From contig OX638351.1 of assembly GCA_951813565.1 (NCBI GenBank), forward strand, positions 2,432,001-2,496,000: a stretch of 64,000 bases of DNA, given 5' to 3'. Source of the stretch: an uncultured Poribacteria bacterium (GTDB lineage Bacteria > Poribacteria > WGA-4E > WGA-3G). Positions 1 to 64,000 of this stretch are shown one piece after another (the stretch's first letter is position 1; the number at the start of each line of letters is the position of its first letter). A program made the translations under genes and the position numbers. Below the pieces are notes generated by a model. The model did no database searches and was not told the origin of the DNA. It saw only the letters and a program-made list of their open reading frames with translations.

Positions 1-121
1 CGCTACAATTGAATGCTTCTGGGTGATGTATACTTTAAGTTGACGATAAGCAAATTTCAGTTAAAGAAACAGGTTGAATCTGGCTAAAAAACTTTTAAAT
101 CTGTTGTGGTTCAAGGCAAAC

Positions 122-1546
122 TTAATCTGACCAAGTAATCGGACGATGTGGGTCAATAAAACAGTTGTCTTTATCTTTGCGACGCGGTGATGGTAATACA
201 TCTGCTTTTGCTCTAAGCCTTGAAAGGGTCACGGCATAATCTGGATCGTCTATCAGGTTGTTTCGTTCGTCTGGGTCTTTGGCGAGATCAAAGAGTTGGT
301 CAGGCCAACCCTTATTGTTGTCAAAACGGAAATACTTCAAACTCCCCTCCTTTACCATCACAGAAGGCCCGTTTTGCGCACGCCACAGTTCGCTATATAC
401 CGTATCATCCCAATCAGCAGAATTTCCCTGAATCAGTGACGCAAGCGATTTTCCATCAAGTTCATCAGGTGCGGGAATCCCCGCTAACTCACACAAAGTC
501 GGAAATAAATCGATTAACGATACATTCTGCTCAATGATTTTCGGTTCTCGTCCGAATTTCTTTGGATACCAGATTGAAAGAGGTACCCGCGCGGAAGCCT
601 CAAAATAACTCTGTTTTTCCCACAGACCTTTTGTACCCAGCATCTCACCGTGGTCAGAGAGAAAAACGATAATAAAATCATCAAGCACATTTAGGTGTTC
701 TAATTTTTCAATCACTCTACCAAACTGTGCATCCATCCACTCAATCATTCCATAATACGCAGCTGTTGCACGGTGTGCCTGACGGTAAGTTACATCTTTA
801 CCGATCTGAGCTCTAAAAAAGTTGTCATACCCAAACTTTTCGTTTGGTTCTTCAACAATCGGTTCCACGCGTTGCATGTAGTAATTGAACAAGTCAAGCG
901 GACACTGATACGGATAGTGTGGCGCTATGAGACTTACCGCCATACAAAGCGGATTTGACTTAGGTCGGTCATAAGAGGCGTTAACAAAATATTCCTCAAG
1001 GAATAGAAGCGCACCGTCCACATTATATTGATCATGGAGCATCCAATGCCCTATGCCCGGTTGCGCATCACGGACTTCTTGAACGACTTTGTTTTGTTTC
1101 ATGCCGGTTCCGGGTTCTCGTTCAATCTGTGCGGTGTGTTCGTCTTTCACGGCCGGATAGGGATAGCCGTTATTTCCAATAATATCGCGCCCAATACGTT
1201 CATGCCAACCGTGCATCACATCAGTGCCAACAAAATGCATTTTGCCTGCACAGCATGAATAATAGCCGTAGTTGCCGAGATGTCCGGGAATGGTTCGGAC
1301 TTCTGTCGGCATTGGGTCGCCAAAATTTAAACAACCGCAGTTGCGGGGATAGAGTCCTGAAAGAAAGCTTTGACGGGCAGGAACGCAGACTGGAGATGGT
1401 GTATAAGCATTACGGAAGTATATGCCCTCATCCATAAAGCGAGAAAGTGTCGGCGTGCGGATAACTGTGTCCCCTTCGATCGGCAGGACATCGGGTCGGT
1501 GTTCATCGTTGATGAAAAGTAAAATGTGCGGTTTATTTTGTGGCAT
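122..1546 (-). CDS. Sulfatase (choline-sulfatase-like)
   Basis: CVPAR (CxPxR) formylglycine motif, GKMH, SDHGE and C-terminal LFDL..DP.E motifs. Confidence 0.9.
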   Translation of the reverse strand: MPQNKPHILLFINDEHRPDVLPIEGDTVIRTPTLSRFMDEGIYFRNAYTPSPVCVPARQSFLSGLYPRNCGCLNFGDPMPTEVRTIPGHLGNYGYYSCCAGKMHFVGTDVMHGWHERIGRDIIGNNGYPYPAVKDEHTAQIEREPGTGMKQNKVVQEVRDAQPGIGHWMLHDQYNVDGALLFLEEYFVNASYDRPKSNPLCMAVSLIAPHYPYQCPLDLFNYYMQRVEPIVEEPNEKFGYDNFFRAQIGKDVTYRQAHRATAAYYGMIEWMDAQFGRVIEKLEHLNVLDDFIIVFLSDHGEMLGTKGLWEKQSYFEASARVPLSIWYPKKFGREPKIIEQNVSLIDLFPTLCELAGIPAPDELDGKSLASLIQGNSADWDDTVYSELWRAQNGPSVMVKEGSLKYFRFDNNKGWPDQLFDLAKDPDERNNLIDDPDYAVTLSRLRAKADVLPSPRRKDKDNCFIDPHRPITWSD

Positions 1547-1638
1547 GGTTGTTTAGGTTAGATGAGCAGAGAGTTCTAAATTGGGGTTATAAACCCTCCT
1601 ACAAGAGTGTTGCAAAATAGGTAACAACTTGAGTTACT

Positions 1639-2397
1639 TTAGTAAGGAGTCATCAATTCTTCTGCGCCCGGTATCGGTTTTCGCTCAAATTCCGGTGTAA
1701 TCCACCTTTCACCAGGGTCTTTACCCGGTTTATAATATCCATAAACGACTGTCCATCTGGTGTCGCTATCCTGTTTTCTCGGAGTTACGGCATGTGCCGC
1801 ATGTGTCCACATCAGGATGATCGTTCCTGGCGGCATTGATAGCCTCTGGATCTTCAATGGTTCGCCAGTCTCAGGATGCGTTTTTCCTGCCAGCCAACCC
1901 TCTCGTAATGCTTCATCTGTTGCCGCCTGAATTTTGGGATCACGGTAAAGATGGCTACCGGGTACTGCCTTTAAACCACCATCATCCGCTTGAAATCCGT
2001 TGACATAGAAGAATATACGGACATAACCGTAGCGCGGATCATCTTCAGAGTATCCGTGGCTATGCCAACCGATGCCACCATTGCCGCCGGGGCGATTAAG
2101 GCTAACGCAGTGGTCATATCGGATTTCTTCGCCAAGCACTCCGCGCGCAAGTTTAAGCATTTGCGGATGCGGGATCAGGCTTTCAAGATAACTGTCATAT
2201 TCCGCTGCGAATCTGTTCGGTTCATATCCTTTTTTACCACCAGGAATGAGTGATTCAATCCTAACTAACGCTTCTGTCAATCGCTCCTGAGCATCGGTAG
2301 TAAGAAGGCCGGGCAGTACATAATGACCATCACGGTCTAATTTTTTGCGCTCTTGATCGCCGAAAGTGTAATCATGAAAAATCGGTTTTGGTGACAT
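1639..2397 (-). CDS. Phytanoyl-CoA dioxygenase (PhyH) family Fe/2OG oxygenase
   Basis: WHSH, VPGSH, distal HAV..R motifs; tandem paralog of 2537..3295. Confidence 0.8.
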   Translation of the reverse strand: MSPKPIFHDYTFGDQERKKLDRDGHYVLPGLLTTDAQERLTEALVRIESLIPGGKKGYEPNRFAAEYDSYLESLIPHPQMLKLARGVLGEEIRYDHCVSLNRPGGNGGIGWHSHGYSEDDPRYGYVRIFFYVNGFQADDGGLKAVPGSHLYRDPKIQAATDEALREGWLAGKTHPETGEPLKIQRLSMPPGTIILMWTHAAHAVTPRKQDSDTRWTVVYGYYKPGKDPGERWITPEFERKPIPGAEELMTPY

Positions 2398-2536
2398 AAA
2401 AGACTTTTAAGTTAAACTTTTTATGGTAGATTTTAGAATTACTTGGACACTCTGCACCCGCGAGATGAATCAACGCCGAATGCGCGTGGTAGAATAAGCG
2501 TTTGGTTTTCTGCATAATCTGTCACTAACTACTACC

Positions 2537-3295
2537 TTAATAAAGGGACATCAACCCTTCTACACCGGGAATCAACTTTTGTTCAAATTCGGGTGTAATC
2601 CAACGAGCACCAGAAGGTTTTCCGGGATTGCGATAGGCGTAAACGACTGTCCACCGTGTATCGCTATCCTGTTTTCTTGGGGTTACTGCATGTGCTGCAT
2701 GTGTCCACATTAAAATTACTGTTCCCGGCGGTACTGATAAAGCCTGAATCTCTAATGGTTCACCGGTCTCTGGATGGGTTTTGCCTGCCAACCATCCTTC
2801 CCTCAGCACATCATCTGTTCTACCATGAATTCTTCCATCTCGGTAAAGATGGCTTCCGGGTACTGCCTTTAAACCGCCATCATCCGCCTCAAACCCGTTG
2901 ACATAGAAGAAGATGCGGACAAAACCGTAGCGCGGGTCATCATCTGAATATCCATGGCTATGCCAACCGATGCCGCCATTGCCACCGGGGCGATTGAGGC
3001 TAACGCAGTGGTCGTATCGGATATCATCGCCAAGCACTTTACGTGCAAGTTCCAGCATCTGTGGATGTGCAATCACACTTTCGAGATAAGTATCATATTC
3101 GGCAGAAAATCGATTGGGTTCATGCCCTTCCTTACAACCAGGTATTAGCGATTGAATCCGAGCCAATGATTCAGTCAATCGTTCCTGAGCCTCGGCAGCA
3201 AGAAGTCCAGGAAGAACATAATGACCCTCACGATCAAATCCTTTTCGCTCTTTGTCACCAAAAGTGTAATCATGAAAGATTGGATTTTGGGACAT
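2537..3295 (-). CDS. PhyH family dioxygenase, tandem paralog
   Basis: Same length (252 aa) and highly similar sequence to 1639..2397. Confidence 0.8.
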   Translation of the reverse strand: MSQNPIFHDYTFGDKERKGFDREGHYVLPGLLAAEAQERLTESLARIQSLIPGCKEGHEPNRFSAEYDTYLESVIAHPQMLELARKVLGDDIRYDHCVSLNRPGGNGGIGWHSHGYSDDDPRYGFVRIFFYVNGFEADDGGLKAVPGSHLYRDGRIHGRTDDVLREGWLAGKTHPETGEPLEIQALSVPPGTVILMWTHAAHAVTPRKQDSDTRWTVVYAYRNPGKPSGARWITPEFEQKLIPGVEGLMSLY

Positions 3296-3406
3296 ACAAA
3301 CTCCTAAGTTTGTGCTTCAGATTATTTTAACTATATGCTTAAAAATATATCATTAATTAATTGTTCTTACAATTCAAATTCTGGATATGTCATCACGAAT
3401 CTATTT

Positions 3407-3530
3407 TAACGTGAGTTTGAAAAATCAGATTTTTGGACTCGGTGCGGTTAGGAAACCGCACCTACCGGGCTTATGAGAATAAGATTTTATGCAAAATGAA
3501 GTTCATATATCTATTATCAAACTCACGTTA
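3407..3530. mobile_element. MITE with TAACGTGAGTTTGA terminal inverted repeats carrying a REP palindrome
   Basis: Perfect 14-bp IR at 3407-3420 and 3517-3530 with TA ends; internal CGGTGCGGTTAGGAAACCGCACCTAC REP. Confidence 0.7.
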
Positions 3531-4367
3531 TTTTAGTTCAGGTCCAGGATTTCGATTCCATTTTATCGGTTCAACGTCGCTTTCACAGACCGGCGCGAGT
3601 TCGGCAATTCGTTCCCAATCTGAATCTGTCCATCCGAATTTCTGCCGGAGTCTGCCGATATGTGCCTGCATGCTTGCTGGTAATAGTGCAAAGAATGGAT
3701 GATACCAGAGTGTAATCACAGTCCGGCGTTCATCGGACTGATTGCCGTGTGAGGCGTGTAGAAGCCGAGAATCACCGATAACGAGGTCGCCAGCGTCCAC
3801 TGATATGTCAATCTCGCCTGGGAAGTGCTGAAATGCGGGATGGTCAACGTTTTCTACACGCTGTAGCTCCGCACCGTGTGCGCTTGGCAATATATCATGC
3901 AGTGGGTGTCGCTTCAGATGTGAACCTTTAATCACACGGAGGCATCCGTTATACGGCGTTGTGTCAACCAGATAATACATCAGAAATAGCTGCTGAGGTA
4001 GTGCCGTGTAGCTGCACGGATCGTTCCAACCCCACCAGTCCTGATGCCAAAAGAGCGGTGGACTCTGAGGCGGTTTGCTAATAACATATCCTGATGACCA
4101 TTTTGGTCGCAGGAAACCTAAAGCCTCAAGCGTCTGTAATGCACGAGGATAAACCACTAATTCTGCAAACAGAGAATGTTGATAAACACTGATCATGCTA
4201 CCAGATGAACGGTGTGCGGCGCGTTCCTCTTCCGTTTGGGCATCAAGCAGTTCATCGGTTACTGAGCATAGCCGTGTGAGCATATCTTCCTCTAAGACAT
4301 TTTCAACAACACAGTAACCGTCGGCAATTAATTGATCGTATTTCTCTTTTGGATTTTCGACTTTCAT
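3528..4367 (-). CDS. PhyH family dioxygenase
   Basis: WHQD, GCLRVIKGSH, LLHAS..N.S..RR motifs. Confidence 0.88.
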   Translation of the reverse strand: MKVENPKEKYDQLIADGYCVVENVLEEDMLTRLCSVTDELLDAQTEEERAAHRSSGSMISVYQHSLFAELVVYPRALQTLEALGFLRPKWSSGYVISKPPQSPPLFWHQDWWGWNDPCSYTALPQQLFLMYYLVDTTPYNGCLRVIKGSHLKRHPLHDILPSAHGAELQRVENVDHPAFQHFPGEIDISVDAGDLVIGDSRLLHASHGNQSDERRTVITLWYHPFFALLPASMQAHIGRLRQKFGWTDSDWERIAELAPVCESDVEPIKWNRNPGPELK

Positions 4368-4395
4368 AACCCTTCCGCTTTGTCTTTTGCTGCTA

Positions 4396-5169
4396 TCACC
4401 TTTTAGCCACTAAAGAAAACCCATCATCATTCCCTGGATCGAAATCTTCAATTCTACGTTTTTTATAAAAGTGGAAATTCCCAAATCCCGCCTCCACAAG
4501 ACAGTTCTTAATTTCGTCGGTAGAGAGGTGTTTAAGAAAAAAGTCGCACTTGTAATCCACCTGTGTCTTTAGGTCTATTTTAAGCCAAGTGTTTCTTGAT
4601 CCGCTGTCATCTTCGTCATATTCTCCTGTTTGCAGGACAAACACGTTTTTCTCAATTTCAGACAAATTAACCATTGGAAATTGGTTTTTTATTTTTGATT
4701 GATTTGGATGCTCAAAGTAAAGCCTGCCATTAGGCGTCAGTGCTTTATATATTCGGGTTAGGAGCGACACTAAACCTTCTCTGGATTTATAGAAAAATGA
4801 GCCTTCAAAGAAAATAACAGAAAACCTTTCTTCAAAACGCATTTCATTATAGTCACCGAAAATAAATTTAATCTCTAAATTTTCGCGTTGCGTAATCTCT
4901 CGTGCCTCAGAAAGAAAGTTGGACGATAGATCCATACCAATAACATGATACCCCTGCCGGGTAAATTCACGCGAATAACTTCCAATTCCGCAGCCTGCCT
5001 CTAATATGTTGTCGTTTTTAGATAGTTGCAGTGCTTTTTCATAGAAGGGTATATGTTTTTCTACAAAATCTCTCGTCTCAAAATTGTGTCTTGCATGTTC
5101 AAGATACCACCTATCGTATATCTCATGCCCAAAATCAGTTCTATTAAATTTGCCAGAAAGATTGTTCAT
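4396..5169 (-). CDS. Class I SAM-dependent methyltransferase
   Basis: ILEAGCGIG motif I, GMDLS, L.PNGRL. Confidence 0.85.
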   Translation of the reverse strand: MNNLSGKFNRTDFGHEIYDRWYLEHARHNFETRDFVEKHIPFYEKALQLSKNDNILEAGCGIGSYSREFTRQGYHVIGMDLSSNFLSEAREITQRENLEIKFIFGDYNEMRFEERFSVIFFEGSFFYKSREGLVSLLTRIYKALTPNGRLYFEHPNQSKIKNQFPMVNLSEIEKNVFVLQTGEYDEDDSGSRNTWLKIDLKTQVDYKCDFFLKHLSTDEIKNCLVEAGFGNFHFYKKRRIEDFDPGNDDGFSLVAKR

Positions 5170-5281
5170 TTTTTTTCCTTAGACGATCAAGAATGTGAAG
5201 ATAGAGCGTTTTTTTCATAGACTTATCCATTTGATTAATCAAACCATATTCATGAATAAATGTCAAGCGAATTTCAGAGTA

Positions 5282-5389
5282 CAGAGGCATTCAATTGTCA
5301 GCTTATTACCCGTTTTAGGCGAAAGGTTGCTCCTACAGGAAGAGACCTTTGAGAAAAGTTAGAAATTACTGTAGAATTGAATGGCTCTG
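5282..5389. mobile_element. MITE (CAGAGGCATTCAATT...AATTGAATGGCTCTG) with 9-bp target duplication
   Basis: Imperfect 15-bp TIR; TTCAGAGTA at 5273-5281 and 5390-5398; related copies at 42581..42701 and 50701..50821. Confidence 0.75.
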
Positions 5390-5399
5390 TTCAGAGTAT

Positions 5400-5761
5400 G
5401 GGTGTGTAAATATTTGGTTACATAGGTTCAATTTGCAATGATTACGCGGCGTTTTCCACTGTAGAGCGGGGTCCCTGTGCCCCATGCCGTCAATTTAAGG
5501 ATATACCCTCTTGTGGGAGGGGTTTTCAACCCCGATAAAACATATAAATCGGGCTTATAAAGCCCTCCCACAAGAGGCAATCTGGTAATTGTGTGCTTAA
5601 ATTGACGCCTATGGGCGGGGTCCCTGTGCCCCGCCACTGTGCAGGACGTGCCATGCAACAGGCAGGCACCAAATCAACGGTCCGAATGCCTTTTGGCATT
5701 CCCCGGAGACCCGCCCCTTCAATAGGAGTTGTGCGGATTTCTACAAAAACTTTACACACCC
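5400..5761. mobile_element. Composite MITE (GGGTGTGTAAA TIR) containing nested REPs, a second MITE and a hairpin unit
   Basis: 11-bp TIR; TCAGAGTAT duplication at 5391-5399 and 5762-5770; inverted near-identical copy at 62146..62543. Confidence 0.85.
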
Positions 5762-5855
5762 TCAGAGTATTTCAGCTCTTGACTTATTTCTGAGAAATGG
5801 TATTATTTCATAATACTCTTAATCTGAAAACACTAATATGTGGTAGGAGAAGGAA

Positions 5856-6854
5856 ATGTCTAATATTATAAGTTGCCAAATTCATCTTAAAAATCGGATT
5901 GTTGGAATGCCAAAGGAAGAGGATTTTGAAGTAGTTGAAGTGCCGCTACCTGAACCAGAGGAAGGAGAGATATTAGTTCAAAATATATACACTTCTGTGG
6001 ACCCGTATATGCGCGGTGGCATGCGGTCTGCCGAACAGGTTAAACCACTTGATGGTGGGTGTGTCGGTAGGATTGTGTTATCAAACAGCAATAAGTTTAA
6101 GGTTGGAGATTATGTAACAGGATATTTAGGATGGCGTGACTATTACATTGCGCGGGCAGAGAGTGTGACACCTATTGATACTACTATCGCCCCACTCCAG
6201 TCATTTTTAGGTGCCGTTGGCATGCCCGGACGCACAGCCTACTTTGGGTTATTAGATATAGGTCAACCGAAAGAAGGTGAAACAGTTTTTGTCTCTGCAG
6301 CAGCGGGAGCGGTCGGTTCCATTGTGTGCCAGATAGCTAAAATCAAGGGTTGCCGAGTCGTCGCAAGTGCTGGTTCAAACGAGAAAGTTGCATGGTTAAT
6401 AGAGAAAGCAGGCGTTGACGCGGCTTTTAACTACAAGCAGGTTGAGAATTTGGAAGCAGAACTCAGAAAACACTGCCCAAATGGTCTTGACATCTATTTT
6501 GAGAATGTAGGCGGGAAACATTTACAAGCAGCACTTGCGGTGATGAACATGCACGGACGTATTCCGCTGTGCGGGATGATCTCTCAGTATAACGATGTTG
6601 AACCAACTCCCGGTCCGACAAACCTCAGTTCTGCCATCGGCAAACGGATTAGATTACAAGGATTTATTGTCACAGATTTCATGGCGCGTAACCATGAATT
6701 CTATCGGGACATGCGGCAGTGGATCAGCGATGAAAAAATTACTTGGGAAGAGACAATTATAGAAGGTTTAGAGAATGCACCGCAAGCATTTATTGCATTG
6801 TTTACGGGGAAGAAACTTGGTAAGATTATCGTCAAAGTTAGTTCTGATGATTAA
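5856..6854 (+). CDS. NADP-dependent oxidoreductase (CurA/PTGR-like, MDR family)
   Basis: SVDPYMR, GMPGRTAYFGL, AAAGAVGS, DIYFENVGG, CGMISQY. Confidence 0.9.
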   Translation: MSNIISCQIHLKNRIVGMPKEEDFEVVEVPLPEPEEGEILVQNIYTSVDPYMRGGMRSAEQVKPLDGGCVGRIVLSNSNKFKVGDYVTGYLGWRDYYIARAESVTPIDTTIAPLQSFLGAVGMPGRTAYFGLLDIGQPKEGETVFVSAAAGAVGSIVCQIAKIKGCRVVASAGSNEKVAWLIEKAGVDAAFNYKQVENLEAELRKHCPNGLDIYFENVGGKHLQAALAVMNMHGRIPLCGMISQYNDVEPTPGPTNLSSAIGKRIRLQGFIVTDFMARNHEFYRDMRQWISDEKITWEETIIEGLENAPQAFIALFTGKKLGKIIVKVSSDD

Positions 6855-6990
6855 TGTTTCTGTCAAGAGAATTCATTGGAAACTCCTTGATATTCTTGGA
6901 TTAACCAAAGAAAACTGATTATCTTGGCATTTTAAAACTTAATTTATGCCTAAAATCAGGTGAGTAACAACTTGGATTATAATACACAAA

Positions 6991-8187
6991 ATGAAAAAAT
7001 TATTAGGAAGCGTCTTCATCATGATGTTAATGCAATCAACACAGGGATATACTAAAGAAATTCCACCGGTATTTGAAAAAATTGATCCCTATTTGGCAAC
7101 TCCCGCTCCAGGAAACCTGTGTGAAATCCCAGTTGTCATAATGAGATTTTTACCCACCATAGATGGTATCAATCTGGATGTTTCCAAAGCACCTGACTTT
7201 TGGGAATTAGGTGGAATTTCATTAGAGGAATTGAAGGCAAGGATCGATCTTTTTGATAAACGGATAAAGTTTATGCTTGAAGAGGGAACTCGATTCAGAG
7301 GTTATAAAGACACATCAGCAGTTCCATCTATTGGTTATCGGGTAGTAGAATACATCACTATTTATGAACAAACGCCGCAAGGACCGGTTTCAGACCATTT
7401 AAAGGATGGAAGCCCTCTTTATTCGCCTAATTATCACAAAATTTTCGAACGATTCAACATGGAACATTATGTAAACGATTTGGGTGTTAAAGAGATTTGG
7501 ATATGGATGGGAGGTGTCAATTCCGATTTTCCTTGTTATGACCCGGAAATCCATAGACCTGAAGATTTCAGAAACTGGTGGGAATCAAATATGTCAAGTC
7601 CTCTGACCGGAGATATTTCTAACAGCAACCGAGATAACACCGATCTGCCTATCTACAATTCAACTTATACCGTCTATGGGCAAAATTTCAGGAGAAGCCA
7701 CGCTGAAGCAGTCCACAATCACGGACATCAATTAGAGGCAATATTGAGCCATGTCAATCATCTACAATTCGGCAATACAGATCTCTTTTGGAAAAAATTT
7801 GTTGGTCAAAATAAAAACGGTGACTTCATTACGGGGCGTGCAGGCTGGACACACATGCCTCCGAATACAACTAAGCACTACGATTATACTGAAACCATGA
7901 CACCTGTTGAAAGCGATATTGAAGATTGGACACCGGATAATAGTGGTATAAAGAAATTAGTTAACGTTAACACTTATGGAAAATTGAAATATGCATGGCC
8001 AGATGCCGACCCATCACAAATTCCACAACGGGTAGAGTCACAGTGGTATATCTATTGGATGCAGAATATGCCCGGACACAAAAACGGCATTCATTATGAA
8101 AACAAGGATATGACAAATTGGTGGTTGTTTACAGCTGATTGGGATAAGGCTATTTCAGCAGGTGTCGGTCTTGTCTCTAAAGATTAA
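6991..8187 (+). CDS. Secreted hypothetical protein, possible metalloprotein
   Basis: Signal-peptide-like N-terminus; EAVHNHGHQLE motif; AT-richer than neighbours. Confidence 0.6.
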   Translation: MKKLLGSVFIMMLMQSTQGYTKEIPPVFEKIDPYLATPAPGNLCEIPVVIMRFLPTIDGINLDVSKAPDFWELGGISLEELKARIDLFDKRIKFMLEEGTRFRGYKDTSAVPSIGYRVVEYITIYEQTPQGPVSDHLKDGSPLYSPNYHKIFERFNMEHYVNDLGVKEIWIWMGGVNSDFPCYDPEIHRPEDFRNWWESNMSSPLTGDISNSNRDNTDLPIYNSTYTVYGQNFRRSHAEAVHNHGHQLEAILSHVNHLQFGNTDLFWKKFVGQNKNGDFITGRAGWTHMPPNTTKHYDYTETMTPVESDIEDWTPDNSGIKKLVNVNTYGKLKYAWPDADPSQIPQRVESQWYIYWMQNMPGHKNGIHYENKDMTNWWLFTADWDKAISAGVGLVSKD

Positions 8188-8195
8188 GTATATTT

Positions 8196-8367
8196 GTAGG
8201 TTGGGTAGAACGGAAAAGAGGGAGGCGATACAGATATCCAAACATACCTTAAAACTATACGGGTCATATATCATCAGCAAGTCCGGAGTGAAACCCAACT
8301 TCGTAGCACCATATCCATCAAACCGCGTTGGAAAAGTGTTAGGTTTCGCAAGTTTTACCCAACCTAC
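8196..8367. repeat. REPIN-like pair of inverted GTAG REPs
   Basis: GTAGGTTGGGTAGAAC...TTTTACCCAACCTAC; same family at 13374, 18120, ~18660-18683, 55617/57077. Confidence 0.75.
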
Positions 8368-8405
8368 GAGTTACTTATTTTATAATTTCATGATAGATGG
8401 ATTGC

Positions 8406-9485
8406 TTAAGCACCGCGACTCAACGGATGTTCGCGATTTGCAATCGGGAACGGAACCCGTTGACCTGTGAGTTGAGATTCATAGGCGCCCAAAATCATCT
8501 CCAACGCAGCAACAGCATCTTCAGCAGCGGAAATCGGTTTCCGGTCATTCTCAATCGCATCAATCAGATCAAGGATAGCCAATTCGTTACCACTGGAAAA
8601 AGGCGTTTGGTCAAGGTCAATCGCTTCCCATTCCTGTTCAGAATTTGAAGGAACTAACACAGGATACGGATAAACCATAAGTCGATTCGCAACATCACCG
8701 CGGAGCGAGAAAGTGCCTTCACTTCCAACGATCTCCATGCCGTATCTGCCTGAGCCTGCTTGATCCTTCCGTGATTGGAAGAAACCAGAAACGCCGCTTT
8801 CAAAAGCGAAGTAGCTATTGATGCAATCCCCAGCAACAGGTCCAACGGGTTCAGTCGGCTCGTGGTCATTACTATAAGCTACCTCTTTACCGTCTTTAGT
8901 AACATGGGACTGCATCCACGCAACATTACCTACAAAAAATCGCATCATATTAAACAAATGTGTGCCGAGGACAATCATATCCTCACCGCCACCGCGATGA
9001 TCCTGCTTACCACTGGCATAAATGGCTTGAATAGTGCCAATTTTCCCATCAGTGAGCATCTGTTTGATGGTGTGCGTTGCAGGAAGGTAGACTGCCTGAT
9101 GCGCCACGGCAATCTTTAATCCTTTTTGTTTTGCTGTCTCAACAATTACATCACCATCTGCAAGTGTGCTCGTCATCGGTTTCTCGCAGTAGACGCTACA
9201 TCCCGCCTCAAGACAAGCAGTTACCATAGCGACGTGTTCCGATGTCCAGCGCGGACAGACACTCACAATGTCTAACGTTTCTTTTTCCAACATGTCACGA
9301 TAATCAGCGTAGCTGCGCAAAGCATTTGCTTCCTCAGCAGCTTTTGCCCTACCCGCTTCATCGGGGTCAGAAATAGCGATAAACTCAACTTTTTCTATGT
9401 TTTTGTATGCAATGTGTAATCCGTGTCCGAAGTTTCCGGCACCCGTATGTCCAATTGCTGCCGCACGATATGTCTTTTGACTCAT
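8406..9485 (-). CDS. Gfo/Idh/MocA family oxidoreductase
   Basis: YCEKP motif, N-terminal Rossmann fold, GTH; start placed at MSQKTY. Confidence 0.88.
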   Translation of the reverse strand: MSQKTYRAAAIGHTGAGNFGHGLHIAYKNIEKVEFIAISDPDEAGRAKAAEEANALRSYADYRDMLEKETLDIVSVCPRWTSEHVAMVTACLEAGCSVYCEKPMTSTLADGDVIVETAKQKGLKIAVAHQAVYLPATHTIKQMLTDGKIGTIQAIYASGKQDHRGGGEDMIVLGTHLFNMMRFFVGNVAWMQSHVTKDGKEVAYSNDHEPTEPVGPVAGDCINSYFAFESGVSGFFQSRKDQAGSGRYGMEIVGSEGTFSLRGDVANRLMVYPYPVLVPSNSEQEWEAIDLDQTPFSSGNELAILDLIDAIENDRKPISAAEDAVAALEMILGAYESQLTGQRVPFPIANREHPLSRGA

Positions 9486-9530
9486 AAATAATACCTCTTT
9501 CATAGGGTTTTTAGAACTCAAAGATTGTGT

Positions 9531-10814
9531 CTACCAGTTTATCAGAAAAATGAGAATTCCGAATATTGGGATTAAAGCAATCAATACTTTTACCTCAAGT
9601 AGACACTTTCTATAACGTTGAATAGAAGGTTTTTCCGCCGTTGATCTATCCAAAAATTTAATTCTTCGATCTATAGACGGATGTGTATTGAAAATTTCAA
9701 GAACAAAACGAAATAGTTTAGGAAGTCCGCTGAAAAATCCAAGGTTTTCTAATGCGGATATAAACGCTTCTGGATTATCGGTGAGGTCAACTGCATATAG
9801 GTCTGCTTGATGTTCAAAACGTCTCGATAAATAATTAAAGAAAATCTTAAAATAAAACACAAAGAAGAGAATCGAAACAATTGATAAGAGAATTGGGTAT
9901 CCCGCGAGAAGCGGCTTTAACGGCTTCATGACCACTTGGTAAAACAGCACAGAACTTATCAGATAACCGAATGCAAGAAAACAAGAGATAAGGAGATGTC
10001 TATGGCGAATGTGTCCGATTTCATGGGCAACAATTGTCTCAATCTGGTCATCTGTAAAATTGCGTAAAAGTGCATCCGTTATAAAGATTTTACGGTTGCG
10101 TGGGATTATTCCAGCGACAGCAGCGTTTGCTATAGCTAAACCACCTGTTTGCCACACCGCAATATCTCGATACTTCATTCCACTTCGGTCCGTTAACTGC
10201 TGCAGTTTCTGCTTTAGTACTATATTTGTTAGTGGTTCTGTTTTCCACAGGAATTGCATCAATAACGGTGCAATGACGAATAGAAGCACAAGTAGCGGAA
10301 GAAAAATCCCTACGACCACAAAAGGTTGTACCGTTTCAGGAAGTAGATGCGTGAGATCAAGAACTACATTAATTACTAACAGTGGAATCAGTGGGAGGAG
10401 TAAAAATCTGAAATTGAAACTAATGAATTCCCACCTTTGTTCGAATCGCCTCAAGGGAACATCTGGCATTACGACTCGAATACCGAGCAACCCTACGAAA
10501 AGAGGAATTAGAAAAAAGATCTCACGCGAGTGATGAACCATTTCTAAAAAGGCGAGATGTTTATTGATGAATTCCGGCAAGTTCAGCTGGTACAGGATGT
10601 AGACATAACTGCCCAAACTCAAGATTTCAAAAACAATCGTAGCACGTAAGGTGGTTAGTTTTCTTGTCAGATAAGTAAGAAGGATTGGGACTGTGGTAAG
10701 CACGCATGTCCAATAAACGACTTGCGCGTTGTTGAATTCTACGGATGTTTCCGGCGGTTCATAACGAATCAGAAAGATGAGTCCTGCGATTAGAACGATG
10801 CTTGTGTGTCCCAT
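9531..10814 (-). CDS. M48 family membrane zinc metalloprotease
   Basis: NAAVAG, HEIGH, E.QAD, THPS..RRI; multiple TM segments. Confidence 0.88.
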   Translation of the reverse strand: MGHTSIVLIAGLIFLIRYEPPETSVEFNNAQVVYWTCVLTTVPILLTYLTRKLTTLRATIVFEILSLGSYVYILYQLNLPEFINKHLAFLEMVHHSREIFFLIPLFVGLLGIRVVMPDVPLRRFEQRWEFISFNFRFLLLPLIPLLVINVVLDLTHLLPETVQPFVVVGIFLPLLVLLFVIAPLLMQFLWKTEPLTNIVLKQKLQQLTDRSGMKYRDIAVWQTGGLAIANAAVAGIIPRNRKIFITDALLRNFTDDQIETIVAHEIGHIRHRHLLISCFLAFGYLISSVLFYQVVMKPLKPLLAGYPILLSIVSILFFVFYFKIFFNYLSRRFEHQADLYAVDLTDNPEAFISALENLGFFSGLPKLFRFVLEIFNTHPSIDRRIKFLDRSTAEKPSIQRYRKCLLEVKVLIALIPIFGILIFLINW

Positions 10815-10980
10815 TATATTTATAACAACCTTGCTTGTAGCATCTATTGTAAGGCAATGCTACTTGTTATGGTTTCTACGGATGCCTCTAACTAACATGT
10901 TCCTCATCTTCCTGAACGCGCAGTAGCACCTTTAGAAAGATGCCATTGCGTGTAGTTTAGTTGGCGCATCGATCCCACTG

Positions 10981-11265
10981 TTACTCAAGCGCATCAGCAT
11001 GTTCTGCAAATTTAAAGTCTAATTCAGTTATGCCATCCGCATCGTGTGTGCTCATGTCAATTGTTACGCGATTGTAGACGTTGAACCATTCGGGGTGATG
11101 ATTCATGGATTCAGCGATTAAAGCGAGTTGTGTCATGAAACCGAACGCCGCAACGAAGTTATCGAATTGGAATTCCTTATGCAGTTTATCGTTTTCAACA
11201 GTCCAGCCGTTGAGTTTTTCTAAGTTCTTCTGAATTTCAGAATCTGTAAGTTTCTTTCGGGCCAT
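10981..11265 (-). CDS. phhB: Pterin-4-alpha-carbinolamine dehydratase
   Basis: AESMNHHPEWFNVYNRV...THDADGIT.LD signature. Confidence 0.9.
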   Translation of the reverse strand: MARKKLTDSEIQKNLEKLNGWTVENDKLHKEFQFDNFVAAFGFMTQLALIAESMNHHPEWFNVYNRVTIDMSTHDADGITELDFKFAEHADALE

Positions 11266-11392
11266 CAGATACCTCCGCAAGAATTGAGCGCAAAAATTTA
11301 GTGGAATATTAGGTTAGATTAAGTTAGAATTGTAGTGGAAACATAAGATTATATCAAGTAAAAACAGTTCGAATATAAATAAGGAGAAATAA

Positions 11393-12619
11393 ATGGCACT
11401 TGCAACAACGTTATATTTTCCAGAGGTAGGTCCCCAATGGGAAGACTGGATCCAAGTTATCAACGTAGGCACTGAGGAAACCCGTGTGACAGGAATAGCA
11501 AGACACGCTGCTAACGGAAAACCAACTTGGACTGATGAAAAAGAGATTTCACCCTTTGAATGTTGGACACCGAACGTAGAGGCAATCAAACAGAATTCCT
11601 CAATGCAGCTTACCGCGGATGAACCGATTGTGGCAGAACGGCACATGCATAAAGACCCGAATATTCTTGATTTTGTGGGAGCGGCGGAGGAATATGAAAC
11701 AGTCGGGTTGCGTTTATTTTTTCCAGAATTGGTTCCTGGTGCATTAGACTGGTTCCGATTTATGAACGTTGGTGAGGCGGATGCGTATGTAAACATAATC
11801 GTCCGCAATCGGCGCGGAGATATTAACAGGCAACGTCACCATGTAATTAAACCGCAATGTTGTTGGGATATTGCCGAAGGCTTAATGGGGAATGTGCAAG
11901 GTACACTTGAAGTACAAAGTACGCAACCCATTGTTGGTGAACGACATCTACATTATCAAGGTGGAAAAACTTGCGTTGGACAATATGGCCAGGTTATCTC
12001 CGACGCACCGAAAACACTATACTTTCCAGAGGTTGGGCCAGCATGGCGAGACTGGGCAATCATTGTTAATGTCGGTAGAGAAAAGGGTGAGGTAACAATG
12101 ATAGCGCATGACGATGGTACTGGAAACCCGGTGACGACGATGGAGCGCGAATTGGATCCTTTTGAGTGTTGGATTCCGAAGATGGAGGATATTAAAATAA
12201 AATCTTCCATTTTGATACGGAGTGATCAACCGATTGTAGCGGAACGGCACATGCACAGTGGTACAGCAATAATTGATCTGCCAGGGGCATCCGAAGAAGG
12301 TGGTCACGTTGGACTTCGGTTATTCTTCCCAGAAATCGCAAGTGGGGCGAGAGATTGGTTCCGTTTCCTTAATGTCGGAGAAAACGATGCATTAGTTAAC
12401 ATCGTTGTCCGAAATAAAAGAGGTGATGTTAAACGGACGATTCATCGGCGGATAAAGCCACGCTGTTGTGCAGATGTTGACGAAGCCGCTATGGGAAACG
12501 TGCGTGGCTCTGTTGAAGCGCAAAGTTCACAACCCATCGTTGGTGAAAGACATCTGCATTATCAATCTGGACACAAAGGCGCGGTTGTCGGTCAATACGG
12601 TGTTGTCATAGGTGAATAA
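11393..12619 (+). CDS. Hypothetical protein with four internal ~100-aa repeats, (AB)2, DUF5719-like
   Basis: Repeated LYFPE/LFFPE...NVG...PIVAERHMH/PIVGERHLHY; AAGGAG RBS. Confidence 0.75.
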   Translation: MALATTLYFPEVGPQWEDWIQVINVGTEETRVTGIARHAANGKPTWTDEKEISPFECWTPNVEAIKQNSSMQLTADEPIVAERHMHKDPNILDFVGAAEEYETVGLRLFFPELVPGALDWFRFMNVGEADAYVNIIVRNRRGDINRQRHHVIKPQCCWDIAEGLMGNVQGTLEVQSTQPIVGERHLHYQGGKTCVGQYGQVISDAPKTLYFPEVGPAWRDWAIIVNVGREKGEVTMIAHDDGTGNPVTTMERELDPFECWIPKMEDIKIKSSILIRSDQPIVAERHMHSGTAIIDLPGASEEGGHVGLRLFFPEIASGARDWFRFLNVGENDALVNIVVRNKRGDVKRTIHRRIKPRCCADVDEAAMGNVRGSVEAQSSQPIVGERHLHYQSGHKGAVVGQYGVVIGE

Positions 12620-12622
12620 GCA

Positions 12623-13369
12623 ATGAATCTGAAGAATAAAATAGCAATTGTGACAGGCGCGGGACAAGGCATCGGTAAAGCAATTGCCCTCAGACTCGCG
12701 AATGCGGGTGCAGATATCGCAATCATGGATTTAAACCTATCAGCTGCTGAGTCTGTTGCCAAGGAGATAGAAAATCTTGGTCGGCAAGCACTTCCTATTC
12801 AAGCAGATGTGTCGCAGTCTACCGATGTTAATACTGCTGTAGACACAGTGCTTTCCGAATTTGGACGCATTGATATTCTTGTGAACAATGCTGGAATTGC
12901 CGGGAGAACGTTGCCACTAACTGATTTAGATGAATCAGATTGGGACACAGTGATAGGGGTGAACTTGACAGGTGTATTCCTCTGTTGTAAAGCGGTCATT
13001 GGCACGATGATTGCGCAGGATTACGGTAGAATAGTAAATATCGCCTCAATTGCTGGTAAGGAGGGCAACCCGACACTTATACCATATTCTGTGTCTAAGG
13101 CAGGAGTTATCTGCTTGACGAAAGCACTTGCGAAAGAGGTAACAGACTATAATATTCGTGTGAATGCTGTATCGCCCGCGGTTATAGGAACTCCTATTTT
13201 AGAGGGCATGGCACAGTCCACGATTGACTATATGGTAAGCAAGATTCCACTGGGGCGAGTTGGAAAACCTGAAGAAGTTGCGGCTGTCGTAAATTTCTTA
13301 GCCTCAGATGAGGCGAGTTTTGTGACGGGACAGTGTTATGATGTGAGCGGCGGTAGGGCTACTTATTGA
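12623..13369 (+). CDS. SDR family oxidoreductase (FabG-like)
   Basis: TGAGQGIG, NNAG, YSVSK. Confidence 0.9.
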   Translation: MNLKNKIAIVTGAGQGIGKAIALRLANAGADIAIMDLNLSAAESVAKEIENLGRQALPIQADVSQSTDVNTAVDTVLSEFGRIDILVNNAGIAGRTLPLTDLDESDWDTVIGVNLTGVFLCCKAVIGTMIAQDYGRIVNIASIAGKEGNPTLIPYSVSKAGVICLTKALAKEVTDYNIRVNAVSPAVIGTPILEGMAQSTIDYMVSKIPLGRVGKPEEVAAVVNFLASDEASFVTGQCYDVSGGRATY

Positions 13370-13655
13370 GTTCGTAGGTTGGGAAGAATACAGCGAGACC
13401 TAACATGTATTTTTCTTGTAGGAGGGGTTTTTAACCCCGATTGTTTCTGCATCTCGGATTGGTATGGATTTTTTATCTGAACCAGGATTGTCATGATTAT
13501 AGAATTTCCAAGATTATACATTTTTCTGAACAATAAATGTTTCTTTTGGTAGAAACGCGTTTTGTAGTCGCGCAATTCATTGCCAAATCAAGACAAAATG
13601 TGATTTTGACATTTGTCTTCTCTAAATCAATGCTATCGTATCGGGGTTGAAACCC

Positions 13656-13808
13656 GCAGCATGCCATACGGGGAATGCCATAAGGCATTCGGACCCGGTG
13701 AATGACTAAAGACGAATGCGCTTGGTAGAATACGCTTTTGGTATTCTACATGATTCGCCATGATTCATACCGTTGATTTCTTGATTTGGCGCATGCTGCG
13801 TTGATTCA
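13656..13808. repeat. Nested stack of AATCAAC-hairpin units inserted in a REP
   Basis: Flanks GGGGTTGAAACCC|CTCCCAC reconstitute a REP; near-identical stack at 18414..18566; inner part also at 51905..51990. Confidence 0.8.
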
Positions 13809-13894
13809 CTCCCACAAAGAGAGGAAAGGGCGACATACCAAGGAAAGAGAAGGCGGGCACAAAGACCCGCCCTATAAATCAAACAAAGTTACGA

Positions 13895-15286
13895 TTACTC
13901 TGCAATACAGTAGAGATACTGACTTCCACGCAAGTATAATTCTGAACCAACAATTGCTGGTGATGCGTTGAAACTGTCCTCTAAGTAATTTTGTGCCAGT
14001 ATTTCAAACTTAGGTCCGTGTTGAACAACTGCCACAGTGCCATTTCGACTTACGACATAGACGCGATCAGCAGCGCCAACAATTGACGCGTAGATGCCTC
14101 TTACGCCACCTATTCTAATAGGTCCATACAGTAATTCACCTGATATTTTGTCAACAGCGGAGATAATGTCGTTCCCTTTGAGGAAATATAGAATATTCCC
14201 GTGCAGGAGTGGAGATGGTACATAAGGTGTGTCTTCATTGTATTCCCATGCAATGGCTTCCGTGGATGCGGTAATGTCACCTTCGGCATTCGCAAGATTA
14301 ACCGCTTGCAATGCGGCACCTCTGAAACCACTGATGAGATAAACTAATCCATCGGCAGCTATAGGTGTGGGTATAACGTTTCCTGTCATACCGCCACATT
14401 CCCATAACACTTCGCCAGTTTCTAAATCATAACTACGCGATCTATTTGTAGCAGTAACAATTACCTGTGCTTTTCCACCGTGTTCCACAACAATAGGCGA
14501 TGTCCACGTGGTACGTTCGTCTCTATCCATTTTCCACAGTTCATCACCAGTTCGCTTATCCAGAGCAGTGATGAAGGAGGGACCTTCGTGGTCTTGCAGG
14601 ATCACAATTGTATTACCGTGAATGATAGGGCAGCTGCCTTCACCGAAGGTATTCCTTTTCTGCATTTTCCCGATGTCTTTTTCCCACTTGAGATTTCCAG
14701 CCATGTCCAAGCAATAAAGTCCACGAGAACCGAAATAGGCATAGATGTGTTCCCCATCGGTTATTGGAGAATTGGATGCGAAGCTGGCAGTTTCATGGAT
14801 ACCTTCATGCGGAGGCGTTTCTCGGAGAGTCTTTTGCCACAAAACACTTCCATCACTCCGATTGAGCGCAATCAAATCAAATTTATACGAAGGAAAAACT
14901 TCGTTTCTCCTTCTGCCACGTCTTCTTCGTCGAGAGTCTTCAGGTGGATTTTCAGCTTCTGTGTTCTGAGTTTGTGTTTTGGGCATCTCGCCTTTAATCG
15001 CAGTCTGAATGAAGATTCTATCTTCCCAGACAATAGGTGTGGCATGTCCCATACCGGGAATGCGAACTTTCCAGCGGATATTTTCAGTTTCACTCCATGT
15101 TGTGGGCGGATTTGCGTTAACAGCGGCACCGGTGGCATGCGGACCGCGCCAATGAGGCCAGTTGTTCTCAAAATTAAGGTTCTGTTCAGACTTAGAGGCA
15201 TGTTGATCAGCAATGGTCTGCAATGTATACAGAGCAAATATCGCTAAAACACATACGAATATCGTCAAGAATGTAGTTTTTTTCAT
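13895..15286 (-). CDS. PQQ-binding-like beta-propeller repeat protein
   Basis: NWPHWRGP, ENIRWK, SP repeats, ASPAIVG.ELYLRG; signal peptide from MKKTTF. Confidence 0.85.
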   Translation of the reverse strand: MKKTTFLTIFVCVLAIFALYTLQTIADQHASKSEQNLNFENNWPHWRGPHATGAAVNANPPTTWSETENIRWKVRIPGMGHATPIVWEDRIFIQTAIKGEMPKTQTQNTEAENPPEDSRRRRRGRRRNEVFPSYKFDLIALNRSDGSVLWQKTLRETPPHEGIHETASFASNSPITDGEHIYAYFGSRGLYCLDMAGNLKWEKDIGKMQKRNTFGEGSCPIIHGNTIVILQDHEGPSFITALDKRTGDELWKMDRDERTTWTSPIVVEHGGKAQVIVTATNRSRSYDLETGEVLWECGGMTGNVIPTPIAADGLVYLISGFRGAALQAVNLANAEGDITASTEAIAWEYNEDTPYVPSPLLHGNILYFLKGNDIISAVDKISGELLYGPIRIGGVRGIYASIVGAADRVYVVSRNGTVAVVQHGPKFEILAQNYLEDSFNASPAIVGSELYLRGSQYLYCIAE

Positions 15287-15337
15287 AATAATATCTTCCT
15301 TATTAGTTGAGCCAGTTGTAGTTGTATATGTGATTAT

Positions 15338-16711
15338 CAAGCGTTCCGTTCAAAACCCAATGCTTTAGCTTTGGGATGTAGACACCGCTAACGTCTCCAT
15401 TTTTTTGTTGATTTTTCCTTGCGTTTGTGGTATACTATCCCCAGCATTACAGCGGTGGATTTCACCTCTCGCTTGAGAGTGCCACCGCACCATTTGAAAG
15501 TGGTATTGTAATGCGAACCTACAAATACAAGGGACAAAAACATAAACGCAATCGTCATCTGCAAAAAGACCTGCGTCCCATTGCGCATGTCCACAACCAT
15601 TTTGTTGCGTTGTTGCAACGTCACTATCGCATCTACGGACATTGCGAAGATTACAAACGACCCAATGCATTTAGGATGATTAAACATCTGACGAAACTGA
15701 AACGACTTGCTAAATATCAACACTGGACAATCCCATATTCTTGGTGTTTGCAAGAATGTATCCAACGCGTTGACAGAGGTTGGAAAAACTTCTTTGAAGG
15801 TAGAGCCAAGCGTCCGCCTAAATTTAGAAGTCGGCATAAATATAAATCTATGACTTTTGATGGTAGCCAAGTCAAAATAGAAACTTTTGACAAAACAGAT
15901 GGATGCCCCGTTGCGAAAATCCGTATCAATAGAAGGTGGTATCGCTGCTGGTATAGCAGACCTATTGAAGGCAACATCAAACGGGTTACCGTTAAGAAAG
16001 ACTTTGTAGGGGATTGGTATATCACTATCACAACAGACGCAGAAGGACTTGAGCCTGCACCTAAGACTGGTAGGACAGCAGGGTTTGATTTTGGACTCAA
16101 GGATTTTCTCACCTGTTCCGATGGCACGAAATATCAATCTCCTGAATTCTATAAATCTACTGCTAAACTGATAAAACGTGCGAGTCGTGCGTTGTCTCGG
16201 AAGCAGAAAGGCAGTAATAATCGCGAGCGTGCGAGGAAAGACCTTGCACGGGTACACAGGAAAATTAATCGGCAGCGGGAAGACCATCATTGGAAACTCG
16301 TGCTTGAACTTGTCCGAAAGTTTGATGTCTGTTTCTTCGAAAACTTGAACCTTGACGGCATGAAGCGCCTCTGGGGACGCAAAGTTTCGGACTACGGCTT
16401 TGCAGATTTCAGGCTGAAAATCAAATGGCAAGCACAAAAACGATGCAAGCACGTTGTGCAGATTGACAGATGGACACCCACAAGCAAAGTTTGCCACGCC
16501 TGCGGACAAATCCATAAGTTCTTTAATTTGAGTGTGCGCGATTGGTGTTGTCATCACTGCAAAATCTCTCATGACCGTGATATAAACGCTGCTATAAACA
16601 TTCATAAGGTTGGGACGTCAACCTTTTCAGGAGGAGACGTAACACCTGCCTCGGCAGGCAGTCTCTGATGATAGAAGAATCCCATGCCTTTAGGCTTGGG
16701 GAGTATGTCAA
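15338..16711 (+). mobile_element. IS200/IS605 family (IS1341-type, tnpB only) element inserted after TTAT
   Basis: Left end AAAA-CCCAATGCTTTAGCTTTGGG hairpin; right end GAAT-CCCATGCCTTTAGGCTTGGG...TCAA; removing it restores the neighbouring gene end CIAE-stop. Confidence 0.9.
15511..16668 (+). CDS. tnpB: RNA-guided endonuclease TnpB
   Basis: PKFRSR, RuvC GFDFGLK / FFENL / HDRDINAAINI, zinc finger CHAC..CHHC. Confidence 0.93.
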   Translation: MRTYKYKGQKHKRNRHLQKDLRPIAHVHNHFVALLQRHYRIYGHCEDYKRPNAFRMIKHLTKLKRLAKYQHWTIPYSWCLQECIQRVDRGWKNFFEGRAKRPPKFRSRHKYKSMTFDGSQVKIETFDKTDGCPVAKIRINRRWYRCWYSRPIEGNIKRVTVKKDFVGDWYITITTDAEGLEPAPKTGRTAGFDFGLKDFLTCSDGTKYQSPEFYKSTAKLIKRASRALSRKQKGSNNRERARKDLARVHRKINRQREDHHWKLVLELVRKFDVCFFENLNLDGMKRLWGRKVSDYGFADFRLKIKWQAQKRCKHVVQIDRWTPTSKVCHACGQIHKFFNLSVRDWCCHHCKISHDRDINAAINIHKVGTSTFSGGDVTPASAGSL

Positions 16712-18084
16712 TCTGCTATACAATATAGATGTTTAGTTCCACGCAGATATAGTTCTGATCCAACAATTGCAGGTGATGCGTTGAAACTATCGTCAAGGTG
16801 ATTCAGAGCAATTACTTCAAGTGCAGGTCCGTCTTTTAAAACTGCAACATTTCCGTCTCGACTTGCAATATATACACGACCTGCCGCGCCAACAATAGAT
16901 GCATATACATTGGATACACCTTTAACCCTTTCAGGTCCAAATAACACTTCTCCACTATTTCTGTCAATAGCTGTAAGTAGATTCCCATTTCTTTTCAAGA
17001 AATATATTGTATTTCCACTCAATAGCGGTGAAGGCACATAAGGTGTGTCACGGTCGTAATACCAATCAACTGCATCAGTCCCAGTAATATCGCCAGAAGC
17101 AAGTTCTAAGTTAATGGATTGTAGTGAACTTCCACCATGTCCACTTATCACATATATATGGCCATCTTTATGCATAGGAGATGGAATCACATTCCGCGTC
17201 ATACCATCACATTCCCAAACCAAATCGCCATTGGCTAAATCGTAACTACGTGTTCGGTTTGTTGCTGGAACGATCACTTGAGAGATGCCGTTGTAATCTA
17301 CAACAATAGGAGATGTCCATGTAGTAGGTTCATCCCTATCCATTCGCCAAAGTTCGTCACCTATGTGTTTATCCAAGGCAGTAATAAAGGATTGTCCTTG
17401 ATGGTCCTGTAGCACAATAATGGCATCACCATATATCACTGGGCAGCTTCCTTCACCGAAAGTACCCGCTTTACGCATTTGTCCAATATCTTTTTCCCAT
17501 ATCAGATTCCCTTTGAAATCCAAACAGTAGAGACCACGAGAACCGAAATAAGCGTAAATGTGTTTTCCATCGGTTGTTGGTGAGTTGGATGCGAAACTTG
17601 AATGACCGTGCATACCCTCGTGAGGAGCAGTTTCCCGTAGCGTTTTTTCCCACAAGACACTCCCATCACTTCGTTTCAGCACAAGGAGATTAAACTTATA
17701 TGGTGGTATGGTTCTATTCCTGTTTCTTCTATTACGTCTTCTTTCAGACTGTGATTCTTGCGATATATTTTCATCTTCCACACTCTCAGTTTCTGGCATC
17801 TCACCTTTAATGGCTGCCTGGACAAATATCATATCTTCCCAAATGATCGGCGTAGCATGACCTAAACCGGGAATGCGAACTTTCCAGCGGATATTTTCTG
17901 TTTCACTCCATGTTGTGGGTGGATTAGCATTTACTGCCATCCCTGTTGAATGAGGACCTCGCCAGTGATGCCAGTTTTTTTCAAAATTGAGTGTCTGTTC
18001 AGTATCAACCGTGGTTTTTGAACTGCACGCGACGAACATCGCGAGAGCACAGATACATATTGTCAAGAATGCCAATTTTTTCAT
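16708..18084 (-). CDS. PQQ-binding-like beta-propeller protein, probable lipoprotein, paralog of 13895..15286
   Basis: Lipobox-like FVAC; same motifs as paralog; stop codon supplied by the IS right end. Confidence 0.85.
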   Translation of the reverse strand: MKKLAFLTICICALAMFVACSSKTTVDTEQTLNFEKNWHHWRGPHSTGMAVNANPPTTWSETENIRWKVRIPGLGHATPIIWEDMIFVQAAIKGEMPETESVEDENISQESQSERRRNRRNRNRTIPPYKFNLLVLKRSDGSVLWEKTLRETAPHEGMHGHSSFASNSPTTDGKHIYAYFGSRGLYCLDFKGNLIWEKDIGQMRKAGTFGEGSCPVIYGDAIIVLQDHQGQSFITALDKHIGDELWRMDRDEPTTWTSPIVVDYNGISQVIVPATNRTRSYDLANGDLVWECDGMTRNVIPSPMHKDGHIYVISGHGGSSLQSINLELASGDITGTDAVDWYYDRDTPYVPSPLLSGNTIYFLKRNGNLLTAIDRNSGEVLFGPERVKGVSNVYASIVGAAGRVYIASRDGNVAVLKDGPALEVIALNHLDDSFNASPAIVGSELYLRGTKHLYCIAD

Positions 18085-18119
18085 TATATGAATTCCTTTC
18101 ATGTTTGTTATGGTGATCC

Positions 18120-18685
18120 GTAGGTTGGGTAGAGCGCAGCGAAACCCATAAATCAACGGTATGAATGCCTGAATCAACGCCAAATGCGCTTTTTGGCATT
18201 TGGCGGGTTTTCAACCCCGATTTCTTCTCTATGAGAAGTATTCAACTATGAGAAATCAATATATCGGGCTTCCAAAGCCCTCCCACAAGAAAAAAATCAG
18301 CAACTTAAGTATATACCTTCTTGTGGGAGTGAATCAACGCCAAATGCGCTTTTTGGCATTTATCGGGTTTTCAACCCCGCTGAATGCCTACACGCGCATT
18401 CAGCGTTGATTTGGCAGCATGCCGGACGGGGAATGCCATAAGGCATTCGGACCCGGTGAATGACTAAAGACGAATGCGCTTGGTAGAATACGCTTTTGGT
18501 ATTCTACATGATTCGCCATGATTCATACCTTTGATTTCTTGATTTGGCGCATGCTGCGTTGATTTGGATTTAACAGTTTGAGTCTCACAAAATCGGGCGG
18601 ACAAGGTCTCCCTCCCACAAGAGACAATCTGGTAATTATGTGCTTAAGTTGACACCTATGGGGTAGAGCGCAGGGAAACCCAACA
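18120..18685. repeat. Dense cluster of REPs, a GTCAACTTAAG-type MITE and AATCAAC-hairpin units
   Basis: Units at 18149, 18170-18204, 18330-18364, 18379-18413, 18414-18566; CAACTTAAG...CTTAAGTTGAC IR. Confidence 0.8.
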
Positions 18686-18694
18686 ACTCAACTA

Positions 18695-21600
18695 TTAGGT
18701 TAATATATCCTCAATCGCGAGAGGTTGTTCAAGTTCATTGTTCGCGGCTTCGAGTTTTTCTCTGCTTGAGACAACACAAACCGCAGCTTTATCCAGATTT
18801 TCCTCAAAAACTTGAAGCAGTGCACGTTGGACCTCACTCGGTGTTGCACTGAGGCGTTGTGCGTAACGTTCTTCCCGCAGCTCGCGCGTCTGCCCACTGA
18901 TGTGGTACCACTGCGCGTTACTTACTGCTTGGCTTGGACGGATCGGTTTTTCCGCATCTTTCGCTGTTGCGATAATCGCACGGTCGATGTCTGTTTGCGT
19001 CCATTCTACCTGCTTGATGTAATCTACTGTCTGTTCAAAAACATTGATCGTGCGTGCCACATGCGGATCTCTAAACGATGATTGGTACAGTGCCGCGTCA
19101 AATGAATTATAAGAGAGCCTTGCACCATAAGCATTACCTTTAAATCGGATTTCACTCAATATGTAGTCCATCCCAACAAGGTGTGTACCAATAGAGATCA
19201 ATGCTGAATCCGGATGTGAATAGTGTGGTGCCGGCATGACATGTGCACAGTGCGCAATCTGAATCGGCCCCGCCAATCCTTCGCGCGGTGGTGTGTCATA
19301 CGGCTGAAATGCTACCGGGCCTGTAGCAACCGATTCATCTCCCATAGCACGCAGCCATTCACCGAGTTTTGTGCGTGTTACCTGATAGGCAGAATCGGAA
19401 CCGACAAACCCGGCTGTCACACGCCCACGATTTAATAAAAAATATCGAATCTCTTCTATATGACCTATAAGGTCAGCGTTATGTTCGTCAAAATTATTGA
19501 GCAGATTTTCACTATGTCTGAGTTGTGGTAGACCGTAAACGATTTCAGCGAGATGTGCTTGTGGTGAAAGTCCACGGGAAGCATGATGTGTGGCTGTGCT
19601 TGAACCATCCTGAACCATCTCCGTCTGGTATTCAGCGACTGCTTGTACCATTACATCATGAAGACGTTCTGCATCGCGCGGATTTACAGAAAAAACAAGA
19701 TCATGCAGCACATCAAGTGCTACGTCCATTTTACCATCAAGCACTTTGAGATGAAAGTATGCGTTTTGCAATGAACGGCTGGGATCAAGTGCATGTGTAC
19801 GGAACCCAACACCGCATCGGATTCCACCAGTAACAGACGACTTTCGGAGTGCCATTTCCGCGAAATCCATTTCTGCTGCACCGAGTTTATGTATCGCGTC
19901 AATATATCTCGGCAAATATGTCCAGAGGTGTTGCGGTAACCCACGAATATCAAAATCCAATACAAAATAGTTAACACCGTTAGCAAAGACATCACTATGG
20001 AGGAGGTCTTGTCCACAAACTTTCTCTACTGTGGTAGGGATATGTTTTGGTCTATTGGGCAGATCACTCACTTGGAGTTGTGGCAGTTTTGCCAACGCTT
20101 CAGGCGGATTTGGTTGCCCATTCATCCGTTCTAATTCTGCAGCGTCAGCCGCAATCTGTCTCGTCTGTTCCTCCGTAAGTTGTGCACGGATAGCCTTCGT
20201 GCGTTGTTCTAATTCGGCATCGAGTTCTGCCTGCATGTTCTGGTCAGGTGAGAGCACACTCGTCAAAAGGTGTGGATTGTCCACAAGTCGTTCGCGCATC
20301 ATTTCATTAAATATACTTGGATTTTCCTGCCAACGCCGACGAACAGTAGTAAGACTCTCTCGCATCTTCAGGAAAGTATCCGTATCCTTATCGTATATCC
20401 ACGCACCAATAACGCGATAAAGCATGCGGAGTGGGAACATCGGTGCTACTTCTTGGTAGTGATAAGTTGACTGTTGGAAAGCAGCTTCTACTAATTCGCT
20501 TTCAAACTCGTTTTCAGCAAGTTCTGTGAGGGTATCGGTGACCAAATTAGTGAATGCTTCAACACGATCTGCTTCGCTCCCCTTGATTCCAACACAGAAA
20601 GTACCGTTCGGACCAATAGAACTTACACCAGAAAAAATGAGATCTGTCCCCAATTTTGAGTCTATAATCGCTTTCTTAAGAGGGGCAGCTTCATTACCCA
20701 GAAGGATGAGCGTCAGAATGTAACACATCGCAACATCCTCAGGATCTGTCGCATCACCGATGAGCCAACTCAACATCAGATAGGTCTTTTCTGTGAGTGA
20801 TTCATCTGGAGCAACGGGATAAGTATCGGTCACAGTCTGTGGCGATTCCCATCTCGGTTGGTGTGTAACTTCCGCATTAAGAGGTTGCATTGAGGCGACA
20901 GTCTCATTTTTTGGAATCTTGTCCAACCTGTCAGCAAGAAACGCGAGATAGTCGCTTGTTGGAATATCGCCGTAAAGGAAAAAATATCCATTGCTGGGAT
21001 GGTAATATGTCTCATGAAATCCTTTTAACTGCTGATATGTCAAGTCAGGAATAGCATCGGGGTCTCCACCCGATTCCTTTGCGTACAGTGTATCAGGAAG
21101 AAGTCTACTTGTCATTGAGCGATACAGCCGCGATTCGGGATCGGAAAAAACACCTTTCATCTCATTGTAGACGATGCCTGTTATCTTTAGATCACCTGTT
21201 GGATCTTCCTGATCAACGGGCGCAAGATGGTGCCCTTCGCGCTTGAATGTTTCCTCTGTCAGCAACGGATGGAATACAGCATCAAAATAGACTTCCGCCA
21301 AGTTAAAGAGGTCTTTTTTAACGTTGCTCGCGACTGGATAATAGGTGTGGTCTGAGCTTGTCATGGCGTTGATAAAAGTCGCCATGCTCATTTTAATCAT
21401 TTCAAAAAATGGTTCTTTTACCGGAAATTTTTGCGAACCTGCCAAGACAGCATGTTCAAGGATATGCGGAACACCGGTATCGTCTGTCGGTGGCGTAGGA
21501 AAATTGATTGAGAAAAGGTTTTCTGTGTCGTCTGTGTAGAGATGAAGTAGACGTGCACCACTATGGTTATGCGCCAATTCAATTGTTACGGCACGTAATT

Positions 21601-21712
21601 CTTCAATTGGTGTGATGTTTTTTACCTCAAATCCGTGAAGTTGTTGTCCGAGTTCAAGGTCAATGGGCGGGTGCTGGGACCCGCCATTTCCAGCTGCGAG
21701 TTTTGAATCCAT
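18695..21712 (-). CDS. M16C insulinase-family peptidase (presequence protease-like)
   Basis: HILEH inverted zincin motif, FINAMT, VYNEMKG, IRFKGNAYG, RDP. Confidence 0.92.
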   Translation of the reverse strand: MDSKLAAGNGGSQHPPIDLELGQQLHGFEVKNITPIEELRAVTIELAHNHSGARLLHLYTDDTENLFSINFPTPPTDDTGVPHILEHAVLAGSQKFPVKEPFFEMIKMSMATFINAMTSSDHTYYPVASNVKKDLFNLAEVYFDAVFHPLLTEETFKREGHHLAPVDQEDPTGDLKITGIVYNEMKGVFSDPESRLYRSMTSRLLPDTLYAKESGGDPDAIPDLTYQQLKGFHETYYHPSNGYFFLYGDIPTSDYLAFLADRLDKIPKNETVASMQPLNAEVTHQPRWESPQTVTDTYPVAPDESLTEKTYLMLSWLIGDATDPEDVAMCYILTLILLGNEAAPLKKAIIDSKLGTDLIFSGVSSIGPNGTFCVGIKGSEADRVEAFTNLVTDTLTELAENEFESELVEAAFQQSTYHYQEVAPMFPLRMLYRVIGAWIYDKDTDTFLKMRESLTTVRRRWQENPSIFNEMMRERLVDNPHLLTSVLSPDQNMQAELDAELEQRTKAIRAQLTEEQTRQIAADAAELERMNGQPNPPEALAKLPQLQVSDLPNRPKHIPTTVEKVCGQDLLHSDVFANGVNYFVLDFDIRGLPQHLWTYLPRYIDAIHKLGAAEMDFAEMALRKSSVTGGIRCGVGFRTHALDPSRSLQNAYFHLKVLDGKMDVALDVLHDLVFSVNPRDAERLHDVMVQAVAEYQTEMVQDGSSTATHHASRGLSPQAHLAEIVYGLPQLRHSENLLNNFDEHNADLIGHIEEIRYFLLNRGRVTAGFVGSDSAYQVTRTKLGEWLRAMGDESVATGPVAFQPYDTPPREGLAGPIQIAHCAHVMPAPHYSHPDSALISIGTHLVGMDYILSEIRFKGNAYGARLSYNSFDAALYQSSFRDPHVARTINVFEQTVDYIKQVEWTQTDIDRAIIATAKDAEKPIRPSQAVSNAQWYHISGQTRELREERYAQRLSATPSEVQRALLQVFEENLDKAAVCVVSSREKLEAANNELEQPLAIEDILT

Positions 21713-21775
21713 TTTTGCCTCCAGTTTTTATTAGACTCTTACATTTTACTAAAAATATGGTCTACAAGTTTACGT

Positions 21776-24700
21776 TTATATGTCCTCAATTTCAAGCGGA
21801 TGATCCATTTTCTGATTTTCTGTCTCTAATTTCTCACGACTCGCAACCACACAGATCGAGGCTTTATCTCTGTTCTCCTCAAAAGTTTCAAGTAATGCCC
21901 GTTTAACCTCCTTGGGAGTTGCGCGTCGGAGTTGAGCATATTTTTCTTCAACCACTTCGCGTGTCTGCCCCTTAACATAATGCCAGATGGCATCAGTTGA
22001 GGCTTGACTGGGTCGAACTGTTTTTATGTAATCTGACGATTTTGCAATAATTGCCCGGTCAATATCAGTCTGCGTCCATTCTGTCTGATTAACATAGTCA
22101 ACTGTTTGTGTGAAAACGTTGAGTGTTCGGGCGACGTGCGGATCGTACTCCGATCCTTGGTGCATCATTGGTTCAAATGGATTATATGAGAAACAATAAC
22201 CGTAGGCGTTGCCCTTTAGCCGGATTTCGGGCAACATGTAATCATTTGCTAAGATATGCGAACCGATTGTCAAGAGTCCTGAATCCGGATGTGAGTAATG
22301 TGGTGCTGGCATCATCTGTGTGCAATGCGCTATTGGAATTGGAGCCGCTAATCCTTCACGTGGGGGCGTCCCAAAAGACTTAAAACCTATCGGTGCTGGA
22401 ATTATCGGTTCATTACGCATGCCGCCAATCCATTCGGTGAACTGTTCTCGAAACAGCTCATAAGCTGCGTCAGAACCGGTAAAACTGGCGGTTACGCGAC
22501 CTTGAACTAATAGAAACTCGCGAATCTGTTCAATATTATCGGTAAGTTCTTCATAAGATTCATCGAAACGGTTGAACAACACTTCACTTGTGCGGAATCG
22601 TGGTAGTCCGTAGACAATATCTGTGAGAAATCCTCGTTGTGAAAGTCCGCGGGCAGCACGACGATTTACAACAGATGCACCGTAATAGTCATGTTTCGAT
22701 TCTACTACTTGACTCAGAATGTCGTAAAGGCGTTCTTTATCGCGCGGGTTCACAGCAAAAATTAAATCGTGCAAAACGCCCAAGGCATCCTCAATTTTAC
22801 CGTCAAGTGCTTTGAGTCGAAATTGCATATCCCACACTGGACGACTTGGGTCAAGCGCTTGTGTGGTAAAGTTTGGCGAGCATCCAATGCCGCCGGTGGC
22901 TGCTGTTCTACGTTGTGCAATCTGTTCGTAATTCATCTTACCCGCGCCGAGTCTGCCGATGGCATCCGTGTATCTCGGTAGGTATTGCCAAAGGTGTTGC
23001 GGTAACCCTTGCAAGTCGAAGTTCAACGTGAGGTAGTTAACCCCGTTTGAAAAAATGTCGTTCCGAAGCAGCGGGCGCCCGCTAACCGTCTCAATAGTTG
23101 TTGGAATATGCAGTGGTTCTTTGGGAAGGTCAGAGACGTGTAGTTGTGGTAACTTTGCCAAATCCTCTGGTGAGTTCGGTTGTCCGCTCAGACGTTCAAG
23201 TTCAGCGGCATCGGCAGCAATTTGCCGCATCTGTTCATCAGTGAGTTGGGCACGGATCGCTTTCAGACGTTTATTTTCCTTCGCATCAAGCCTTGCCTGC
23301 ATATCTGGGTCAGGAGTCAGGATGGTCGTCAACCGATGTGGGTTGTCAAGGAGTCGCTCGCGAATCAATTCATTAAAAATCTGTGGGTTTTGCTCCCAAC
23401 GTTGACGCACAGCAGATAGGTGCGTCCCCATCTTCAAAAAGAGGGTCGGTTCCTTTTCATATACCCATGTATTTATGACACGTATCATCATTTGAAACGG
23501 GAAACCCGGTGTGACTTCCTGATAATCATAGGTGATCTGTTGGAATGCGGCTTCCACTATCTCTTTGTCAATTTCTGCGTCTGCAATTTGCGTTAGTGTC
23601 CTGATGACCAATTCTGTGAAAGCGTCAACGCGATCTGCTTCACTTCCAACGACGCCAACACAGAAAGTCCTATTCGGTCCTGTCAGACCGTCTAAGGAAT
23701 TTATGAGTATATCAGTTCCAAGTTTTGAATCGATGATCGCCCTTCGGAGCGGTGCTGCTGCATTGCCAAACAGAATCAGATTTAAGATATTGCACAGGAT
23801 GACATCTTCGGGATCTGTTGTCCCTCCGATGATCCAACTGAGCATCAAGTATGTCTTATCAGTGAGGGGCTCATCTGCACCAATTGGGTAGGTATCCGTT
23901 ACAGTCTGTGGAGATTTCCACTTCGGTTGATGTGTGATTTCTGGGCGGAGAGGGTGTAGAAAGCCATCTGTTTCTGTCTTTGGAGTAGCCGCCAGTTTAT
24001 CGGCAAGAAATAAGAGATAATCGTGTGTTGGTATATTGCCGTAGAAGAAGAAGTAGCTGTTGTGTGGATGGTAGTAGGTTTGGTGATAAGTTTTCAATTG
24101 TTCGTAGGTTAAGTCAGGCATAACCAGTGTATTTCCAGCACCATTGCGCGCATAGCAGGTGTCAGGTAGAAGTCCACCGGACATGGCAAAATGTAAACAC
24201 GCTTCTGGATGGAACAGATTGTTTTTCACTTCATTGTAAACGATTCCATTTATTATTAAATCTCCTGTGGGTTGATCTGGATCAGCAAGTTCAAGATGGT
24301 GTCCTTCACGTTTGAAAGTTTCTTTCGTCAGAAGTGGATGAAAAACCGAATCGAAGTGGACTTCTGCAACATTAAATAGGTCTTTCTTGACACTGTTTGA
24401 GGTGTAGTACAAGGCATGATCGACCCAGTTCATGGCATTCGTACTGTCATAAGTTGCGAGGCTCATTTTCATGATCTCAGAGACCACCCCTTTTAACGGA
24501 TAAGTACGAGATCCACTCATTACGGAATGCTCAAGGATATGCTGCAACCCTGTATCATCTAATGTTGGTGTTATTGGACTGATTGAAAACAGGTTTCTGG
24601 AGTCGTCTGTCCGGAGATGCAACAACCGTGCGCCGCTGCGTGGATGTAAGAGTTCTATTGCTACTGCGCGCAGTTCATCAATTGGTGTGATCGCTTTGAC

Positions 24701-24787
24701 TTCAAATCCGTGAAGTTCTTGTCCTTGCTGTAGAGCGACGGGCGGGTTTGTGGAACCACCACGACCAGCTGCGAGTTTTGCCTTCAT
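21776..24787 (-). CDS. M16C peptidase, divergent tandem paralog
   Basis: HILEH, VYNEVK, IRLKGNAYG; colinear with 18695..21712. Confidence 0.88.
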   Translation of the reverse strand: MKAKLAAGRGGSTNPPVALQQGQELHGFEVKAITPIDELRAVAIELLHPRSGARLLHLRTDDSRNLFSISPITPTLDDTGLQHILEHSVMSGSRTYPLKGVVSEIMKMSLATYDSTNAMNWVDHALYYTSNSVKKDLFNVAEVHFDSVFHPLLTKETFKREGHHLELADPDQPTGDLIINGIVYNEVKNNLFHPEACLHFAMSGGLLPDTCYARNGAGNTLVMPDLTYEQLKTYHQTYYHPHNSYFFFYGNIPTHDYLLFLADKLAATPKTETDGFLHPLRPEITHQPKWKSPQTVTDTYPIGADEPLTDKTYLMLSWIIGGTTDPEDVILCNILNLILFGNAAAPLRRAIIDSKLGTDILINSLDGLTGPNRTFCVGVVGSEADRVDAFTELVIRTLTQIADAEIDKEIVEAAFQQITYDYQEVTPGFPFQMMIRVINTWVYEKEPTLFLKMGTHLSAVRQRWEQNPQIFNELIRERLLDNPHRLTTILTPDPDMQARLDAKENKRLKAIRAQLTDEQMRQIAADAAELERLSGQPNSPEDLAKLPQLHVSDLPKEPLHIPTTIETVSGRPLLRNDIFSNGVNYLTLNFDLQGLPQHLWQYLPRYTDAIGRLGAGKMNYEQIAQRRTAATGGIGCSPNFTTQALDPSRPVWDMQFRLKALDGKIEDALGVLHDLIFAVNPRDKERLYDILSQVVESKHDYYGASVVNRRAARGLSQRGFLTDIVYGLPRFRTSEVLFNRFDESYEELTDNIEQIREFLLVQGRVTASFTGSDAAYELFREQFTEWIGGMRNEPIIPAPIGFKSFGTPPREGLAAPIPIAHCTQMMPAPHYSHPDSGLLTIGSHILANDYMLPEIRLKGNAYGYCFSYNPFEPMMHQGSEYDPHVARTLNVFTQTVDYVNQTEWTQTDIDRAIIAKSSDYIKTVRPSQASTDAIWHYVKGQTREVVEEKYAQLRRATPKEVKRALLETFEENRDKASICVVASREKLETENQKMDHPLEIEDI

Positions 24788-24807
24788 TTTTCCTCCAGTT
24801 CATTTGA

Positions 24808-26109
24808 TTATTTCTTCTCTAAGCTTGCACAAACCAGTTCGTTGTCATTTCTTGCGAAGACGTGTTTGTAAGCAAAAGCGGGATGTGCCCACGTAACCCC
24901 GCCTCTACGGTTCAACTGGTCACGCGTAGGTTCAATCAATTTTGCACGACTGATTATGCTAAGTCCTTCGGGAGAGAGTTTTGTGATGAGAAGTTCACCG
25001 TGCTCATTGAACATCCAGACCTTATCACCGTTTTGAACAAAGTGGATAGTGCTCCAACGCGCTCTTTTAACAGCAGAAAGATCTTCCCAAATCCGATCGC
25101 CGTTTCGCGCATCTATGCATCGGAGTTCTCCGTAGCTGTCTACGCCATAGATATAATCACCCGCCCAAATTGGAGTTGACATCGTAGTTTGGATTGCCTC
25201 AGTATTCTTCTCGTCTTTACCTTGCTTGTGCCACACAAGTTTCACATCTAATTCATCAGTTGATAATTTCAGAAGAAATGCCCCTTCATAGAAATTAGTA
25301 ACGAACAACCGATTGTTACTCACAATGGGTGTGGCAATTCCGATTTCCCATCGAGTGGGAGGAATCGGATATTTCCAATGTAATTTTCCAGTCTGAGGAT
25401 TTAATGCAGCAACGTTAGCACCTGTCCAACAAATTAAGACCCGTTTTCCTGCTTGCGTAATTATGATGGGAGCAGAATAAGATGCGTTATCTTCCAATGC
25501 TTTCCATTTTTCCTCACCCGTTTTTCGGTCAAACGCAACGATGCATGCGTCTGGCTTGCCACCGATTTGCACAATGAGATTATCTGCTTCAACAATAGGC
25601 GCGCAAGCAATCCCCCAAATCGGCATATTAATGTTATATTCAGTGTTTAAGTCTTTTTTCCATTTGATTTCACCAGTGGCAGCATCAAAACAGTGTAGAT
25701 GTCCCATCGCACCTAAAGCATAGGCGAGTCCATCGTGTACGGTGACATTGGCACGCGGACCAGCTGAATAGTCAATCTTGTATACGCAATCGTAGGTGTA
25801 AGACCAAATTTCGTCTCCCGTTTCCCAATCGAAGCAGTGGACACGTTCGACCTGTTTCGGTTTTGTGATCCTGTCGGTAACGTATACACGTCCATCAGCG
25901 ACAGTCGGGCCACTATATCCGCTACCGATAGGCACGCTCCAACGTATAGGGATTTCTGGGTCATTAAATTCCTCAATGATATCAGTTTCGTCCCAAACCC
26001 CGTCTCGGTTTGGACCGCGCCATTGAGGCCAATCATCAGCAGTTGCAAATTGCCCCAGCATCAATACAACGGCAAAAAACGTAATGAAAAGGCATGTAAA
26101 ATGTTTCAT
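24808..26109 (-). CDS. PQQ-binding-like beta-propeller protein
   Basis: DWPQWRGPNRDG, GYSGP, WAHPAF; signal peptide. Confidence 0.85.
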   Translation of the reverse strand: MKHFTCLFITFFAVVLMLGQFATADDWPQWRGPNRDGVWDETDIIEEFNDPEIPIRWSVPIGSGYSGPTVADGRVYVTDRITKPKQVERVHCFDWETGDEIWSYTYDCVYKIDYSAGPRANVTVHDGLAYALGAMGHLHCFDAATGEIKWKKDLNTEYNINMPIWGIACAPIVEADNLIVQIGGKPDACIVAFDRKTGEEKWKALEDNASYSAPIIITQAGKRVLICWTGANVAALNPQTGKLHWKYPIPPTRWEIGIATPIVSNNRLFVTNFYEGAFLLKLSTDELDVKLVWHKQGKDEKNTEAIQTTMSTPIWAGDYIYGVDSYGELRCIDARNGDRIWEDLSAVKRARWSTIHFVQNGDKVWMFNEHGELLITKLSPEGLSIISRAKLIEPTRDQLNRRGGVTWAHPAFAYKHVFARNDNELVCASLEKK

Positions 26110-26411
26110 GGTTTTATGTAAAACTCCTCAGTTATCGGATCGTTTATGGTAGACCCTGTCATCTTTTAACTCTGTTTGTGATGTCAATCTGTTTCTGTTT
26201 GAGATTATCAAGTTACGGTGAGTATTCAACCAAAATTGCAGTTATATTTTATCATTTTACGATGAGTTTGTCAATGGAAAATGTATTTTCATTCAACCTG
26301 ATTTTGCTTGCCTCTTTTACTTAAGCATGGTAAAATTCACCCCATTGCATACGGTGTTGAGAATTCGGAGAATTTATAGGAGAGCCCCTTTAAATTTGAG
26401 TTTATGATAAC

Positions 26412-26605
26412 TTTCCTATTCCATCCATAACAGTGGAAAACCAACAGATTGCTACAAAGATTGAAGGTATAGTTTGCAAAGATCATTGATGCTAAACAAG
26501 TTGACCCTGACGTAGACATTTCCGACCTTGAAAATGAGATTGACAAACTGGTATACGCTTTATACAACTTAACCGACGATGAGATTGGATGCAATTGTAG
26601 AGTGA
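26412..26605 (+). pseudogene. C-terminal remnant of a type IIG (Eco57I/TaqI_C-like) restriction-modification enzyme
   Basis: Manual translation with two frameshifts: FPIPSIT..KIEGIV..KIIDAKQVDPDVDISDLENEIDKLVYALYNLTDDEI..AIVE-stop. Confidence 0.65.
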
Positions 26606-26645
26606 AGTGTCTGAACACCATACTGAAAATAGGAGAAATATTATA

Positions 26646-28310
26646 ATGGAAGAAATAAAGTTGGAAATTCCGAGAGTTCCAAATGATCCAAACCCAATAA
26701 GTCTAAGCCTAAAGAATGGCGATCAATTATTCATAGTTGGAGCCAACGGTTCAGGGAAATCTGCGTTAATGCAGCGATTTGCCTCAGAAAACCAGAACGG
26801 TAAGTTTAAGTTGATAACAGCTCATAGACAAACATGGTTAGACACAGAAAGGAATAATCTCACACCTGATAATCGTCAAGCATCTGAAAATAACAGGCTA
26901 AACTATACTACAAAACCCAGTGCACGCTGGACAGATTCGTTTAGTCCCAGGGACTGGTCTACTATTCTATTTGACTTGGATGCTAAAGAGAACGCTATTG
27001 ATAAGTCTATTGCTCAGCATGTACGTAATAAAGATACATCAATAGCGGAAAAAATTGCTGCTGAATCTCCATTACCGTTTGATCAAATGAATGAGTTGCT
27101 TGACTTAGGTAGGTTGAAGGTCACGCTTGAAAAAGCAGAGGATCGGAGAATACTCGCCAAGCAATCACAAGGACAGCCTTTTAGTGTTGTACAAATGTCC
27201 GATGGTGAACGGAACGCAATGATTATTGCAGGACATGTTATTACTGCTGAGGCTGGAACAGTATTCCTGATTGATGAACCAGACAGACACCTCCATCGAT
27301 CCATCACCCAACCTTTTTTCTCGGCACTGTTTGATCTCAGAAAAGAGGACTGCATTTTTATTATAGCCTCTCACGATATAGGTCTACCGACCGTTAACGC
27401 GGAAGCACGAGTTCTTATACTCCGATCATGTCAATGGAACAGTTCCCGATGTATAAGTTGGGATGCAGCAGTTTTGGAACCGAATTCACAACTCTCAGAA
27501 GATCTCAAATTATCAGAAGAACTAAAGCATGATATACTTGGATCCAGAAAAAAGATGCTTTTTGTTGAGGGAAGTTCTAATAGTCTGGATCTTAAACTTT
27601 ATGAAATATTATTTCCGGATATTTCTGTAATTCCAAAAGGAAGTTGTGAAGAAGTCCAAAAAGCAGTCATTGGTTTACACGACTCTCAAGAGAATCACCA
27701 CGTTGAAGCATTTGGTCTGATTGATCGAGACAACCGGGAAGACGAGGATGTAAAAGAACTTAGTAAAAAAGGCATATTTGCCTTAGAAGTCTATGCTGTA
27801 GAATCTCTCTACTATTGTTCAGATGCTATTGATGCTATTGCTGACCAACAAGCAAGATCCTTAAATGAAGATAAAAACAAACTTATTGAGTCAGCTAACA
27901 AACAGGCGATTGATGACTTAAATAAACATGCAGAAAGAATGTCCGCGCGAAGATGTGAACGTCAAGTAAAAGAAACCATGTCTAAAAGTCTGAACTGGGA
28001 AACAATCATAAATAGCCCAAATCAATCTATTGAAATACCTATCGATAATCCGTTTACTGATGAACTTAAACATTTCAATATGCTTGTTGAAGAAGAAAAC
28101 CTTAATAAACTAATAGACCGTTATCCTACCCGCGAAAGTGGTGCTTTCGAATTAATAGCAAAGTCACTCAGATGTCCAAACAAAAAAGATTATGAACAGA
28201 GGGTCATTACACAAATTAGACAGGACAATGAATTAGCAGAGAAACTAAAAAAACGGATTGGACCACTGTCAGAAGTATTAGATCCTAAAGATAACCCGCA
28301 AACTACATAA
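26646..28310 (+). CDS. ABC-type AAA ATPase fused to TOPRIM/DUF4435-like domain (PARIS/OLD-like defence protein)
   Basis: GANGSGKS Walker A, MSDGER signature, LIDEPDRHLH Walker B, SH switch; FVEG..D and GLIDRD TOPRIM motifs. Confidence 0.8.
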   Translation: MEEIKLEIPRVPNDPNPISLSLKNGDQLFIVGANGSGKSALMQRFASENQNGKFKLITAHRQTWLDTERNNLTPDNRQASENNRLNYTTKPSARWTDSFSPRDWSTILFDLDAKENAIDKSIAQHVRNKDTSIAEKIAAESPLPFDQMNELLDLGRLKVTLEKAEDRRILAKQSQGQPFSVVQMSDGERNAMIIAGHVITAEAGTVFLIDEPDRHLHRSITQPFFSALFDLRKEDCIFIIASHDIGLPTVNAEARVLILRSCQWNSSRCISWDAAVLEPNSQLSEDLKLSEELKHDILGSRKKMLFVEGSSNSLDLKLYEILFPDISVIPKGSCEEVQKAVIGLHDSQENHHVEAFGLIDRDNREDEDVKELSKKGIFALEVYAVESLYYCSDAIDAIADQQARSLNEDKNKLIESANKQAIDDLNKHAERMSARRCERQVKETMSKSLNWETIINSPNQSIEIPIDNPFTDELKHFNMLVEEENLNKLIDRYPTRESGAFELIAKSLRCPNKKDYEQRVITQIRQDNELAEKLKKRIGPLSEVLDPKDNPQTT

Positions 28311-28565
28311 TCTGAATCTCAGATTACGCGGATTTTCTGTTCTCTGTGCCATAGCGTTTTATTGTCTGCAGTCAAACCGATTTGATAAACGAAGGTTAAA
28401 ATCCGCGTCATCCGCGCAAACCCGCCTAATCCGCGATTCAGAAAAACACACGCGCAGATCACGCAATTACGCTGCTATTGTGAAGTGAATTTGGGATTTG
28501 CAAGGGCAAAATCCGTGTCATCCGTGCAAATCTGAGATTCTGACAAAAAAGTAATCCGAGTCATC
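28309..28565. repeat. AATCCGCG/ATCCG short-repeat palindromic region
   Basis: TCTGAATCTCAGATTACGCGGATTT opposed by AAAATCCGCGTCATCCGCG...AATCCGCGATTCAGA, and a second AAAATCCGTGTCATCCGTG copy. Confidence 0.55.
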
Positions 28566-28704
28566 CATACCTGTTGACAAAATCTCTACAAACTGCATAG
28601 GATTATCATTGACAAGATAAAGCAAAAATAGTATACTTAATCAAATAAGATAGATTCAGCATTTGAAAGGACTGAGGGCAGTTTGCTGCCCAAATTAACA
28701 ACGT

Positions 28705-29496
28705 ATGAACCTCGGACTTACGGAAAAAATTGCAGTTGTAGGTGCATCAAGCAAAGGGCTTGGGAGAGCAATTGCGCTCGGTTTAGCACAAGAAGGCGCA
28801 AAGGTCACCATCTGTGCGAGAAATAGCGACACATTGGAGGCAACTGCGGAGGAAATCCGTAACCAAACGGACTCCGAAGTGTTGGCTGTGCCGACAGATG
28901 TTAGTCAACCAGAGCAGGTAGAATCTCTAATAGATAAAGCAATATCGCACTTTGGCGGTATTGATATTTTAATTAACAATGCAGGTGGGCCCAGAGCGGG
29001 GCGATTTGACGACCTGTCAGCAGAAGATTATCTGACTGCTGTGCATCTGAATCTGATGAGCACGATAAACTTATGTCGTGCTGTTGTACCGACGATGCGT
29101 GCACGCGGTGGCGGACGGATTATCAATCTTACATCTGTTTCTGTCAAGCAACCTGTAGATGGACTGATGTTATCAAATATGGCGCGAACAGGTGTGATCG
29201 GATTTGCCAAGACACTCGCAACAGAACTCGCTCCCGATAAGATACTGGTCAATAACGTATGTCCTGGGATCATCTTTACTGATCGGATTAAGCAGTTGGC
29301 GACAGTACGTGCAGAAGAAACAGGTATCTCGTTTGATGCTGCGCTTGAGAGAATGACAGCAGATATTCCTTTAGGAAGAATTGGAGATCCAGAAGAATTC
29401 GCGAACTTGGTTGTTTTTCTTGCCTCAGAACGGGCAAGTTATATTACCGGTGCAACAATTCAAGCAGATGGAGGCATGGTAAAATCCTTGCTCTAA
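28705..29496 (+). CDS. SDR family oxidoreductase
   Basis: GASSKGLG, NNAGGP, LSNMAR. Confidence 0.88.
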   Translation: MNLGLTEKIAVVGASSKGLGRAIALGLAQEGAKVTICARNSDTLEATAEEIRNQTDSEVLAVPTDVSQPEQVESLIDKAISHFGGIDILINNAGGPRAGRFDDLSAEDYLTAVHLNLMSTINLCRAVVPTMRARGGGRIINLTSVSVKQPVDGLMLSNMARTGVIGFAKTLATELAPDKILVNNVCPGIIFTDRIKQLATVRAEETGISFDAALERMTADIPLGRIGDPEEFANLVVFLASERASYITGATIQADGGMVKSLL

Positions 29497-29600
29497 TTGA
29501 GTGTTGATTATCAGAGTCAGAGACTTCAGGTATTTTGACTTCTTTTTACTGATTGCTGAAAGCCGGCCACCGATAACCATTAATAGAAATGTAATACATA

Positions 29601-30320
29601 ATGTTAGTATCTGTTATTATTCCTGCTTACAATGAAGAGCAAACGATCCGACAGGTACTTGAAACTGTGCAGGCACTACCCCTTGAGAAACAGATTATAG
29701 TTGTTAATGACGGGTCAACTGATGATACTTACACTATCCTTGAGGAACTCCGTAGCGACAAAAGTTTAACTATCGTTCATTGTAAGGAGAACCGGGGTAA
29801 GGGTTTTGCAATTCGGAGTGGGATTCCACATGTCAAAGGCAAAGCAGTTATAATTCAGGATGCGGATATGGAACTTTCCCCGAATGACATTTTGCAACTG
29901 GTTGAACCCTTGAAAAATGAAAAGGTTGAAGTTGTCTACGGTTCGCGGTTTCTGGAGGGGAGGGGAAACGCGAGCATCCATAATTTTATTGCAAACAGAG
30001 TTCTCGCCATTTACACTAATCTCCTCTACGGATGCCGAATTACAGATGAATCTACTGGTTACAAGGCATTTTCAACTGACCTTTTAAAGGAATTAAATTT
30101 GACTTGTGAAGGGTTTGAATTCTGCCCTGAAGTTACAGCGAAGATTTTACGTGCAGGTTATCAGATCCATGAAGTGCCGGTCTCCTATTTCCCTCGCACA
30201 AAAAAAGAGGGTAAAAAACTCCGCTTTTGGTCAGATGGATTGTTTGCAGCATGGACGCTTTTAAAATATAGATTTATATCAAAGAGCAAGATTTTCAAAA
30301 CCACTATTAATAATGAGTAA
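29601..30320 (+). CDS. Glycosyltransferase family 2
   Basis: IIPAYNE, VNDGSTD, NRGKG, QDADME, YGSRF. Confidence 0.9.
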   Translation: MLVSVIIPAYNEEQTIRQVLETVQALPLEKQIIVVNDGSTDDTYTILEELRSDKSLTIVHCKENRGKGFAIRSGIPHVKGKAVIIQDADMELSPNDILQLVEPLKNEKVEVVYGSRFLEGRGNASIHNFIANRVLAIYTNLLYGCRITDESTGYKAFSTDLLKELNLTCEGFEFCPEVTAKILRAGYQIHEVPVSYFPRTKKEGKKLRFWSDGLFAAWTLLKYRFISKSKIFKTTINNE

Positions 30321-30356
30321 CATTTATACCAATATCTGGAGGTTAAATCATATATA

Positions 30357-31970
30357 ATGTATAAAAAGATTGTTTATTCTGCATTTCTCGTTTTGCTTAT
30401 GGGTGGCATGTCGTTTTCAGCATTCGGTCACGGTGAAGGTTCCACCTTATTAGAGGATGTGAACAGAGATGGCAAAGTAAATATTCAAGACCTTGTGCTG
30501 GTCGCAAATGCATTCGGACAACCATCGGACCGCACCGCTGTGCAAAACCCTGATGTCAATCGTGACGGAATTGTTAATATACTTGATCTTGTTCGGGTTG
30601 CTAACCGTTTAGGTGCAACTGAGCAAGAGGATAACTCAACCTATCATGAAATTCAGGATAATATCTTTGATAAAAGTTGCGCGAATAGTGCATGTCACGC
30701 TGCACCCCAAAATGCAGCGAATTTGAATCTCACTTACGAACAGTCCTATCAAGATTTGATTGATACAGTACCACGCAACACTGCAGCAGCAAATGCCGGG
30801 ATGAAACTTATTGACCCTGGCAATCCAGATAACAGTTTTCTTCTGACGAAGTTGATGGAACCAGAAGCACCAGAATTCGGAGCGCGCATGCCTTACTTTA
30901 TGGGACCCCTTCACAATGGAAAGATAGATGCGATTCGAAAGTGGATAGCCGCTGGCGCCCCACGGGAAGGAAAAGTTGCAGGCGTTGGTGATTTAGGTGT
31001 GTTACGTGATCCCGAAGAGGTGTTTAATCCTCCTCCGCCACCAGCACCTGGAGAAGGGTATCAAATCCATTTACCCCCTTTCAAAATTGAGCCGGGCACT
31101 GAGCGTGAAATATTCTACGCAACACAGATTAAGGATGAAAATGGACAACCTGTAGAGGGAGATATTTTTATTAACAGAGTTGAAATCTTCTATCCATCTG
31201 GAAGCCATCACTTCATCGTATATCGACTCACAGAGGAAGGTCTGGTAAATGGTGTTCAAAATAGAGGTGTAGACACCAGCATAGGTGTAAATCCGGAAGA
31301 TCAATTTCGCGAACTTGATCCAGATGATCCACAAGTTCTCGGCAACTTTGGGATTGATAGACTCTTTGTAGTCGGAACGCAGACAGATGATACACTCTTT
31401 GAATTCCCCGATGGTGTAGGATTGCGACTGCCCGGGAATACAGTTTTCGACCTGAATTCACACTATATCAATCTTCTCGGTGATGAAACGTTGATCGGGG
31501 AAACTTATGTCAATATCTACACAATTCCGGAGGAAGAAGTTAAGTACGAAGCAATTGAGATTTTTGTTTCCAATCGTGCAATAAATGTTCCACCAAATAC
31601 AACACGCGTTGCAAAATTGACGTGGTATGTTGAAGATGAATTAGAACGCCGCGGGCACGATCCTGATACAGAGTTGTATGTTTTCCTACTAACTTCACAC
31701 ATGCATCGACACGGTGACCTGTTTGAAATTTTTCAAAATTCAACAGGTGAATTGTTGCATCGCAGTATCGCTTATGATGATGCGCCTATAACACTGTTCG
31801 ATTCACCGCTTATTTTGAATGTTGATGACGGTCTCAAATTCCAGTGTACACATAATAACTACGATAAAAACGCCCCACTCCAATTCGGACTAACATCCGA
31901 AGACGAGATGTGTATCATCTTTGGATATTATTATATTCCAATAGAAAAGACTGGGGAGACAATTCAGTAA
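30357..31970 (+). CDS. Secreted dockerin-like + cytochrome c-like + copper type II monooxygenase-like fusion protein
   Basis: Two DVNRDG.VNI.DLV repeats; CANSACH...RMP...IRKWIAAGA; SHHF, NSHY, SHMH, DEMC copper-ligand motifs. Confidence 0.75.
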   Translation: MYKKIVYSAFLVLLMGGMSFSAFGHGEGSTLLEDVNRDGKVNIQDLVLVANAFGQPSDRTAVQNPDVNRDGIVNILDLVRVANRLGATEQEDNSTYHEIQDNIFDKSCANSACHAAPQNAANLNLTYEQSYQDLIDTVPRNTAAANAGMKLIDPGNPDNSFLLTKLMEPEAPEFGARMPYFMGPLHNGKIDAIRKWIAAGAPREGKVAGVGDLGVLRDPEEVFNPPPPPAPGEGYQIHLPPFKIEPGTEREIFYATQIKDENGQPVEGDIFINRVEIFYPSGSHHFIVYRLTEEGLVNGVQNRGVDTSIGVNPEDQFRELDPDDPQVLGNFGIDRLFVVGTQTDDTLFEFPDGVGLRLPGNTVFDLNSHYINLLGDETLIGETYVNIYTIPEEEVKYEAIEIFVSNRAINVPPNTTRVAKLTWYVEDELERRGHDPDTELYVFLLTSHMHRHGDLFEIFQNSTGELLHRSIAYDDAPITLFDSPLILNVDDGLKFQCTHNNYDKNAPLQFGLTSEDEMCIIFGYYYIPIEKTGETIQ

Positions 31971-32086
31971 CGACCACTGTATTTGACTGACGTTAGGTAT
32001 CTTCACTGTACCTCCCAAAACATTCCCGTGTCTGCCGTTGTAGGCACGGGAATCCTATGTAGCGTTTTGCTACGGTAGCAAACAGC

Positions 32087-33967
32087 ATGACTACCACGCC
32101 AACTAAAAAAGAAAACTTCATAGAATCTCTAAAACATCGTGTGTTGGTGTGCGACGGTGCTATCGGAACAGAGCTACGGAAACGGATTCCGGCAAATCTG
32201 CCTTGTGTAGATGTATGTAATGTCTCTGATGAGCATGCCGAAAAAGTTTTAGAGATACATCGCGCTTACGCTGATGTAGGTGCTGATGTAATCCAGACAA
32301 ACACCTATCAGGCAAATAGAGAAGCATTAGCAATTCACGGGTTAGCAGATCAGGTTAAAGAGATTAACAGAGCAGGGGTAAGATTAGCACATAGTGCAGC
32401 AGGGGAAACATGTTATATTGCTGGTTCAGTCGGTCAAATCCCGTTTCAAACGCAGGATCCAACTGAAACAAACACGGATCCACCTACGAAAACAATCCGT
32501 CTTATCTTCAAAGAACAGATGGATGCGCTTGTTGATGAAGGTGTTGATCTGATTTTATTGGAGACTTTTGTTTCTCCCAAACAAGCAGAAATTGCCACAA
32601 AGCAGGCTCTTACATACAAAATACCTGTCATCGTAGAGATAAGCGGAATTTCAGGTGGCACTGTTGGAACAGGTGTAGATGTCCGTGTCTTTGCTCAAGA
32701 ATTGGAACAACTTGGTGCACATGCAGTTGGTATCAATTGTAGAGGCCCACACGATCTTGTTCAAGCGATGGAACTTCTCGCACCTGTCATCAGAGCCCCG
32801 CTTGTTGTGCAACCGAACGCAGGAAATCCGCGGGTTGAACAAGGAGAAATTGCTGTTTCATATACCGTTGGCGCAGATGTTTTCACAGACTATGTTCATA
32901 AATTAATCAAGCTTGGAGCGAACATGATCGGGGGATGTTGCGGGACGACTCCAGAATACACCGCTAAAATTCGACAAGCGGTTGCTGGAATAAAACCCGT
33001 TAAACGACATCCTCGTATCTTTGTTCTGCCTAAAAGTTCACCGACATACAAGACACAAAGGGATAACCCTGTGCAGCAGGTATTCGAAACGCGAGAACGA
33101 ATTGTGAGTGTAGAAACACGCGCAAATACGTTCCCGCAATTGCGAGCATTGCTGAAGGAAGCGAAGGTGCTTGCTGCAATAGGCGTAGACCTATTTGATG
33201 TAACCGATAATTCTGGTGCGGCGGTAAATATCGGTGCAGTTGGCACAGCGTTTCGGCTGCAACAGGCAACCCACATTCCAACCCTTATCCATTGGACAAC
33301 GCGATCCCGCAATCTTATCAGCATGCAATCGCATTTGTTAGAGGCAGAAGCGTTAGGGATACGAGGTATAGTCGCATTATCTGGGGACCATCCGAAAGCG
33401 GGACCGTATGAAGCAGCAAGTCTTGTGCCGGATGTGCGCGGTGCAGTGCAACTGATGAAACTTCTCTCCAGACTAAATCAAGGTGAGCTTGCCGATGGTT
33501 CGTCAATTGGAGACCCATGTGGTTTTTACTACGGCGGTGGTTTCACAATTGCAGAAAATCTTGACCCTCATGTTAAGCACTTGACGAATAAGGTGCAAGA
33601 AGGCGCAAAATTCGCCTATACGCAACCTGTATGGACTTTTGAAGACATCGCGCGTGCTCAGAAAGCAACAGCACATCTCAACATAAAAATTCTTTACGGT
33701 ATCCTACCTTTGACAAGTTTCCGCAGTGCGTCCTATCTACGCGATAATTTGGGTCTCTACATTCCACAGTTTATTGTGGACAAATTCCGAGACCTTGGTG
33801 ATACAGCAGGAAACGACCTTGGTATGCAGCTAACTTTAGACTTGGTTCAAGAAATACGCAATCAGGATACAATTCCAATTGACGGTATCTATCTTATCCC
33901 GCCTGCCCGTCTGAATTGGAAAAACAGGCGCGGTGTCATTTCAGAAATCGTTAAAACCTACCGTTAG
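32087..33967 (+). CDS. yitJ: Bifunctional homocysteine S-methyltransferase / methylenetetrahydrofolate reductase (YitJ-like)
   Basis: DGAIGT, TNTY, GINC, PNAG, GGCCGTTP; C-terminal MTHFR domain (DVTD, RSRN, SGD, TQP). Confidence 0.85.
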   Translation: MTTTPTKKENFIESLKHRVLVCDGAIGTELRKRIPANLPCVDVCNVSDEHAEKVLEIHRAYADVGADVIQTNTYQANREALAIHGLADQVKEINRAGVRLAHSAAGETCYIAGSVGQIPFQTQDPTETNTDPPTKTIRLIFKEQMDALVDEGVDLILLETFVSPKQAEIATKQALTYKIPVIVEISGISGGTVGTGVDVRVFAQELEQLGAHAVGINCRGPHDLVQAMELLAPVIRAPLVVQPNAGNPRVEQGEIAVSYTVGADVFTDYVHKLIKLGANMIGGCCGTTPEYTAKIRQAVAGIKPVKRHPRIFVLPKSSPTYKTQRDNPVQQVFETRERIVSVETRANTFPQLRALLKEAKVLAAIGVDLFDVTDNSGAAVNIGAVGTAFRLQQATHIPTLIHWTTRSRNLISMQSHLLEAEALGIRGIVALSGDHPKAGPYEAASLVPDVRGAVQLMKLLSRLNQGELADGSSIGDPCGFYYGGGFTIAENLDPHVKHLTNKVQEGAKFAYTQPVWTFEDIARAQKATAHLNIKILYGILPLTSFRSASYLRDNLGLYIPQFIVDKFRDLGDTAGNDLGMQLTLDLVQEIRNQDTIPIDGIYLIPPARLNWKNRRGVISEIVKTYR

Positions 33968-33995
33968 TAATTTCGCGTAAATCCCTTCGGATATT

Positions 33996-35924
33996 ATGAA
34001 CACTCAAGGAAGTAAAAACTCACCGACGCGTATCACAGGACGTTCTCTTCTTTTGGGTGTATTGCTTATCCCTATTAACGTCTATTGGATGACAATCGTT
34101 GAGGTGAAATACTACTCCCTTGATGGTTCATGTCTACCACTTTTTATTCAACCTATTTTCATAATGTTTGTGTGTGTTGTTGCTAACTTCCTTTTGAAAC
34201 GTATTGCACCACAACGGATACTACAGCAAGGTGAGTTGCTCACTGTTTACATTATGGTGGCGGTTTCCTGCACATTTGCTGGGCACGATACCATGCAAAA
34301 TATGTTTGGCAGTATCGCCCATCCTTTTCGGTTTGCGACAGAGGAGAATGAATGGCAAACCCTCTTTTTTCGGTATCTGCCTTCGTGGTTAACAATTTCT
34401 GATCCGCAGAGCTTGCAAGGATTTTATGAAGGAGAATCTAGCTTCTATACCAACCATAACTTTACCGTGTGGCTGAAACCTCTGGTATTCTGGGGACTTT
34501 TCTTCCTCATCATGATGTTTATGATGCTTTGCATCAACACACTTGTGCGGAAGCGATGGGCAGAACAAGAGAAGTTAGCGTATCCGATTATACAGCTGCC
34601 TTTACGACTGTCAGAGGAGGGTGGCACTCGCTTATTGAAAAATCGGATGATGTGGGCAGGATTTAGTATTGCAGTAATTATCGGGGTAGTAAATGGCGTT
34701 AATTATCTGTTTCCCCAGTTTCCTCAGATACCTTATATCAAACGGACAGCCGTGTTCCAAAATATCTTCACGGAACGCCCTTGGAGTGCTATTCGTGGGA
34801 CACGTATTTCTGTCTATCCGTTTGCTGTAGGATTAGCTTTTTTCCTTCCGCTTGATCTCTCGTTTTCATGCTGGTTTTTCTTTGTTGTACGTTTAGCAGA
34901 ATTTGTAATTGCGGCGGCACTTGGTACGCGCTATTTTCCTGCTCTAAACGAACAAGCGTACGGTGCATGGGTTGCACTTTTCCTACTGGCAGTCTGGGTT
35001 ACACGTCGTCATTTAATGGAAGTAGTAAAAAAAGCACTCGGTTTTAAATCACACCTTGATGATTCGGATGAACCGATGTCGTATCGCGCTGCCCTGTTAG
35101 GTATTATCGGTTCACTTGTTGCGCTTGGTATTTTTGCGAACATAGCAGGAATGGCGTTATGGATTGCGGGCATTTTCTTTGGAATCTATTTCCTACTCTC
35201 TTTTGCAATAACACGTGTGCGTGCGGAGCTCGGCACACCGCATGAGATTTACTTTGTCAATCCACACGATATGTTGGCAATGGTTGGCGGGACTCGGCAG
35301 TTTGATACCAGCAGCCTCACGATTATGTCGCTTTTTTATTGGTTCAATCGTGGCTACCGTAATCACCCGATGCCGAATCAGATTGAAGCGTTTAAGTTGG
35401 CAGAATCGACGGGAATGGGAAACCGACGTCTATGGGTGGCAATGTTAATTGCGATTGTGGTAGGCATTTTAGCAACTTTTTGGGCAAATCTTGACATTAC
35501 CTTCCGTAACGGTGCAGTTGCGAAAGCTGGTGGCTTCAAGGGATGGGTTGGCAGAGAGTCGTTCGGTAGACTGCAGCGGTGGTTACATAATCCAACTGAA
35601 CCAAACATGATCGGTATAGGCTTTATGGGTATTGGTGCGCTTTTGACGTTTGTGATGATGTATATGCGAATGCACTTCCTATGGTGGCCCTTTCATCCAG
35701 CTGGTTACGCGCTTGCCATCAGTTTTGCAATGGATTATTTCTGGTTCGCTTTCTTCGTGGCGTGGTTTCTGAAGTACATGATTTTACGGCATGGCGGTTT
35801 GAGGCTGCACCGACGGGTAGCACCACTCTTTTTGGGATTAATTTTAGGAGATTACGTGATTGGGAGTACGTGGGCAATTATTGGACCGGTATCCGGCTTG
35901 CGTACCTACAAAATATTTATCTGA
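33996..35924 (+). CDS. Polytopic membrane protein (DUF6785/DUF6784-like, putative transporter)
   Basis: RKRW...EKLAYPI, LDLSFSCWFF, RVRAE.G.P, WWPFHPAGY, GLILGD; paralog at 57109..59040. Confidence 0.7.
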   Translation: MNTQGSKNSPTRITGRSLLLGVLLIPINVYWMTIVEVKYYSLDGSCLPLFIQPIFIMFVCVVANFLLKRIAPQRILQQGELLTVYIMVAVSCTFAGHDTMQNMFGSIAHPFRFATEENEWQTLFFRYLPSWLTISDPQSLQGFYEGESSFYTNHNFTVWLKPLVFWGLFFLIMMFMMLCINTLVRKRWAEQEKLAYPIIQLPLRLSEEGGTRLLKNRMMWAGFSIAVIIGVVNGVNYLFPQFPQIPYIKRTAVFQNIFTERPWSAIRGTRISVYPFAVGLAFFLPLDLSFSCWFFFVVRLAEFVIAAALGTRYFPALNEQAYGAWVALFLLAVWVTRRHLMEVVKKALGFKSHLDDSDEPMSYRAALLGIIGSLVALGIFANIAGMALWIAGIFFGIYFLLSFAITRVRAELGTPHEIYFVNPHDMLAMVGGTRQFDTSSLTIMSLFYWFNRGYRNHPMPNQIEAFKLAESTGMGNRRLWVAMLIAIVVGILATFWANLDITFRNGAVAKAGGFKGWVGRESFGRLQRWLHNPTEPNMIGIGFMGIGALLTFVMMYMRMHFLWWPFHPAGYALAISFAMDYFWFAFFVAWFLKYMILRHGGLRLHRRVAPLFLGLILGDYVIGSTWAIIGPVSGLRTYKIFI

Positions 35925-36056
35925 TAAGTTTTCTAAACAACATCGACAAGATATTTACACGTCTAAACTTGACACCTTGACACGCAAAGATGGTCTATGA
36001 TAACCTGTGAAACATAATTGAGAGCAGCGACGTGAATAAGATGTTATTGAACTAAC

Positions 36057-37279
36057 TAATGAACTTTGACAATCAAACGGGGTAATGTTATGATGGTATA
36101 ATCCAACATAAAAGGAGTATACCCTGGCAAAACAAAGAGAACTCATTCGGACAGAAGAAGAAAAACAGGAACTGATTGAATATCGAGATCATCACGACCG
36201 TCCTGATGTAAGAGAAAAAGCTGCTGCGTTGTTGAAAATAGCCGAAGGTGTTTCGGCACACTGGGTTTCGACCTATGGGTTACTCAAACGCCGCAAACCT
36301 GATACCATTTACAGATGGTTGAATATATATGACGAAGAAGGTTTTGATGGGTTAATCCAGCGGCAGCATGGCGGAGCAAGACAGCGATTTTCAAAAAAAA
36401 AGAAGAACTATTAGAACGTGTGCGCCAAACCCCAGATGAAGTTGTGGATAAAGCGAAAGGCGTTTCTACTGATGCGCCTATCCCAAGTCGTTGGACGCTT
36501 CGGACGCTGCGTGCGAGTCTTGATTGGTTAGAAGGTTACACGCTGAGTGGTGTATATAGAGTGGTGTCTCGTTGTGGTTTGCGTCTTCGCTCAGGTCGCG
36601 TGCAGCAGTATAGTCCGGATCCTGAGTATGCGGCGAAAGTATCACATCTATGTTCCTGTTTACAGCAGATCGTTCGCAATCGTGGTAAACAAGAACTGGT
36701 ATTTCTTGATGAGATGGGGTATTCTCGCTGGTCTGAAGCTGGACGGGTTTGGATACAAGCACCTCCGGGAAGTATTCCGGTGGCAGGTTGTGATGGAAAT
36801 AATCAGCAATGGCGGATCATTGGTGCGCTGAATGCGTTGACGGGACAGGTATGCTATCTTGATAACTACATTGTAGGGCGTGCCAAAGTGATTGAAATGT
36901 ATCAGAAGTTGACACAAGTATATCCGCAAGCAGAAACGCTTTATGTTGTTCAAGACAACTGGTCGATCCACAAACATCCGGATGTGCTTGATGCGTTATC
37001 AGAGTTGCCACAGATTGCGCCTGTTTGGCTACCGACTTATGCGCCGTGGTTGAACCCGATTGAGAAGTTATGGAGATGGCTGCGGGTTGATGTGTTTAAG
37101 ATGCATCGTTTTGTGAGCCAGTGGGAGGCGTTCAGAGCCCGGGTGAATAGATTTCTGGATCAATTTGCCACCGGTTCGGATGACTTACTCCGTTATGTAG
37201 GACTGAAAGGCGATGGGCTATTAGCTAACGCTTGTAGACCCATTTAGATTTTACCCAACTTGAACGTCAAAGTTCATTA
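36057..37279 (+). mobile_element. IS630 family element (orfA ~36124-36414, orfB 36420-37247, -1 frameshift at an A9 run)
   Basis: CTAATGAACTTTGAC 15-bp perfect IR including TA ends; DEMG, DNWSIH, WLNPIEKLW DDE motifs; orfA begins with CTG where the sister copy has ATG. Confidence 0.9.
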
Positions 37280-37387
37280 GGTTAATGGAAGGTAATATAG
37301 AAAGGGTTTATAGGTTGAGAGAAATCTATGGAGATTCTAACTGGTATTCTTGTGGGAGGGCTTTATAAGCCCGATAGAATTACTTTC

Positions 37388-38179
37388 CTACATCAAATAC
37401 TCCCGCTCCCGAAAAATTCGGATAGCAAGCCACATTGCTCCTATCGTCAGCAAGCAGATTACTAACGCTGCCACCCATACTGTCGGAGGCGTATTTCCTA
37501 ACAAATCATCAAGCATGTTACGCTGTAAATTGAAATCTGGAAATAGTGTCATAAGGTAATGTGTTAGTGAAATTCGCTTGATTCCCATTGGCATTGGAGG
37601 AATTGTTGTAATTCGTTCCCAACCAAATACGAACAGCAACCCCCATAGCACCGGATGCTTAAACCGAACAGACAAAAGCACCGCGAAAGCACCGTAGGCT
37701 AACAATCCTAACGATAGTGCGCCTGTATAATAGAAACTCATTCCTACCACCAACAAGCGATCTTTTAGTTTCGGATGCGTTTCCATAATGCCCGTGAGAA
37801 GTAAGTGGGAAACACTAATCAGGGCGATACTTCCTATCAGGTAAGCTGCGAATTTGCTGAGTAGAATCAACGATTTACGGAGTGGTCGCATTTGAAGATA
37901 TGTCAAACCTCTGCCATCAATTTCATCCGAAACGATAGCTGAACCGTAAAATATCGCGCATAAATTTGTCAAAAATCGATATAAAATAAATGTCAGGTTT
38001 GGAATAAAAACGTTTACACTCGTCGTGCCTCGTGCCTTAAACCGAAATATAAGCGCGATGACAAGCGGCAGTACACACCCAATCAGAATTAGAAGTCCTC
38101 GCCGACTCCAGAATAGTTGACGGAGCGTCAGTTTAAATAGCGCAAAATAGGCAGGAAACGAATTGAGGTTGAAATTCAT
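37388..38179 (-). CDS. ABC transporter permease
   Basis: DEIDGRGLTYL..RPL..SKF motif; about six TM helices. Confidence 0.8.
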   Translation of the reverse strand: MNFNLNSFPAYFALFKLTLRQLFWSRRGLLILIGCVLPLVIALIFRFKARGTTSVNVFIPNLTFILYRFLTNLCAIFYGSAIVSDEIDGRGLTYLQMRPLRKSLILLSKFAAYLIGSIALISVSHLLLTGIMETHPKLKDRLLVVGMSFYYTGALSLGLLAYGAFAVLLSVRFKHPVLWGLLFVFGWERITTIPPMPMGIKRISLTHYLMTLFPDFNLQRNMLDDLLGNTPPTVWVAALVICLLTIGAMWLAIRIFREREYLM

Positions 38180-38267
38180 TGATAGTCTTTCAATAGTTGA
38201 ATTTTTCTACGTCCTATAGTAACATAAAAACGTAGAATTTACAATCTATTGTTTTGGAAGGACACAC

Positions 38268-39107
38268 ATGCTTAAAATTATTGACACCCACCAACATCTC
38301 TGGGACACATCCGACTTGGAATATCCTTGGTTAGATGGATTTGACCTACTCAGGCAGCAATATACGCCGCAGGATTATCGCGGCGCAATCGGAGACATAA
38401 ACGTTGTTAAATCGGTTCACGTGGAAGGCGATCCTGCCGAAACACACGTTGTCCAAGAGGTGGAATGGCTAACGCACATCGCAGAAACAGATGGAATGAT
38501 AGGCGCAATTGCTGCCGCGGCACCACTCGAAAAACCGAACGTTGAAGTAATCCTTGAACAACTCGCCGCGTTTGACCTTGTTGTGGGTATCCGTCGGATG
38601 GCATGGCACAACCCAGACAACCAATTCTACGCCACTCCCGATCTCATTAACGGTGTGAAATTATTAGGAAAATATAATCTTTCCTTTGAACTTTGTGCTA
38701 AACACGACCAACTCCCTGCTGCCATTGAGTTGGTAAAAGCCACACCTGAGATTATACACGCTGTCAACCATTGCGGTGGACCAAATATAAAAGACGGAGA
38801 GTTCCAGCCGTGGGCAACCCACATGCGCGAACTCGCCGCCTTTGACAATGTTTACTGCAAAGTATCCGGTATTGTGACAACTGCCAGCCAAAACTGGACA
38901 CCAGAGGAACTAAAACCTTACATCCGACATCTCGTAGAAGTATTCGGTTATGACCGCCTCATGTTTGGTAGCGATTGGCCCGTCTGCACCTTAGCCGCCG
39001 AATATCATGAGTGGTTTGAAGCATTACTTTTGGCTATTGAAGACGCATCCGAGGCAGAGAAAAACCGCTTTTTCTACCAGAACGCTTTAGAATTCTACAA
39101 AATGTAA
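38268..39107 (+). CDS. Amidohydrolase_2 family protein (sugar lactonase-like)
   Basis: IDTHQHLW, NHCG.P, CKVSG, FGSDWPV. Confidence 0.88.
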   Translation: MLKIIDTHQHLWDTSDLEYPWLDGFDLLRQQYTPQDYRGAIGDINVVKSVHVEGDPAETHVVQEVEWLTHIAETDGMIGAIAAAAPLEKPNVEVILEQLAAFDLVVGIRRMAWHNPDNQFYATPDLINGVKLLGKYNLSFELCAKHDQLPAAIELVKATPEIIHAVNHCGGPNIKDGEFQPWATHMRELAAFDNVYCKVSGIVTTASQNWTPEELKPYIRHLVEVFGYDRLMFGSDWPVCTLAAEYHEWFEALLLAIEDASEAEKNRFFYQNALEFYKM

Positions 39108-39139
39108 AACATGTCGGGTTAAATTTGCAATGGACCAAT

Positions 39140-41086
39140 CTATTGAGGTGTGATCAGAACAGGTTCAACGCCTTGCGACTCCTGAATTTGCTGCTTGAGT
39201 TCTGATGCGTCTGGTCGGGCCGCGAATTCCCCAATTGTTACCCGATGCACTATCTTACCATTAATCGTCACAGTGTATATTTTCACTTTCTCATTCGGGT
39301 GTAAACGTTGCAAATTCTCAGCCAACATATCTGCATTACGCCGCTCAGCAAAAGACCCAACCATCAACGTTAGTTTAGGTTTTTCATTGCCTACCTGAGT
39401 TCCGCTATCAGTAGTAGTAGTAGTAGTTCCACCACCGAATTGCAACTGTGCTTGCTGAACACTTTTATTTCCAGCTATGTCTTGAACACTCAATGCGAAC
39501 TTGTAAGTTGTTTCTGGCAACTGTGGAACTTTGGTCAAAACTATCGCCTCTGGTGGCGAACCTCTACCTTCGCTCGTTTCAACCAGTTTATTATTCACAT
39601 CAAAAATTTCAAGTTTCCAATTAGTAATAGCGTTGATGTCCCACGTTTTTACACCGACGGTTCCCGGTGCTTTTTTGGAGATTTCTACCGTTGCCGGAAT
39701 TAGATCAACCGTTACCTTTTTGCTGTTTCTGAGATGCGGTGTGCCTTTCCCATCAATAATGTGTAGTTGTGCCACGTAGTCTCCATCAGGCACCAATTTG
39801 CCGCTACTTCCCATTCCGTTCCAGACAACTCCGTCTGTGGGAGAACCTGTGCCAGATTTTTCCCAAACTTGTTCCGTATATGCATCACGGAGTGTTAATT
39901 TCCATTTGTCATTTGATCGAACCTTAAAATGGAATGTTGTGCTATCTGCTACGTCATCACTGTTCGGTGAAATTGCGGTTTCGGAGAGTTGTAGTTCATC
40001 CGAAGATACCTCATTCCCCACATCTGGTTCAAGCGTTTTCGGCATCAGAATTGGCGGTGATACATCCATTTCAGGAACATCTTTAGGCTTTACCTTCGTG
40101 ACAGGAGTAGGAACCTTCGCAATATGAGTGGGGCTCTTTCCTTTTCCACCCCACCGTAACGTTGCAGAAATCCAATGTAGGCTTTGCCCTAACTCACCAC
40201 CCCTAACGTGAGCGTAATCCAACTGTCCTGTTGAGTTCCGGAAACTTATCCCTTGAGTCCATTCACCTGAACTAAATTTGTCGGATGCGGTTAAAGTGGT
40301 ATATCCTACACGCACGCCAAAATGGTTGTTCAACAACCAACGTTCTACACCGAAGTGTAACCGAAGCCGTTCGCCCCAACTCACATCATTTTGGCCACGA
40401 ATAGCAATATCTGCAGATAACAGAGTCGCGCTGTCCGGACGATATGTTGTTCCGAAACGCGCAGCTAACGGTAAACTTTCAATAAGCGCGCCATCCTCCC
40501 GAATGCCATTGCTCAACTCCGAAAGATTCATGCCTACCGTGACCGAATCCCCTAACTTTTCCATCGGATAGGTAAACTGCATTCCGACATCCACGCTCCA
40601 CAGGTAATTCGTCCTGATTGGTGTGCTGTTCTGATAGTAGCGTAGGTTCGCTCCTGCTGATGCCTGTTCACCTAATGCCAAGCCATATCCTAAAAGCACT
40701 ATCTGAGTTGACTCATTGTTATTATTGTTCCAACCATTGAACCAAGACGCTACAGATAGGTTTCCAACATTTTTATCGGTTAAACCCAACGTATTTGGGC
40801 TCGCCGCTAACGAGAACGCCTGATCCGGACCTGACGGTTCACCCGAAAACGGAATCCCGCCCATGTTCACTTCTAATCCATTCATAAATCCAAGTGAGGA
40901 AGGATTCCATAAAAAACCGTTATTTGCGGAAGGACCAGCAGTGAAGGCACTTCCCATACCGACTGCTCGCGCACTTGCACCAACAAAGATATCGCGATGA
41001 TCTATCCCAGAAGATCCCTCTGCAACCATAACATTCCCTAACATAAACACTACAAAACTGATAAGACCGAGTGCTTTCAATTTCAT
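39140..41086 (-). CDS. Secreted protein: PorV/FadL-like beta-barrel + FlgD-Ig-like + C-terminal SPOR domain
   Basis: ARAVGMGSAF..WNP N-terminus; ISPNSD..D and WNG..G.LVPDGDY; VGSF..NA..L...HRV.IG.F. Confidence 0.7.
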   Translation of the reverse strand: MKLKALGLISFVVFMLGNVMVAEGSSGIDHRDIFVGASARAVGMGSAFTAGPSANNGFLWNPSSLGFMNGLEVNMGGIPFSGEPSGPDQAFSLAASPNTLGLTDKNVGNLSVASWFNGWNNNNNESTQIVLLGYGLALGEQASAGANLRYYQNSTPIRTNYLWSVDVGMQFTYPMEKLGDSVTVGMNLSELSNGIREDGALIESLPLAARFGTTYRPDSATLLSADIAIRGQNDVSWGERLRLHFGVERWLLNNHFGVRVGYTTLTASDKFSSGEWTQGISFRNSTGQLDYAHVRGGELGQSLHWISATLRWGGKGKSPTHIAKVPTPVTKVKPKDVPEMDVSPPILMPKTLEPDVGNEVSSDELQLSETAISPNSDDVADSTTFHFKVRSNDKWKLTLRDAYTEQVWEKSGTGSPTDGVVWNGMGSSGKLVPDGDYVAQLHIIDGKGTPHLRNSKKVTVDLIPATVEISKKAPGTVGVKTWDINAITNWKLEIFDVNNKLVETSEGRGSPPEAIVLTKVPQLPETTYKFALSVQDIAGNKSVQQAQLQFGGGTTTTTTDSGTQVGNEKPKLTLMVGSFAERRNADMLAENLQRLHPNEKVKIYTVTINGKIVHRVTIGEFAARPDASELKQQIQESQGVEPVLITPQ

Positions 41087-41343
41087 TTTATAAACTCCAT
41101 CTATTTTTCTTATGCCAAATTTATTTAAAGCTAAATTCCTCTGCAATTTAAACGTCTAAACCACAAACTTGGGTACAAATCCGAAAGCAACTTAAGTTCT
41201 TACAAACAATTTCACAAATCACATGTTACTCTTTGGTGGCAAAATTTTTGGATTTGCTATAAAATCCATAAAATAATGCAACCTTTTTCAATTTAAAAAT
41301 CGTCACTTAAATTAAGTAGTGGTACTACTCTGGAGTGCTTTTT

Positions 41344-41683
41344 ATGCAAAATAGCGATTCCGAACTGATTCATCGGACATTAGACGGTGATCAAACGGCA
41401 TTTACTGCTCTCGTTGAAAAATACCAAAAGGGAATTCACGCGCTTGCGTGGCGTAAAATTGGAGATTTTCACATCGCGCAAGAAATTACGCAAGATGCTT
41501 TATCTCAGAGCATATGAAAGGCTCAGAACTTTGAAAGACCACAGCTTGTTCCCGGGATGGGTATATGTGATTGCGTCTCACCTATGCACAGAATGGCATC
41601 GGAAGAAGAAGCTTCTAATCCAATCTTTAGAAACTACTGACGTGGCGGAGATTGATCAAGTGTCATATTCACAATATATAGTA
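41344..41683 (+). pseudogene. ECF sigma-70 factor, frameshifted and truncated by an IS
   Basis: SDSELIHRTLDGDQTAF..LVEKYQ..AQEITQDA; extra base near 41502 breaks DAFLRAY; cut by IS5 at 41684. Confidence 0.85.
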
Positions 41684-42556
41684 CAGCGTATCTCATAAAT
41701 AGCAAAAAACATTAGATTGTCTTTTAATTATGGATCATTTCTGTTAAACTATTGTCCAGTATATATAATAGTTAGGAGATGATTTGAATGGAACTGAGTG
41801 ATAAAGAGTGGCAAATCTTGGAACCGCTGATGCCAGCACTTTCAACTGGACAAAAGGGGAGGCCCTGGCGTGAGAACCGAGAAGTGTTAGATGGCATACT
41901 CTGGGTGTTGCGGACAGGGGCACCTTGGCGGGATTTACCGAAGAAGTATCCGCCGTATCAAACGTGTCATCGTCGTTTTCAACAATGGTCTTCGGATGGC
42001 ACACTTAAAAAGGTGGGCACAACGATCACAGAAAAACTTGAGAAACGCCGTCACCTGAATATGAGTGAATGCAGCATTAATGCGAAGTTCGTTGCAGCAA
42101 AAAAAGGGTTTGTGTGTAGGAAAGACGAAGTGTGGCAAAGGGACAAAACTGGTAGCGATTACAGATAAGCGTGGCAGACCTGTGAGTGTTTTGATTGCGA
42201 GTGCCTCCTGCCATGAAGTCCGTTTGGTTGAACCGGCATTGGATGCGTGTTGGACTTCAGAACCGCCAGGAGTGTTGATAGGAGACAAAGCCTATGACTC
42301 GGATCCTTTAGATGCGTCTTTGCGGTGTCGTGGCACTGAAATGATAGCGCCCCATAAAAAGAATCGGAAGCGTCCTGCTACACAGGATGGTCGTCTACGC
42401 CGGTATAAACGCCGTTTCAAAGTGGAGCGTTTTTTCAGTTGGTGTGAAGACTTTCGGCGTTTGGTAGTGCGTTGGGAATATCATGCTGAAAACTATTTAG
42501 GGTTTGTGCTTCTGGCATGTCTACGGATGTTAATGAGGTATTTATGAGATACGCTG
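41684..42556 (+). mobile_element. IS5 family (IS427-like) element, two ORFs 41788-42168 and ~42100-42547
   Basis: CAGCGTATCTCATAAATA TIR with TA flanks; LRTGAPWRDLP, GDKAYDS, YKRR..VERFF; AAAAAAAG slippery site. Confidence 0.92.
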
Positions 42557-42760
42557 TATAAATAACCCTGATTCCTATGACAGAGGGGTCAATTATCGGC
42601 TTATTACCTATTTTAGTCGAAATGTCGCGAGTTGGAGCTCGCTTGGACAGGAAGAAACTTTTGAAAGAAGTTAGAAACTGTTGGAAAATTGAATGACTCT
42701 GAGTTCAGGTATTCCATATCTTTCCATACAATCACTAAAGTTTGGACAATATTATTAAAT

Positions 42761-43873
42761 TGAGGGTGTTTCATAAATAATAGTTGTCAAAAGTCAGGAT
42801 ACTGGGTATTCTTTCATTTTATATCACATAACTTGAAGGAGATACCCATGCAGTATCCTGACATGAGAGAGTATATCACATTTCTGTTTTCAATGTTAGA
42901 CGAGTTCTTGATATCTCAAGAAGATGTCTCAAAAAGAGGTAGACCCCAGACTTATCCGGATGCTTCGCTCATCGTCTTTTACACCGTTATGACGCTCAAG
43001 GGGATCACGGCTATGCGTGCCCAGCAGATTTATTTGTTTCATCATCCACTCTGGCTTGAAAGATGTCGACTGCCAGCATGTCCGTCTCACGTGGCGCTTG
43101 GTCGCAGATATAAGGCGTTGATGCCTAAACTCAAAGCGTTCACTGAATACATCGCAGCCTCTCAGTTCGCTCGGGAAGCCGGGTTTCTTCAAGAAGTCGT
43201 TTACGAAGATAAAAGCCTGTTCAAAGCTGCGGGGCCCGTCTGGCATCAGAAGGATCGTCTCAACGGCTATCTCCCTAAAGGCTTGCGAGGTGTTGATAAA
43301 ACTGCCACGTGGTCTAAAAGCGGATATCACGGATGGGTTTATGGATATGGACTCCATCTCACCAGCATCCGTAACGGCTTTCCAGTGATGTTTCAGGTGC
43401 TACCTGCCAACGTTAACGAGCGGAAAGTGTTGGATACTAAAAAAGACCGACTTATTGAAAAAGGCGTGCGATGTATCGTTGCTGATAACGGATATATTGA
43501 TAAAAAACGCACCGCAGCTTTTGCCGAAGCCCAAGTGCTTTTGCTAACCCCGAAGACGGCTTTAGCAGAAGCTAACGAACTCTTAGGCGCAGACCCACTC
43601 TATACCGCAACACAAGTTGCCACATGGCAGGTCGCACGAAAAACTGCGATTGAACCTGTCTTTGATTTGTTGAGCAAACTCTTGTCAATCACGGGGGCGC
43701 ATAAACCTTTACCGCTGCGAAATCTGGCGTATGTTTCCACCTTTTTGGGCATGGGTATACTGTTGCTGCAACTTTCAATGTTAATGAATGTCCGATGCGG
43801 GTTACCCACGCGAAATGTTACCTATATCAAAACTGTCTTTCGATAAAAAATAGCGATTTATGAAACACCCTCA
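42761..43873 (+). mobile_element. IS982-like DDE element (transposase 42848..43846)
   Basis: TGAGGGTGTTTCATAAAT 18-bp TIR, ATTAAAT flanking repeats; GWVYGYGLHL, ADNGY, R.AIEPVF; family assignment tentative. Confidence 0.8.
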
Positions 43874-43954
43874 ATTAAATAACAGGGGTTTCATAATGCC
43901 AGGGTCTAAAGTTTAGTCGAAAGTTGTGTAAACCACAACAAGTTTCCATGACTA

Positions 43955-45186
43955 AGTGGTTTACTCGCTAAGTTTTAGGCATATTTTCAATCACAGAACC
44001 GTAGGGTCCTAACTGGTATAAAGGTTGCTTTTGCGGTGTCTCTTCCAGTGGTAAGGGCGTTTATGTGCGTTCCACCAACACACCGCACTATTCAGCGCAT
44101 CTGTCAGTTCCTCTTGCGTCTCAAACCTTCGCCCTTTCAGTGCCAAAGACTTCAACTGTCTCCACCACGGTTCTATCAAGTTCAACCAATACGCATATTT
44201 CGGAATAAACTGCACCCCAATCTCCGGCCACGCCAACAAAGCAGTCTTCACATTGTGACTGTGGTGAGTAGAAAGATTATCTTCAATCAGAAGCCACTTG
44301 TCTGATGGAAACTTCTCTATGACTTTCTCTATTAACGCAATATGGCTCACACTATCCCTCCGCTCCGAAATTACTATCTCCGCTTGACCCGTTGCCGGTT
44401 CAAACGCACCATGAACCCACACTTTTCCACGGCGACCATAGTCCGGGTCATAAGTCGCACGATCCGAACCTTGTTGCCAAACTTCACCCGGATACGTCTT
44501 AGCCGCTACCGGCCCCATTTCGTCAATACAAATTACACGCGTTTGAGGTGGACGATTGACATACGCCGCTATGATGGACCCTTTTTTGGACAAACGCCGC
44601 GTCTTGTTTCTTCGCTTCACGAAACCAACTTTGTTGACGCTTCCAATGCAATCCCTCTTCTTTCAGCCACTCCCAGATCGTTGAATCAGAAAGATGAATA
44701 CCTTGCCTCTCTTTAAACGCAGTTTGCAACCGGACGAGTGTCCACAACTCAAACGGATAACCGAGACTGCGCGGTTTTCGCAACGCTAAATCTATCAGTT
44801 GACCCCGCACCTCATCTGAATGGATGCGCGGTTTACCACTTTTCGGTTTATCGGTGAGCCCTGAGATACCCGCTTCATTGAAGCGTTTGACCCAACACGC
44901 ACCAGAGTTGCTTGATTTGAAACCTGCCTGTTGTGCTGCTTGGGTGGCTGTGAGCGTCTTATCATCAAGCATACTCACAACCAACTTCGCACGCTGCACC
45001 ATCCGATAGGCGTGTGTGCGTGAACTCGCAACTGTTCTGAGTTCTGATTCTTCTTCTTCACTGACTTCGCGTAAATGATGCACTCGCTTTCCCATCTAAA
45101 TGCTCCTGTCCATTTAATTCAATAGATAGAAGAAGTATACCATAAATAGAAAAATAATGACATAAAATCTTGGCGAGTCAACCACT
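43955..45186 (-). mobile_element. IS630 family element (orfA from 45095, orfB to 44009, frameshift at AAAAAAG)
   Basis: Imperfect TIR AGTGGTT(T/G)ACTCGC(T/C)AAG; DEMG, DNLSTH, WLNLIEPWW. Confidence 0.88.
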
Positions 45187-45261
45187 AAACTTAGGCATGT
45201 TCGTATTTGTCATTGGCGTCTCCTGTTTATTTTAATTTTGTAATTCCGATAGATGAACTGT

Positions 45262-45430
45262 TTAATCATGGTTTATCTGTAAGGGAAGGTTATCAATAAT
45301 CCGCGCAGATTCCACACTCACATAAACGATACGCTTAATTGCCGTAACCAAATCACGCGGATCAGCAAACCAACCGTTGGGGCCATTGACGGTGCCGCTA
45401 TCCCTATCGATGAGTGTTCTTCTTTCAATG
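45262..45430 (-). pseudogene. C-terminal remnant of a type ISP restriction-modification enzyme
   Basis: DRDSGTVNGPNGW..PRDLVTAIKRIVYVSVESARIIDNLP resembles LlaGI-type C-termini. Confidence 0.6.
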
Positions 45431-45468
45431 TCTCTAGAACGCACAACTTTTCAGTCTGCATCTGATTT

Positions 45469-46290
45469 TCATTCCTTAAACGAAGCAGTAACCCGCGGAA
45501 TACTCTCCTCACAAGCAAACCGTTCAATGCTGGATGCGCCGACAAAACCGACTGTGTCAGTATTCTCATTGATATAAGCAGCATCTGGTGCCTTTGCGAT
45601 AGGACCACCGTGTGACAAGCAGATCACATCAGGATTCTGTGACTTTGCTGCATCACATATTTCTTGTACACGTACAGCTGCATCTTCAAGTGTGAAAGCG
45701 GATTCAGCTCCAATTGTACCACCGACCGTCGTGTTCATGTGTGCTATAATAACATCCGCACCGACCTTTGCCATATTCTCGGACTCTTCAGGGTTAAAGA
45801 CATAGACGATGGTGAACAGATCCATCTCATGTGCAATGCCGATTGTCTCTACCTCTTTATAGAAACCCATTCCTGTCTCTTCAAGGGTCACTCGAAAAGT
45901 GCCGTCAATCACGCCAACGGTGGGAAAGTTATTTACGCCGTCAAAACCTACATCGCGAACCTGCTTTAGAAAATTGCCCATCCGCCGCGTAGGGTCTGTA
46001 CCGTTTACACCAGCGATAACGGGGGTTTCCTTGACAACTGGTAAGACTTCTCGTTCACCCATCTCCATCACGATAGCATTTGCATCACCGTAGGCTAAAA
46101 GACCCGCGCACGAACCGAAGCCTGACATCCGATAGCGACCAGAGTTGTAAATAACAATCAGATCTGCGCCACCTTTTTCCGCGAATTTTGCGGTGATACC
46201 TGTTCCTGCCCCGACAGCGAGCAAAGATTTTCCCTTATCTAACTCCGATCTAAGTCGTCCTAACACTTCATTTCGTGTATAATCTGGCAT
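45469..46290 (-). CDS. Phosphoenolpyruvate-hydrolase-like / Tm-1-type TIM-barrel protein
   Basis: GAGTGITAK, YNSGRYRM, NFPTVG.IDG, HGGPI, GASSIER. Confidence 0.88.
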   Translation of the reverse strand: MPDYTRNEVLGRLRSELDKGKSLLAVGAGTGITAKFAEKGGADLIVIYNSGRYRMSGFGSCAGLLAYGDANAIVMEMGEREVLPVVKETPVIAGVNGTDPTRRMGNFLKQVRDVGFDGVNNFPTVGVIDGTFRVTLEETGMGFYKEVETIGIAHEMDLFTIVYVFNPEESENMAKVGADVIIAHMNTTVGGTIGAESAFTLEDAAVRVQEICDAAKSQNPDVICLSHGGPIAKAPDAAYINENTDTVGFVGASSIERFACEESIPRVTASFKE

Positions 46291-46409
46291 TTAGTTTTCC
46301 TTCTCTTAATAGTTTTCGGCTATCGGTCATCAGCCTTCAGTGGTCAGTAAGAGGCATGTGGTTAAATCAGAAATCTCTTTACTGAAAACTGACAACTGAT
46401 AACTAATTT

Positions 46410-47804
46410 TTACTCATTCCGTGATTTTGCCTGTAAACGCGCTGCCTCGCCCGGATTTCCGATGTGCATTGTGTTATACGCCTGATCCGATGACTTAAAG
46501 GGACCCACACCTTTGTGACCGTGCCAATCGCCTTGATTCATAATCGGGTTGGGCAATCCTGTTTCTTTCTCACGCTGCAGAATCCAGTTCTTCATCCGCG
46601 TTTCCAAAACGTTGACTATATCCGGATGTTTTTCTACAAGGTTATCGTTCTCATCAGGGTCTTGGATGAGATTATAGAGTTCAACAGGCGGCTTGTAATG
46701 GAAATCAGGTTCAAGTGCAACGATGAGTTTCCATTCAGGAGTACGCCATCCGTGCTTGCGCATCCACGTACATTCTGTAATATAAAACTCACTTTCATAG
46801 GAAGCAATTTCACCACTTATTAAAGGCGTGAGACTATCACCATCAAATGCGATGTCTGTTTCAATATCTGCTAATTCAAGGAGTGTCGGGACAAGGTCTT
46901 TATGTTGGTTATATCCAGAGACTCGTCTGCCAGCAGGTACATGACCGGGATATCGGATAATAAGAGGTACATGCAAGGTAACATCGTAGAGTCCGTGATG
47001 GTCAAACCAGCATTCGTGGTCATAGAGGGTTTCGCCATGGTCACCGTTAATGACAACGATTGTTTCGTCCAGTACGCCACGCGTTTCAAGTGCATTAAAG
47101 AGCGTCTGAATACAGGCATCCATATAAGCAATTGCACCATCATATTGGGCAATGACGTAATCCTTGTCTGTAATTCCAACAGGCATCCATGAAGCAAAGT
47201 AATCACAGAACGGTTTGAACGACATCACAGGTTCCATAGATTTATTGCTCGGATCACATTCATCGCCATGGTAGAACATCCGTTCATAAGGTGCAGGAGG
47301 CAGATAGGGGGAATGCGGGTCCATGTGTCGTAAGAACAAGAAAAACGGCTTTTCATCGCTTTGGTCAATTAACCGATTCAACTCAGGAAGGGTTGTTTTG
47401 TTTAGGTTTTCAGCTTTGGGGCTACGTCCCGTATCATCAGGTCCCCATCCAGAGAATTCGAGATAGGTATCAAAGCCGCGCCCGCTCGGACCACCGAATC
47501 CAACGCAAGTAGTATCATAGCCAACGTCCTTCAGTATCTCCGCCAACGTTTTCACTTCTTCGCGTAGCGGTCCCTGGTGTCGGAGTGCTACAACTTGTGT
47601 ACTAAAGGTATCCATACCTGTGAGCATAGATGCATAAGCACTTGTTGTGGGGATGTGGGGACTATAGGTTTTCTCAAAAAGCGTGCCACTCTCCGCAAAC
47701 TTGTCAATGTGTGGTGTTGTCTGTCGGTGATACCCGTAACAACTCATGTGTGTGGCGAGAAGCGAATCGACACCCATCAGTACAATATTTGGCTGTTTTG
47801 CCAT
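46410..47804 (-). CDS. Sulfatase-like hydrolase with non-canonical active-site motif
   Basis: PNIVL..DSL, PTTSAYASMLTG, DPHSPY, GDHGE, ELYNL..DP.E. Confidence 0.8.
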   Translation of the reverse strand: MAKQPNIVLMGVDSLLATHMSCYGYHRQTTPHIDKFAESGTLFEKTYSPHIPTTSAYASMLTGMDTFSTQVVALRHQGPLREEVKTLAEILKDVGYDTTCVGFGGPSGRGFDTYLEFSGWGPDDTGRSPKAENLNKTTLPELNRLIDQSDEKPFFLFLRHMDPHSPYLPPAPYERMFYHGDECDPSNKSMEPVMSFKPFCDYFASWMPVGITDKDYVIAQYDGAIAYMDACIQTLFNALETRGVLDETIVVINGDHGETLYDHECWFDHHGLYDVTLHVPLIIRYPGHVPAGRRVSGYNQHKDLVPTLLELADIETDIAFDGDSLTPLISGEIASYESEFYITECTWMRKHGWRTPEWKLIVALEPDFHYKPPVELYNLIQDPDENDNLVEKHPDIVNVLETRMKNWILQREKETGLPNPIMNQGDWHGHKGVGPFKSSDQAYNTMHIGNPGEAARLQAKSRNE

Positions 47805-47943
47805 GTTTTTTCTCCTTACATATCCATTCTGATTTATGATAAAACTTGTAATTTTCGGAAGACCTTTGATAGCGCGTTTACAAAACGCGCCTACAGAAAT
47901 GTGTAAGTACCCATTCTGATTTCAGTAAGGCAAGTTAGTGCAT

Positions 47944-48762
47944 CTATTTGTTATTTTTCCAATCATTGTGCCAAACAAGCGTATTCTGCACATCGTCGTC
48001 AAGCACATCACCAACTGTTAGTGAGTTAAAATAATCTTCGGGCAGGATGTTTCTTTTTCCGTTAAAAGTGCACCCATCAGGCATGAAACCACATGTCATT
48101 GCTCGGCGATGCGAAAACGTCATGTTTGCACCTGCACCATGTGCAGTCAATCCGTTATGCCATACCATAGAACCCGCAGGACACGGTGCTGATTGCGGTT
48201 CAAGTTTTTTCCATTCTGGGTAAACATTGAACAGCGCACCGATGTTTTCTCCGATGCCGACGTTATCAAAACGCGCTGTTTTGTGGGTTCTGGGGAGATA
48301 CCACATACAACCGTTTCCAAGTGTCGCGTCATCTAATGCAACCCAAAACGAGACGGCGTCACGCGAGTCAAATGACCAGTACGGGACATCAAGGTGCCAA
48401 GCGGTGGGGTTGCCATTAGGGGGTTTAATCAACGCTTGGTCGTGCCAAATTCGCATACCATCCGTCCCAGCCAATTGTGTTGCCATTTTTCCTATTTTGG
48501 GGTCATGCACTAACTTTCGCATGCCGGGGTGTGTATCTGAGAGGCGTAAACATTGGGTAAAGACCCGTGCATAAAAATTAGATGGGTCCAATTGGTTTGT
48601 GAAAAATTCAACGGAATTTCCAAGACGTTCAGTTACGGATTCATCTGTGCATCTACGCCATTCTGCTAATTCATCAGCATCCAAAAAATTTTTGATGACA
48701 AGGTATCCGTTTTCCTGATAAAAATCAATTTGTTCCGTGGTGAGTTCGTGCCGCATCTCCAC
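47944..48762 (-). CDS. PhyH family dioxygenase
   Basis: WHLD.PYW, WVALDDAT..NGCM, HGAGAN..RRA. Confidence 0.88.
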   Translation of the reverse strand: MEMRHELTTEQIDFYQENGYLVIKNFLDADELAEWRRCTDESVTERLGNSVEFFTNQLDPSNFYARVFTQCLRLSDTHPGMRKLVHDPKIGKMATQLAGTDGMRIWHDQALIKPPNGNPTAWHLDVPYWSFDSRDAVSFWVALDDATLGNGCMWYLPRTHKTARFDNVGIGENIGALFNVYPEWKKLEPQSAPCPAGSMVWHNGLTAHGAGANMTFSHRRAMTCGFMPDGCTFNGKRNILPEDYFNSLTVGDVLDDDVQNTLVWHNDWKNNK

Positions 48763-49023
48763 GTTCTCCTTCCATAAGTTCGGGTAATAATCTTTGCAAT
48801 TTTGAACCCGATTTCAATACGTCATTATGTAATTATCGTATCATGTAAAACGCAAATAGACAAGTGAAATTTATAGACCGTTCTTTTCTTCTGAAACATC
48901 CTCAACAAATGTTTGCAGTCTATTTCAATTGACACACTGTGTGAAATCTGTTATATTAAATTTATTCCGATTGTAACAAGTAAAAGGCAGTTTTGCCATA
49001 TATTTCTTTCTTATAACCTATCA

Positions 49024-49362
49024 ATGCGTAACACACAACTGAGAGAATTAGAATTCTACAGAACTCAAAATGGCAGAGAACCTTTCACTGAATGGTTTGA
49101 ATCAATCCGAGATAAAAATGTACTTAACAGAATTGAACGAAGAATTAACCGACTTGAAAGTGGTAATTTGGGTGACTGTAGTCCTGTTGGCGAAGGCGTT
49201 TTTGAACTACGACTCCACTTCGGTCCCGGTTATCGCATCTATTTTGGAGAAGTTGCAAACACGGTAATTGTCCTACTTTGTGGTGGTGATAAATCGTCAC
49301 AGCAGCGTGACATTGAACGCGCAAAAACTTACTGGTTAGAATATAAGGGAACACAACGATGA
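49024..49362 (+). CDS. Type II TA toxin, RelE/HigB (addiction module killer) family
   Basis: GNLGD..VGEGVFELRLHFGPGYRIYF..LLCGGDKSSQQRDI. Confidence 0.9.
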   Translation: MRNTQLRELEFYRTQNGREPFTEWFESIRDKNVLNRIERRINRLESGNLGDCSPVGEGVFELRLHFGPGYRIYFGEVANTVIVLLCGGDKSSQQRDIERAKTYWLEYKGTQR

Positions 49363-49682
49363 GAAAATTTCGAAAATGGCACGATTATCTAATTGAACGT
49401 CTTGCCGCAAACAAAGAAGAGGCAATTGGTTATCTTGATGTAGCGTTGGAAGAATATCAAGAAGATGGTGATACATCCTTCTTTCTAAAAGGTGTTAGAA
49501 ATGTAGTAGAAGCGCAGGGTGGTGTTTCCGAGCTTGCCAAGAAGACGAAGATGTCTCCAGATGCCTTGCAAAAGATACTCTCAAGTGATAAGGCACCGCA
49601 TGTTGACAAGTTCGGAACCATTCTGAATGCACTCGGATGTCGATTGTCTGTTGTGCCGTTAGAAAACGAACATCCTTCATAA
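49359..49682 (+). CDS. Addiction module antidote (HTH antitoxin)
   Basis: YLDVALE..GD..FLKGVRNVVEAQGGVSELAK; ATGA overlap with toxin. Confidence 0.88.
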   Translation: MRKFRKWHDYLIERLAANKEEAIGYLDVALEEYQEDGDTSFFLKGVRNVVEAQGGVSELAKKTKMSPDALQKILSSDKAPHVDKFGTILNALGCRLSVVPLENEHPS

Positions 49683-49736
49683 AAAATTGTAGATGAAAAT
49701 TAGGAAGCGCTTGGGGTTGATTACGACGAAAAACTG

Positions 49737-49803
49737 ATGCATAACACACAACCGAGAGAACTACAGTTCTACCGGACTCCAAACGGTCAGGTGCCTTTTA
49801 CTA
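49737..49803 (+). pseudogene. 5' stub of a second RelE/HigB toxin paralog truncated by IS5
   Basis: MHNTQPRELQFYRTPNGQVPFT versus MRNTQLRELEFYRTQNGREPFT. Confidence 0.75.
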
Positions 49804-50676
49804 CAGCGTATCTCATAAATAGCAAAAAACATTAGATTGTCTTTTAATTATGGATCATTTCTGTTAAACTATTGTCCAGTATATATAATAGTTAGGAGAT
49901 GATTTGAATGGAACTGAGTGATAAAGCGTGGCAAATCTTGGAACCGCTGATGCCAGCACTTTCAACTGGACAAAAGGGGAGGCCCTGGCGTGAGAACCGA
50001 GAAGTGTTAGATGGCATACTCTGGGTGTTGCGGACAGGGGCACCTTGGCGGGATTTACCGAAGAAGTATCCGCCGTATCAAACGTGTCATCGTCGTTTTC
50101 AACAATGGTCTTCGGATGGCACACTTAAAAAGGTGGGCACAACGATCACAGAAAAACTTGAGAAACGCCGTCACCTGAATATGAGTGAATGCAGCATTAA
50201 TGCGAAGTTCGTTGCAGCAAAAAAAGGGTTTGTGTGTAGGAAAGACGAAGTGTGGCAAAGGGACAAAACTGGTAGCGATTACAGATAAGCGTGGCAGACC
50301 TGTGAGTGTTTTGATTGCGAGTGCCTCCTGCCATGAAGTCCGTTTGGTTGAACCGGCATTGGATGCGTGTTGGACTTCAGAACCGCCAGGAGTGTTGATA
50401 GGAGACAAAGCCTATGACTCGGATCCTTTAGATGTGTCTTTGCGGTGTCGTGGCACTGAAATGATAGCACCCCATAAAAAGAATCGGAAGCGTCCTGCTA
50501 CACAGGATGGTCGTCTACGCCGGTATAAACGCCGTTTCAAAGTGGAGCGTTTTTTCAGTTGGTGTGAAGACTTTCGGCGTTTGGTAGTGCGTTGGGAATA
50601 TCATGCTGAAAACTATTTAGGGTTTGTGCTTCTGGCATGTCTACGGATGTTAATGAGGTATTTATGAGATACGCTG
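49804..50676 (+). mobile_element. IS5 family (IS427-like) element, second copy
   Basis: Near-identical to 41684..42556, with a few substitutions. Confidence 0.92.
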
Positions 50677-50880
50677 TATAAATAACCCTGATTCCTATGA
50701 CAGAGGGGTCAATTATCGGCTTATTACCTATTTTAGTCGAAATGTCGCGAGTTGGAGCTCGCTTGGACAGGAAGAAACTTTTGAAAGAAGTTAGAAACTG
50801 TTGGAAAATTGAATGACTCTGAGTTCAGGTATTCCATATCTTTCCATACAATCACTAAAGTTTGGACAATATTATTAAAT

Positions 50881-51044
50881 TGAGGGTGTTTCATAAATAA
50901 TAGTTGTCAAAAGTCAGGATACTGGGTATTCTTTCATTTTATATTACATAACTTGAAGGAGATACCCATGCAGTATCCTGACATGAGAGAGTATATCACA
51001 TTTCTGTTTTCAATGTTAGACGAGTTCTTGATATCTCAAGAAGA
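50881..51044 (+). mobile_element. Truncated left end of the IS982-like element
   Basis: Matches 42761..42924 (one substitution seen), then breaks off abruptly. Confidence 0.8.
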
Positions 51045-51597
51045 CGTATTCGTTCATTCCGTTCAGCACGTCGAAGGCGATAAACTCTGCCTAATTCCCT
51101 TTCTTGCTTGAGTAAATCCCGCCACTTTACAACACCTGATCTCGTACTCATATCTACTGCCCCTGCTGCTTCCACTAATGAGCGACTTTGTGTCTCATAT
51201 TTCCTTTGAGCCTTCGAAAGTTCACTGTTAGCTTCATACACAAGCTTTGTGAGTTCATCTCCACTATACTTTGGCAGTTCAGCATCTGTAGGCAATTTAA
51301 CTGAAAAGTCAAAATGCCCCCCAGCAATAGGCACGTGCGCTCCCTCTTGCCACACATCAGGTGCGTCTATTCGCACTTGATGAAAATGGTCACCATGCGG
51401 GACCCATTTGTAGCCCTCTTTCGCGGAGGCAGGTTATTCTCTGCGACCAGTTTATCCTTTTCTTCAAGCATTTTCTCGTCTTGTGCAAGTTGTTCTTTGA
51501 GCTGCGCGACTTGTGACCACTGCCAATAGATAAAGCCACCAGCAGCAATCAGGACAACAATTAGGGCTGCGATGCCCCAATACATTTTGCGATTCAT
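51045..51597 (-). pseudogene. Membrane-anchored hypothetical protein with HGDHFH motif, frameshifted and 3'-truncated
   Basis: MNRKMYWGIAAL TM anchor; a shift near 51425 joins AKEGYKWVPHGDHFHQVRIDAPDVWQ to ORF 50996..51376. Confidence 0.65.
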
Positions 51598-51849
51598 CTA
51601 ATGATCCTCCTGTCTAAGCTTGTTGTTATCCCTGCTATTCGTTGTTTCCAGTGTGCAAGGTAGCGTTGGATTTGGGTTTGGACAAATCGGTTTTTGTCCA
51701 CGCTGTAAACATTCCGATCGGATGCTTCGTTCACGTACACAATCGGACGCATCTATCTGTGTCGCATCAAGCGTGCCAAACAGCAGCAGACCGAAGGCTA
51801 AAATCAATATAGGAATAATAAGCGTTGTGAGAGTGTAGTCTTGTCTCAT
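51598..51849 (-). CDS. Small protein with N-terminal hydrophobic segment and four Cys
   Basis: GAGGAGG RBS before MRQDYT; stop abuts the next start. Confidence 0.5.
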   Translation of the reverse strand: MRQDYTLTTLIIPILILAFGLLLFGTLDATQIDASDCVRERSIRSECLQRGQKPICPNPNPTLPCTLETTNSRDNNKLRQEDH

Positions 51850-52044
51850 CTTGTGCCTCCTCATTATTTGAGTAGGTTAATTGTTTTGACAGACTACAGA
51901 AATAGGTGGGGAATGCCTAAAGACGAATGCGCTTGGTAGAATACGCTTTTGGTATTCTACATGATTCGCCATGATTCATACCGTTGATTAGGTATCTATA
52001 AGTTTTAACTATCCCTGTAGAGGTCGCTGGTCTCTAAAGTAACA

Positions 52045-52073
52045 TTGACGCTTCAGAAGGTCTATGCTAAAAT
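52045..52073 (+). promoter_or_regulatory. Sigma70-like promoter TTGACG-17-TAAAAT with extended -10 TG
   Basis: Consensus match and spacing; followed by two hairpins rather than an ORF. Confidence 0.55.
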
Positions 52074-52206
52074 AGATACCAGCGCTGTCAGACTGTTCCT
52101 GGCAGTGCTTCGCATCGGCAGTGGGGTTAACACTGTCGGTGCATCTAAAAAGCACCTCCGACATTAAAAATCCGCATATACCGTGAATTTCTAATATCTA
52201 TAAGGT

Positions 52207-52235
52207 ATTATACACTTTGTGCATTTTTTGTGCAA
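52207..52235 (-). promoter_or_regulatory. Sigma70-like promoter TTGCAC-17-TATAAT, convergent with the 52045 promoter
   Basis: Perfect -10 and 17-bp spacer on the minus strand. Confidence 0.55.
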
Positions 52236-52326
52236 CAACTTTTTTGAATTTTTTCACAAAATATAATCAGGACAGACGCATTCCCCCTTAATAAGAGGGA
52301 TTAGGAAGGTAAAAAGTCGCTATTTT

Positions 52327-52586
52327 TAGGAGTGACCTCCCGGTCGCGACTTTTCAGCAAAAACAAGTAAAATGCCCAAAACTAAATAACCATGCGCTAA
52401 AGCAACGGGGTCTTATAGTAAAATCTAAAAATACCTGGACATTTTCTTAAGGTTAGCGGCGTTTGTAGTCGCGCAATTCATTGCGCCTCTTCTTGTAGGA
52501 GCGACCTCCCGGTCGCGACTTTTCAGCTAAAAAACAGGTAAAATGCCCAAAACTAAATAACCATGCGCTAAAGCAACGGGGTCTTA
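52327..52586. repeat. ~90-bp direct duplication (52327-52415 / 52496-52586) flanking an empty REP
   Basis: TAGGAG(T/C)GACCTCCCGGTCGCGAC...AACCATGCGCTAAAGCAACGGGGTCTTA occurs twice. Confidence 0.8.
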
Positions 52587-52650
52587 ACACCGAAAATAAT
52601 AAACTTTCAATAAAGTTACACGTCTCATATTGCGCGATTAAAGGAACGAA

Positions 52651-53346
52651 ATGAGTATCAAGACAGATAGAGCCGTACTTACTGTAGCCTTTACCACATT
52701 TTTAACGTTCTTATTACTGTTTCTATTGCCGATCAGAGTGTTAGGAATCGGTGCTATCTGGAGGCTTTACCCAAACCTGCTGATTGCAATCGGATGGTTT
52801 GGTTATCTCATTCAATTAAATAGAAATATCACAGAGGATGAATCGTCTCAACTGCTATTCCATAGTGTTTTATTTGGAGTCGCAGCCATAGTAACATACC
52901 TGCCGATGGACTGGTTATTTTCAAGAAAAGTGCGGTTTATTGTCTACCGAAGCCCAGATTTTTTGGGGAATGTGACAACACCGATTGCTTTGATAATAAC
53001 TTGGGTTGTTTTGGCAACGTTAGCAGTTTATTGTTACCATCGGCTTCAGATGCTTGGCTTACCCCATTTTGTTGCTTCAGGGATAACAGGAATTGTTGCG
53101 GCGGTTGGAAGCATCGCTATCTACGGACTTGGAAAAGAGTTATGGGAATGGAACGCTTTGCGTGTTGATAATATTCCACACATTGCAACCGTTCCTATCT
53201 TTATCCCAATTACATTTTTGCTTACCTACACCTTATGTCCTTACTACTTTCACCGTAAGCAACATGCGTTGATAGCTGGGATACGGTGTGGTCTCTTCAT
53301 GGGAATAGTGATGTTTTTGAGTTTTCTCATCTTTTGGCGTATATAA
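52651..53346 (+). CDS. Hypothetical integral membrane protein
   Basis: 231 aa with about seven hydrophobic segments. Confidence 0.7.
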   Translation: MSIKTDRAVLTVAFTTFLTFLLLFLLPIRVLGIGAIWRLYPNLLIAIGWFGYLIQLNRNITEDESSQLLFHSVLFGVAAIVTYLPMDWLFSRKVRFIVYRSPDFLGNVTTPIALIITWVVLATLAVYCYHRLQMLGLPHFVASGITGIVAAVGSIAIYGLGKELWEWNALRVDNIPHIATVPIFIPITFLLTYTLCPYYFHRKQHALIAGIRCGLFMGIVMFLSFLIFWRI

Positions 53347-53488
53347 AAAGCAAGAAGCAGGATAATTAACGTTTGACAAATCACAGATTAGGCGCGCGGG
53401 TGTAAGCTCAGTCTCTTTAGAAAATCTGGCATGAAAGGATTCGTTAGCATTAGGAAAAAACATGTATAACTTACTTGAAAAGAAAAGT

Positions 53489-54025
53489 ATGCGTTCAACA
53501 ACGATATTGGCGGTGCGCCGAAATGGACAAATCGCTATTGGTGGAGACGGTCAGGTCACATTGGGAAACACTGCAATCAAACACAGTGCCAGGAAAATTC
53601 GCAAGATTTATCAGGATCGTGTGCTTATAGGGTTCGCGGGGTCTGCTTCGGACGCGCTCACTCTCTATGAAAATTTAGAGAAAAAATTAGAACAGTACCG
53701 TGGTAACCTGCAGAAAGCTTCGGTGGAACTCGCAAGAGATTGGCGAAGTGATCGCATTCTTAGACGGACAGATGCCTTGATGATAGCGATCAATGAAAAC
53801 GATAGCTACCTGATTTCCGGCAACGGTGATCTCATCATTCCTGACGATGACATCCTTGCTATCGGTTCGGGTGGGTCTATAGCGCTCTCTGCTTCCAGAG
53901 CATTACTCAAATACTCAAAACTAACCGCCTCCGAAGTTGTCGCTGAAGCATTAAAAATTACGAGTGAAATCTGCATCTACACGAACGCACAGATTGAAAT
54001 TGAATCAATTGAGACTGAAGAATAG
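53489..54025 (+). CDS. hslV: ATP-dependent protease subunit HslV
   Basis: TTILAVR, GDGQVT, GFAGS..D, GSGG, ICIYTN. Confidence 0.95.
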   Translation: MRSTTILAVRRNGQIAIGGDGQVTLGNTAIKHSARKIRKIYQDRVLIGFAGSASDALTLYENLEKKLEQYRGNLQKASVELARDWRSDRILRRTDALMIAINENDSYLISGNGDLIIPDDDILAIGSGGSIALSASRALLKYSKLTASEVVAEALKITSEICIYTNAQIEIESIETEE

Positions 54026-54096
54026 TACACTCAAAATTTCTGTTATTTTGGTTAAGGCACAGAGACGTGTGTCTACCACCTTTTTAGGAGGTTACA

Positions 54097-55599
54097 TTGG
54101 AGAAATCAACTGTTGAAACGAAAATCTTAGCAGACGCGCTAACCCCCCGGCAAATTGTTGAAGAGCTTGATAAGTACATTATCGGGCAGTTTGAGGCAAA
54201 ACGGAGCGTTGCTATTGCGCTGCGTAATCGCGCACGCCGACAGATGCTTGCAGACGATATGCAAGATGAAGTTTCACCGAAAAATATCATCATGATTGGC
54301 TCAACGGGTGTCGGTAAAACAGAAATAGCGCGTAGGCTTGCGCGCCTTGTTGATGCGCCTTTCATTAAAGTCGAAGCTTCAAAGTATACTGAAATCGGTT
54401 ATGTTGGTCGCGATGTTGAATCAATGATCCGCGATCTTACAGAACTCTCAGTCAGCAGAGTAAAAGCAGAACAGACTACCGCTGTTGAAGAAGCAGCATT
54501 AGAATTAGCCGAAGAACGCTTGTTAGACTGTTTATTACCGATGCCGCGGGCATTAAAAAGCCAGGCTCGTAGCAAACCGACTGATGAATTTGATGCAGAC
54601 GAAGACATGGACATAGAGGAAATTGATATTGACGAAGATGAAGATGAAATCCAATTGCCGTTTGACTTAGAAACAACTGATGAACAAAACGAAGCTTTAG
54701 AAAAACAACGAGAACGGCACCTCAAGACGCGTGAAAAGTTACGGCAGCAGTTAAAGGAAGGCAAATTTGAAGATAGACCTGTTGAAATTAACATGAAAAG
54801 TCGGAGTATGCCGTTCGTTGAAATATTTTCGCCCGGTGGCATTGAGGAGATGGACATCAACTTCAAAGATATGTTCAGCAACATCCTCCCGAATCAGACG
54901 AAGAAACGGCGGGTGCCTGTTTCCGAAGCACGACAAATCTTGATGCAAGAGGAAGCAGAAAAATTAATCGACATGGATACTGTCATTAGTGATGCGATCG
55001 AACGTGTTGAAAATTCTGGGATCGTCTTCTTGGACGAAATTGATAAAATCGCAGGACGAGAATCTCGGCAGGGCCCGGACGTATCACGCGAAGGTGTACA
55101 ACGCGATATCCTACCAATCATTGAAGGAAGCACCGTCGCGACGAAATACGGTGCGGTGCGCACACACCACATTTTGTTCATCGCTGCGGGGGCTTTTCAT
55201 GTCTCTAATCCATCAGACCTCATTCCTGAACTTCAGGGGAGGTTTCCTATCCGCGTTGAACTCAAAAGTCTAAATAAAAGCGACTTTCAGTCTATTTTGA
55301 CAGAACCGAAAAACGCTTTGGTCAAGCAATATACAGCACTCCTCCAAACGGAGGGGATAGAAGCAGATATTACTGAAGATGCGATTGACGAAATCGCTGC
55401 GCTCGCTTTTCAGGTTAACGAATCTGTGGAAGATATCGGCGCACGTCGTCTACACACCATCATGGAAAAACTGTTTGAGAACCTGTTTTTTGACGCACCC
55501 GATCTTAAGAAAAAGAGCATTACTATTGATGCCGATTATGTCAGAGGTGAATTGGCAGAAATCGTTAAGGATCAGGATTTGAGTAGGTATATCCTTTAG
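54097..55599 (+). CDS. hslU: ATP-dependent protease ATPase subunit HslU
   Basis: [46 protein letters not shown]. Confidence 0.95.
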
Positions 55600-55646
55600 G
55601 TTAGAAATCGCAAGTCGTAGGTTGGGTTTCGCTGCGCTCTACCCCA

Positions 55647-55828
55647 TAGGTGTCAATTTAAGGCATGCAATCCGGTTCACATCGTAGGGTGGGTCCCTGT
55701 ACTCCGCCATGTGTCAGGAACATGTCAAGCAACGGGCGGGCACAGGGACCCGCCCTACAATAAGGGTGAGGTTTGTAGGTTGTATTTAATAGCGTCCAAT
55801 CTGAAATAAATCCTTAAATTAACACCTA
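55647..55828. mobile_element. TA-flanked MITE (GGTGTCAATTTAAGG...CCTTAAATTAACACC) containing a REP pair
   Basis: TIR with one mismatch; same family nested at ~5487-5610, ~18298-18658, ~62296-62458. Confidence 0.7.
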
Positions 55829-57049
55829 ATGAAATTTGACAATCAAAAAGGGTAATGTTATGATGGTGTTATCCAGCAAATAAGGAGTGCACCATGCCAA
55901 AACGACGCGAACTCGTTCTTACAGAAGGAGAAAAACAAAAACTCATTGAACATAGAGATCATCACTAACACCCCGATGTCAGAGAGAAAGCCGCTGCTCT
56001 ATTGAAAATAGCCGAGGGTGTTTCTGCACACTGCGTTGCGACCTCTGGATTGCTCAAACGCCGCAAGCCTGATACTGTCTACAACTGGTTAAATATATAT
56101 GCTGATGAAGGCTTTGATGGGTTAATCCGGCGGCGACATGGTGGTGCGAGACATCGGTTTTCAAAAAAAGAAGAGCTGATCGAACGCTTGCGCCAATCCC
56201 CTGGTGAAGTGGCGGAAAAAGTGCCAAAGGTTTTGCGGATACGCTTGCGCCGAGTCGTTGGACGCTTCGTAGGCTTCGTGAAAGTCTTGATTGGTTAGCG
56301 CCCTACACACTCAGCGGTGTGCATCGCGTGCCTTTCTCGGTGTGGTTTGCGTATTCGCTCTGGGCGTGTGCAGCAGTATAGCCCGGATGCTGCGTCCGCC
56401 AAGAAAGTCTATCACCTCTGTGATTGCTTGAGGCAAACAGCGCGTGCGCCTGACAGCCACTTGGTTGTGTTTCTTGATGAAATGGGATATAGACGGTGGC
56501 CGAAGGCAGGGCGGGTTTGGATGCAAGCCGCACCTACGGAAGTGCCGGTCGCCGGGTGTGGTGGCACCAATAATGCGCAATGGCGCGTCATTGGTGCGCT
56601 GAATACGATGACAGGTCAGGTGTGTTATCTTGACAATTACGTTGTCGGGCGTGCGAAAGTCATTGAAATGTATCAGAAGTTAACACAAGTATACCCGCAA
56701 GCAGAGACACTTTACGTTGTTCAAGACAATTGGTCGATCCACAAACATCCGGATGTGCTTGAAGCGTTATCAGAGTTGCCACAGATTGAGCCAGTTTGGC
56801 TGCCGACTTATGCGCCGTGGCTGAACCCGATTGAGAAGTTATGGCGGTGGTTGCGCCAGGATGTGTTGAAGACGCATCAATTTGGCAGTCAGGGGGAGGA
56901 GTTGAGGAGCCGGGTGAACGGATTTCTTGATCGCTTTGCGTTGGGTTCAGATACCTTACTCCGCTATGTCGGGCTGCAAGGCGATGGGCTGCTTGCTAAC
57001 GCTTGTAGACCCCTTAGACTTTACCCAACTTGAACGTCAAAACTCATTA
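55827..57049 (+). mobile_element. IS630 family element, degenerate sister of 36057..37279
   Basis: Similar TIRs and DDE motifs; in-frame TAA near 55966 and a frameshift near 56220. Confidence 0.88.
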
Positions 57050-57108
57050 GGATTCGCTTGTGCTCTACCCAACCTACGACTAATTTCTATTATAGCATAC
57101 TTCTGGAA

Positions 57109-59040
57109 CTAAAGGGAATGCCCTGCTCCTGAAGAAGGCATATAGAAATTCATCACAAAACTAATTAAACTCAGTATACTTCGTGGCACAAAATCGCCTA
57201 AAACTAATCCGAGGAAAAACGGAATTGCCCTGCGATAGGCTTGCCAGCCTGAAAACCTTAGAATCATGAACTTAATGAACCAACTCACCATAACAGGAAA
57301 CCAAAAGTATATCAAACCGCCCCACGAAGCACCGGAAAGGACATATCCAGATGGATGTAGTGTCCACCATAGCAGACGGGTGCGCAGAAAATTGAGAAGG
57401 AAAACAAAACCGAAACCTGCCCCCATAAATACAATCGAACCCAGATTTGCTTCCTTCGGATGCTGTAACCAACTTTGGAGTGGGTTGAAACTCTCCCATC
57501 CGAAATGACCAACATGCCCTTGACACCTTGCAAGCACACCGTAGTGGTAAGCGACATGCAAATATGTCCAAAACGTAGCCACTGCGCCAACCCCAATTGC
57601 AAGTGCCATGCTTAAAAGCAAGGTCTTGCCGGGAATCCGTGCCTGATTCCCAATTCGCAGTGATTCAATCTGGTTCGGCATCGGATGTGAACGGTTGCAG
57701 CGGTTAAAAGCGTACAGAAATGTCATTACGGTGAGGTTTGCTGCGCCCAAAGTGCGAGTTCCAAATATGTTCACCATCATTTGGCGTGGATTGATACCGA
57801 TTACTTCATGATAGGGTGGTCCTAATTCAGCGCGAACACGTCCGATTGCTAAGGCGAACGCAACAAATAACGCGTAAAATATAGCAATAACCCATAAAGA
57901 CATTCCCGCAAGATAACAAAAAGCAAACACTGCACCCACGCTGAGAATAGTGAGAATTGCTGTTGTCCGATAAGATAACGGTTCGGTGCTATCGTCGCCC
58001 CGTTCAAGTCCTATGACATGTTTGAAAAACCGGATGAGATGCCTCCTACCCATCCATAGAGTCAACACAGCAATACCAACCCAAGCCCCGGATGCACGGT
58101 CATTGAGGTGAAGTTTACTAATATTCGTCAAACCTACAGCACTCGCAATCACACGTTCTGCGCGTGTCAGCCAGAAGAAAAACCACGTGGAAAACGCAAG
58201 GTCAAGCGGCATAAAATAGGTCAATCCAACAATGGCAAGGTTGAAGGACATAGAGACATAACCGACAGCATTCCAAGGTCTTTCTGTTATGTGTGTATCA
58301 AGTCGGTAACTGGACGGAAAAGCGGGGATCACAGGAAACAGATCATGCAAGCCCGCGATGACGCGGAGCAATGCGGCAATACCAAACCCTATCCATAGCG
58401 AACGTGAAGTGAAAAAACTGCGCTTCGTTGTCATTTGCAACGGCAGCTGCGTTAATGGAAAGCTTAATTTTTCGCGTTCCATCCACTGTTTTCGGAGCAG
58501 CAGTCCTAAACATAGCAATGACCCATAGAGGAGAAAGATAAAACTTGACCAAATAAGTACTGGCTTCGCCCATACACGGAGATGTTCCGTCAAATAGAGG
58601 CTCGATTCCCCCTCATAATAACCGGCTAACCATTCGGATTCATGTGCAGTAAGCCACTCAGGGATATGGTGCAAAAAGAGTTGTGCCCACTCATTTTCAG
58701 CACTCGCAAACCAGAACGGATGTGCCAAAGTCCCCATCAGGATTGCCATCATTGCATGCCCAGAAATAGTGGAGACCATCGTCACCATGATGTAGATTAA
58801 TAAGAGTTCGGCGGGAGTAAAGGCGAGACGAGGTGTGATTTTACGCAGGACAACATTCAGCGCGAGTAGCACTACCAACGTAAAAACTGCATTAGAAAAA
58901 GGGGAAACAAGTGTGTAGACTGCGTACCAGAGTTCGCTGGCTATTCCGACCCAGTACGCATTGACGATGACGAGGATTAAACCAACAATTATCGCTTTTT
59001 TGGTGATAACCTCGGTGGTGTTCGAGGATTGCTGATTCAT
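57109..59040 (-). CDS. Polytopic membrane protein (DUF6785/DUF6784-like)
   Basis: RKQW..REKLSFPL, RVRAELGPP, HPMPNQIE, LHPSGY; paralog of 33996..35924. Confidence 0.7.
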   Translation of the reverse strand: MNQQSSNTTEVITKKAIIVGLILVIVNAYWVGIASELWYAVYTLVSPFSNAVFTLVVLLALNVVLRKITPRLAFTPAELLLIYIMVTMVSTISGHAMMAILMGTLAHPFWFASAENEWAQLFLHHIPEWLTAHESEWLAGYYEGESSLYLTEHLRVWAKPVLIWSSFIFLLYGSLLCLGLLLRKQWMEREKLSFPLTQLPLQMTTKRSFFTSRSLWIGFGIAALLRVIAGLHDLFPVIPAFPSSYRLDTHITERPWNAVGYVSMSFNLAIVGLTYFMPLDLAFSTWFFFWLTRAERVIASAVGLTNISKLHLNDRASGAWVGIAVLTLWMGRRHLIRFFKHVIGLERGDDSTEPLSYRTTAILTILSVGAVFAFCYLAGMSLWVIAIFYALFVAFALAIGRVRAELGPPYHEVIGINPRQMMVNIFGTRTLGAANLTVMTFLYAFNRCNRSHPMPNQIESLRIGNQARIPGKTLLLSMALAIGVGAVATFWTYLHVAYHYGVLARCQGHVGHFGWESFNPLQSWLQHPKEANLGSIVFMGAGFGFVFLLNFLRTRLLWWTLHPSGYVLSGASWGGLIYFWFPVMVSWFIKFMILRFSGWQAYRRAIPFFLGLVLGDFVPRSILSLISFVMNFYMPSSGAGHSL

Positions 59041-59150
59041 TAATTTTTTGCCAATGGCACAAAGTTTGCCGAAAATCTATGTTCCAAGTACCTACCTTGT
59101 TGATATGAGAGGTGTGTATGGATAAATCAATGTCAATGGCTTAAGTAAAT

Positions 59151-59411
59151 GAGGGGTGTGCATAAATATTTGGCGCATCAACACAGACAGGGACAGACGC
59201 CAGGTGCCGCTTGATTTATAGAAATGCGTTTGTAGTCGCGCAATTCATTACCAAATCAACGCAGCATGCGCCAAATCAACGGTCCGAATACCTTATGGCA
59301 TTCCCCGTGTGGCATGCTGCGCCTCTTTGAACTTGTGGACGGAAACCCACGGCGTGTGCGGACTACCTTTAAGCGCATATTTAACATCGAAATTATTTAT
59401 GCACACCTCTC
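59151..59411. mobile_element. MITE (GAGGGGTGTGCATAAATA TIR) with 8-bp duplication, carrying a REP with nested hairpin units
   Basis: AAGTAAAT at 59143-59150 and 59412-59419. Confidence 0.78.
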
Positions 59412-59476
59412 AAGTAAATAACTTCCGCGATTATACGCCACCCTTAGCAATAAATCGTACCTATTAGTTCTCACTT

Positions 59477-61018
59477 TTATGCCCCAGGAGCGTTCGCAAG
59501 GTTTTGCAATTCTTGTCCCAAAATCTTCAGCGTCTGATTAAGGGTACGGTATAGCTGAATAGTTTCTCCAACTTCTCCTGCTTTGATAATACTAATTGCT
59601 TTCTGTAGTTGTGTGTCATATTTTAAGTTCACAACCCGTTCAATGCCGACGTTGAGGTTAAACAGTTGTTCCGCACGCAGTGTCAACCACCGTAGGCTAA
59701 CCGGTAACCTATCTTTTGCGAGTGTTTCCCGAAACTGCGGAAGTTCTGTTTCAAGTAATCCAAAATCTTTAGGTATTTCGCCAGTACGTTTGATTTCTTC
59801 TTCAATCCAATCGGTAACAAAATTTTCAATGGCATTTTTTTCTACAACGAACCTTTGCATCACTTGTTCAATTCTATCGGGTTTAAATTCTGTAACAGCA
59901 ACCTGTGGTGAAATACCAGATTTATCAATTGATGTCCCATTAGGTGTATAATATGAGGAAATAGTGAGTGAAATTGCACCAATACCCGTTAATGGATAAC
60001 GTTTTTGAACAACGCCTTTACCGTAGGTTTTCTCGCCGACTAAGATGCCACGACCAGTATCTTTTATTGCACCTGCAACAATTTCGGAAGCACTCGCGCT
60101 ATATTCATCAACGAGTACAACAATCGGAATTTCAGGGGCGCACAAGATGTTAGAATGAGCAGGATACTCCTCATCAAATTCGCTTCTCCGTCCCTTGGTA
60201 GAAACGATAACGCCCTCACTGATAAATGCATCAGCAATGTGATACGCAGCGTCAAGGAGTCCACCTTGGTTGCTGCGCAAATCTAAAATCAATGCTTGCA
60301 TTCCGGCTTGTTTATGTGCCGCGAGTGCCTTGTTAAATTCTTCTTCTGTTCCGCCTGCCCGGTCTGTACCAATAAATTTTGTAATCCTAATGTAACCTAT
60401 TTTGTCTTCAAGCATGGTTGATGTAACACTCGGCACCGAAATTTTGGCTCGAGTAAGTTTTACCTCAAACGGTTCAAGGAATTTTCGCTGCACGGTAAGC
60501 GTCACATCTGTATTCACAGCGCCTCTAAGTAAATCAACGACATCGTCGAGTGTCATTCCCGTTCTTTCACCCAGATAAATTTGCTTTCCGTTGACTTTAG
60601 TAATATAGTCGCCAGCTTGTAGTTCAGCCGTTTCTGCGGGGGTACCTGGCATCGGTTTAGAAATTTTGATAAATCCGCGGTGATCAGGGTAAATACTAAC
60701 ACCGAGTCCTCCGAATTCCGCGTTGTATAGATTTTCTACGGAACGTTGATGATCGCGTTCGGATAGAAGGTAGGTGTAGGGATCTCCGACTGCAGCGAGT
60801 GCGCCTTTAATTGCGCCTTGGTACATTGCGTGTCTGTCTACCGGTTTGTAGTAATTTACCTCGGCGGTTTGGATAGCTTTCGCGAGTGCTTGGTTTAGCA
60901 TCCGCAACGTTATTCGCGGATCATCGCTCGCTGCATCTTTTTCACTGGAGTGTATGAGTAGCAAAGGAATCCCAATAGCGACAACTAAAACGATGAAGGA
61001 CAAAGTAAATCTTTTCAT
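59477..61018 (-). CDS. ctpA: S41 carboxyl-terminal processing protease
   Basis: DPYT, PDZ GGLG, DLRSNQGG, SASASEIVAGA, GKGVVQ. Confidence 0.9.
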   Translation of the reverse strand: MKRFTLSFIVLVVAIGIPLLLIHSSEKDAASDDPRITLRMLNQALAKAIQTAEVNYYKPVDRHAMYQGAIKGALAAVGDPYTYLLSERDHQRSVENLYNAEFGGLGVSIYPDHRGFIKISKPMPGTPAETAELQAGDYITKVNGKQIYLGERTGMTLDDVVDLLRGAVNTDVTLTVQRKFLEPFEVKLTRAKISVPSVTSTMLEDKIGYIRITKFIGTDRAGGTEEEFNKALAAHKQAGMQALILDLRSNQGGLLDAAYHIADAFISEGVIVSTKGRRSEFDEEYPAHSNILCAPEIPIVVLVDEYSASASEIVAGAIKDTGRGILVGEKTYGKGVVQKRYPLTGIGAISLTISSYYTPNGTSIDKSGISPQVAVTEFKPDRIEQVMQRFVVEKNAIENFVTDWIEEEIKRTGEIPKDFGLLETELPQFRETLAKDRLPVSLRWLTLRAEQLFNLNVGIERVVNLKYDTQLQKAISIIKAGEVGETIQLYRTLNQTLKILGQELQNLANAPGA

Positions 61019-61137
61019 GACAGTACCCCACTGCGGTTAATTTGGTTCACAGTTCTTGTATCATATAATCTCTTTACATTTTACCACAATTCCAACATTA
61101 GTGCAATTCAATTTTTCACGAAGGGTTTCAATGTCTT

Positions 61138-62061
61138 TCAATAGCGATTTTTTCTATTTTCTTCCTGATTCGGTTGTGTTTTCCATCGGTTGTGGAGCCA
61201 AAGCCACTGCTCCGGATATTTATGTATGTATTTTTCCAACTGTTTTATCAAATGTGTAGTATATAGTTCAATATCTCGCTTAAAATCGTCAGAGGATTCC
61301 AAATGGATCGGGGGAGAAATATAGACGTGATGTCGGTCATCCGGTTGCCGGATATCCAGTGAAAAAAGCATCGGTGCGCTGGTTTTGAGTGCAAGAGACA
61401 CGGGGCCTTTCGCTGTAGAAGCCGGTTTGCCGAAGAAATCTATGAACACACCCTGATCTCCGGCATTCTGATCCGCGAAGAACCCTACAGCATCGTTATT
61501 TTTTAGGGACCGTAGCGTGGCACGAATTGCGTTTTTCCGCGGAATTAATTCTAAGCTCAAAAGTTGCCGATATCGCCAAATTAAATCGTTCAGTCGTGCG
61601 TTTTTCAGCGGAAAAGCGATCGCTTTCGCCCGATTCGGAATGAGTGCGCCATAAACGAGTGATAGCAGTTCCCAATTCCCAAAATGTGGTAAAAAGACGA
61701 TTGCACCTTTTTCTTTTTCCAAAGCTGCATTGAGGTGTTCTCTGCCATGTACGGCAACTTCATCCCAGATATTCTCAGCATTGAATTTTGGGAATCGCAT
61801 GAATTCAATTATTGTCTTACTAAAATTAATGAAACTCGCCTTACAAATTTCTTGTCGACGTGTTTCTTTTAAGTCGTCTCCAAAGGCTATCTGCAAGTTA
61901 TTGAGCGCAATCTGTCTCCGTTTTTTGAGAATCCGATAGAGGAGTTTGCCAATAGCACATCCGAGGCACATCGCCCATTTTCTTGGGAGAATACGGCAAA
62001 CCCAACTAAAAACCAAAACAGTTAGATATACAAAATTATCTATCCATTTACTTCGCGCCAT
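61138..62061 (-). CDS. Lipid A biosynthesis acyltransferase (LpxL/HtrB family)
   Basis: HFGNWE, ADQ, FFG, PEQWLWLHNRWK. Confidence 0.9.
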   Translation of the reverse strand: MARSKWIDNFVYLTVLVFSWVCRILPRKWAMCLGCAIGKLLYRILKKRRQIALNNLQIAFGDDLKETRRQEICKASFINFSKTIIEFMRFPKFNAENIWDEVAVHGREHLNAALEKEKGAIVFLPHFGNWELLSLVYGALIPNRAKAIAFPLKNARLNDLIWRYRQLLSLELIPRKNAIRATLRSLKNNDAVGFFADQNAGDQGVFIDFFGKPASTAKGPVSLALKTSAPMLFSLDIRQPDDRHHVYISPPIHLESSDDFKRDIELYTTHLIKQLEKYIHKYPEQWLWLHNRWKTQPNQEENRKNRY

Positions 62062-62145
62062 TGATGTGTCTCACCGAATACGTTAAGCTTTTGATGTTTA
62101 GAGTATATCACACATAGTTGTTGCAGGCAACTTGGGTAATAGGTT

Positions 62146-62543
62146 GGGTGTGTAAAGTTTTTGTAGAAATCCGCACAACTCCTATTGTAGGGGCGGGTCT
62201 CCGGGGAATGCCAAAAGGCATTCGGACCGTTGATTTGGTGCCTGCCCGTTGCATGGCACGTCCTGCGCAGTGGCGGGGCACAGGGACCCCGCCCATAGGC
62301 GTCAATTTCAGCACACAATCACCAGATTGCCTCTTGTGGGAGGGCTTTATAAGCCCGATTTATATGTATTTATCGGGGTTGAAAACCCGCAGCATGCCAA
62401 ACGCGCATGCTGCGTTGATTCACTCCCACAAGAGGGTATATCCTTAAATTGACGGCTATGGGGCACAGGGACCCCGCCCTACAGTGGAAAACGCCGCGTA
62501 ATCATTGCAAATTGAACCTATGTAACCAAATATTTACACACCC
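62146..62543. mobile_element. Composite MITE, inverted second copy of 5400..5761 with an extra 34-bp insert
   Basis: GGGTGTGTAAA/TTTACACACCC ends; insert at 62389-62422; no flanking duplication seen. Confidence 0.85.
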
Positions 62544-62612
62544 AGAGAGACTTTTCAACTTGAAAGGTTTTAAGGGGTGTGATAGAATAGTGTAAAAAAA
62601 AGGAGGTTTGCA

Positions 62613-62918
62613 ATGGCAGAAACAGTAAGAACTGACATCAAGGGTATTGATCGGTTTGTTTTTGAAACCGGGGCAGACACGGAACAACTCCATCTACACA
62701 TCTCCGAAGTTGGACCGGGGCAACGTGCACATCCACCACATACACACGACGGACAAGAAATTTTCTATGTTTTTTCTGGGAAAGGCGAAGTCTTATTCGG
62801 AGAACAAACACACCGTGTCAGTGACAACGAAGCCGTGCATGTTGATTGCCAAGTTTTACACGGCATACGAAACGTTGGGGAGACAACACTTCGCTATGCA
62901 GTTATTATAGCCCGGTAA
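62613..62918 (+). CDS. Cupin domain protein
   Basis: HPPHTH...EIFYV..G.G and H.IRN.G motifs; GGAGG RBS. Confidence 0.85.
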   Translation: MAETVRTDIKGIDRFVFETGADTEQLHLHISEVGPGQRAHPPHTHDGQEIFYVFSGKGEVLFGEQTHRVSDNEAVHVDCQVLHGIRNVGETTLRYAVIIAR

Positions 62919-62948
62919 AATGTAGTATTGAAGGTATCCTTACACCAC

Positions 62949-63380
62949 TTATTCAGAGGCCTCTGTGTGCAAGTCTTTTAGCAAACTTAAGATGCCGTAA
63001 ATACCACCGATGATTAAGAGAATGCCTATGCTGCTTATACCCCGCCGTATCCAAACAGGGTGTAATATCTGTGAGATGTTTAATATCAAGAGCGGTTGTA
63101 GCAGTCGAGATATCCCAATATTCACATAAAAAGCACCATAAGCGATGAGGCACAACTCACTGAGAAGTTGTTGTTTGAAGGCATTTACAGGCATACCAAA
63201 AGGGTTTATGAGGTAGTCTCCAGAAAAAATAAGGGTCAACCCAACTATAAAAAAAGTGATAAGAGTCATAGTCGGATATGCGGATCGTTGCAACACAATA
63301 GCTAAGAGGATACTGACAACGCCCAAAATAATGCTAATAACACCCTGAAAAATTTGTACCCCTCTGCTGTGTGTTACCAT
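62949..63380 (-). CDS. Hypothetical membrane protein
   Basis: Four hydrophobic segments. Confidence 0.6.
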   Translation of the reverse strand: MVTHSRGVQIFQGVISIILGVVSILLAIVLQRSAYPTMTLITFFIVGLTLIFSGDYLINPFGMPVNAFKQQLLSELCLIAYGAFYVNIGISRLLQPLLILNISQILHPVWIRRGISSIGILLIIGGIYGILSLLKDLHTEASE

Positions 63381-63431
63381 TTATTTTATTATAAACCTTT
63401 TTGTACACTCGTGGATTATCATTGTGAAAGC

Positions 63432-64000
63432 CTAAAATGAATATAAAGCTGTTAAGGAGACAAGCGGACCAAATTCAAACGCATCGCTTTCTTCATATTT
63501 ACCATCAACAAACGCGTCACTATCATCATATAGTGTTTTTTGATGCAATGGTAACAAAAACGAAAGTGATAATGGGACATTGAATGGGGTTTTAATAGAT
63601 GTGCCGAGCGATGCCATGCCAAAAAGAAGTCCAGTATTTTTGTCTATTTCTCCATCCCAATGCGCAAAAGATTGATATATCCCAAGGTAACCTGATCGGA
63701 AAGAAAACCATTTATTCAGGCGATAGTTCAATCCTGCTGAATATGTAAGTTCATTTGAACCACGATATGTTTTGCTGTTCTCGTAGAAAGGTAATTTTGC
63801 GCGGACACTGGTATGAGATGCTAACCCCTTATAGATAGGCAGATTATAGTGTAGGTCTAAGATAGGGTTGAAAGTTCCAGTCCCAAATTGGATATGTAGA
63901 TGCTCCTCTCCCTTCTCTCCGAGTTTCCACGGGTCATCCTCAGTTTTTCCAAATGGAATCGACGTTCCGATATGCCCCATAAAATAATCACCCTCTGCCA
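63432..64000 (-). CDS. Partial outer-membrane beta-barrel-like protein (C-terminal part; runs off the window)
   Basis: P.GKTE..P, QFGTGTF, alternating beta strands, terminal YSF. Confidence 0.55.
   Translation of the reverse strand, partial: AEGDYFMGHIGTSIPFGKTEDDPWKLGEKGEEHLHIQFGTGTFNPILDLHYNLPIYKGLASHTSVRAKLPFYENSKTYRGSNELTYSAGLNYRLNKWFSFRSGYLGIYQSFAHWDGEIDKNTGLLFGMASLGTSIKTPFNVPLSLSFLLPLHQKTLYDDSDAFVDGKYEESDAFEFGPLVSLTALYSF

Follow-up and report, generated by a model that had tools for sequence, protein, structure and literature searches.

The 153-base stretch at positions 13656-13808 (minus strand) of the window, i.e. of the 64,000 nucleotides of DNA analysed here, is an unusually deep nest of very small selfish elements, in which five hairpin units sit one inside the other in the order A[B[C[d[e]]]]. 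The genome is that of a sponge-symbiont Candidatus Poribacteria, represented by one 5.43-Mb contig, and the stack lies in a spacer of ∼525 bases between convergent genes for an SDR oxidoreductase and a beta-propeller protein, within a REP-type hairpin whose empty form is found at about 5513-5536. The homologs with a named source of the gene to the left come from Candidatus Poribacteria. The original prediction had read from the minus strand a stack of hairpin units inserted into each other four to five layers deep. That parse holds base for base, and a recursive parser independent of it, which strips the innermost hairpin unit at each step and requires a near-intact leader, returned a depth of five with the exact bounds of the stack.

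The layers are built from units of two types. A, B and C are units of 34-36 bases with a 9-base leader (two variable and seven fixed bases) and a stem-loop, their general anatomy being a short unpaired leader followed by a stem-loop of 25-26 bases; d and e belong to a second type of 28 bases with a 3-base leader. Where C enters, the last base of the B leader is replaced (Table 1). Folding, which had been proposed as a check, gives for C[d[e]] as single-stranded DNA a single rod with the leader unpaired (leader strand z -2.9 as DNA and -4.2 as RNA; opposite strand z -1.9), and the arms of A still pair around their 119 bases of cargo.

Table 1. Layers of the stack, its host REP and related units of the window (brackets denote nesting).
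Feature	Positions	Strand	Remarks
Layer A, shell	13789-13808	-	9-base leader, left arm, first two loop bases
Layer B, leader	13781-13788	-	at the C^G step of A's loop, offset 20
Layer C, leader and left arm	13763-13780	-	in B's leader slot, offset 8
Layer d, left part	13753-13762	-	in C's left arm, offset 18
Layer e, innermost 28-base hairpin with 3-base leader	13725-13752	-	in d's left arm, offset 10
Layer d, remaining loop (shortened by e) and right arm	13711-13724	-	
Layer C, remaining loop (shortened by d), right arm, added terminal G	13696-13710	-	
Layer B, body (bulged hairpin)	13670-13695	-	compare simple B at 5670-5704
Layer A, rest of loop and right arm	13656-13669	-	
Host REP before the insertion	13809-13817	-	coordinates by eye
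Host REP after the insertion	13640-13655	-	coordinates by eye
Second full stack A[B[C[d[e]]]]	18414-18566	-	then Q-type unit 18379-18413, head to tail
Simple A	62389-62422	-	precise 34-base insertion relative to empty paralogous site near 5520
A[B] in carrier MITE	59252-59320	+	inverted arms of MITE at 59141-59171 and 59391-59421
Simple B in REP loop	5670-5704	+	paralog at 62203-62237
B-type unit with d[e]	51908-51991	-	one of three genomic paralogs has the same B and no cargo
Decayed R-type shell with e-like guest	2466-2519	+	right side of shell lost; by eye, not called by the parser

Leader-plus-arm heads number 807 in the genome and none in either the reversed genome or a 1-kb block shuffle, and the stack family is therefore not a product of chance. 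Genome-wide, the parser recovers 1094 units, 742 of them top-level, with 556, 111, 20, 29, 25 and 1 at depths 1 to 6, respectively; since it requires a near-intact leader, it under-calls mutated stacks, including the second full copy in the window. That copy, to which the original prediction had pointed, has the same length in unrelated flanks and differs at five positions (the first two leader bases, one base in C's leader and two in A's loop). BLAST yields 27 near-full matches of at least 146 bases and at least 94% identity, the query counted, and 38 matches in 27 flank groups for the 85-base core C[d[e]]. The units are mostly extragenic, with 20 of 607 sites lying inside ORFs of at least 120 aa. 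On the side that can be tested, that of the leader, the stack is not an assembly artefact: unique contigs from four runs in four studies join the neighbouring gene to the stack's leader end, reaching 13788, 13788, 13789 and 13777, respectively. None of the contigs listed spans the whole stack, and the Logan contigs break within the repeat. Rfam gave no match in the window at gathering score, none of 12 matches to viral contigs has the hairpin, and no same-species strain was found among the metagenome loci; the orthologous spacers of other species, 58-1329 bases long, are not alignable to the stack site.

Close to the stack, inspection by eye finds at 13564-13617 (+) a decayed leader unit in the usual slot of the commonest REP; the right half of this REP is missing, the sequence continues into the stack's host REP, and the arrangement, at 40 bases from the stack, has the look of a recombinant junction. 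An intact REP at ∼13418-13441 is inverted relative to the stack's host REP (13640-13817) and lies ∼200 bases off, the pair forming a REPIN-like doublet. Elsewhere in the window are a toxin-antitoxin-like pair at 48913-49682 (+), in which a DUF891/Gp49 gene is followed by an HTH antidote-type gene, and clustered transposase genes of IS4/IS5-type and IS630-type at 41788-45095 and 49908-50667, some of them split across two frames.

Throughout the genome, the 352 guests that could be parsed occupy fixed slots. B enters the loop of a shell at offset 20 and in the same orientation in 64 cases (44 in A, 14 in P, 6 in Q); 72 of the 87 C units sit in B's leader slot at offset 8; d lies at offset 18 in the left arm of C, B or K in 72 cases, 59 of which are C[d]; and e lies at offset 10 in d in 39 cases. 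The original prediction had proposed looking for junctions that stay constant across copies, and this is what the slots show, as do the outer junctions, which are the same with and without cargo. Of 913 leader units, 761 are followed by G and another 130 by what appears to be the leader of a next unit; among B units of other species G follows in 107 of 112. Where the empty target has a G at the 3' junction the insertion is clean, and where it does not, one to four target bases are swapped for the unit plus G; B's own leader shows such a replacement at its last base, which is otherwise nearly invariant. The 5' junction shifts by 1-2 bases, and the target often loses 1-5 bases (about 2-5 of the host's where a 28-base unit has entered). 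For 267 of 607 sites there is an empty paralog whose flanks match at length; 90 of the 267 are clean and 177 differ, many of the latter through ordinary paralog divergence. Of two paralogous MITEs in the window, one carries A as an exact 34-base insertion, and no target duplication accompanies it. While the usual unit has one leader motif, 24 matches, many of them nested pairs, have it at both ends. The paralogous MITEs at 5400-5761 and 62145-62544 consist of outer terminal repeats, an inner inverted-repeat element and a REP doublet, followed by units; their outer repeats match a 1.46-kb transposase element that has 9-base duplications in several copies.

For each type of junction, the nesting fixes the order of host before guest. 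The simpler forms to which the original prediction assigned earlier stages were partly as described: A alone, A containing B and B alone are all called by the parser, whereas the supposed inner block alone (51905-51990) is actually a B-type unit with d[e] and not a C block, and the supposed partial inner pair is actually a decayed R-type shell with an e-like guest rather than a d/e pair. Since replaced bases could not be restored by simple deletion, the simpler forms are probably precursors of the stacks and not products of their decay.

Loaded inner blocks, i.e. d[e] (∼52 bases), C[d] and C[d[e]] (85 bases), have been delivered into many resident hosts. All 39 copies of e inside d are identical, and eight other sequences occur among the 12 e-type units elsewhere; of the d units, 31 of 59 within C hold e, as against 0 of 19 within S. 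The core, over 35 of its 38 matches, shows 15 differences in 2975 bases; its B hosts, in contrast, comprise 12 variants among 32 copies, and its surroundings may be A, P, Q, d-type, chimeric or a bare REP. The B at 51908-51991 carries d[e] in two of its three paralogs, the third being cargo-free, and an orthologous B of three species has a guest in one of them. In the large target classes the shell and the B loop are constant, and the leader slot of B contains nothing, C, C[d], C[d[e]] or C[d[B]]. For 144 of the 189 B units, the B loop variant is associated with site class (1.37 bits; null 0.35; p=0.0005) and not significantly with cargo state (0.26 bits; null 0.22; p=0.17), permutation p-values that overstate the case, copies within a class being kin. 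The B loop, although only about 12 bases from the junction, is not co-converted; it follows the site and not the cargo, which suggests that the inner blocks arrived pre-assembled in resident shells. The core also occurs in B units of plain REPs, and its left homology there to donors of other classes is less than 10 bases.

The stack at 13656-13808 is not a step-by-step log of local events. Of the ordered insertion record that the original prediction saw in such stacks, the junction types survive and the order of events at a site does not, since blocks were pre-assembled and some stacks are left/right chimeras. Similarly, the proposal that a unit stays mobile after gaining cargo is borne out for d[e] and C[d[e]], but not for an outer unit with its cargo, in view of classes in which cargo varies within a constant shell. 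We therefore regard it as unlikely that the whole 153-base stack, or the 119-base B stack, was mobile and that the loaded element made the outermost junction in one step, as had been supposed. Such a step would accord with the sameness of the outer junctions, with the pairing of A's arms around their cargo, with shells that are not significantly more mutated than the core (8/756 vs 15/2975, p=0.11), and with the copy at 13656-13808, which has unique flanks and, in a REP class of 83 sites, stands alone as a full stack in first position. However, each large class has simpler siblings with the same shell and the same B loop, no class with loaded A shells only is found among the 32 largest groups, and the first two leader bases vary with the target and are not the same in the two copies of the window.

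The account that we favour, tentatively and at slightly less than an even chance, is that the stack is a composite of non-autonomous tiny hairpin elements, assembled by leader-defined copying of single strands into nicked hairpins, for which a HUH-type enzyme acting in trans would be the likely agent. It draws on the fixed slots, the filled and empty paralogs, the 3' G rule, the replaced bases, the uniformity of e in d, the site-bound B loop and the rod-like fold. The units would move as single-stranded DNA; a structure-specific enzyme provided in trans, most likely a nuclease of HUH/Y1-type, would recognise no more than the leader and the stem base, with the donor strand being copied into a nicked hairpin target. 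An enzyme reading only these parts would explain why cargo in loop or arm comes along. In the most likely order of building, A would have entered the REP, B the loop of A, and C[d[e]], in one step, the leader of B; carrier MITEs, tandem duplication and gene conversion between stacks may then have multiplied and shuffled the copies. Y1 enzymes are known to transfer strands conservatively and into a fixed short target, and it speaks against single-strand copying of this kind that the junctions lose bases and that the left flanks are variable. So do the want of a cognate enzyme, the REPs that flank the RAYTs, the four of 40 genomes in which Y1 was not found, and the chimeric shells and chimeric syntenic-site stack, which show that recombination also acts. 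Beyond this account, it is conceivable, if doubtful, that the units represent a new single-strand insertion system, inherited vertically in two Poribacteria genera and served by an enzyme outside the known transposase families, which would need a 7-9-base leader and the stem base. Such a system, about which we are just as doubtful, would target hairpins by their structure and carry the contents of the stem, of which 85-95 bases are seen and perhaps the full 153 could be accommodated.

The asymmetry of the junctions, and a core that folds best as RNA on the leader strand, would also suit an RNA-templated process, in which unit transcripts are reverse-transcribed at nicked hairpins to leave a fixed 3' junction, a ragged 5' junction and small target deletions. 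We consider this improbable. Two reverse transcriptase (RT) genes are indeed present in the genome, but one, with a separate Cas1 gene beside a CRISPR-like array (contig 3988991-3995449), seems to be a Cas1-linked RT, and the other, a stand-alone gene for 511 aa (contig 811749-813284), an RT of defence type. Within the genus, only 18 of 40 genomes yielded an RT, and several genomes rich in units, single-contig assemblies included, did not; RT was rejected as the enzyme of the units, its presence (not found in 22 of 40) failing to track them. Moreover, units and flanking genes show no co-orientation, 163 units running with the gene and 207 against it (a weak bias, p=0.025). GC skew is too irregular for replication strands to be assigned.

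Copies of the stack also spread by other routes. Segmental duplication, which the original prediction had named as the alternative that long shared flanks would betray, was rejected for the stack locus, whose flanks are unique (best flank scores of 18 and 7 against any other copy), and it is among the 38 core matches that nine do share flanks, being carried in a MITE. These nine copies form the largest flank group of the core and belong to a MITE family, mostly with their own 6-7-base target duplications, of which the copies carry every stage from 34 to 164 bases; full stacks ride in the MITE in nine cases. The carrier MITE around some stacks measures ∼255-350 bases and has terminal inverted repeats and a target duplication. 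Tandem 188-base repeats consist of the stack plus a Q unit. Shells with arms of different families account for 4 of 27, and one chimeric stack lies at a site where 4 of 5 relatives retain synteny, so that conversion is more likely than rearrangement; at a second, synteny is broken in 5 of 5 relatives, which may be fortuitous.

These carrier-borne, tandem and chimeric stacks would fit a reading that dispenses with a dedicated enzyme for the blocks: rare founding insertions would have been followed by gene conversion or templated repair between repeats, which rode in REPs and MITEs. We judge this to be on the unlikely side, though a serious contender, and give equal weight to its premise that repair was started by hairpin nicks, made by RAYTs on the host REPs or arising from replication. 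In its favour are, furthermore, that leader bases and replaced bases are class-specific, that a loop variant not seen in simple P units occurs in three cargo-bearing P shells, and that none of the searched enzymes tracks the units. It is difficult to reconcile, however, with (i) about 175 target groups, which would need many founding events, all with the same leader and terminal G, (ii) a leader motif that is kept across two genera while the arms vary, (iii) the lack of co-conversion of the B loop, and (iv) between-class homology as short as 9-14 bases on one side.

Searches for RAYT, reverse transcriptase, integron integrase, IS110 and IS91 tied no cognate enzyme to the units. RAYTs were rejected on their surroundings, since the 10 Y1 loci of this genome and the 20 loci of the genus that were inspected are flanked by canonical REPs or IS ends, with units present as guests only. 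Y1 genes were not found in 4 of the 40 unit-carrying genomes of the genus, one of them a single contig, and neither was a RAYT found in these four. A RAYT lying among the REP family that is commonest here (about 190 copies) was found in a related genome and has no close relative in this one; REP families can outlive their enzymes, and the absence of a RAYT is accordingly weak evidence. An integron model was discarded, as the integrase profile TIGR02249 stayed below cut-off here and gave no match in 73 of 73 other genomes of the family. The sole tyrosine recombinase from the family search has 207 aa and a catalytic domain only (contig 4771354-4771977; 78-95% in orthologs); its close orthologs occur in 19 of 30 further genomes of the genus and in none of those of the second genus, a distribution unlike that of the units, and it was likewise rejected. 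Full-length XerC/XerD was not found at cut-off in the genome, nor was IS110; IS91 gave no match in the genome in a search that gave no match in controls either. Ends of IS605 or IscB were rejected as a source of the units, given that the element ends at the 29 visible among the 33 loci examined (out of 51 TnpB matches plus one IscB locus) are not units. At 15427-16668 (+) lies a TnpB-only element of IS605-type, whose right-end hairpin has an apex that appears to resemble that of some B variants. Within one common leader form, the guide and cleavage tetramers of IS608 right ends would overlap.

Units are present in 40 of 40 genomes of the genus and in 36 of 38 of the sister genus, some of the latter at background level. 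Five genomes from three further genera of the family yielded none, and other families give mostly 0-3 background-like matches. In the genome collection, 79 of the 80 matches listed are titled Poribacteria. A survey of junctions in the genus, which used exact or near-exact patterns and incomplete genomes, found the doubled leader in 32, d in the arm of B or C in 24 and e in d in 11 of 39 other genomes, and the arm type of A in 7 of 24 genomes of the genus. This distribution suggests that the middle junctions are oldest and the outermost, A-type shell youngest, and that stacks would have grown both inward and outward. In other species the leader may be repeated up to four times, or doubled before a single body.

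The movement of bacterial repeats of 20-40 bases has been called an open question (REPs, PMC8266576; SMRs, PMC3119063). The unit family offers defined donors, fixed acceptor slots, pairs of filled and empty sites and a cargo series from 28 to 95 bases, and the end requirements are thus testable with oligonucleotides. If the ends alone suffice, the units would constitute a minimal, cargo-tolerant insertion system. The stacks also represent 85-150 bases of near-identical portable homology that is visibly recombining, and as history they can serve to date junction types across species, not events at one site.

No description of this Poribacteria unit family was found in the literature covered, subscription papers lying largely outside it. 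With regard to integrons, the units share with attC a hairpin and a terminal G, their 7-base motif resembles the inverse core, and the leader slot corresponds to the position at which an integrase would cut. Unlike attC sites, however, the units are shorter and carry no cassette genes, and no integron integrase was found in this genome or 73 others of the family. With REPs, BIMEs and REPINs the units share the tag-plus-hairpin layout, hundreds of extragenic copies and tandem clusters, and REPINs are reported to insert into or beside REPINs (PMC3116915, PMC8266576, PMC6006769, PMC3733652). By the published definition of REPs (PMC6006769), the units differ from them in having the 7-base leader motif, and not the canonical 5' tetranucleotide, at the foot of the stem; in contrast to the REP/RAYT pairing, no RAYT flanked by units was seen among the loci inspected, and the units sit as guests in REPs.

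Closer in behaviour are the SMR-A and PATE elements of Haloquadratum walsbyi, which make no target duplication and strongly prefer palindromes of other mobile elements; SMR mobilisation is there called enigmatic, and the PATEs are hairpin-based and as short as 52 bases (PMC3119063). The Poribacteria units likewise make no target duplication and enter hairpin repeats, and like PATEs they have no terminal inverted repeats. SMRs have 80-110 bases and terminal inverted repeats, whereas the units have 28-36 bases, are one-sided and nest in themselves; PATEs have IS605-like ends and a short target oligonucleotide, in contrast to the units, which match no IS605-type end at the loci examined and have variable left flanks and loss of target bases. 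The GC clusters of yeast mitochondria, e.g. GC42, are palindromes of ∼40 bases that spread, fuse and reshuffle to yield new mobile forms and take part in gene conversion, with an unresolved enzyme and a putative target duplication (PMC4478555). They differ from the units in being organellar and in that duplication, and leader-defined slots are not described for them (PMC4478555). Unlike MITEs, the units and the stack have neither terminal inverted repeats nor target duplications.

A further parallel is provided by the small dispersed repeats (SDR) of Nostoc, reportedly the subject of Elhai et al. (2008, Genome Res 18:1484). According to several papers, these are very small, dispersed and apparently mobile, with no known enzyme (PMC4390886, PMC3116915, PMC2884548), and SDR5 inserts precisely at one position of the HIP1 repeat (PMC4390886). 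Compared by description and not by sequence, the Poribacteria units in their fixed slots share with the Nostoc repeats the precise insertion at a preferred site of another repeat, and they are set apart by their occurrence in another phylum and, as far as these papers describe the SDRs, by fixed-slot nesting five layers deep and by the delivery of blocks of 52-95 bases.

Follow-up and report, generated by a model that had tools for sequence, protein, structure and literature searches.

A 34-bp sequence on the minus strand at positions 62389-62422 of the window, the whole 64-kb stretch of Poribacteria DNA analysed here, is an exact insert in a REP that is itself carried by an ISKra4-type MITE. 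Our analysis supports a real family of 33-36-nucleotide non-autonomous units, marked by the tag AATCAAC, for which other hairpins are the targets. A first-pass annotation of the window had proposed as much, and empty and filled states are indeed present at many target classes. We consider it very probable that the unit is a mobile insert. It is real, abundant and mobile on an evolutionary scale, and it is among the smallest mobile-looking DNAs.

The focal unit and the repeats that hold it

Alignment of positions 5396-5770 with the reverse complement of 62131-62540, over about 360 bp, left a single 34-nucleotide gap corresponding to the unit, bounded by GGGAG and GGGTTTT and with no duplication of the target. 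This bears out the first-pass claim that the two MITE copies differ by exactly the unit and that the site is empty at 5519/5520, a position within the empty REP at 5513-5533 (plus strand).

The focal unit consists of two variable bases, the AATCAAC tag and a 25-nucleotide hairpin with a 9-bp stem and a 7-nucleotide loop (fold of -10.5 to -10.7 kcal/mol, z about -2.6). It splits a GTGG-tagged REP (62375-62429, minus strand) at the hairpin foot, where the adjoining G and the final C of the tag form a base pair that brings the folded stem to 10 bp. The same layout, with hairpins of 25-27 nucleotides, characterizes the family, and 585 of the 591 units called by the looser of our detectors are 34-36 nucleotides long. 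The tag is near-invariant, and the unit itself has neither terminal inverted repeats nor a target duplication. Compensatory changes are found at outer stem positions: in a set of 42 distinct 9-bp arm pairs, the only stem position left free by the detector is paired in a fraction of 0.81 versus 0.44 in shuffles (maximum 0.69), in agreement with the covariation of outer stem bases noticed at first pass.

The MITE that holds the focal REP (62146-62543, minus strand) has 11-bp terminal inverted repeats (TIRs) in common with a 1.46-kb insertion sequence (IS) bearing an ISKra4-family transposase. Flanking duplication is absent at this copy, and the second copy (5400-5761, plus strand) lies between 9-bp target duplications at 5391-5399 and 5762-5770. 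Among 66 ISKra4-type end pairs 28 have 9-bp duplications, and the tag occurs in 28 of 66 TIR-bounded elements. The MITE carries the unit passively: it has TIRs and a duplication whereas the unit has neither, and for that reason the ISKra4 DDE enzyme is not the direct mover of the unit.

A second unit, of 35 nucleotides and with a bulged stem, occupies another site in the same MITE (62203-62237, minus strand), and a unit matching it is found at 5670-5704 (plus strand). BLAST returned 23 MITE-like copies, and 22 were compared. The focal REP site is held by 18 MITE copies, five of them empty there, the window copy with one unit, and 12 with two to five units, the added sequence in filled copies amounting to 34-171 nucleotides. 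The second site is filled in 11 of the same 18 copies and empty in seven, and all four filled/empty combinations occur (3, 8, 2 and 5 copies), a pattern that implies repeated gain, repeated loss or conversion. Arrays at one MITE site range from one to five units, with shared heads. The window MITE as a whole is missing from the orthologous gap in 12 relatives in which both flanks align, and the gap therefore cannot polarise the 34-bp insert. Two loci from other species (L180 in genome G010 and L189 in G005) contain different short elements with the same ISKra4-type ends in the gap orthologous to 62146-62543, and this intergenic position is a possible insertion hotspot for such ends.

The strict pattern matches the window six times, against 0.04 matches expected. 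Units that the first pass had placed at 5670-5704, 18170-18204, 18330-18364, 18379-18413, 62203-62237 and 62389-62422 were all recovered there. The one at 18330-18364 (plus strand) is of another subtype and occupies the same REP site as the focal insert, with the unit at 18379-18413 (minus strand) lying in the opposite arm of its REP. Unit sequence is also present at 18149, as annotated, but only as a 5' half (18149-18169, plus strand), broken by the inserted unit at 18170-18204 (plus strand), which has a perfect stem. The variant annotated at 2466 exists too, in degenerate form and interrupted by a second, sister hairpin (2466-2518, plus strand). For a second REP family, with a C^G site, the proposed empty (52465-52490, plus strand) and filled (59252-59320, plus strand) sites hold up, although the latter proved to be a nested pair, a 34-nucleotide unit with a 35-nucleotide unit in its loop, and its left flank is one base off that of the empty site. 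A multi-level nest of units and sister hairpins lies at 18414-18564 (minus strand), with a 98% copy at 13656-13806 and a 66% match at 51867-52017. The sister micro-unit has an AATCAT head and a 25-nucleotide hairpin with the loop reversed, and sits in the 5' arm of the main unit in place of a few of its bases. It is present at 18414-18564, 13656-13806 and 2466-2518, and its pattern has 93 matches genome-wide, a few of them due to chance.

The first pass had also stated that the window encodes no mobilising enzyme. This stands for Y1 enzymes and reverse transcriptases (RTs), none of which was found among the 49 window ORFs scanned, but not for DDE transposases: DDE_3 (IS630-like) and IS4/IS5-type genes lie at 36420-37247, 41788-45095, 49908-50667 and 56317-57033, some of them duplicated or in two frames. 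At 48913-49682 a Gp49-like gene is followed by an HTH antidote gene, likely a toxin-antitoxin pair, with a partial copy of its start at 49737-49802.

Family size and taxonomic range

The genome scan suggested at first pass gave 531 strict matches in the 5.43-Mb Ca. Poribacteria genome (G000), against none in reversed and complemented sequence. A strict fold-based detector called 320 units and misses imperfect stems; we replaced it with a looser detector using iterative excision, which called 591 units in 459 blocks (2 and 2 in the controls), a count that leaves out 364 family-like tags in nests that were not parsed. A scan for short inserts among repeat copies, which was not guided by the tag, peaked at 34-35 nucleotides, and 332 of 356 such events contain the tag. 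The units lie almost only in REPs, in their own copies and in tandem arrays. Just two of the 459 blocks fall inside ORFs of at least 200 aa, one of them seemingly a false match.

Some places in G000 have an altered arrangement. The tag is doubled (CAAATCAA-GAAATCAAC) at about 110 places, some with a second hairpin and some lacking one, and at least one hairpin loop consists of the 8-base tag alone; these are possibly footprints of hairpin loss. An inverted tag after some units completes a full tag-hairpin-tag palindrome (G000:C1:1460147-1460187; L075). In a CRISPR locus, cas1 has a unit on either side (G000:C1:3988851 and 3990056), one of these being between an RT gene and cas1.

All 24 same-genus genomes have the pattern, with 11-386 matches each, and 16 genomes from other families of the order have zero to three matches per genome, which is the chance level. 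Among the matches listed in a scan of GTDB, 78 of 80 loci are from Ca. Poribacteria and the other two are bacterial. Searches of viral contigs, phages and plasmids did not find the unit, and Rfam gave no match for either the window or the focal locus.

From 60 loci tested, chosen for having the unit, we obtained 12 orthologous pairs, nine within the same species in other metagenome assemblies and three with other species that have different repeat clusters. The unit is identical at all nine same-species loci, which rules out the assembly artefact or chimera raised at first pass. The first pass had looked to presence/absence polymorphism across strains, and this did not appear: none of the nine same-species orthologous loci differs, in a small set picked for unit presence. 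Across species, 10 of 80 loci span a G000 site; one shows a 33-nucleotide gap, in a candidate orthologue only, and two show two versus three units. Contigs from four public runs (four studies), compared with a 20-kb stretch containing five parsed unit blocks, break at the repeats. In G000, 103 blocks are bounded by two unique 25-nucleotide flanks.

Insertion junctions and candidate enzymes

The 459 blocks comprise 227 without an exact empty partner, 154 that are clean and 78 with lost or changed target bases, so that 154 of the 232 resolvable blocks are clean, most of them at C^G with a unit ending in C. Counted as junction contexts, 50 are clean and 30 changed. No target duplication was seen at resolvable insertions. 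The earlier claim of precise insertion without duplication is thus upheld as to duplication and not as to uniform precision, given the 78 changed blocks and the variable tag-side bases. About four of the 78 are clean 33-nucleotide inserts in another register; the remainder, called against exact empty partners rather than against every alternative empty variant of each target class, may in part be REP variants that predate the insertion, and one such pre-existing variant was seen in a MITE copy (one class). Loss is best supported at the second MITE site: one T present in empty copies is missing from every filled copy, and no empty copy lacking that T was seen.

On the hairpin side the junction is fixed, with G as the next base in 417 of 459 blocks and in 106 of 120 metagenome loci. 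In 324 of 459 blocks GG comes next, against a genome GG frequency of 0.039, and the G is found even at sites whose empty version reads A, C or TT there. On the tag side the junction is ragged, with one or two variable bases and zero to three target bases lost. Left flanks are many and different, and the last flank base predicts the next two bases in the 591 units (C followed by CA, 367; G by TG, CG or GG, 139; A by GA or TA, 48), which fits microhomology; a single target class carries GA, TA, CA, TG and CG before the tag. Read on the opposite strand, the target ends in C or CC and is followed by the hairpin, the tag and one or two variable bases.

Throughout the genus, RAYT genes are flanked by the REP families that the unit targets. 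By sequence and flanks, the 10 Y1 matches in G000 are five IS605 tnpA, two IS200-like and three RAYT-like genes (one with a stop); an NCBIfam check covers one IS200-like and one RAYT-like gene. The two intact RAYTs lie at G000:242023-242493 and 5070803-5071249, and an IS200-like Y1 gene at 3098010. None of the 10 has the unit as its own flanking pair, and the five IS605 tnpA loci have different, unrelated upstream ends with no unit nearby. A search for a Y1, RAYT or RT gene flanked by the unit, as suggested at first pass, was likewise negative for the RAYT loci of the genus: none of the 27 scored (three short loci of 30 were dropped) has the unit on both sides, and four have a one-side match. 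Since the target REPs flank RAYTs but the unit itself brackets none of those scored, one unit appears to use many RAYT/REP pairs. RAYTs exceed the cut-off in 25 of 40 genus genomes, and Y1 genes are present in all five high-copy genomes tested. G000 has two RT genes, one beside cas1 and the other the Drt4 defence RT, a stand-alone anti-phage enzyme (G000:C1:811749-813284; L012) over the NCBIfam cut-off.

Other candidate movers were rejected. No IS110 gene was found in G000 with PF02371 or PF01548, which matched in six of 14 controls, and no integron integrase exceeded the TIGR02249 cut-off in 41 genomes, nor in 14 control genomes. Integration by Cas1 duplicates a repeat; G000 has two cas1 genes, and the repeat duplication expected of Cas1 was not seen at the unit. 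The three CRISPR repeats found in G000 are without the tag. A single-copy, 207-aa Xer-like tyrosine recombinase consisting of the catalytic domain only (G000:C1:4771354-4771977, L196; L197-L213) is present at 78-95% identity in 17 of 24 genus genomes, and was set aside because it has a palindrome of its own and was not found in seven genomes holding 40-137 units. The palindrome, nearly invariant over 36 bp and lacking the tag, lies just upstream of the gene, and the two are probably a one-enzyme dif/Xer system; the other families have full-length XerC/D-like matches. The cognate enzyme was not found among the Y1, RT, IS110, integron integrase and 207-aa recombinase genes examined.

Routes of insertion, known relatives and significance

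The reading that we tentatively favor, as possible rather than probable, makes the unit a non-autonomous micro-element, a parasite of RAYT/REP systems that is inserted by copying at a nick made by a RAYT in the REP. The cut would be made by a resident RAYT in single-stranded DNA, within its REP or next to it, and would follow a C (mostly CC) on the strand where the hairpin precedes the tag. The free 3' end would pair by one to three bases with the G-run behind the hairpin of a donor copy, host polymerase would copy hairpin and tag and halt one or two bases beyond the tag, and the new end would be rejoined via 1-3-base microhomology. Every insertion would re-create a C/G site from which arrays and nests could grow, and filled sites would then spread passively by ISKra4 MITE and REP amplification. 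We infer the nick, the enzyme and the copying steps of this route; the slightly ragged junctions suggest insertion by copying at a nick and not by cut-and-paste. Nick-primed copying would explain both the lost bases and the variable tag side, because the 3' C or CC pairs with the G-run and the far end closes by microhomology.

Published RAYT chemistry fits such a route. Ton-Hoang et al. (PMC3333891) report that E. coli TnpA-REP cuts CC|T inside CTAC and propose the 3'-OH as a primer for host polymerase. For a group 3 enzyme, Corneloup et al. (PMC8266576) report cuts at C|T and C|A, and at C|C when a GTGG guide is present; a free 3'-OH oligonucleotide can resolve the protein link of that enzyme. 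Several observations weigh against nick-primed copying. Clean insertions are most often at C|G, a cut absent from those reported for RAYTs in the accessible parts of these papers (PMC3333891, PMC8266576), and the model accounts neither for these sites nor for the halt one or two bases past the tag. RAYTs also occur in 11 of 16 other-family genomes that lack the unit, and the RAYT query found none in seven of the 24 unit-bearing genus genomes. A tag that varies so little suggests a recogniser dedicated to it, some of the 78 changed blocks may be older REP variants, and many copies descend from a few events spread by the MITE. Orientation counts (89 antisense versus 66 sense; 212 versus 175 on irregular skew) are without strand bias and give no support to a single-stranded DNA route.

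Excision and reinsertion of a fixed single-stranded unit by an HUH enzyme of IS200/IS605 or RAYT type, cutting C|N at both ends, with changed junctions owed to earlier or later mutations, seems to us rather unlikely. It accommodates the lack of duplication, the 154 clean blocks of 232, most at C^G with a unit ending in C, and the four filled/empty combinations (3, 8, 2 and 5 of 18 MITE copies), as repeated gain or precise loss would give; the tag at the hairpin foot is also guide-like (PMC7290912). An HUH enzyme that joins fixed ends would account for the clean C^G sites, but other junctions are left unexplained: the IS200/IS605-type insertion put forward at first pass predicts neither the T lost from all filled copies of one MITE site, with no empty copy lacking it, nor the varying tag-side bases. 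Moreover, the unit has a single hairpin instead of two ends, no Y1 gene is flanked by it, and the IS605 ends of G000 are unrelated. We also hold it unlikely that there is no dedicated mobility, and that a modest number of founder captures, made by replication template-switching at hairpins, were multiplied through the ISKra4 MITE, amplification of REPs, gene conversion and slippage between tags. The tag in 28 of 66 TIR-bounded elements, the one to five units with shared heads at one site and the identity of same-species loci (none of nine differing) are what such spread would produce, and conversion can yield the four-state MITE pattern. Set against this, the same two end rules recur in 50 clean and 30 changed contexts, in many unrelated REP families and in several species, and the near-invariant tag with compensatory stem changes points to selection on the unit itself.

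Target-primed reverse transcription gives one fixed and one ragged junction, the outcome seen here, and G000 has two RT genes. Reverse transcription of an RNA copy of the unit at a target nick is nevertheless quite improbable: only 10 of 24 genus genomes yielded an RT, and G006, G012 and G017, with 379, 233 and 298 units, were not among them; the two RTs of G000 are Drt4 and the one beside cas1; and stem mismatches on the tag strand are not skewed to G-U (7 G-T versus 13 A-C, distinct pairs). Very improbable, in our estimate, is a tyrosine recombinase that acts on the folded unit as integron integrases act on attC. The tag matches the integron core consensus at six of seven positions, the tag-hairpin-G order resembles a cassette end, and the Xer-like recombinase is conserved in 17 of 24 genus genomes. 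However, no integron integrase was over the cut-off in 41 genomes (nor in the 14 controls), the palindrome of the 207-aa enzyme is without the tag, the enzyme was not found in seven genomes with 40-137 units, and right flanks are GG, not TT.

The closest parallel is in Nostocaceae, where Elhai et al. in 2008 reportedly described SDR1-8, which are said to be self-nesting hairpins of 21-27 nucleotides; an RNA copy reverse-transcribed at a nick was reportedly proposed as their route. The small size stressed at first pass stands, at 33-36 nucleotides, but the kind has this precedent. Like SDRs, the AATCAAC unit is a very small, lineage-restricted hairpin with compensatory changes, inserted in other repeats and in itself, and empty sites exist. 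Unlike them, it is longer, belongs to a different phylum, and has a fixed 7-base tag, RAYT-linked REP targets and ragged tag-side junctions. By analogy with descriptions of SDRs, rather than with their sequences, the unit appears to work like them. SDRs are described as tens of bases long, with compensatory changes in the hairpin, lineage-restricted and inserted into other repeats (PMC4390886, PMC5861425), and SDR5 as inserting precisely into HIP1 (PMC4390886).

The unit does not fall among REPs, PATEs, MITEs or attC sites. As with the REPs, BIMEs and REPINs associated with RAYTs (PMC3333891, PMC8266576, PMC3116915, PMC3733652, PMC6006769), it is a tag plus hairpin of 20-40 nucleotides, high in copy number, extragenic and clustered; REPs inside other palindromes and REPINs inside REPINs are reported in parts of that literature (PMC3733652, PMC3116915). 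It differs in having the tag AATCAAC, fixed by definition of the detector, instead of GTAG, GTGG or CGTC, with no GTAG foot, in being a singlet or head-to-tail instead of an inverted doublet, and in invading REPs rather than being one, with none of 27 RAYTs flanked by it on both sides. With IS200/IS605 elements and PATEs (PMC7290912), it shares a hairpin basis and the lack of inverted repeats and target duplication. PATEs are there said to keep both ends (271 nucleotides), and IS200/IS605 elements to insert 3' of a fixed tetra- or pentanucleotide (PMC7290912). The unit, in contrast, has one hairpin and no left/right pair matching a resident IS200/IS605 element, and shows many left flanks, a G rule of one to three bases and occasional target loss (78 of 232 blocks changed). 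In the literature searched, mostly outside subscription texts and supplements, we found no description of the AATCAAC family, which is a fresh variant of a poorly understood, already known kind of tiny nested hairpin repeat.

The spread of REPs and of SDR-sized repeats is a long-open question. The AATCAAC family offers hundreds of natural empty/filled junction pairs with clear rules for both ends, and the genome that carries it also encodes candidate enzymes, which makes the mechanism testable with oligonucleotides and purified RAYT. In its broadest form, which we regard as rather doubtful, the unit would be a hyperparasite of domesticated transposases: an enzyme-less 34-base element that hijacks the nicks of many RAYTs and is copied by host polymerase, a primer-capture mobility distinct from cut-and-paste, peel-and-paste and retrotransposition that may be a general route of tiny nested hairpins in other phyla. 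If nick-primed copying is false, the family would still be a marker repeat specific to the genus, one at which short-read assemblies of these sponge symbionts break. If it is true, the unit would set a lower size limit for selfish DNA, would add a third layer of parasitism (IS, MITE, REP, micro-unit), and would hint at a way of writing short structured DNA at a nick.
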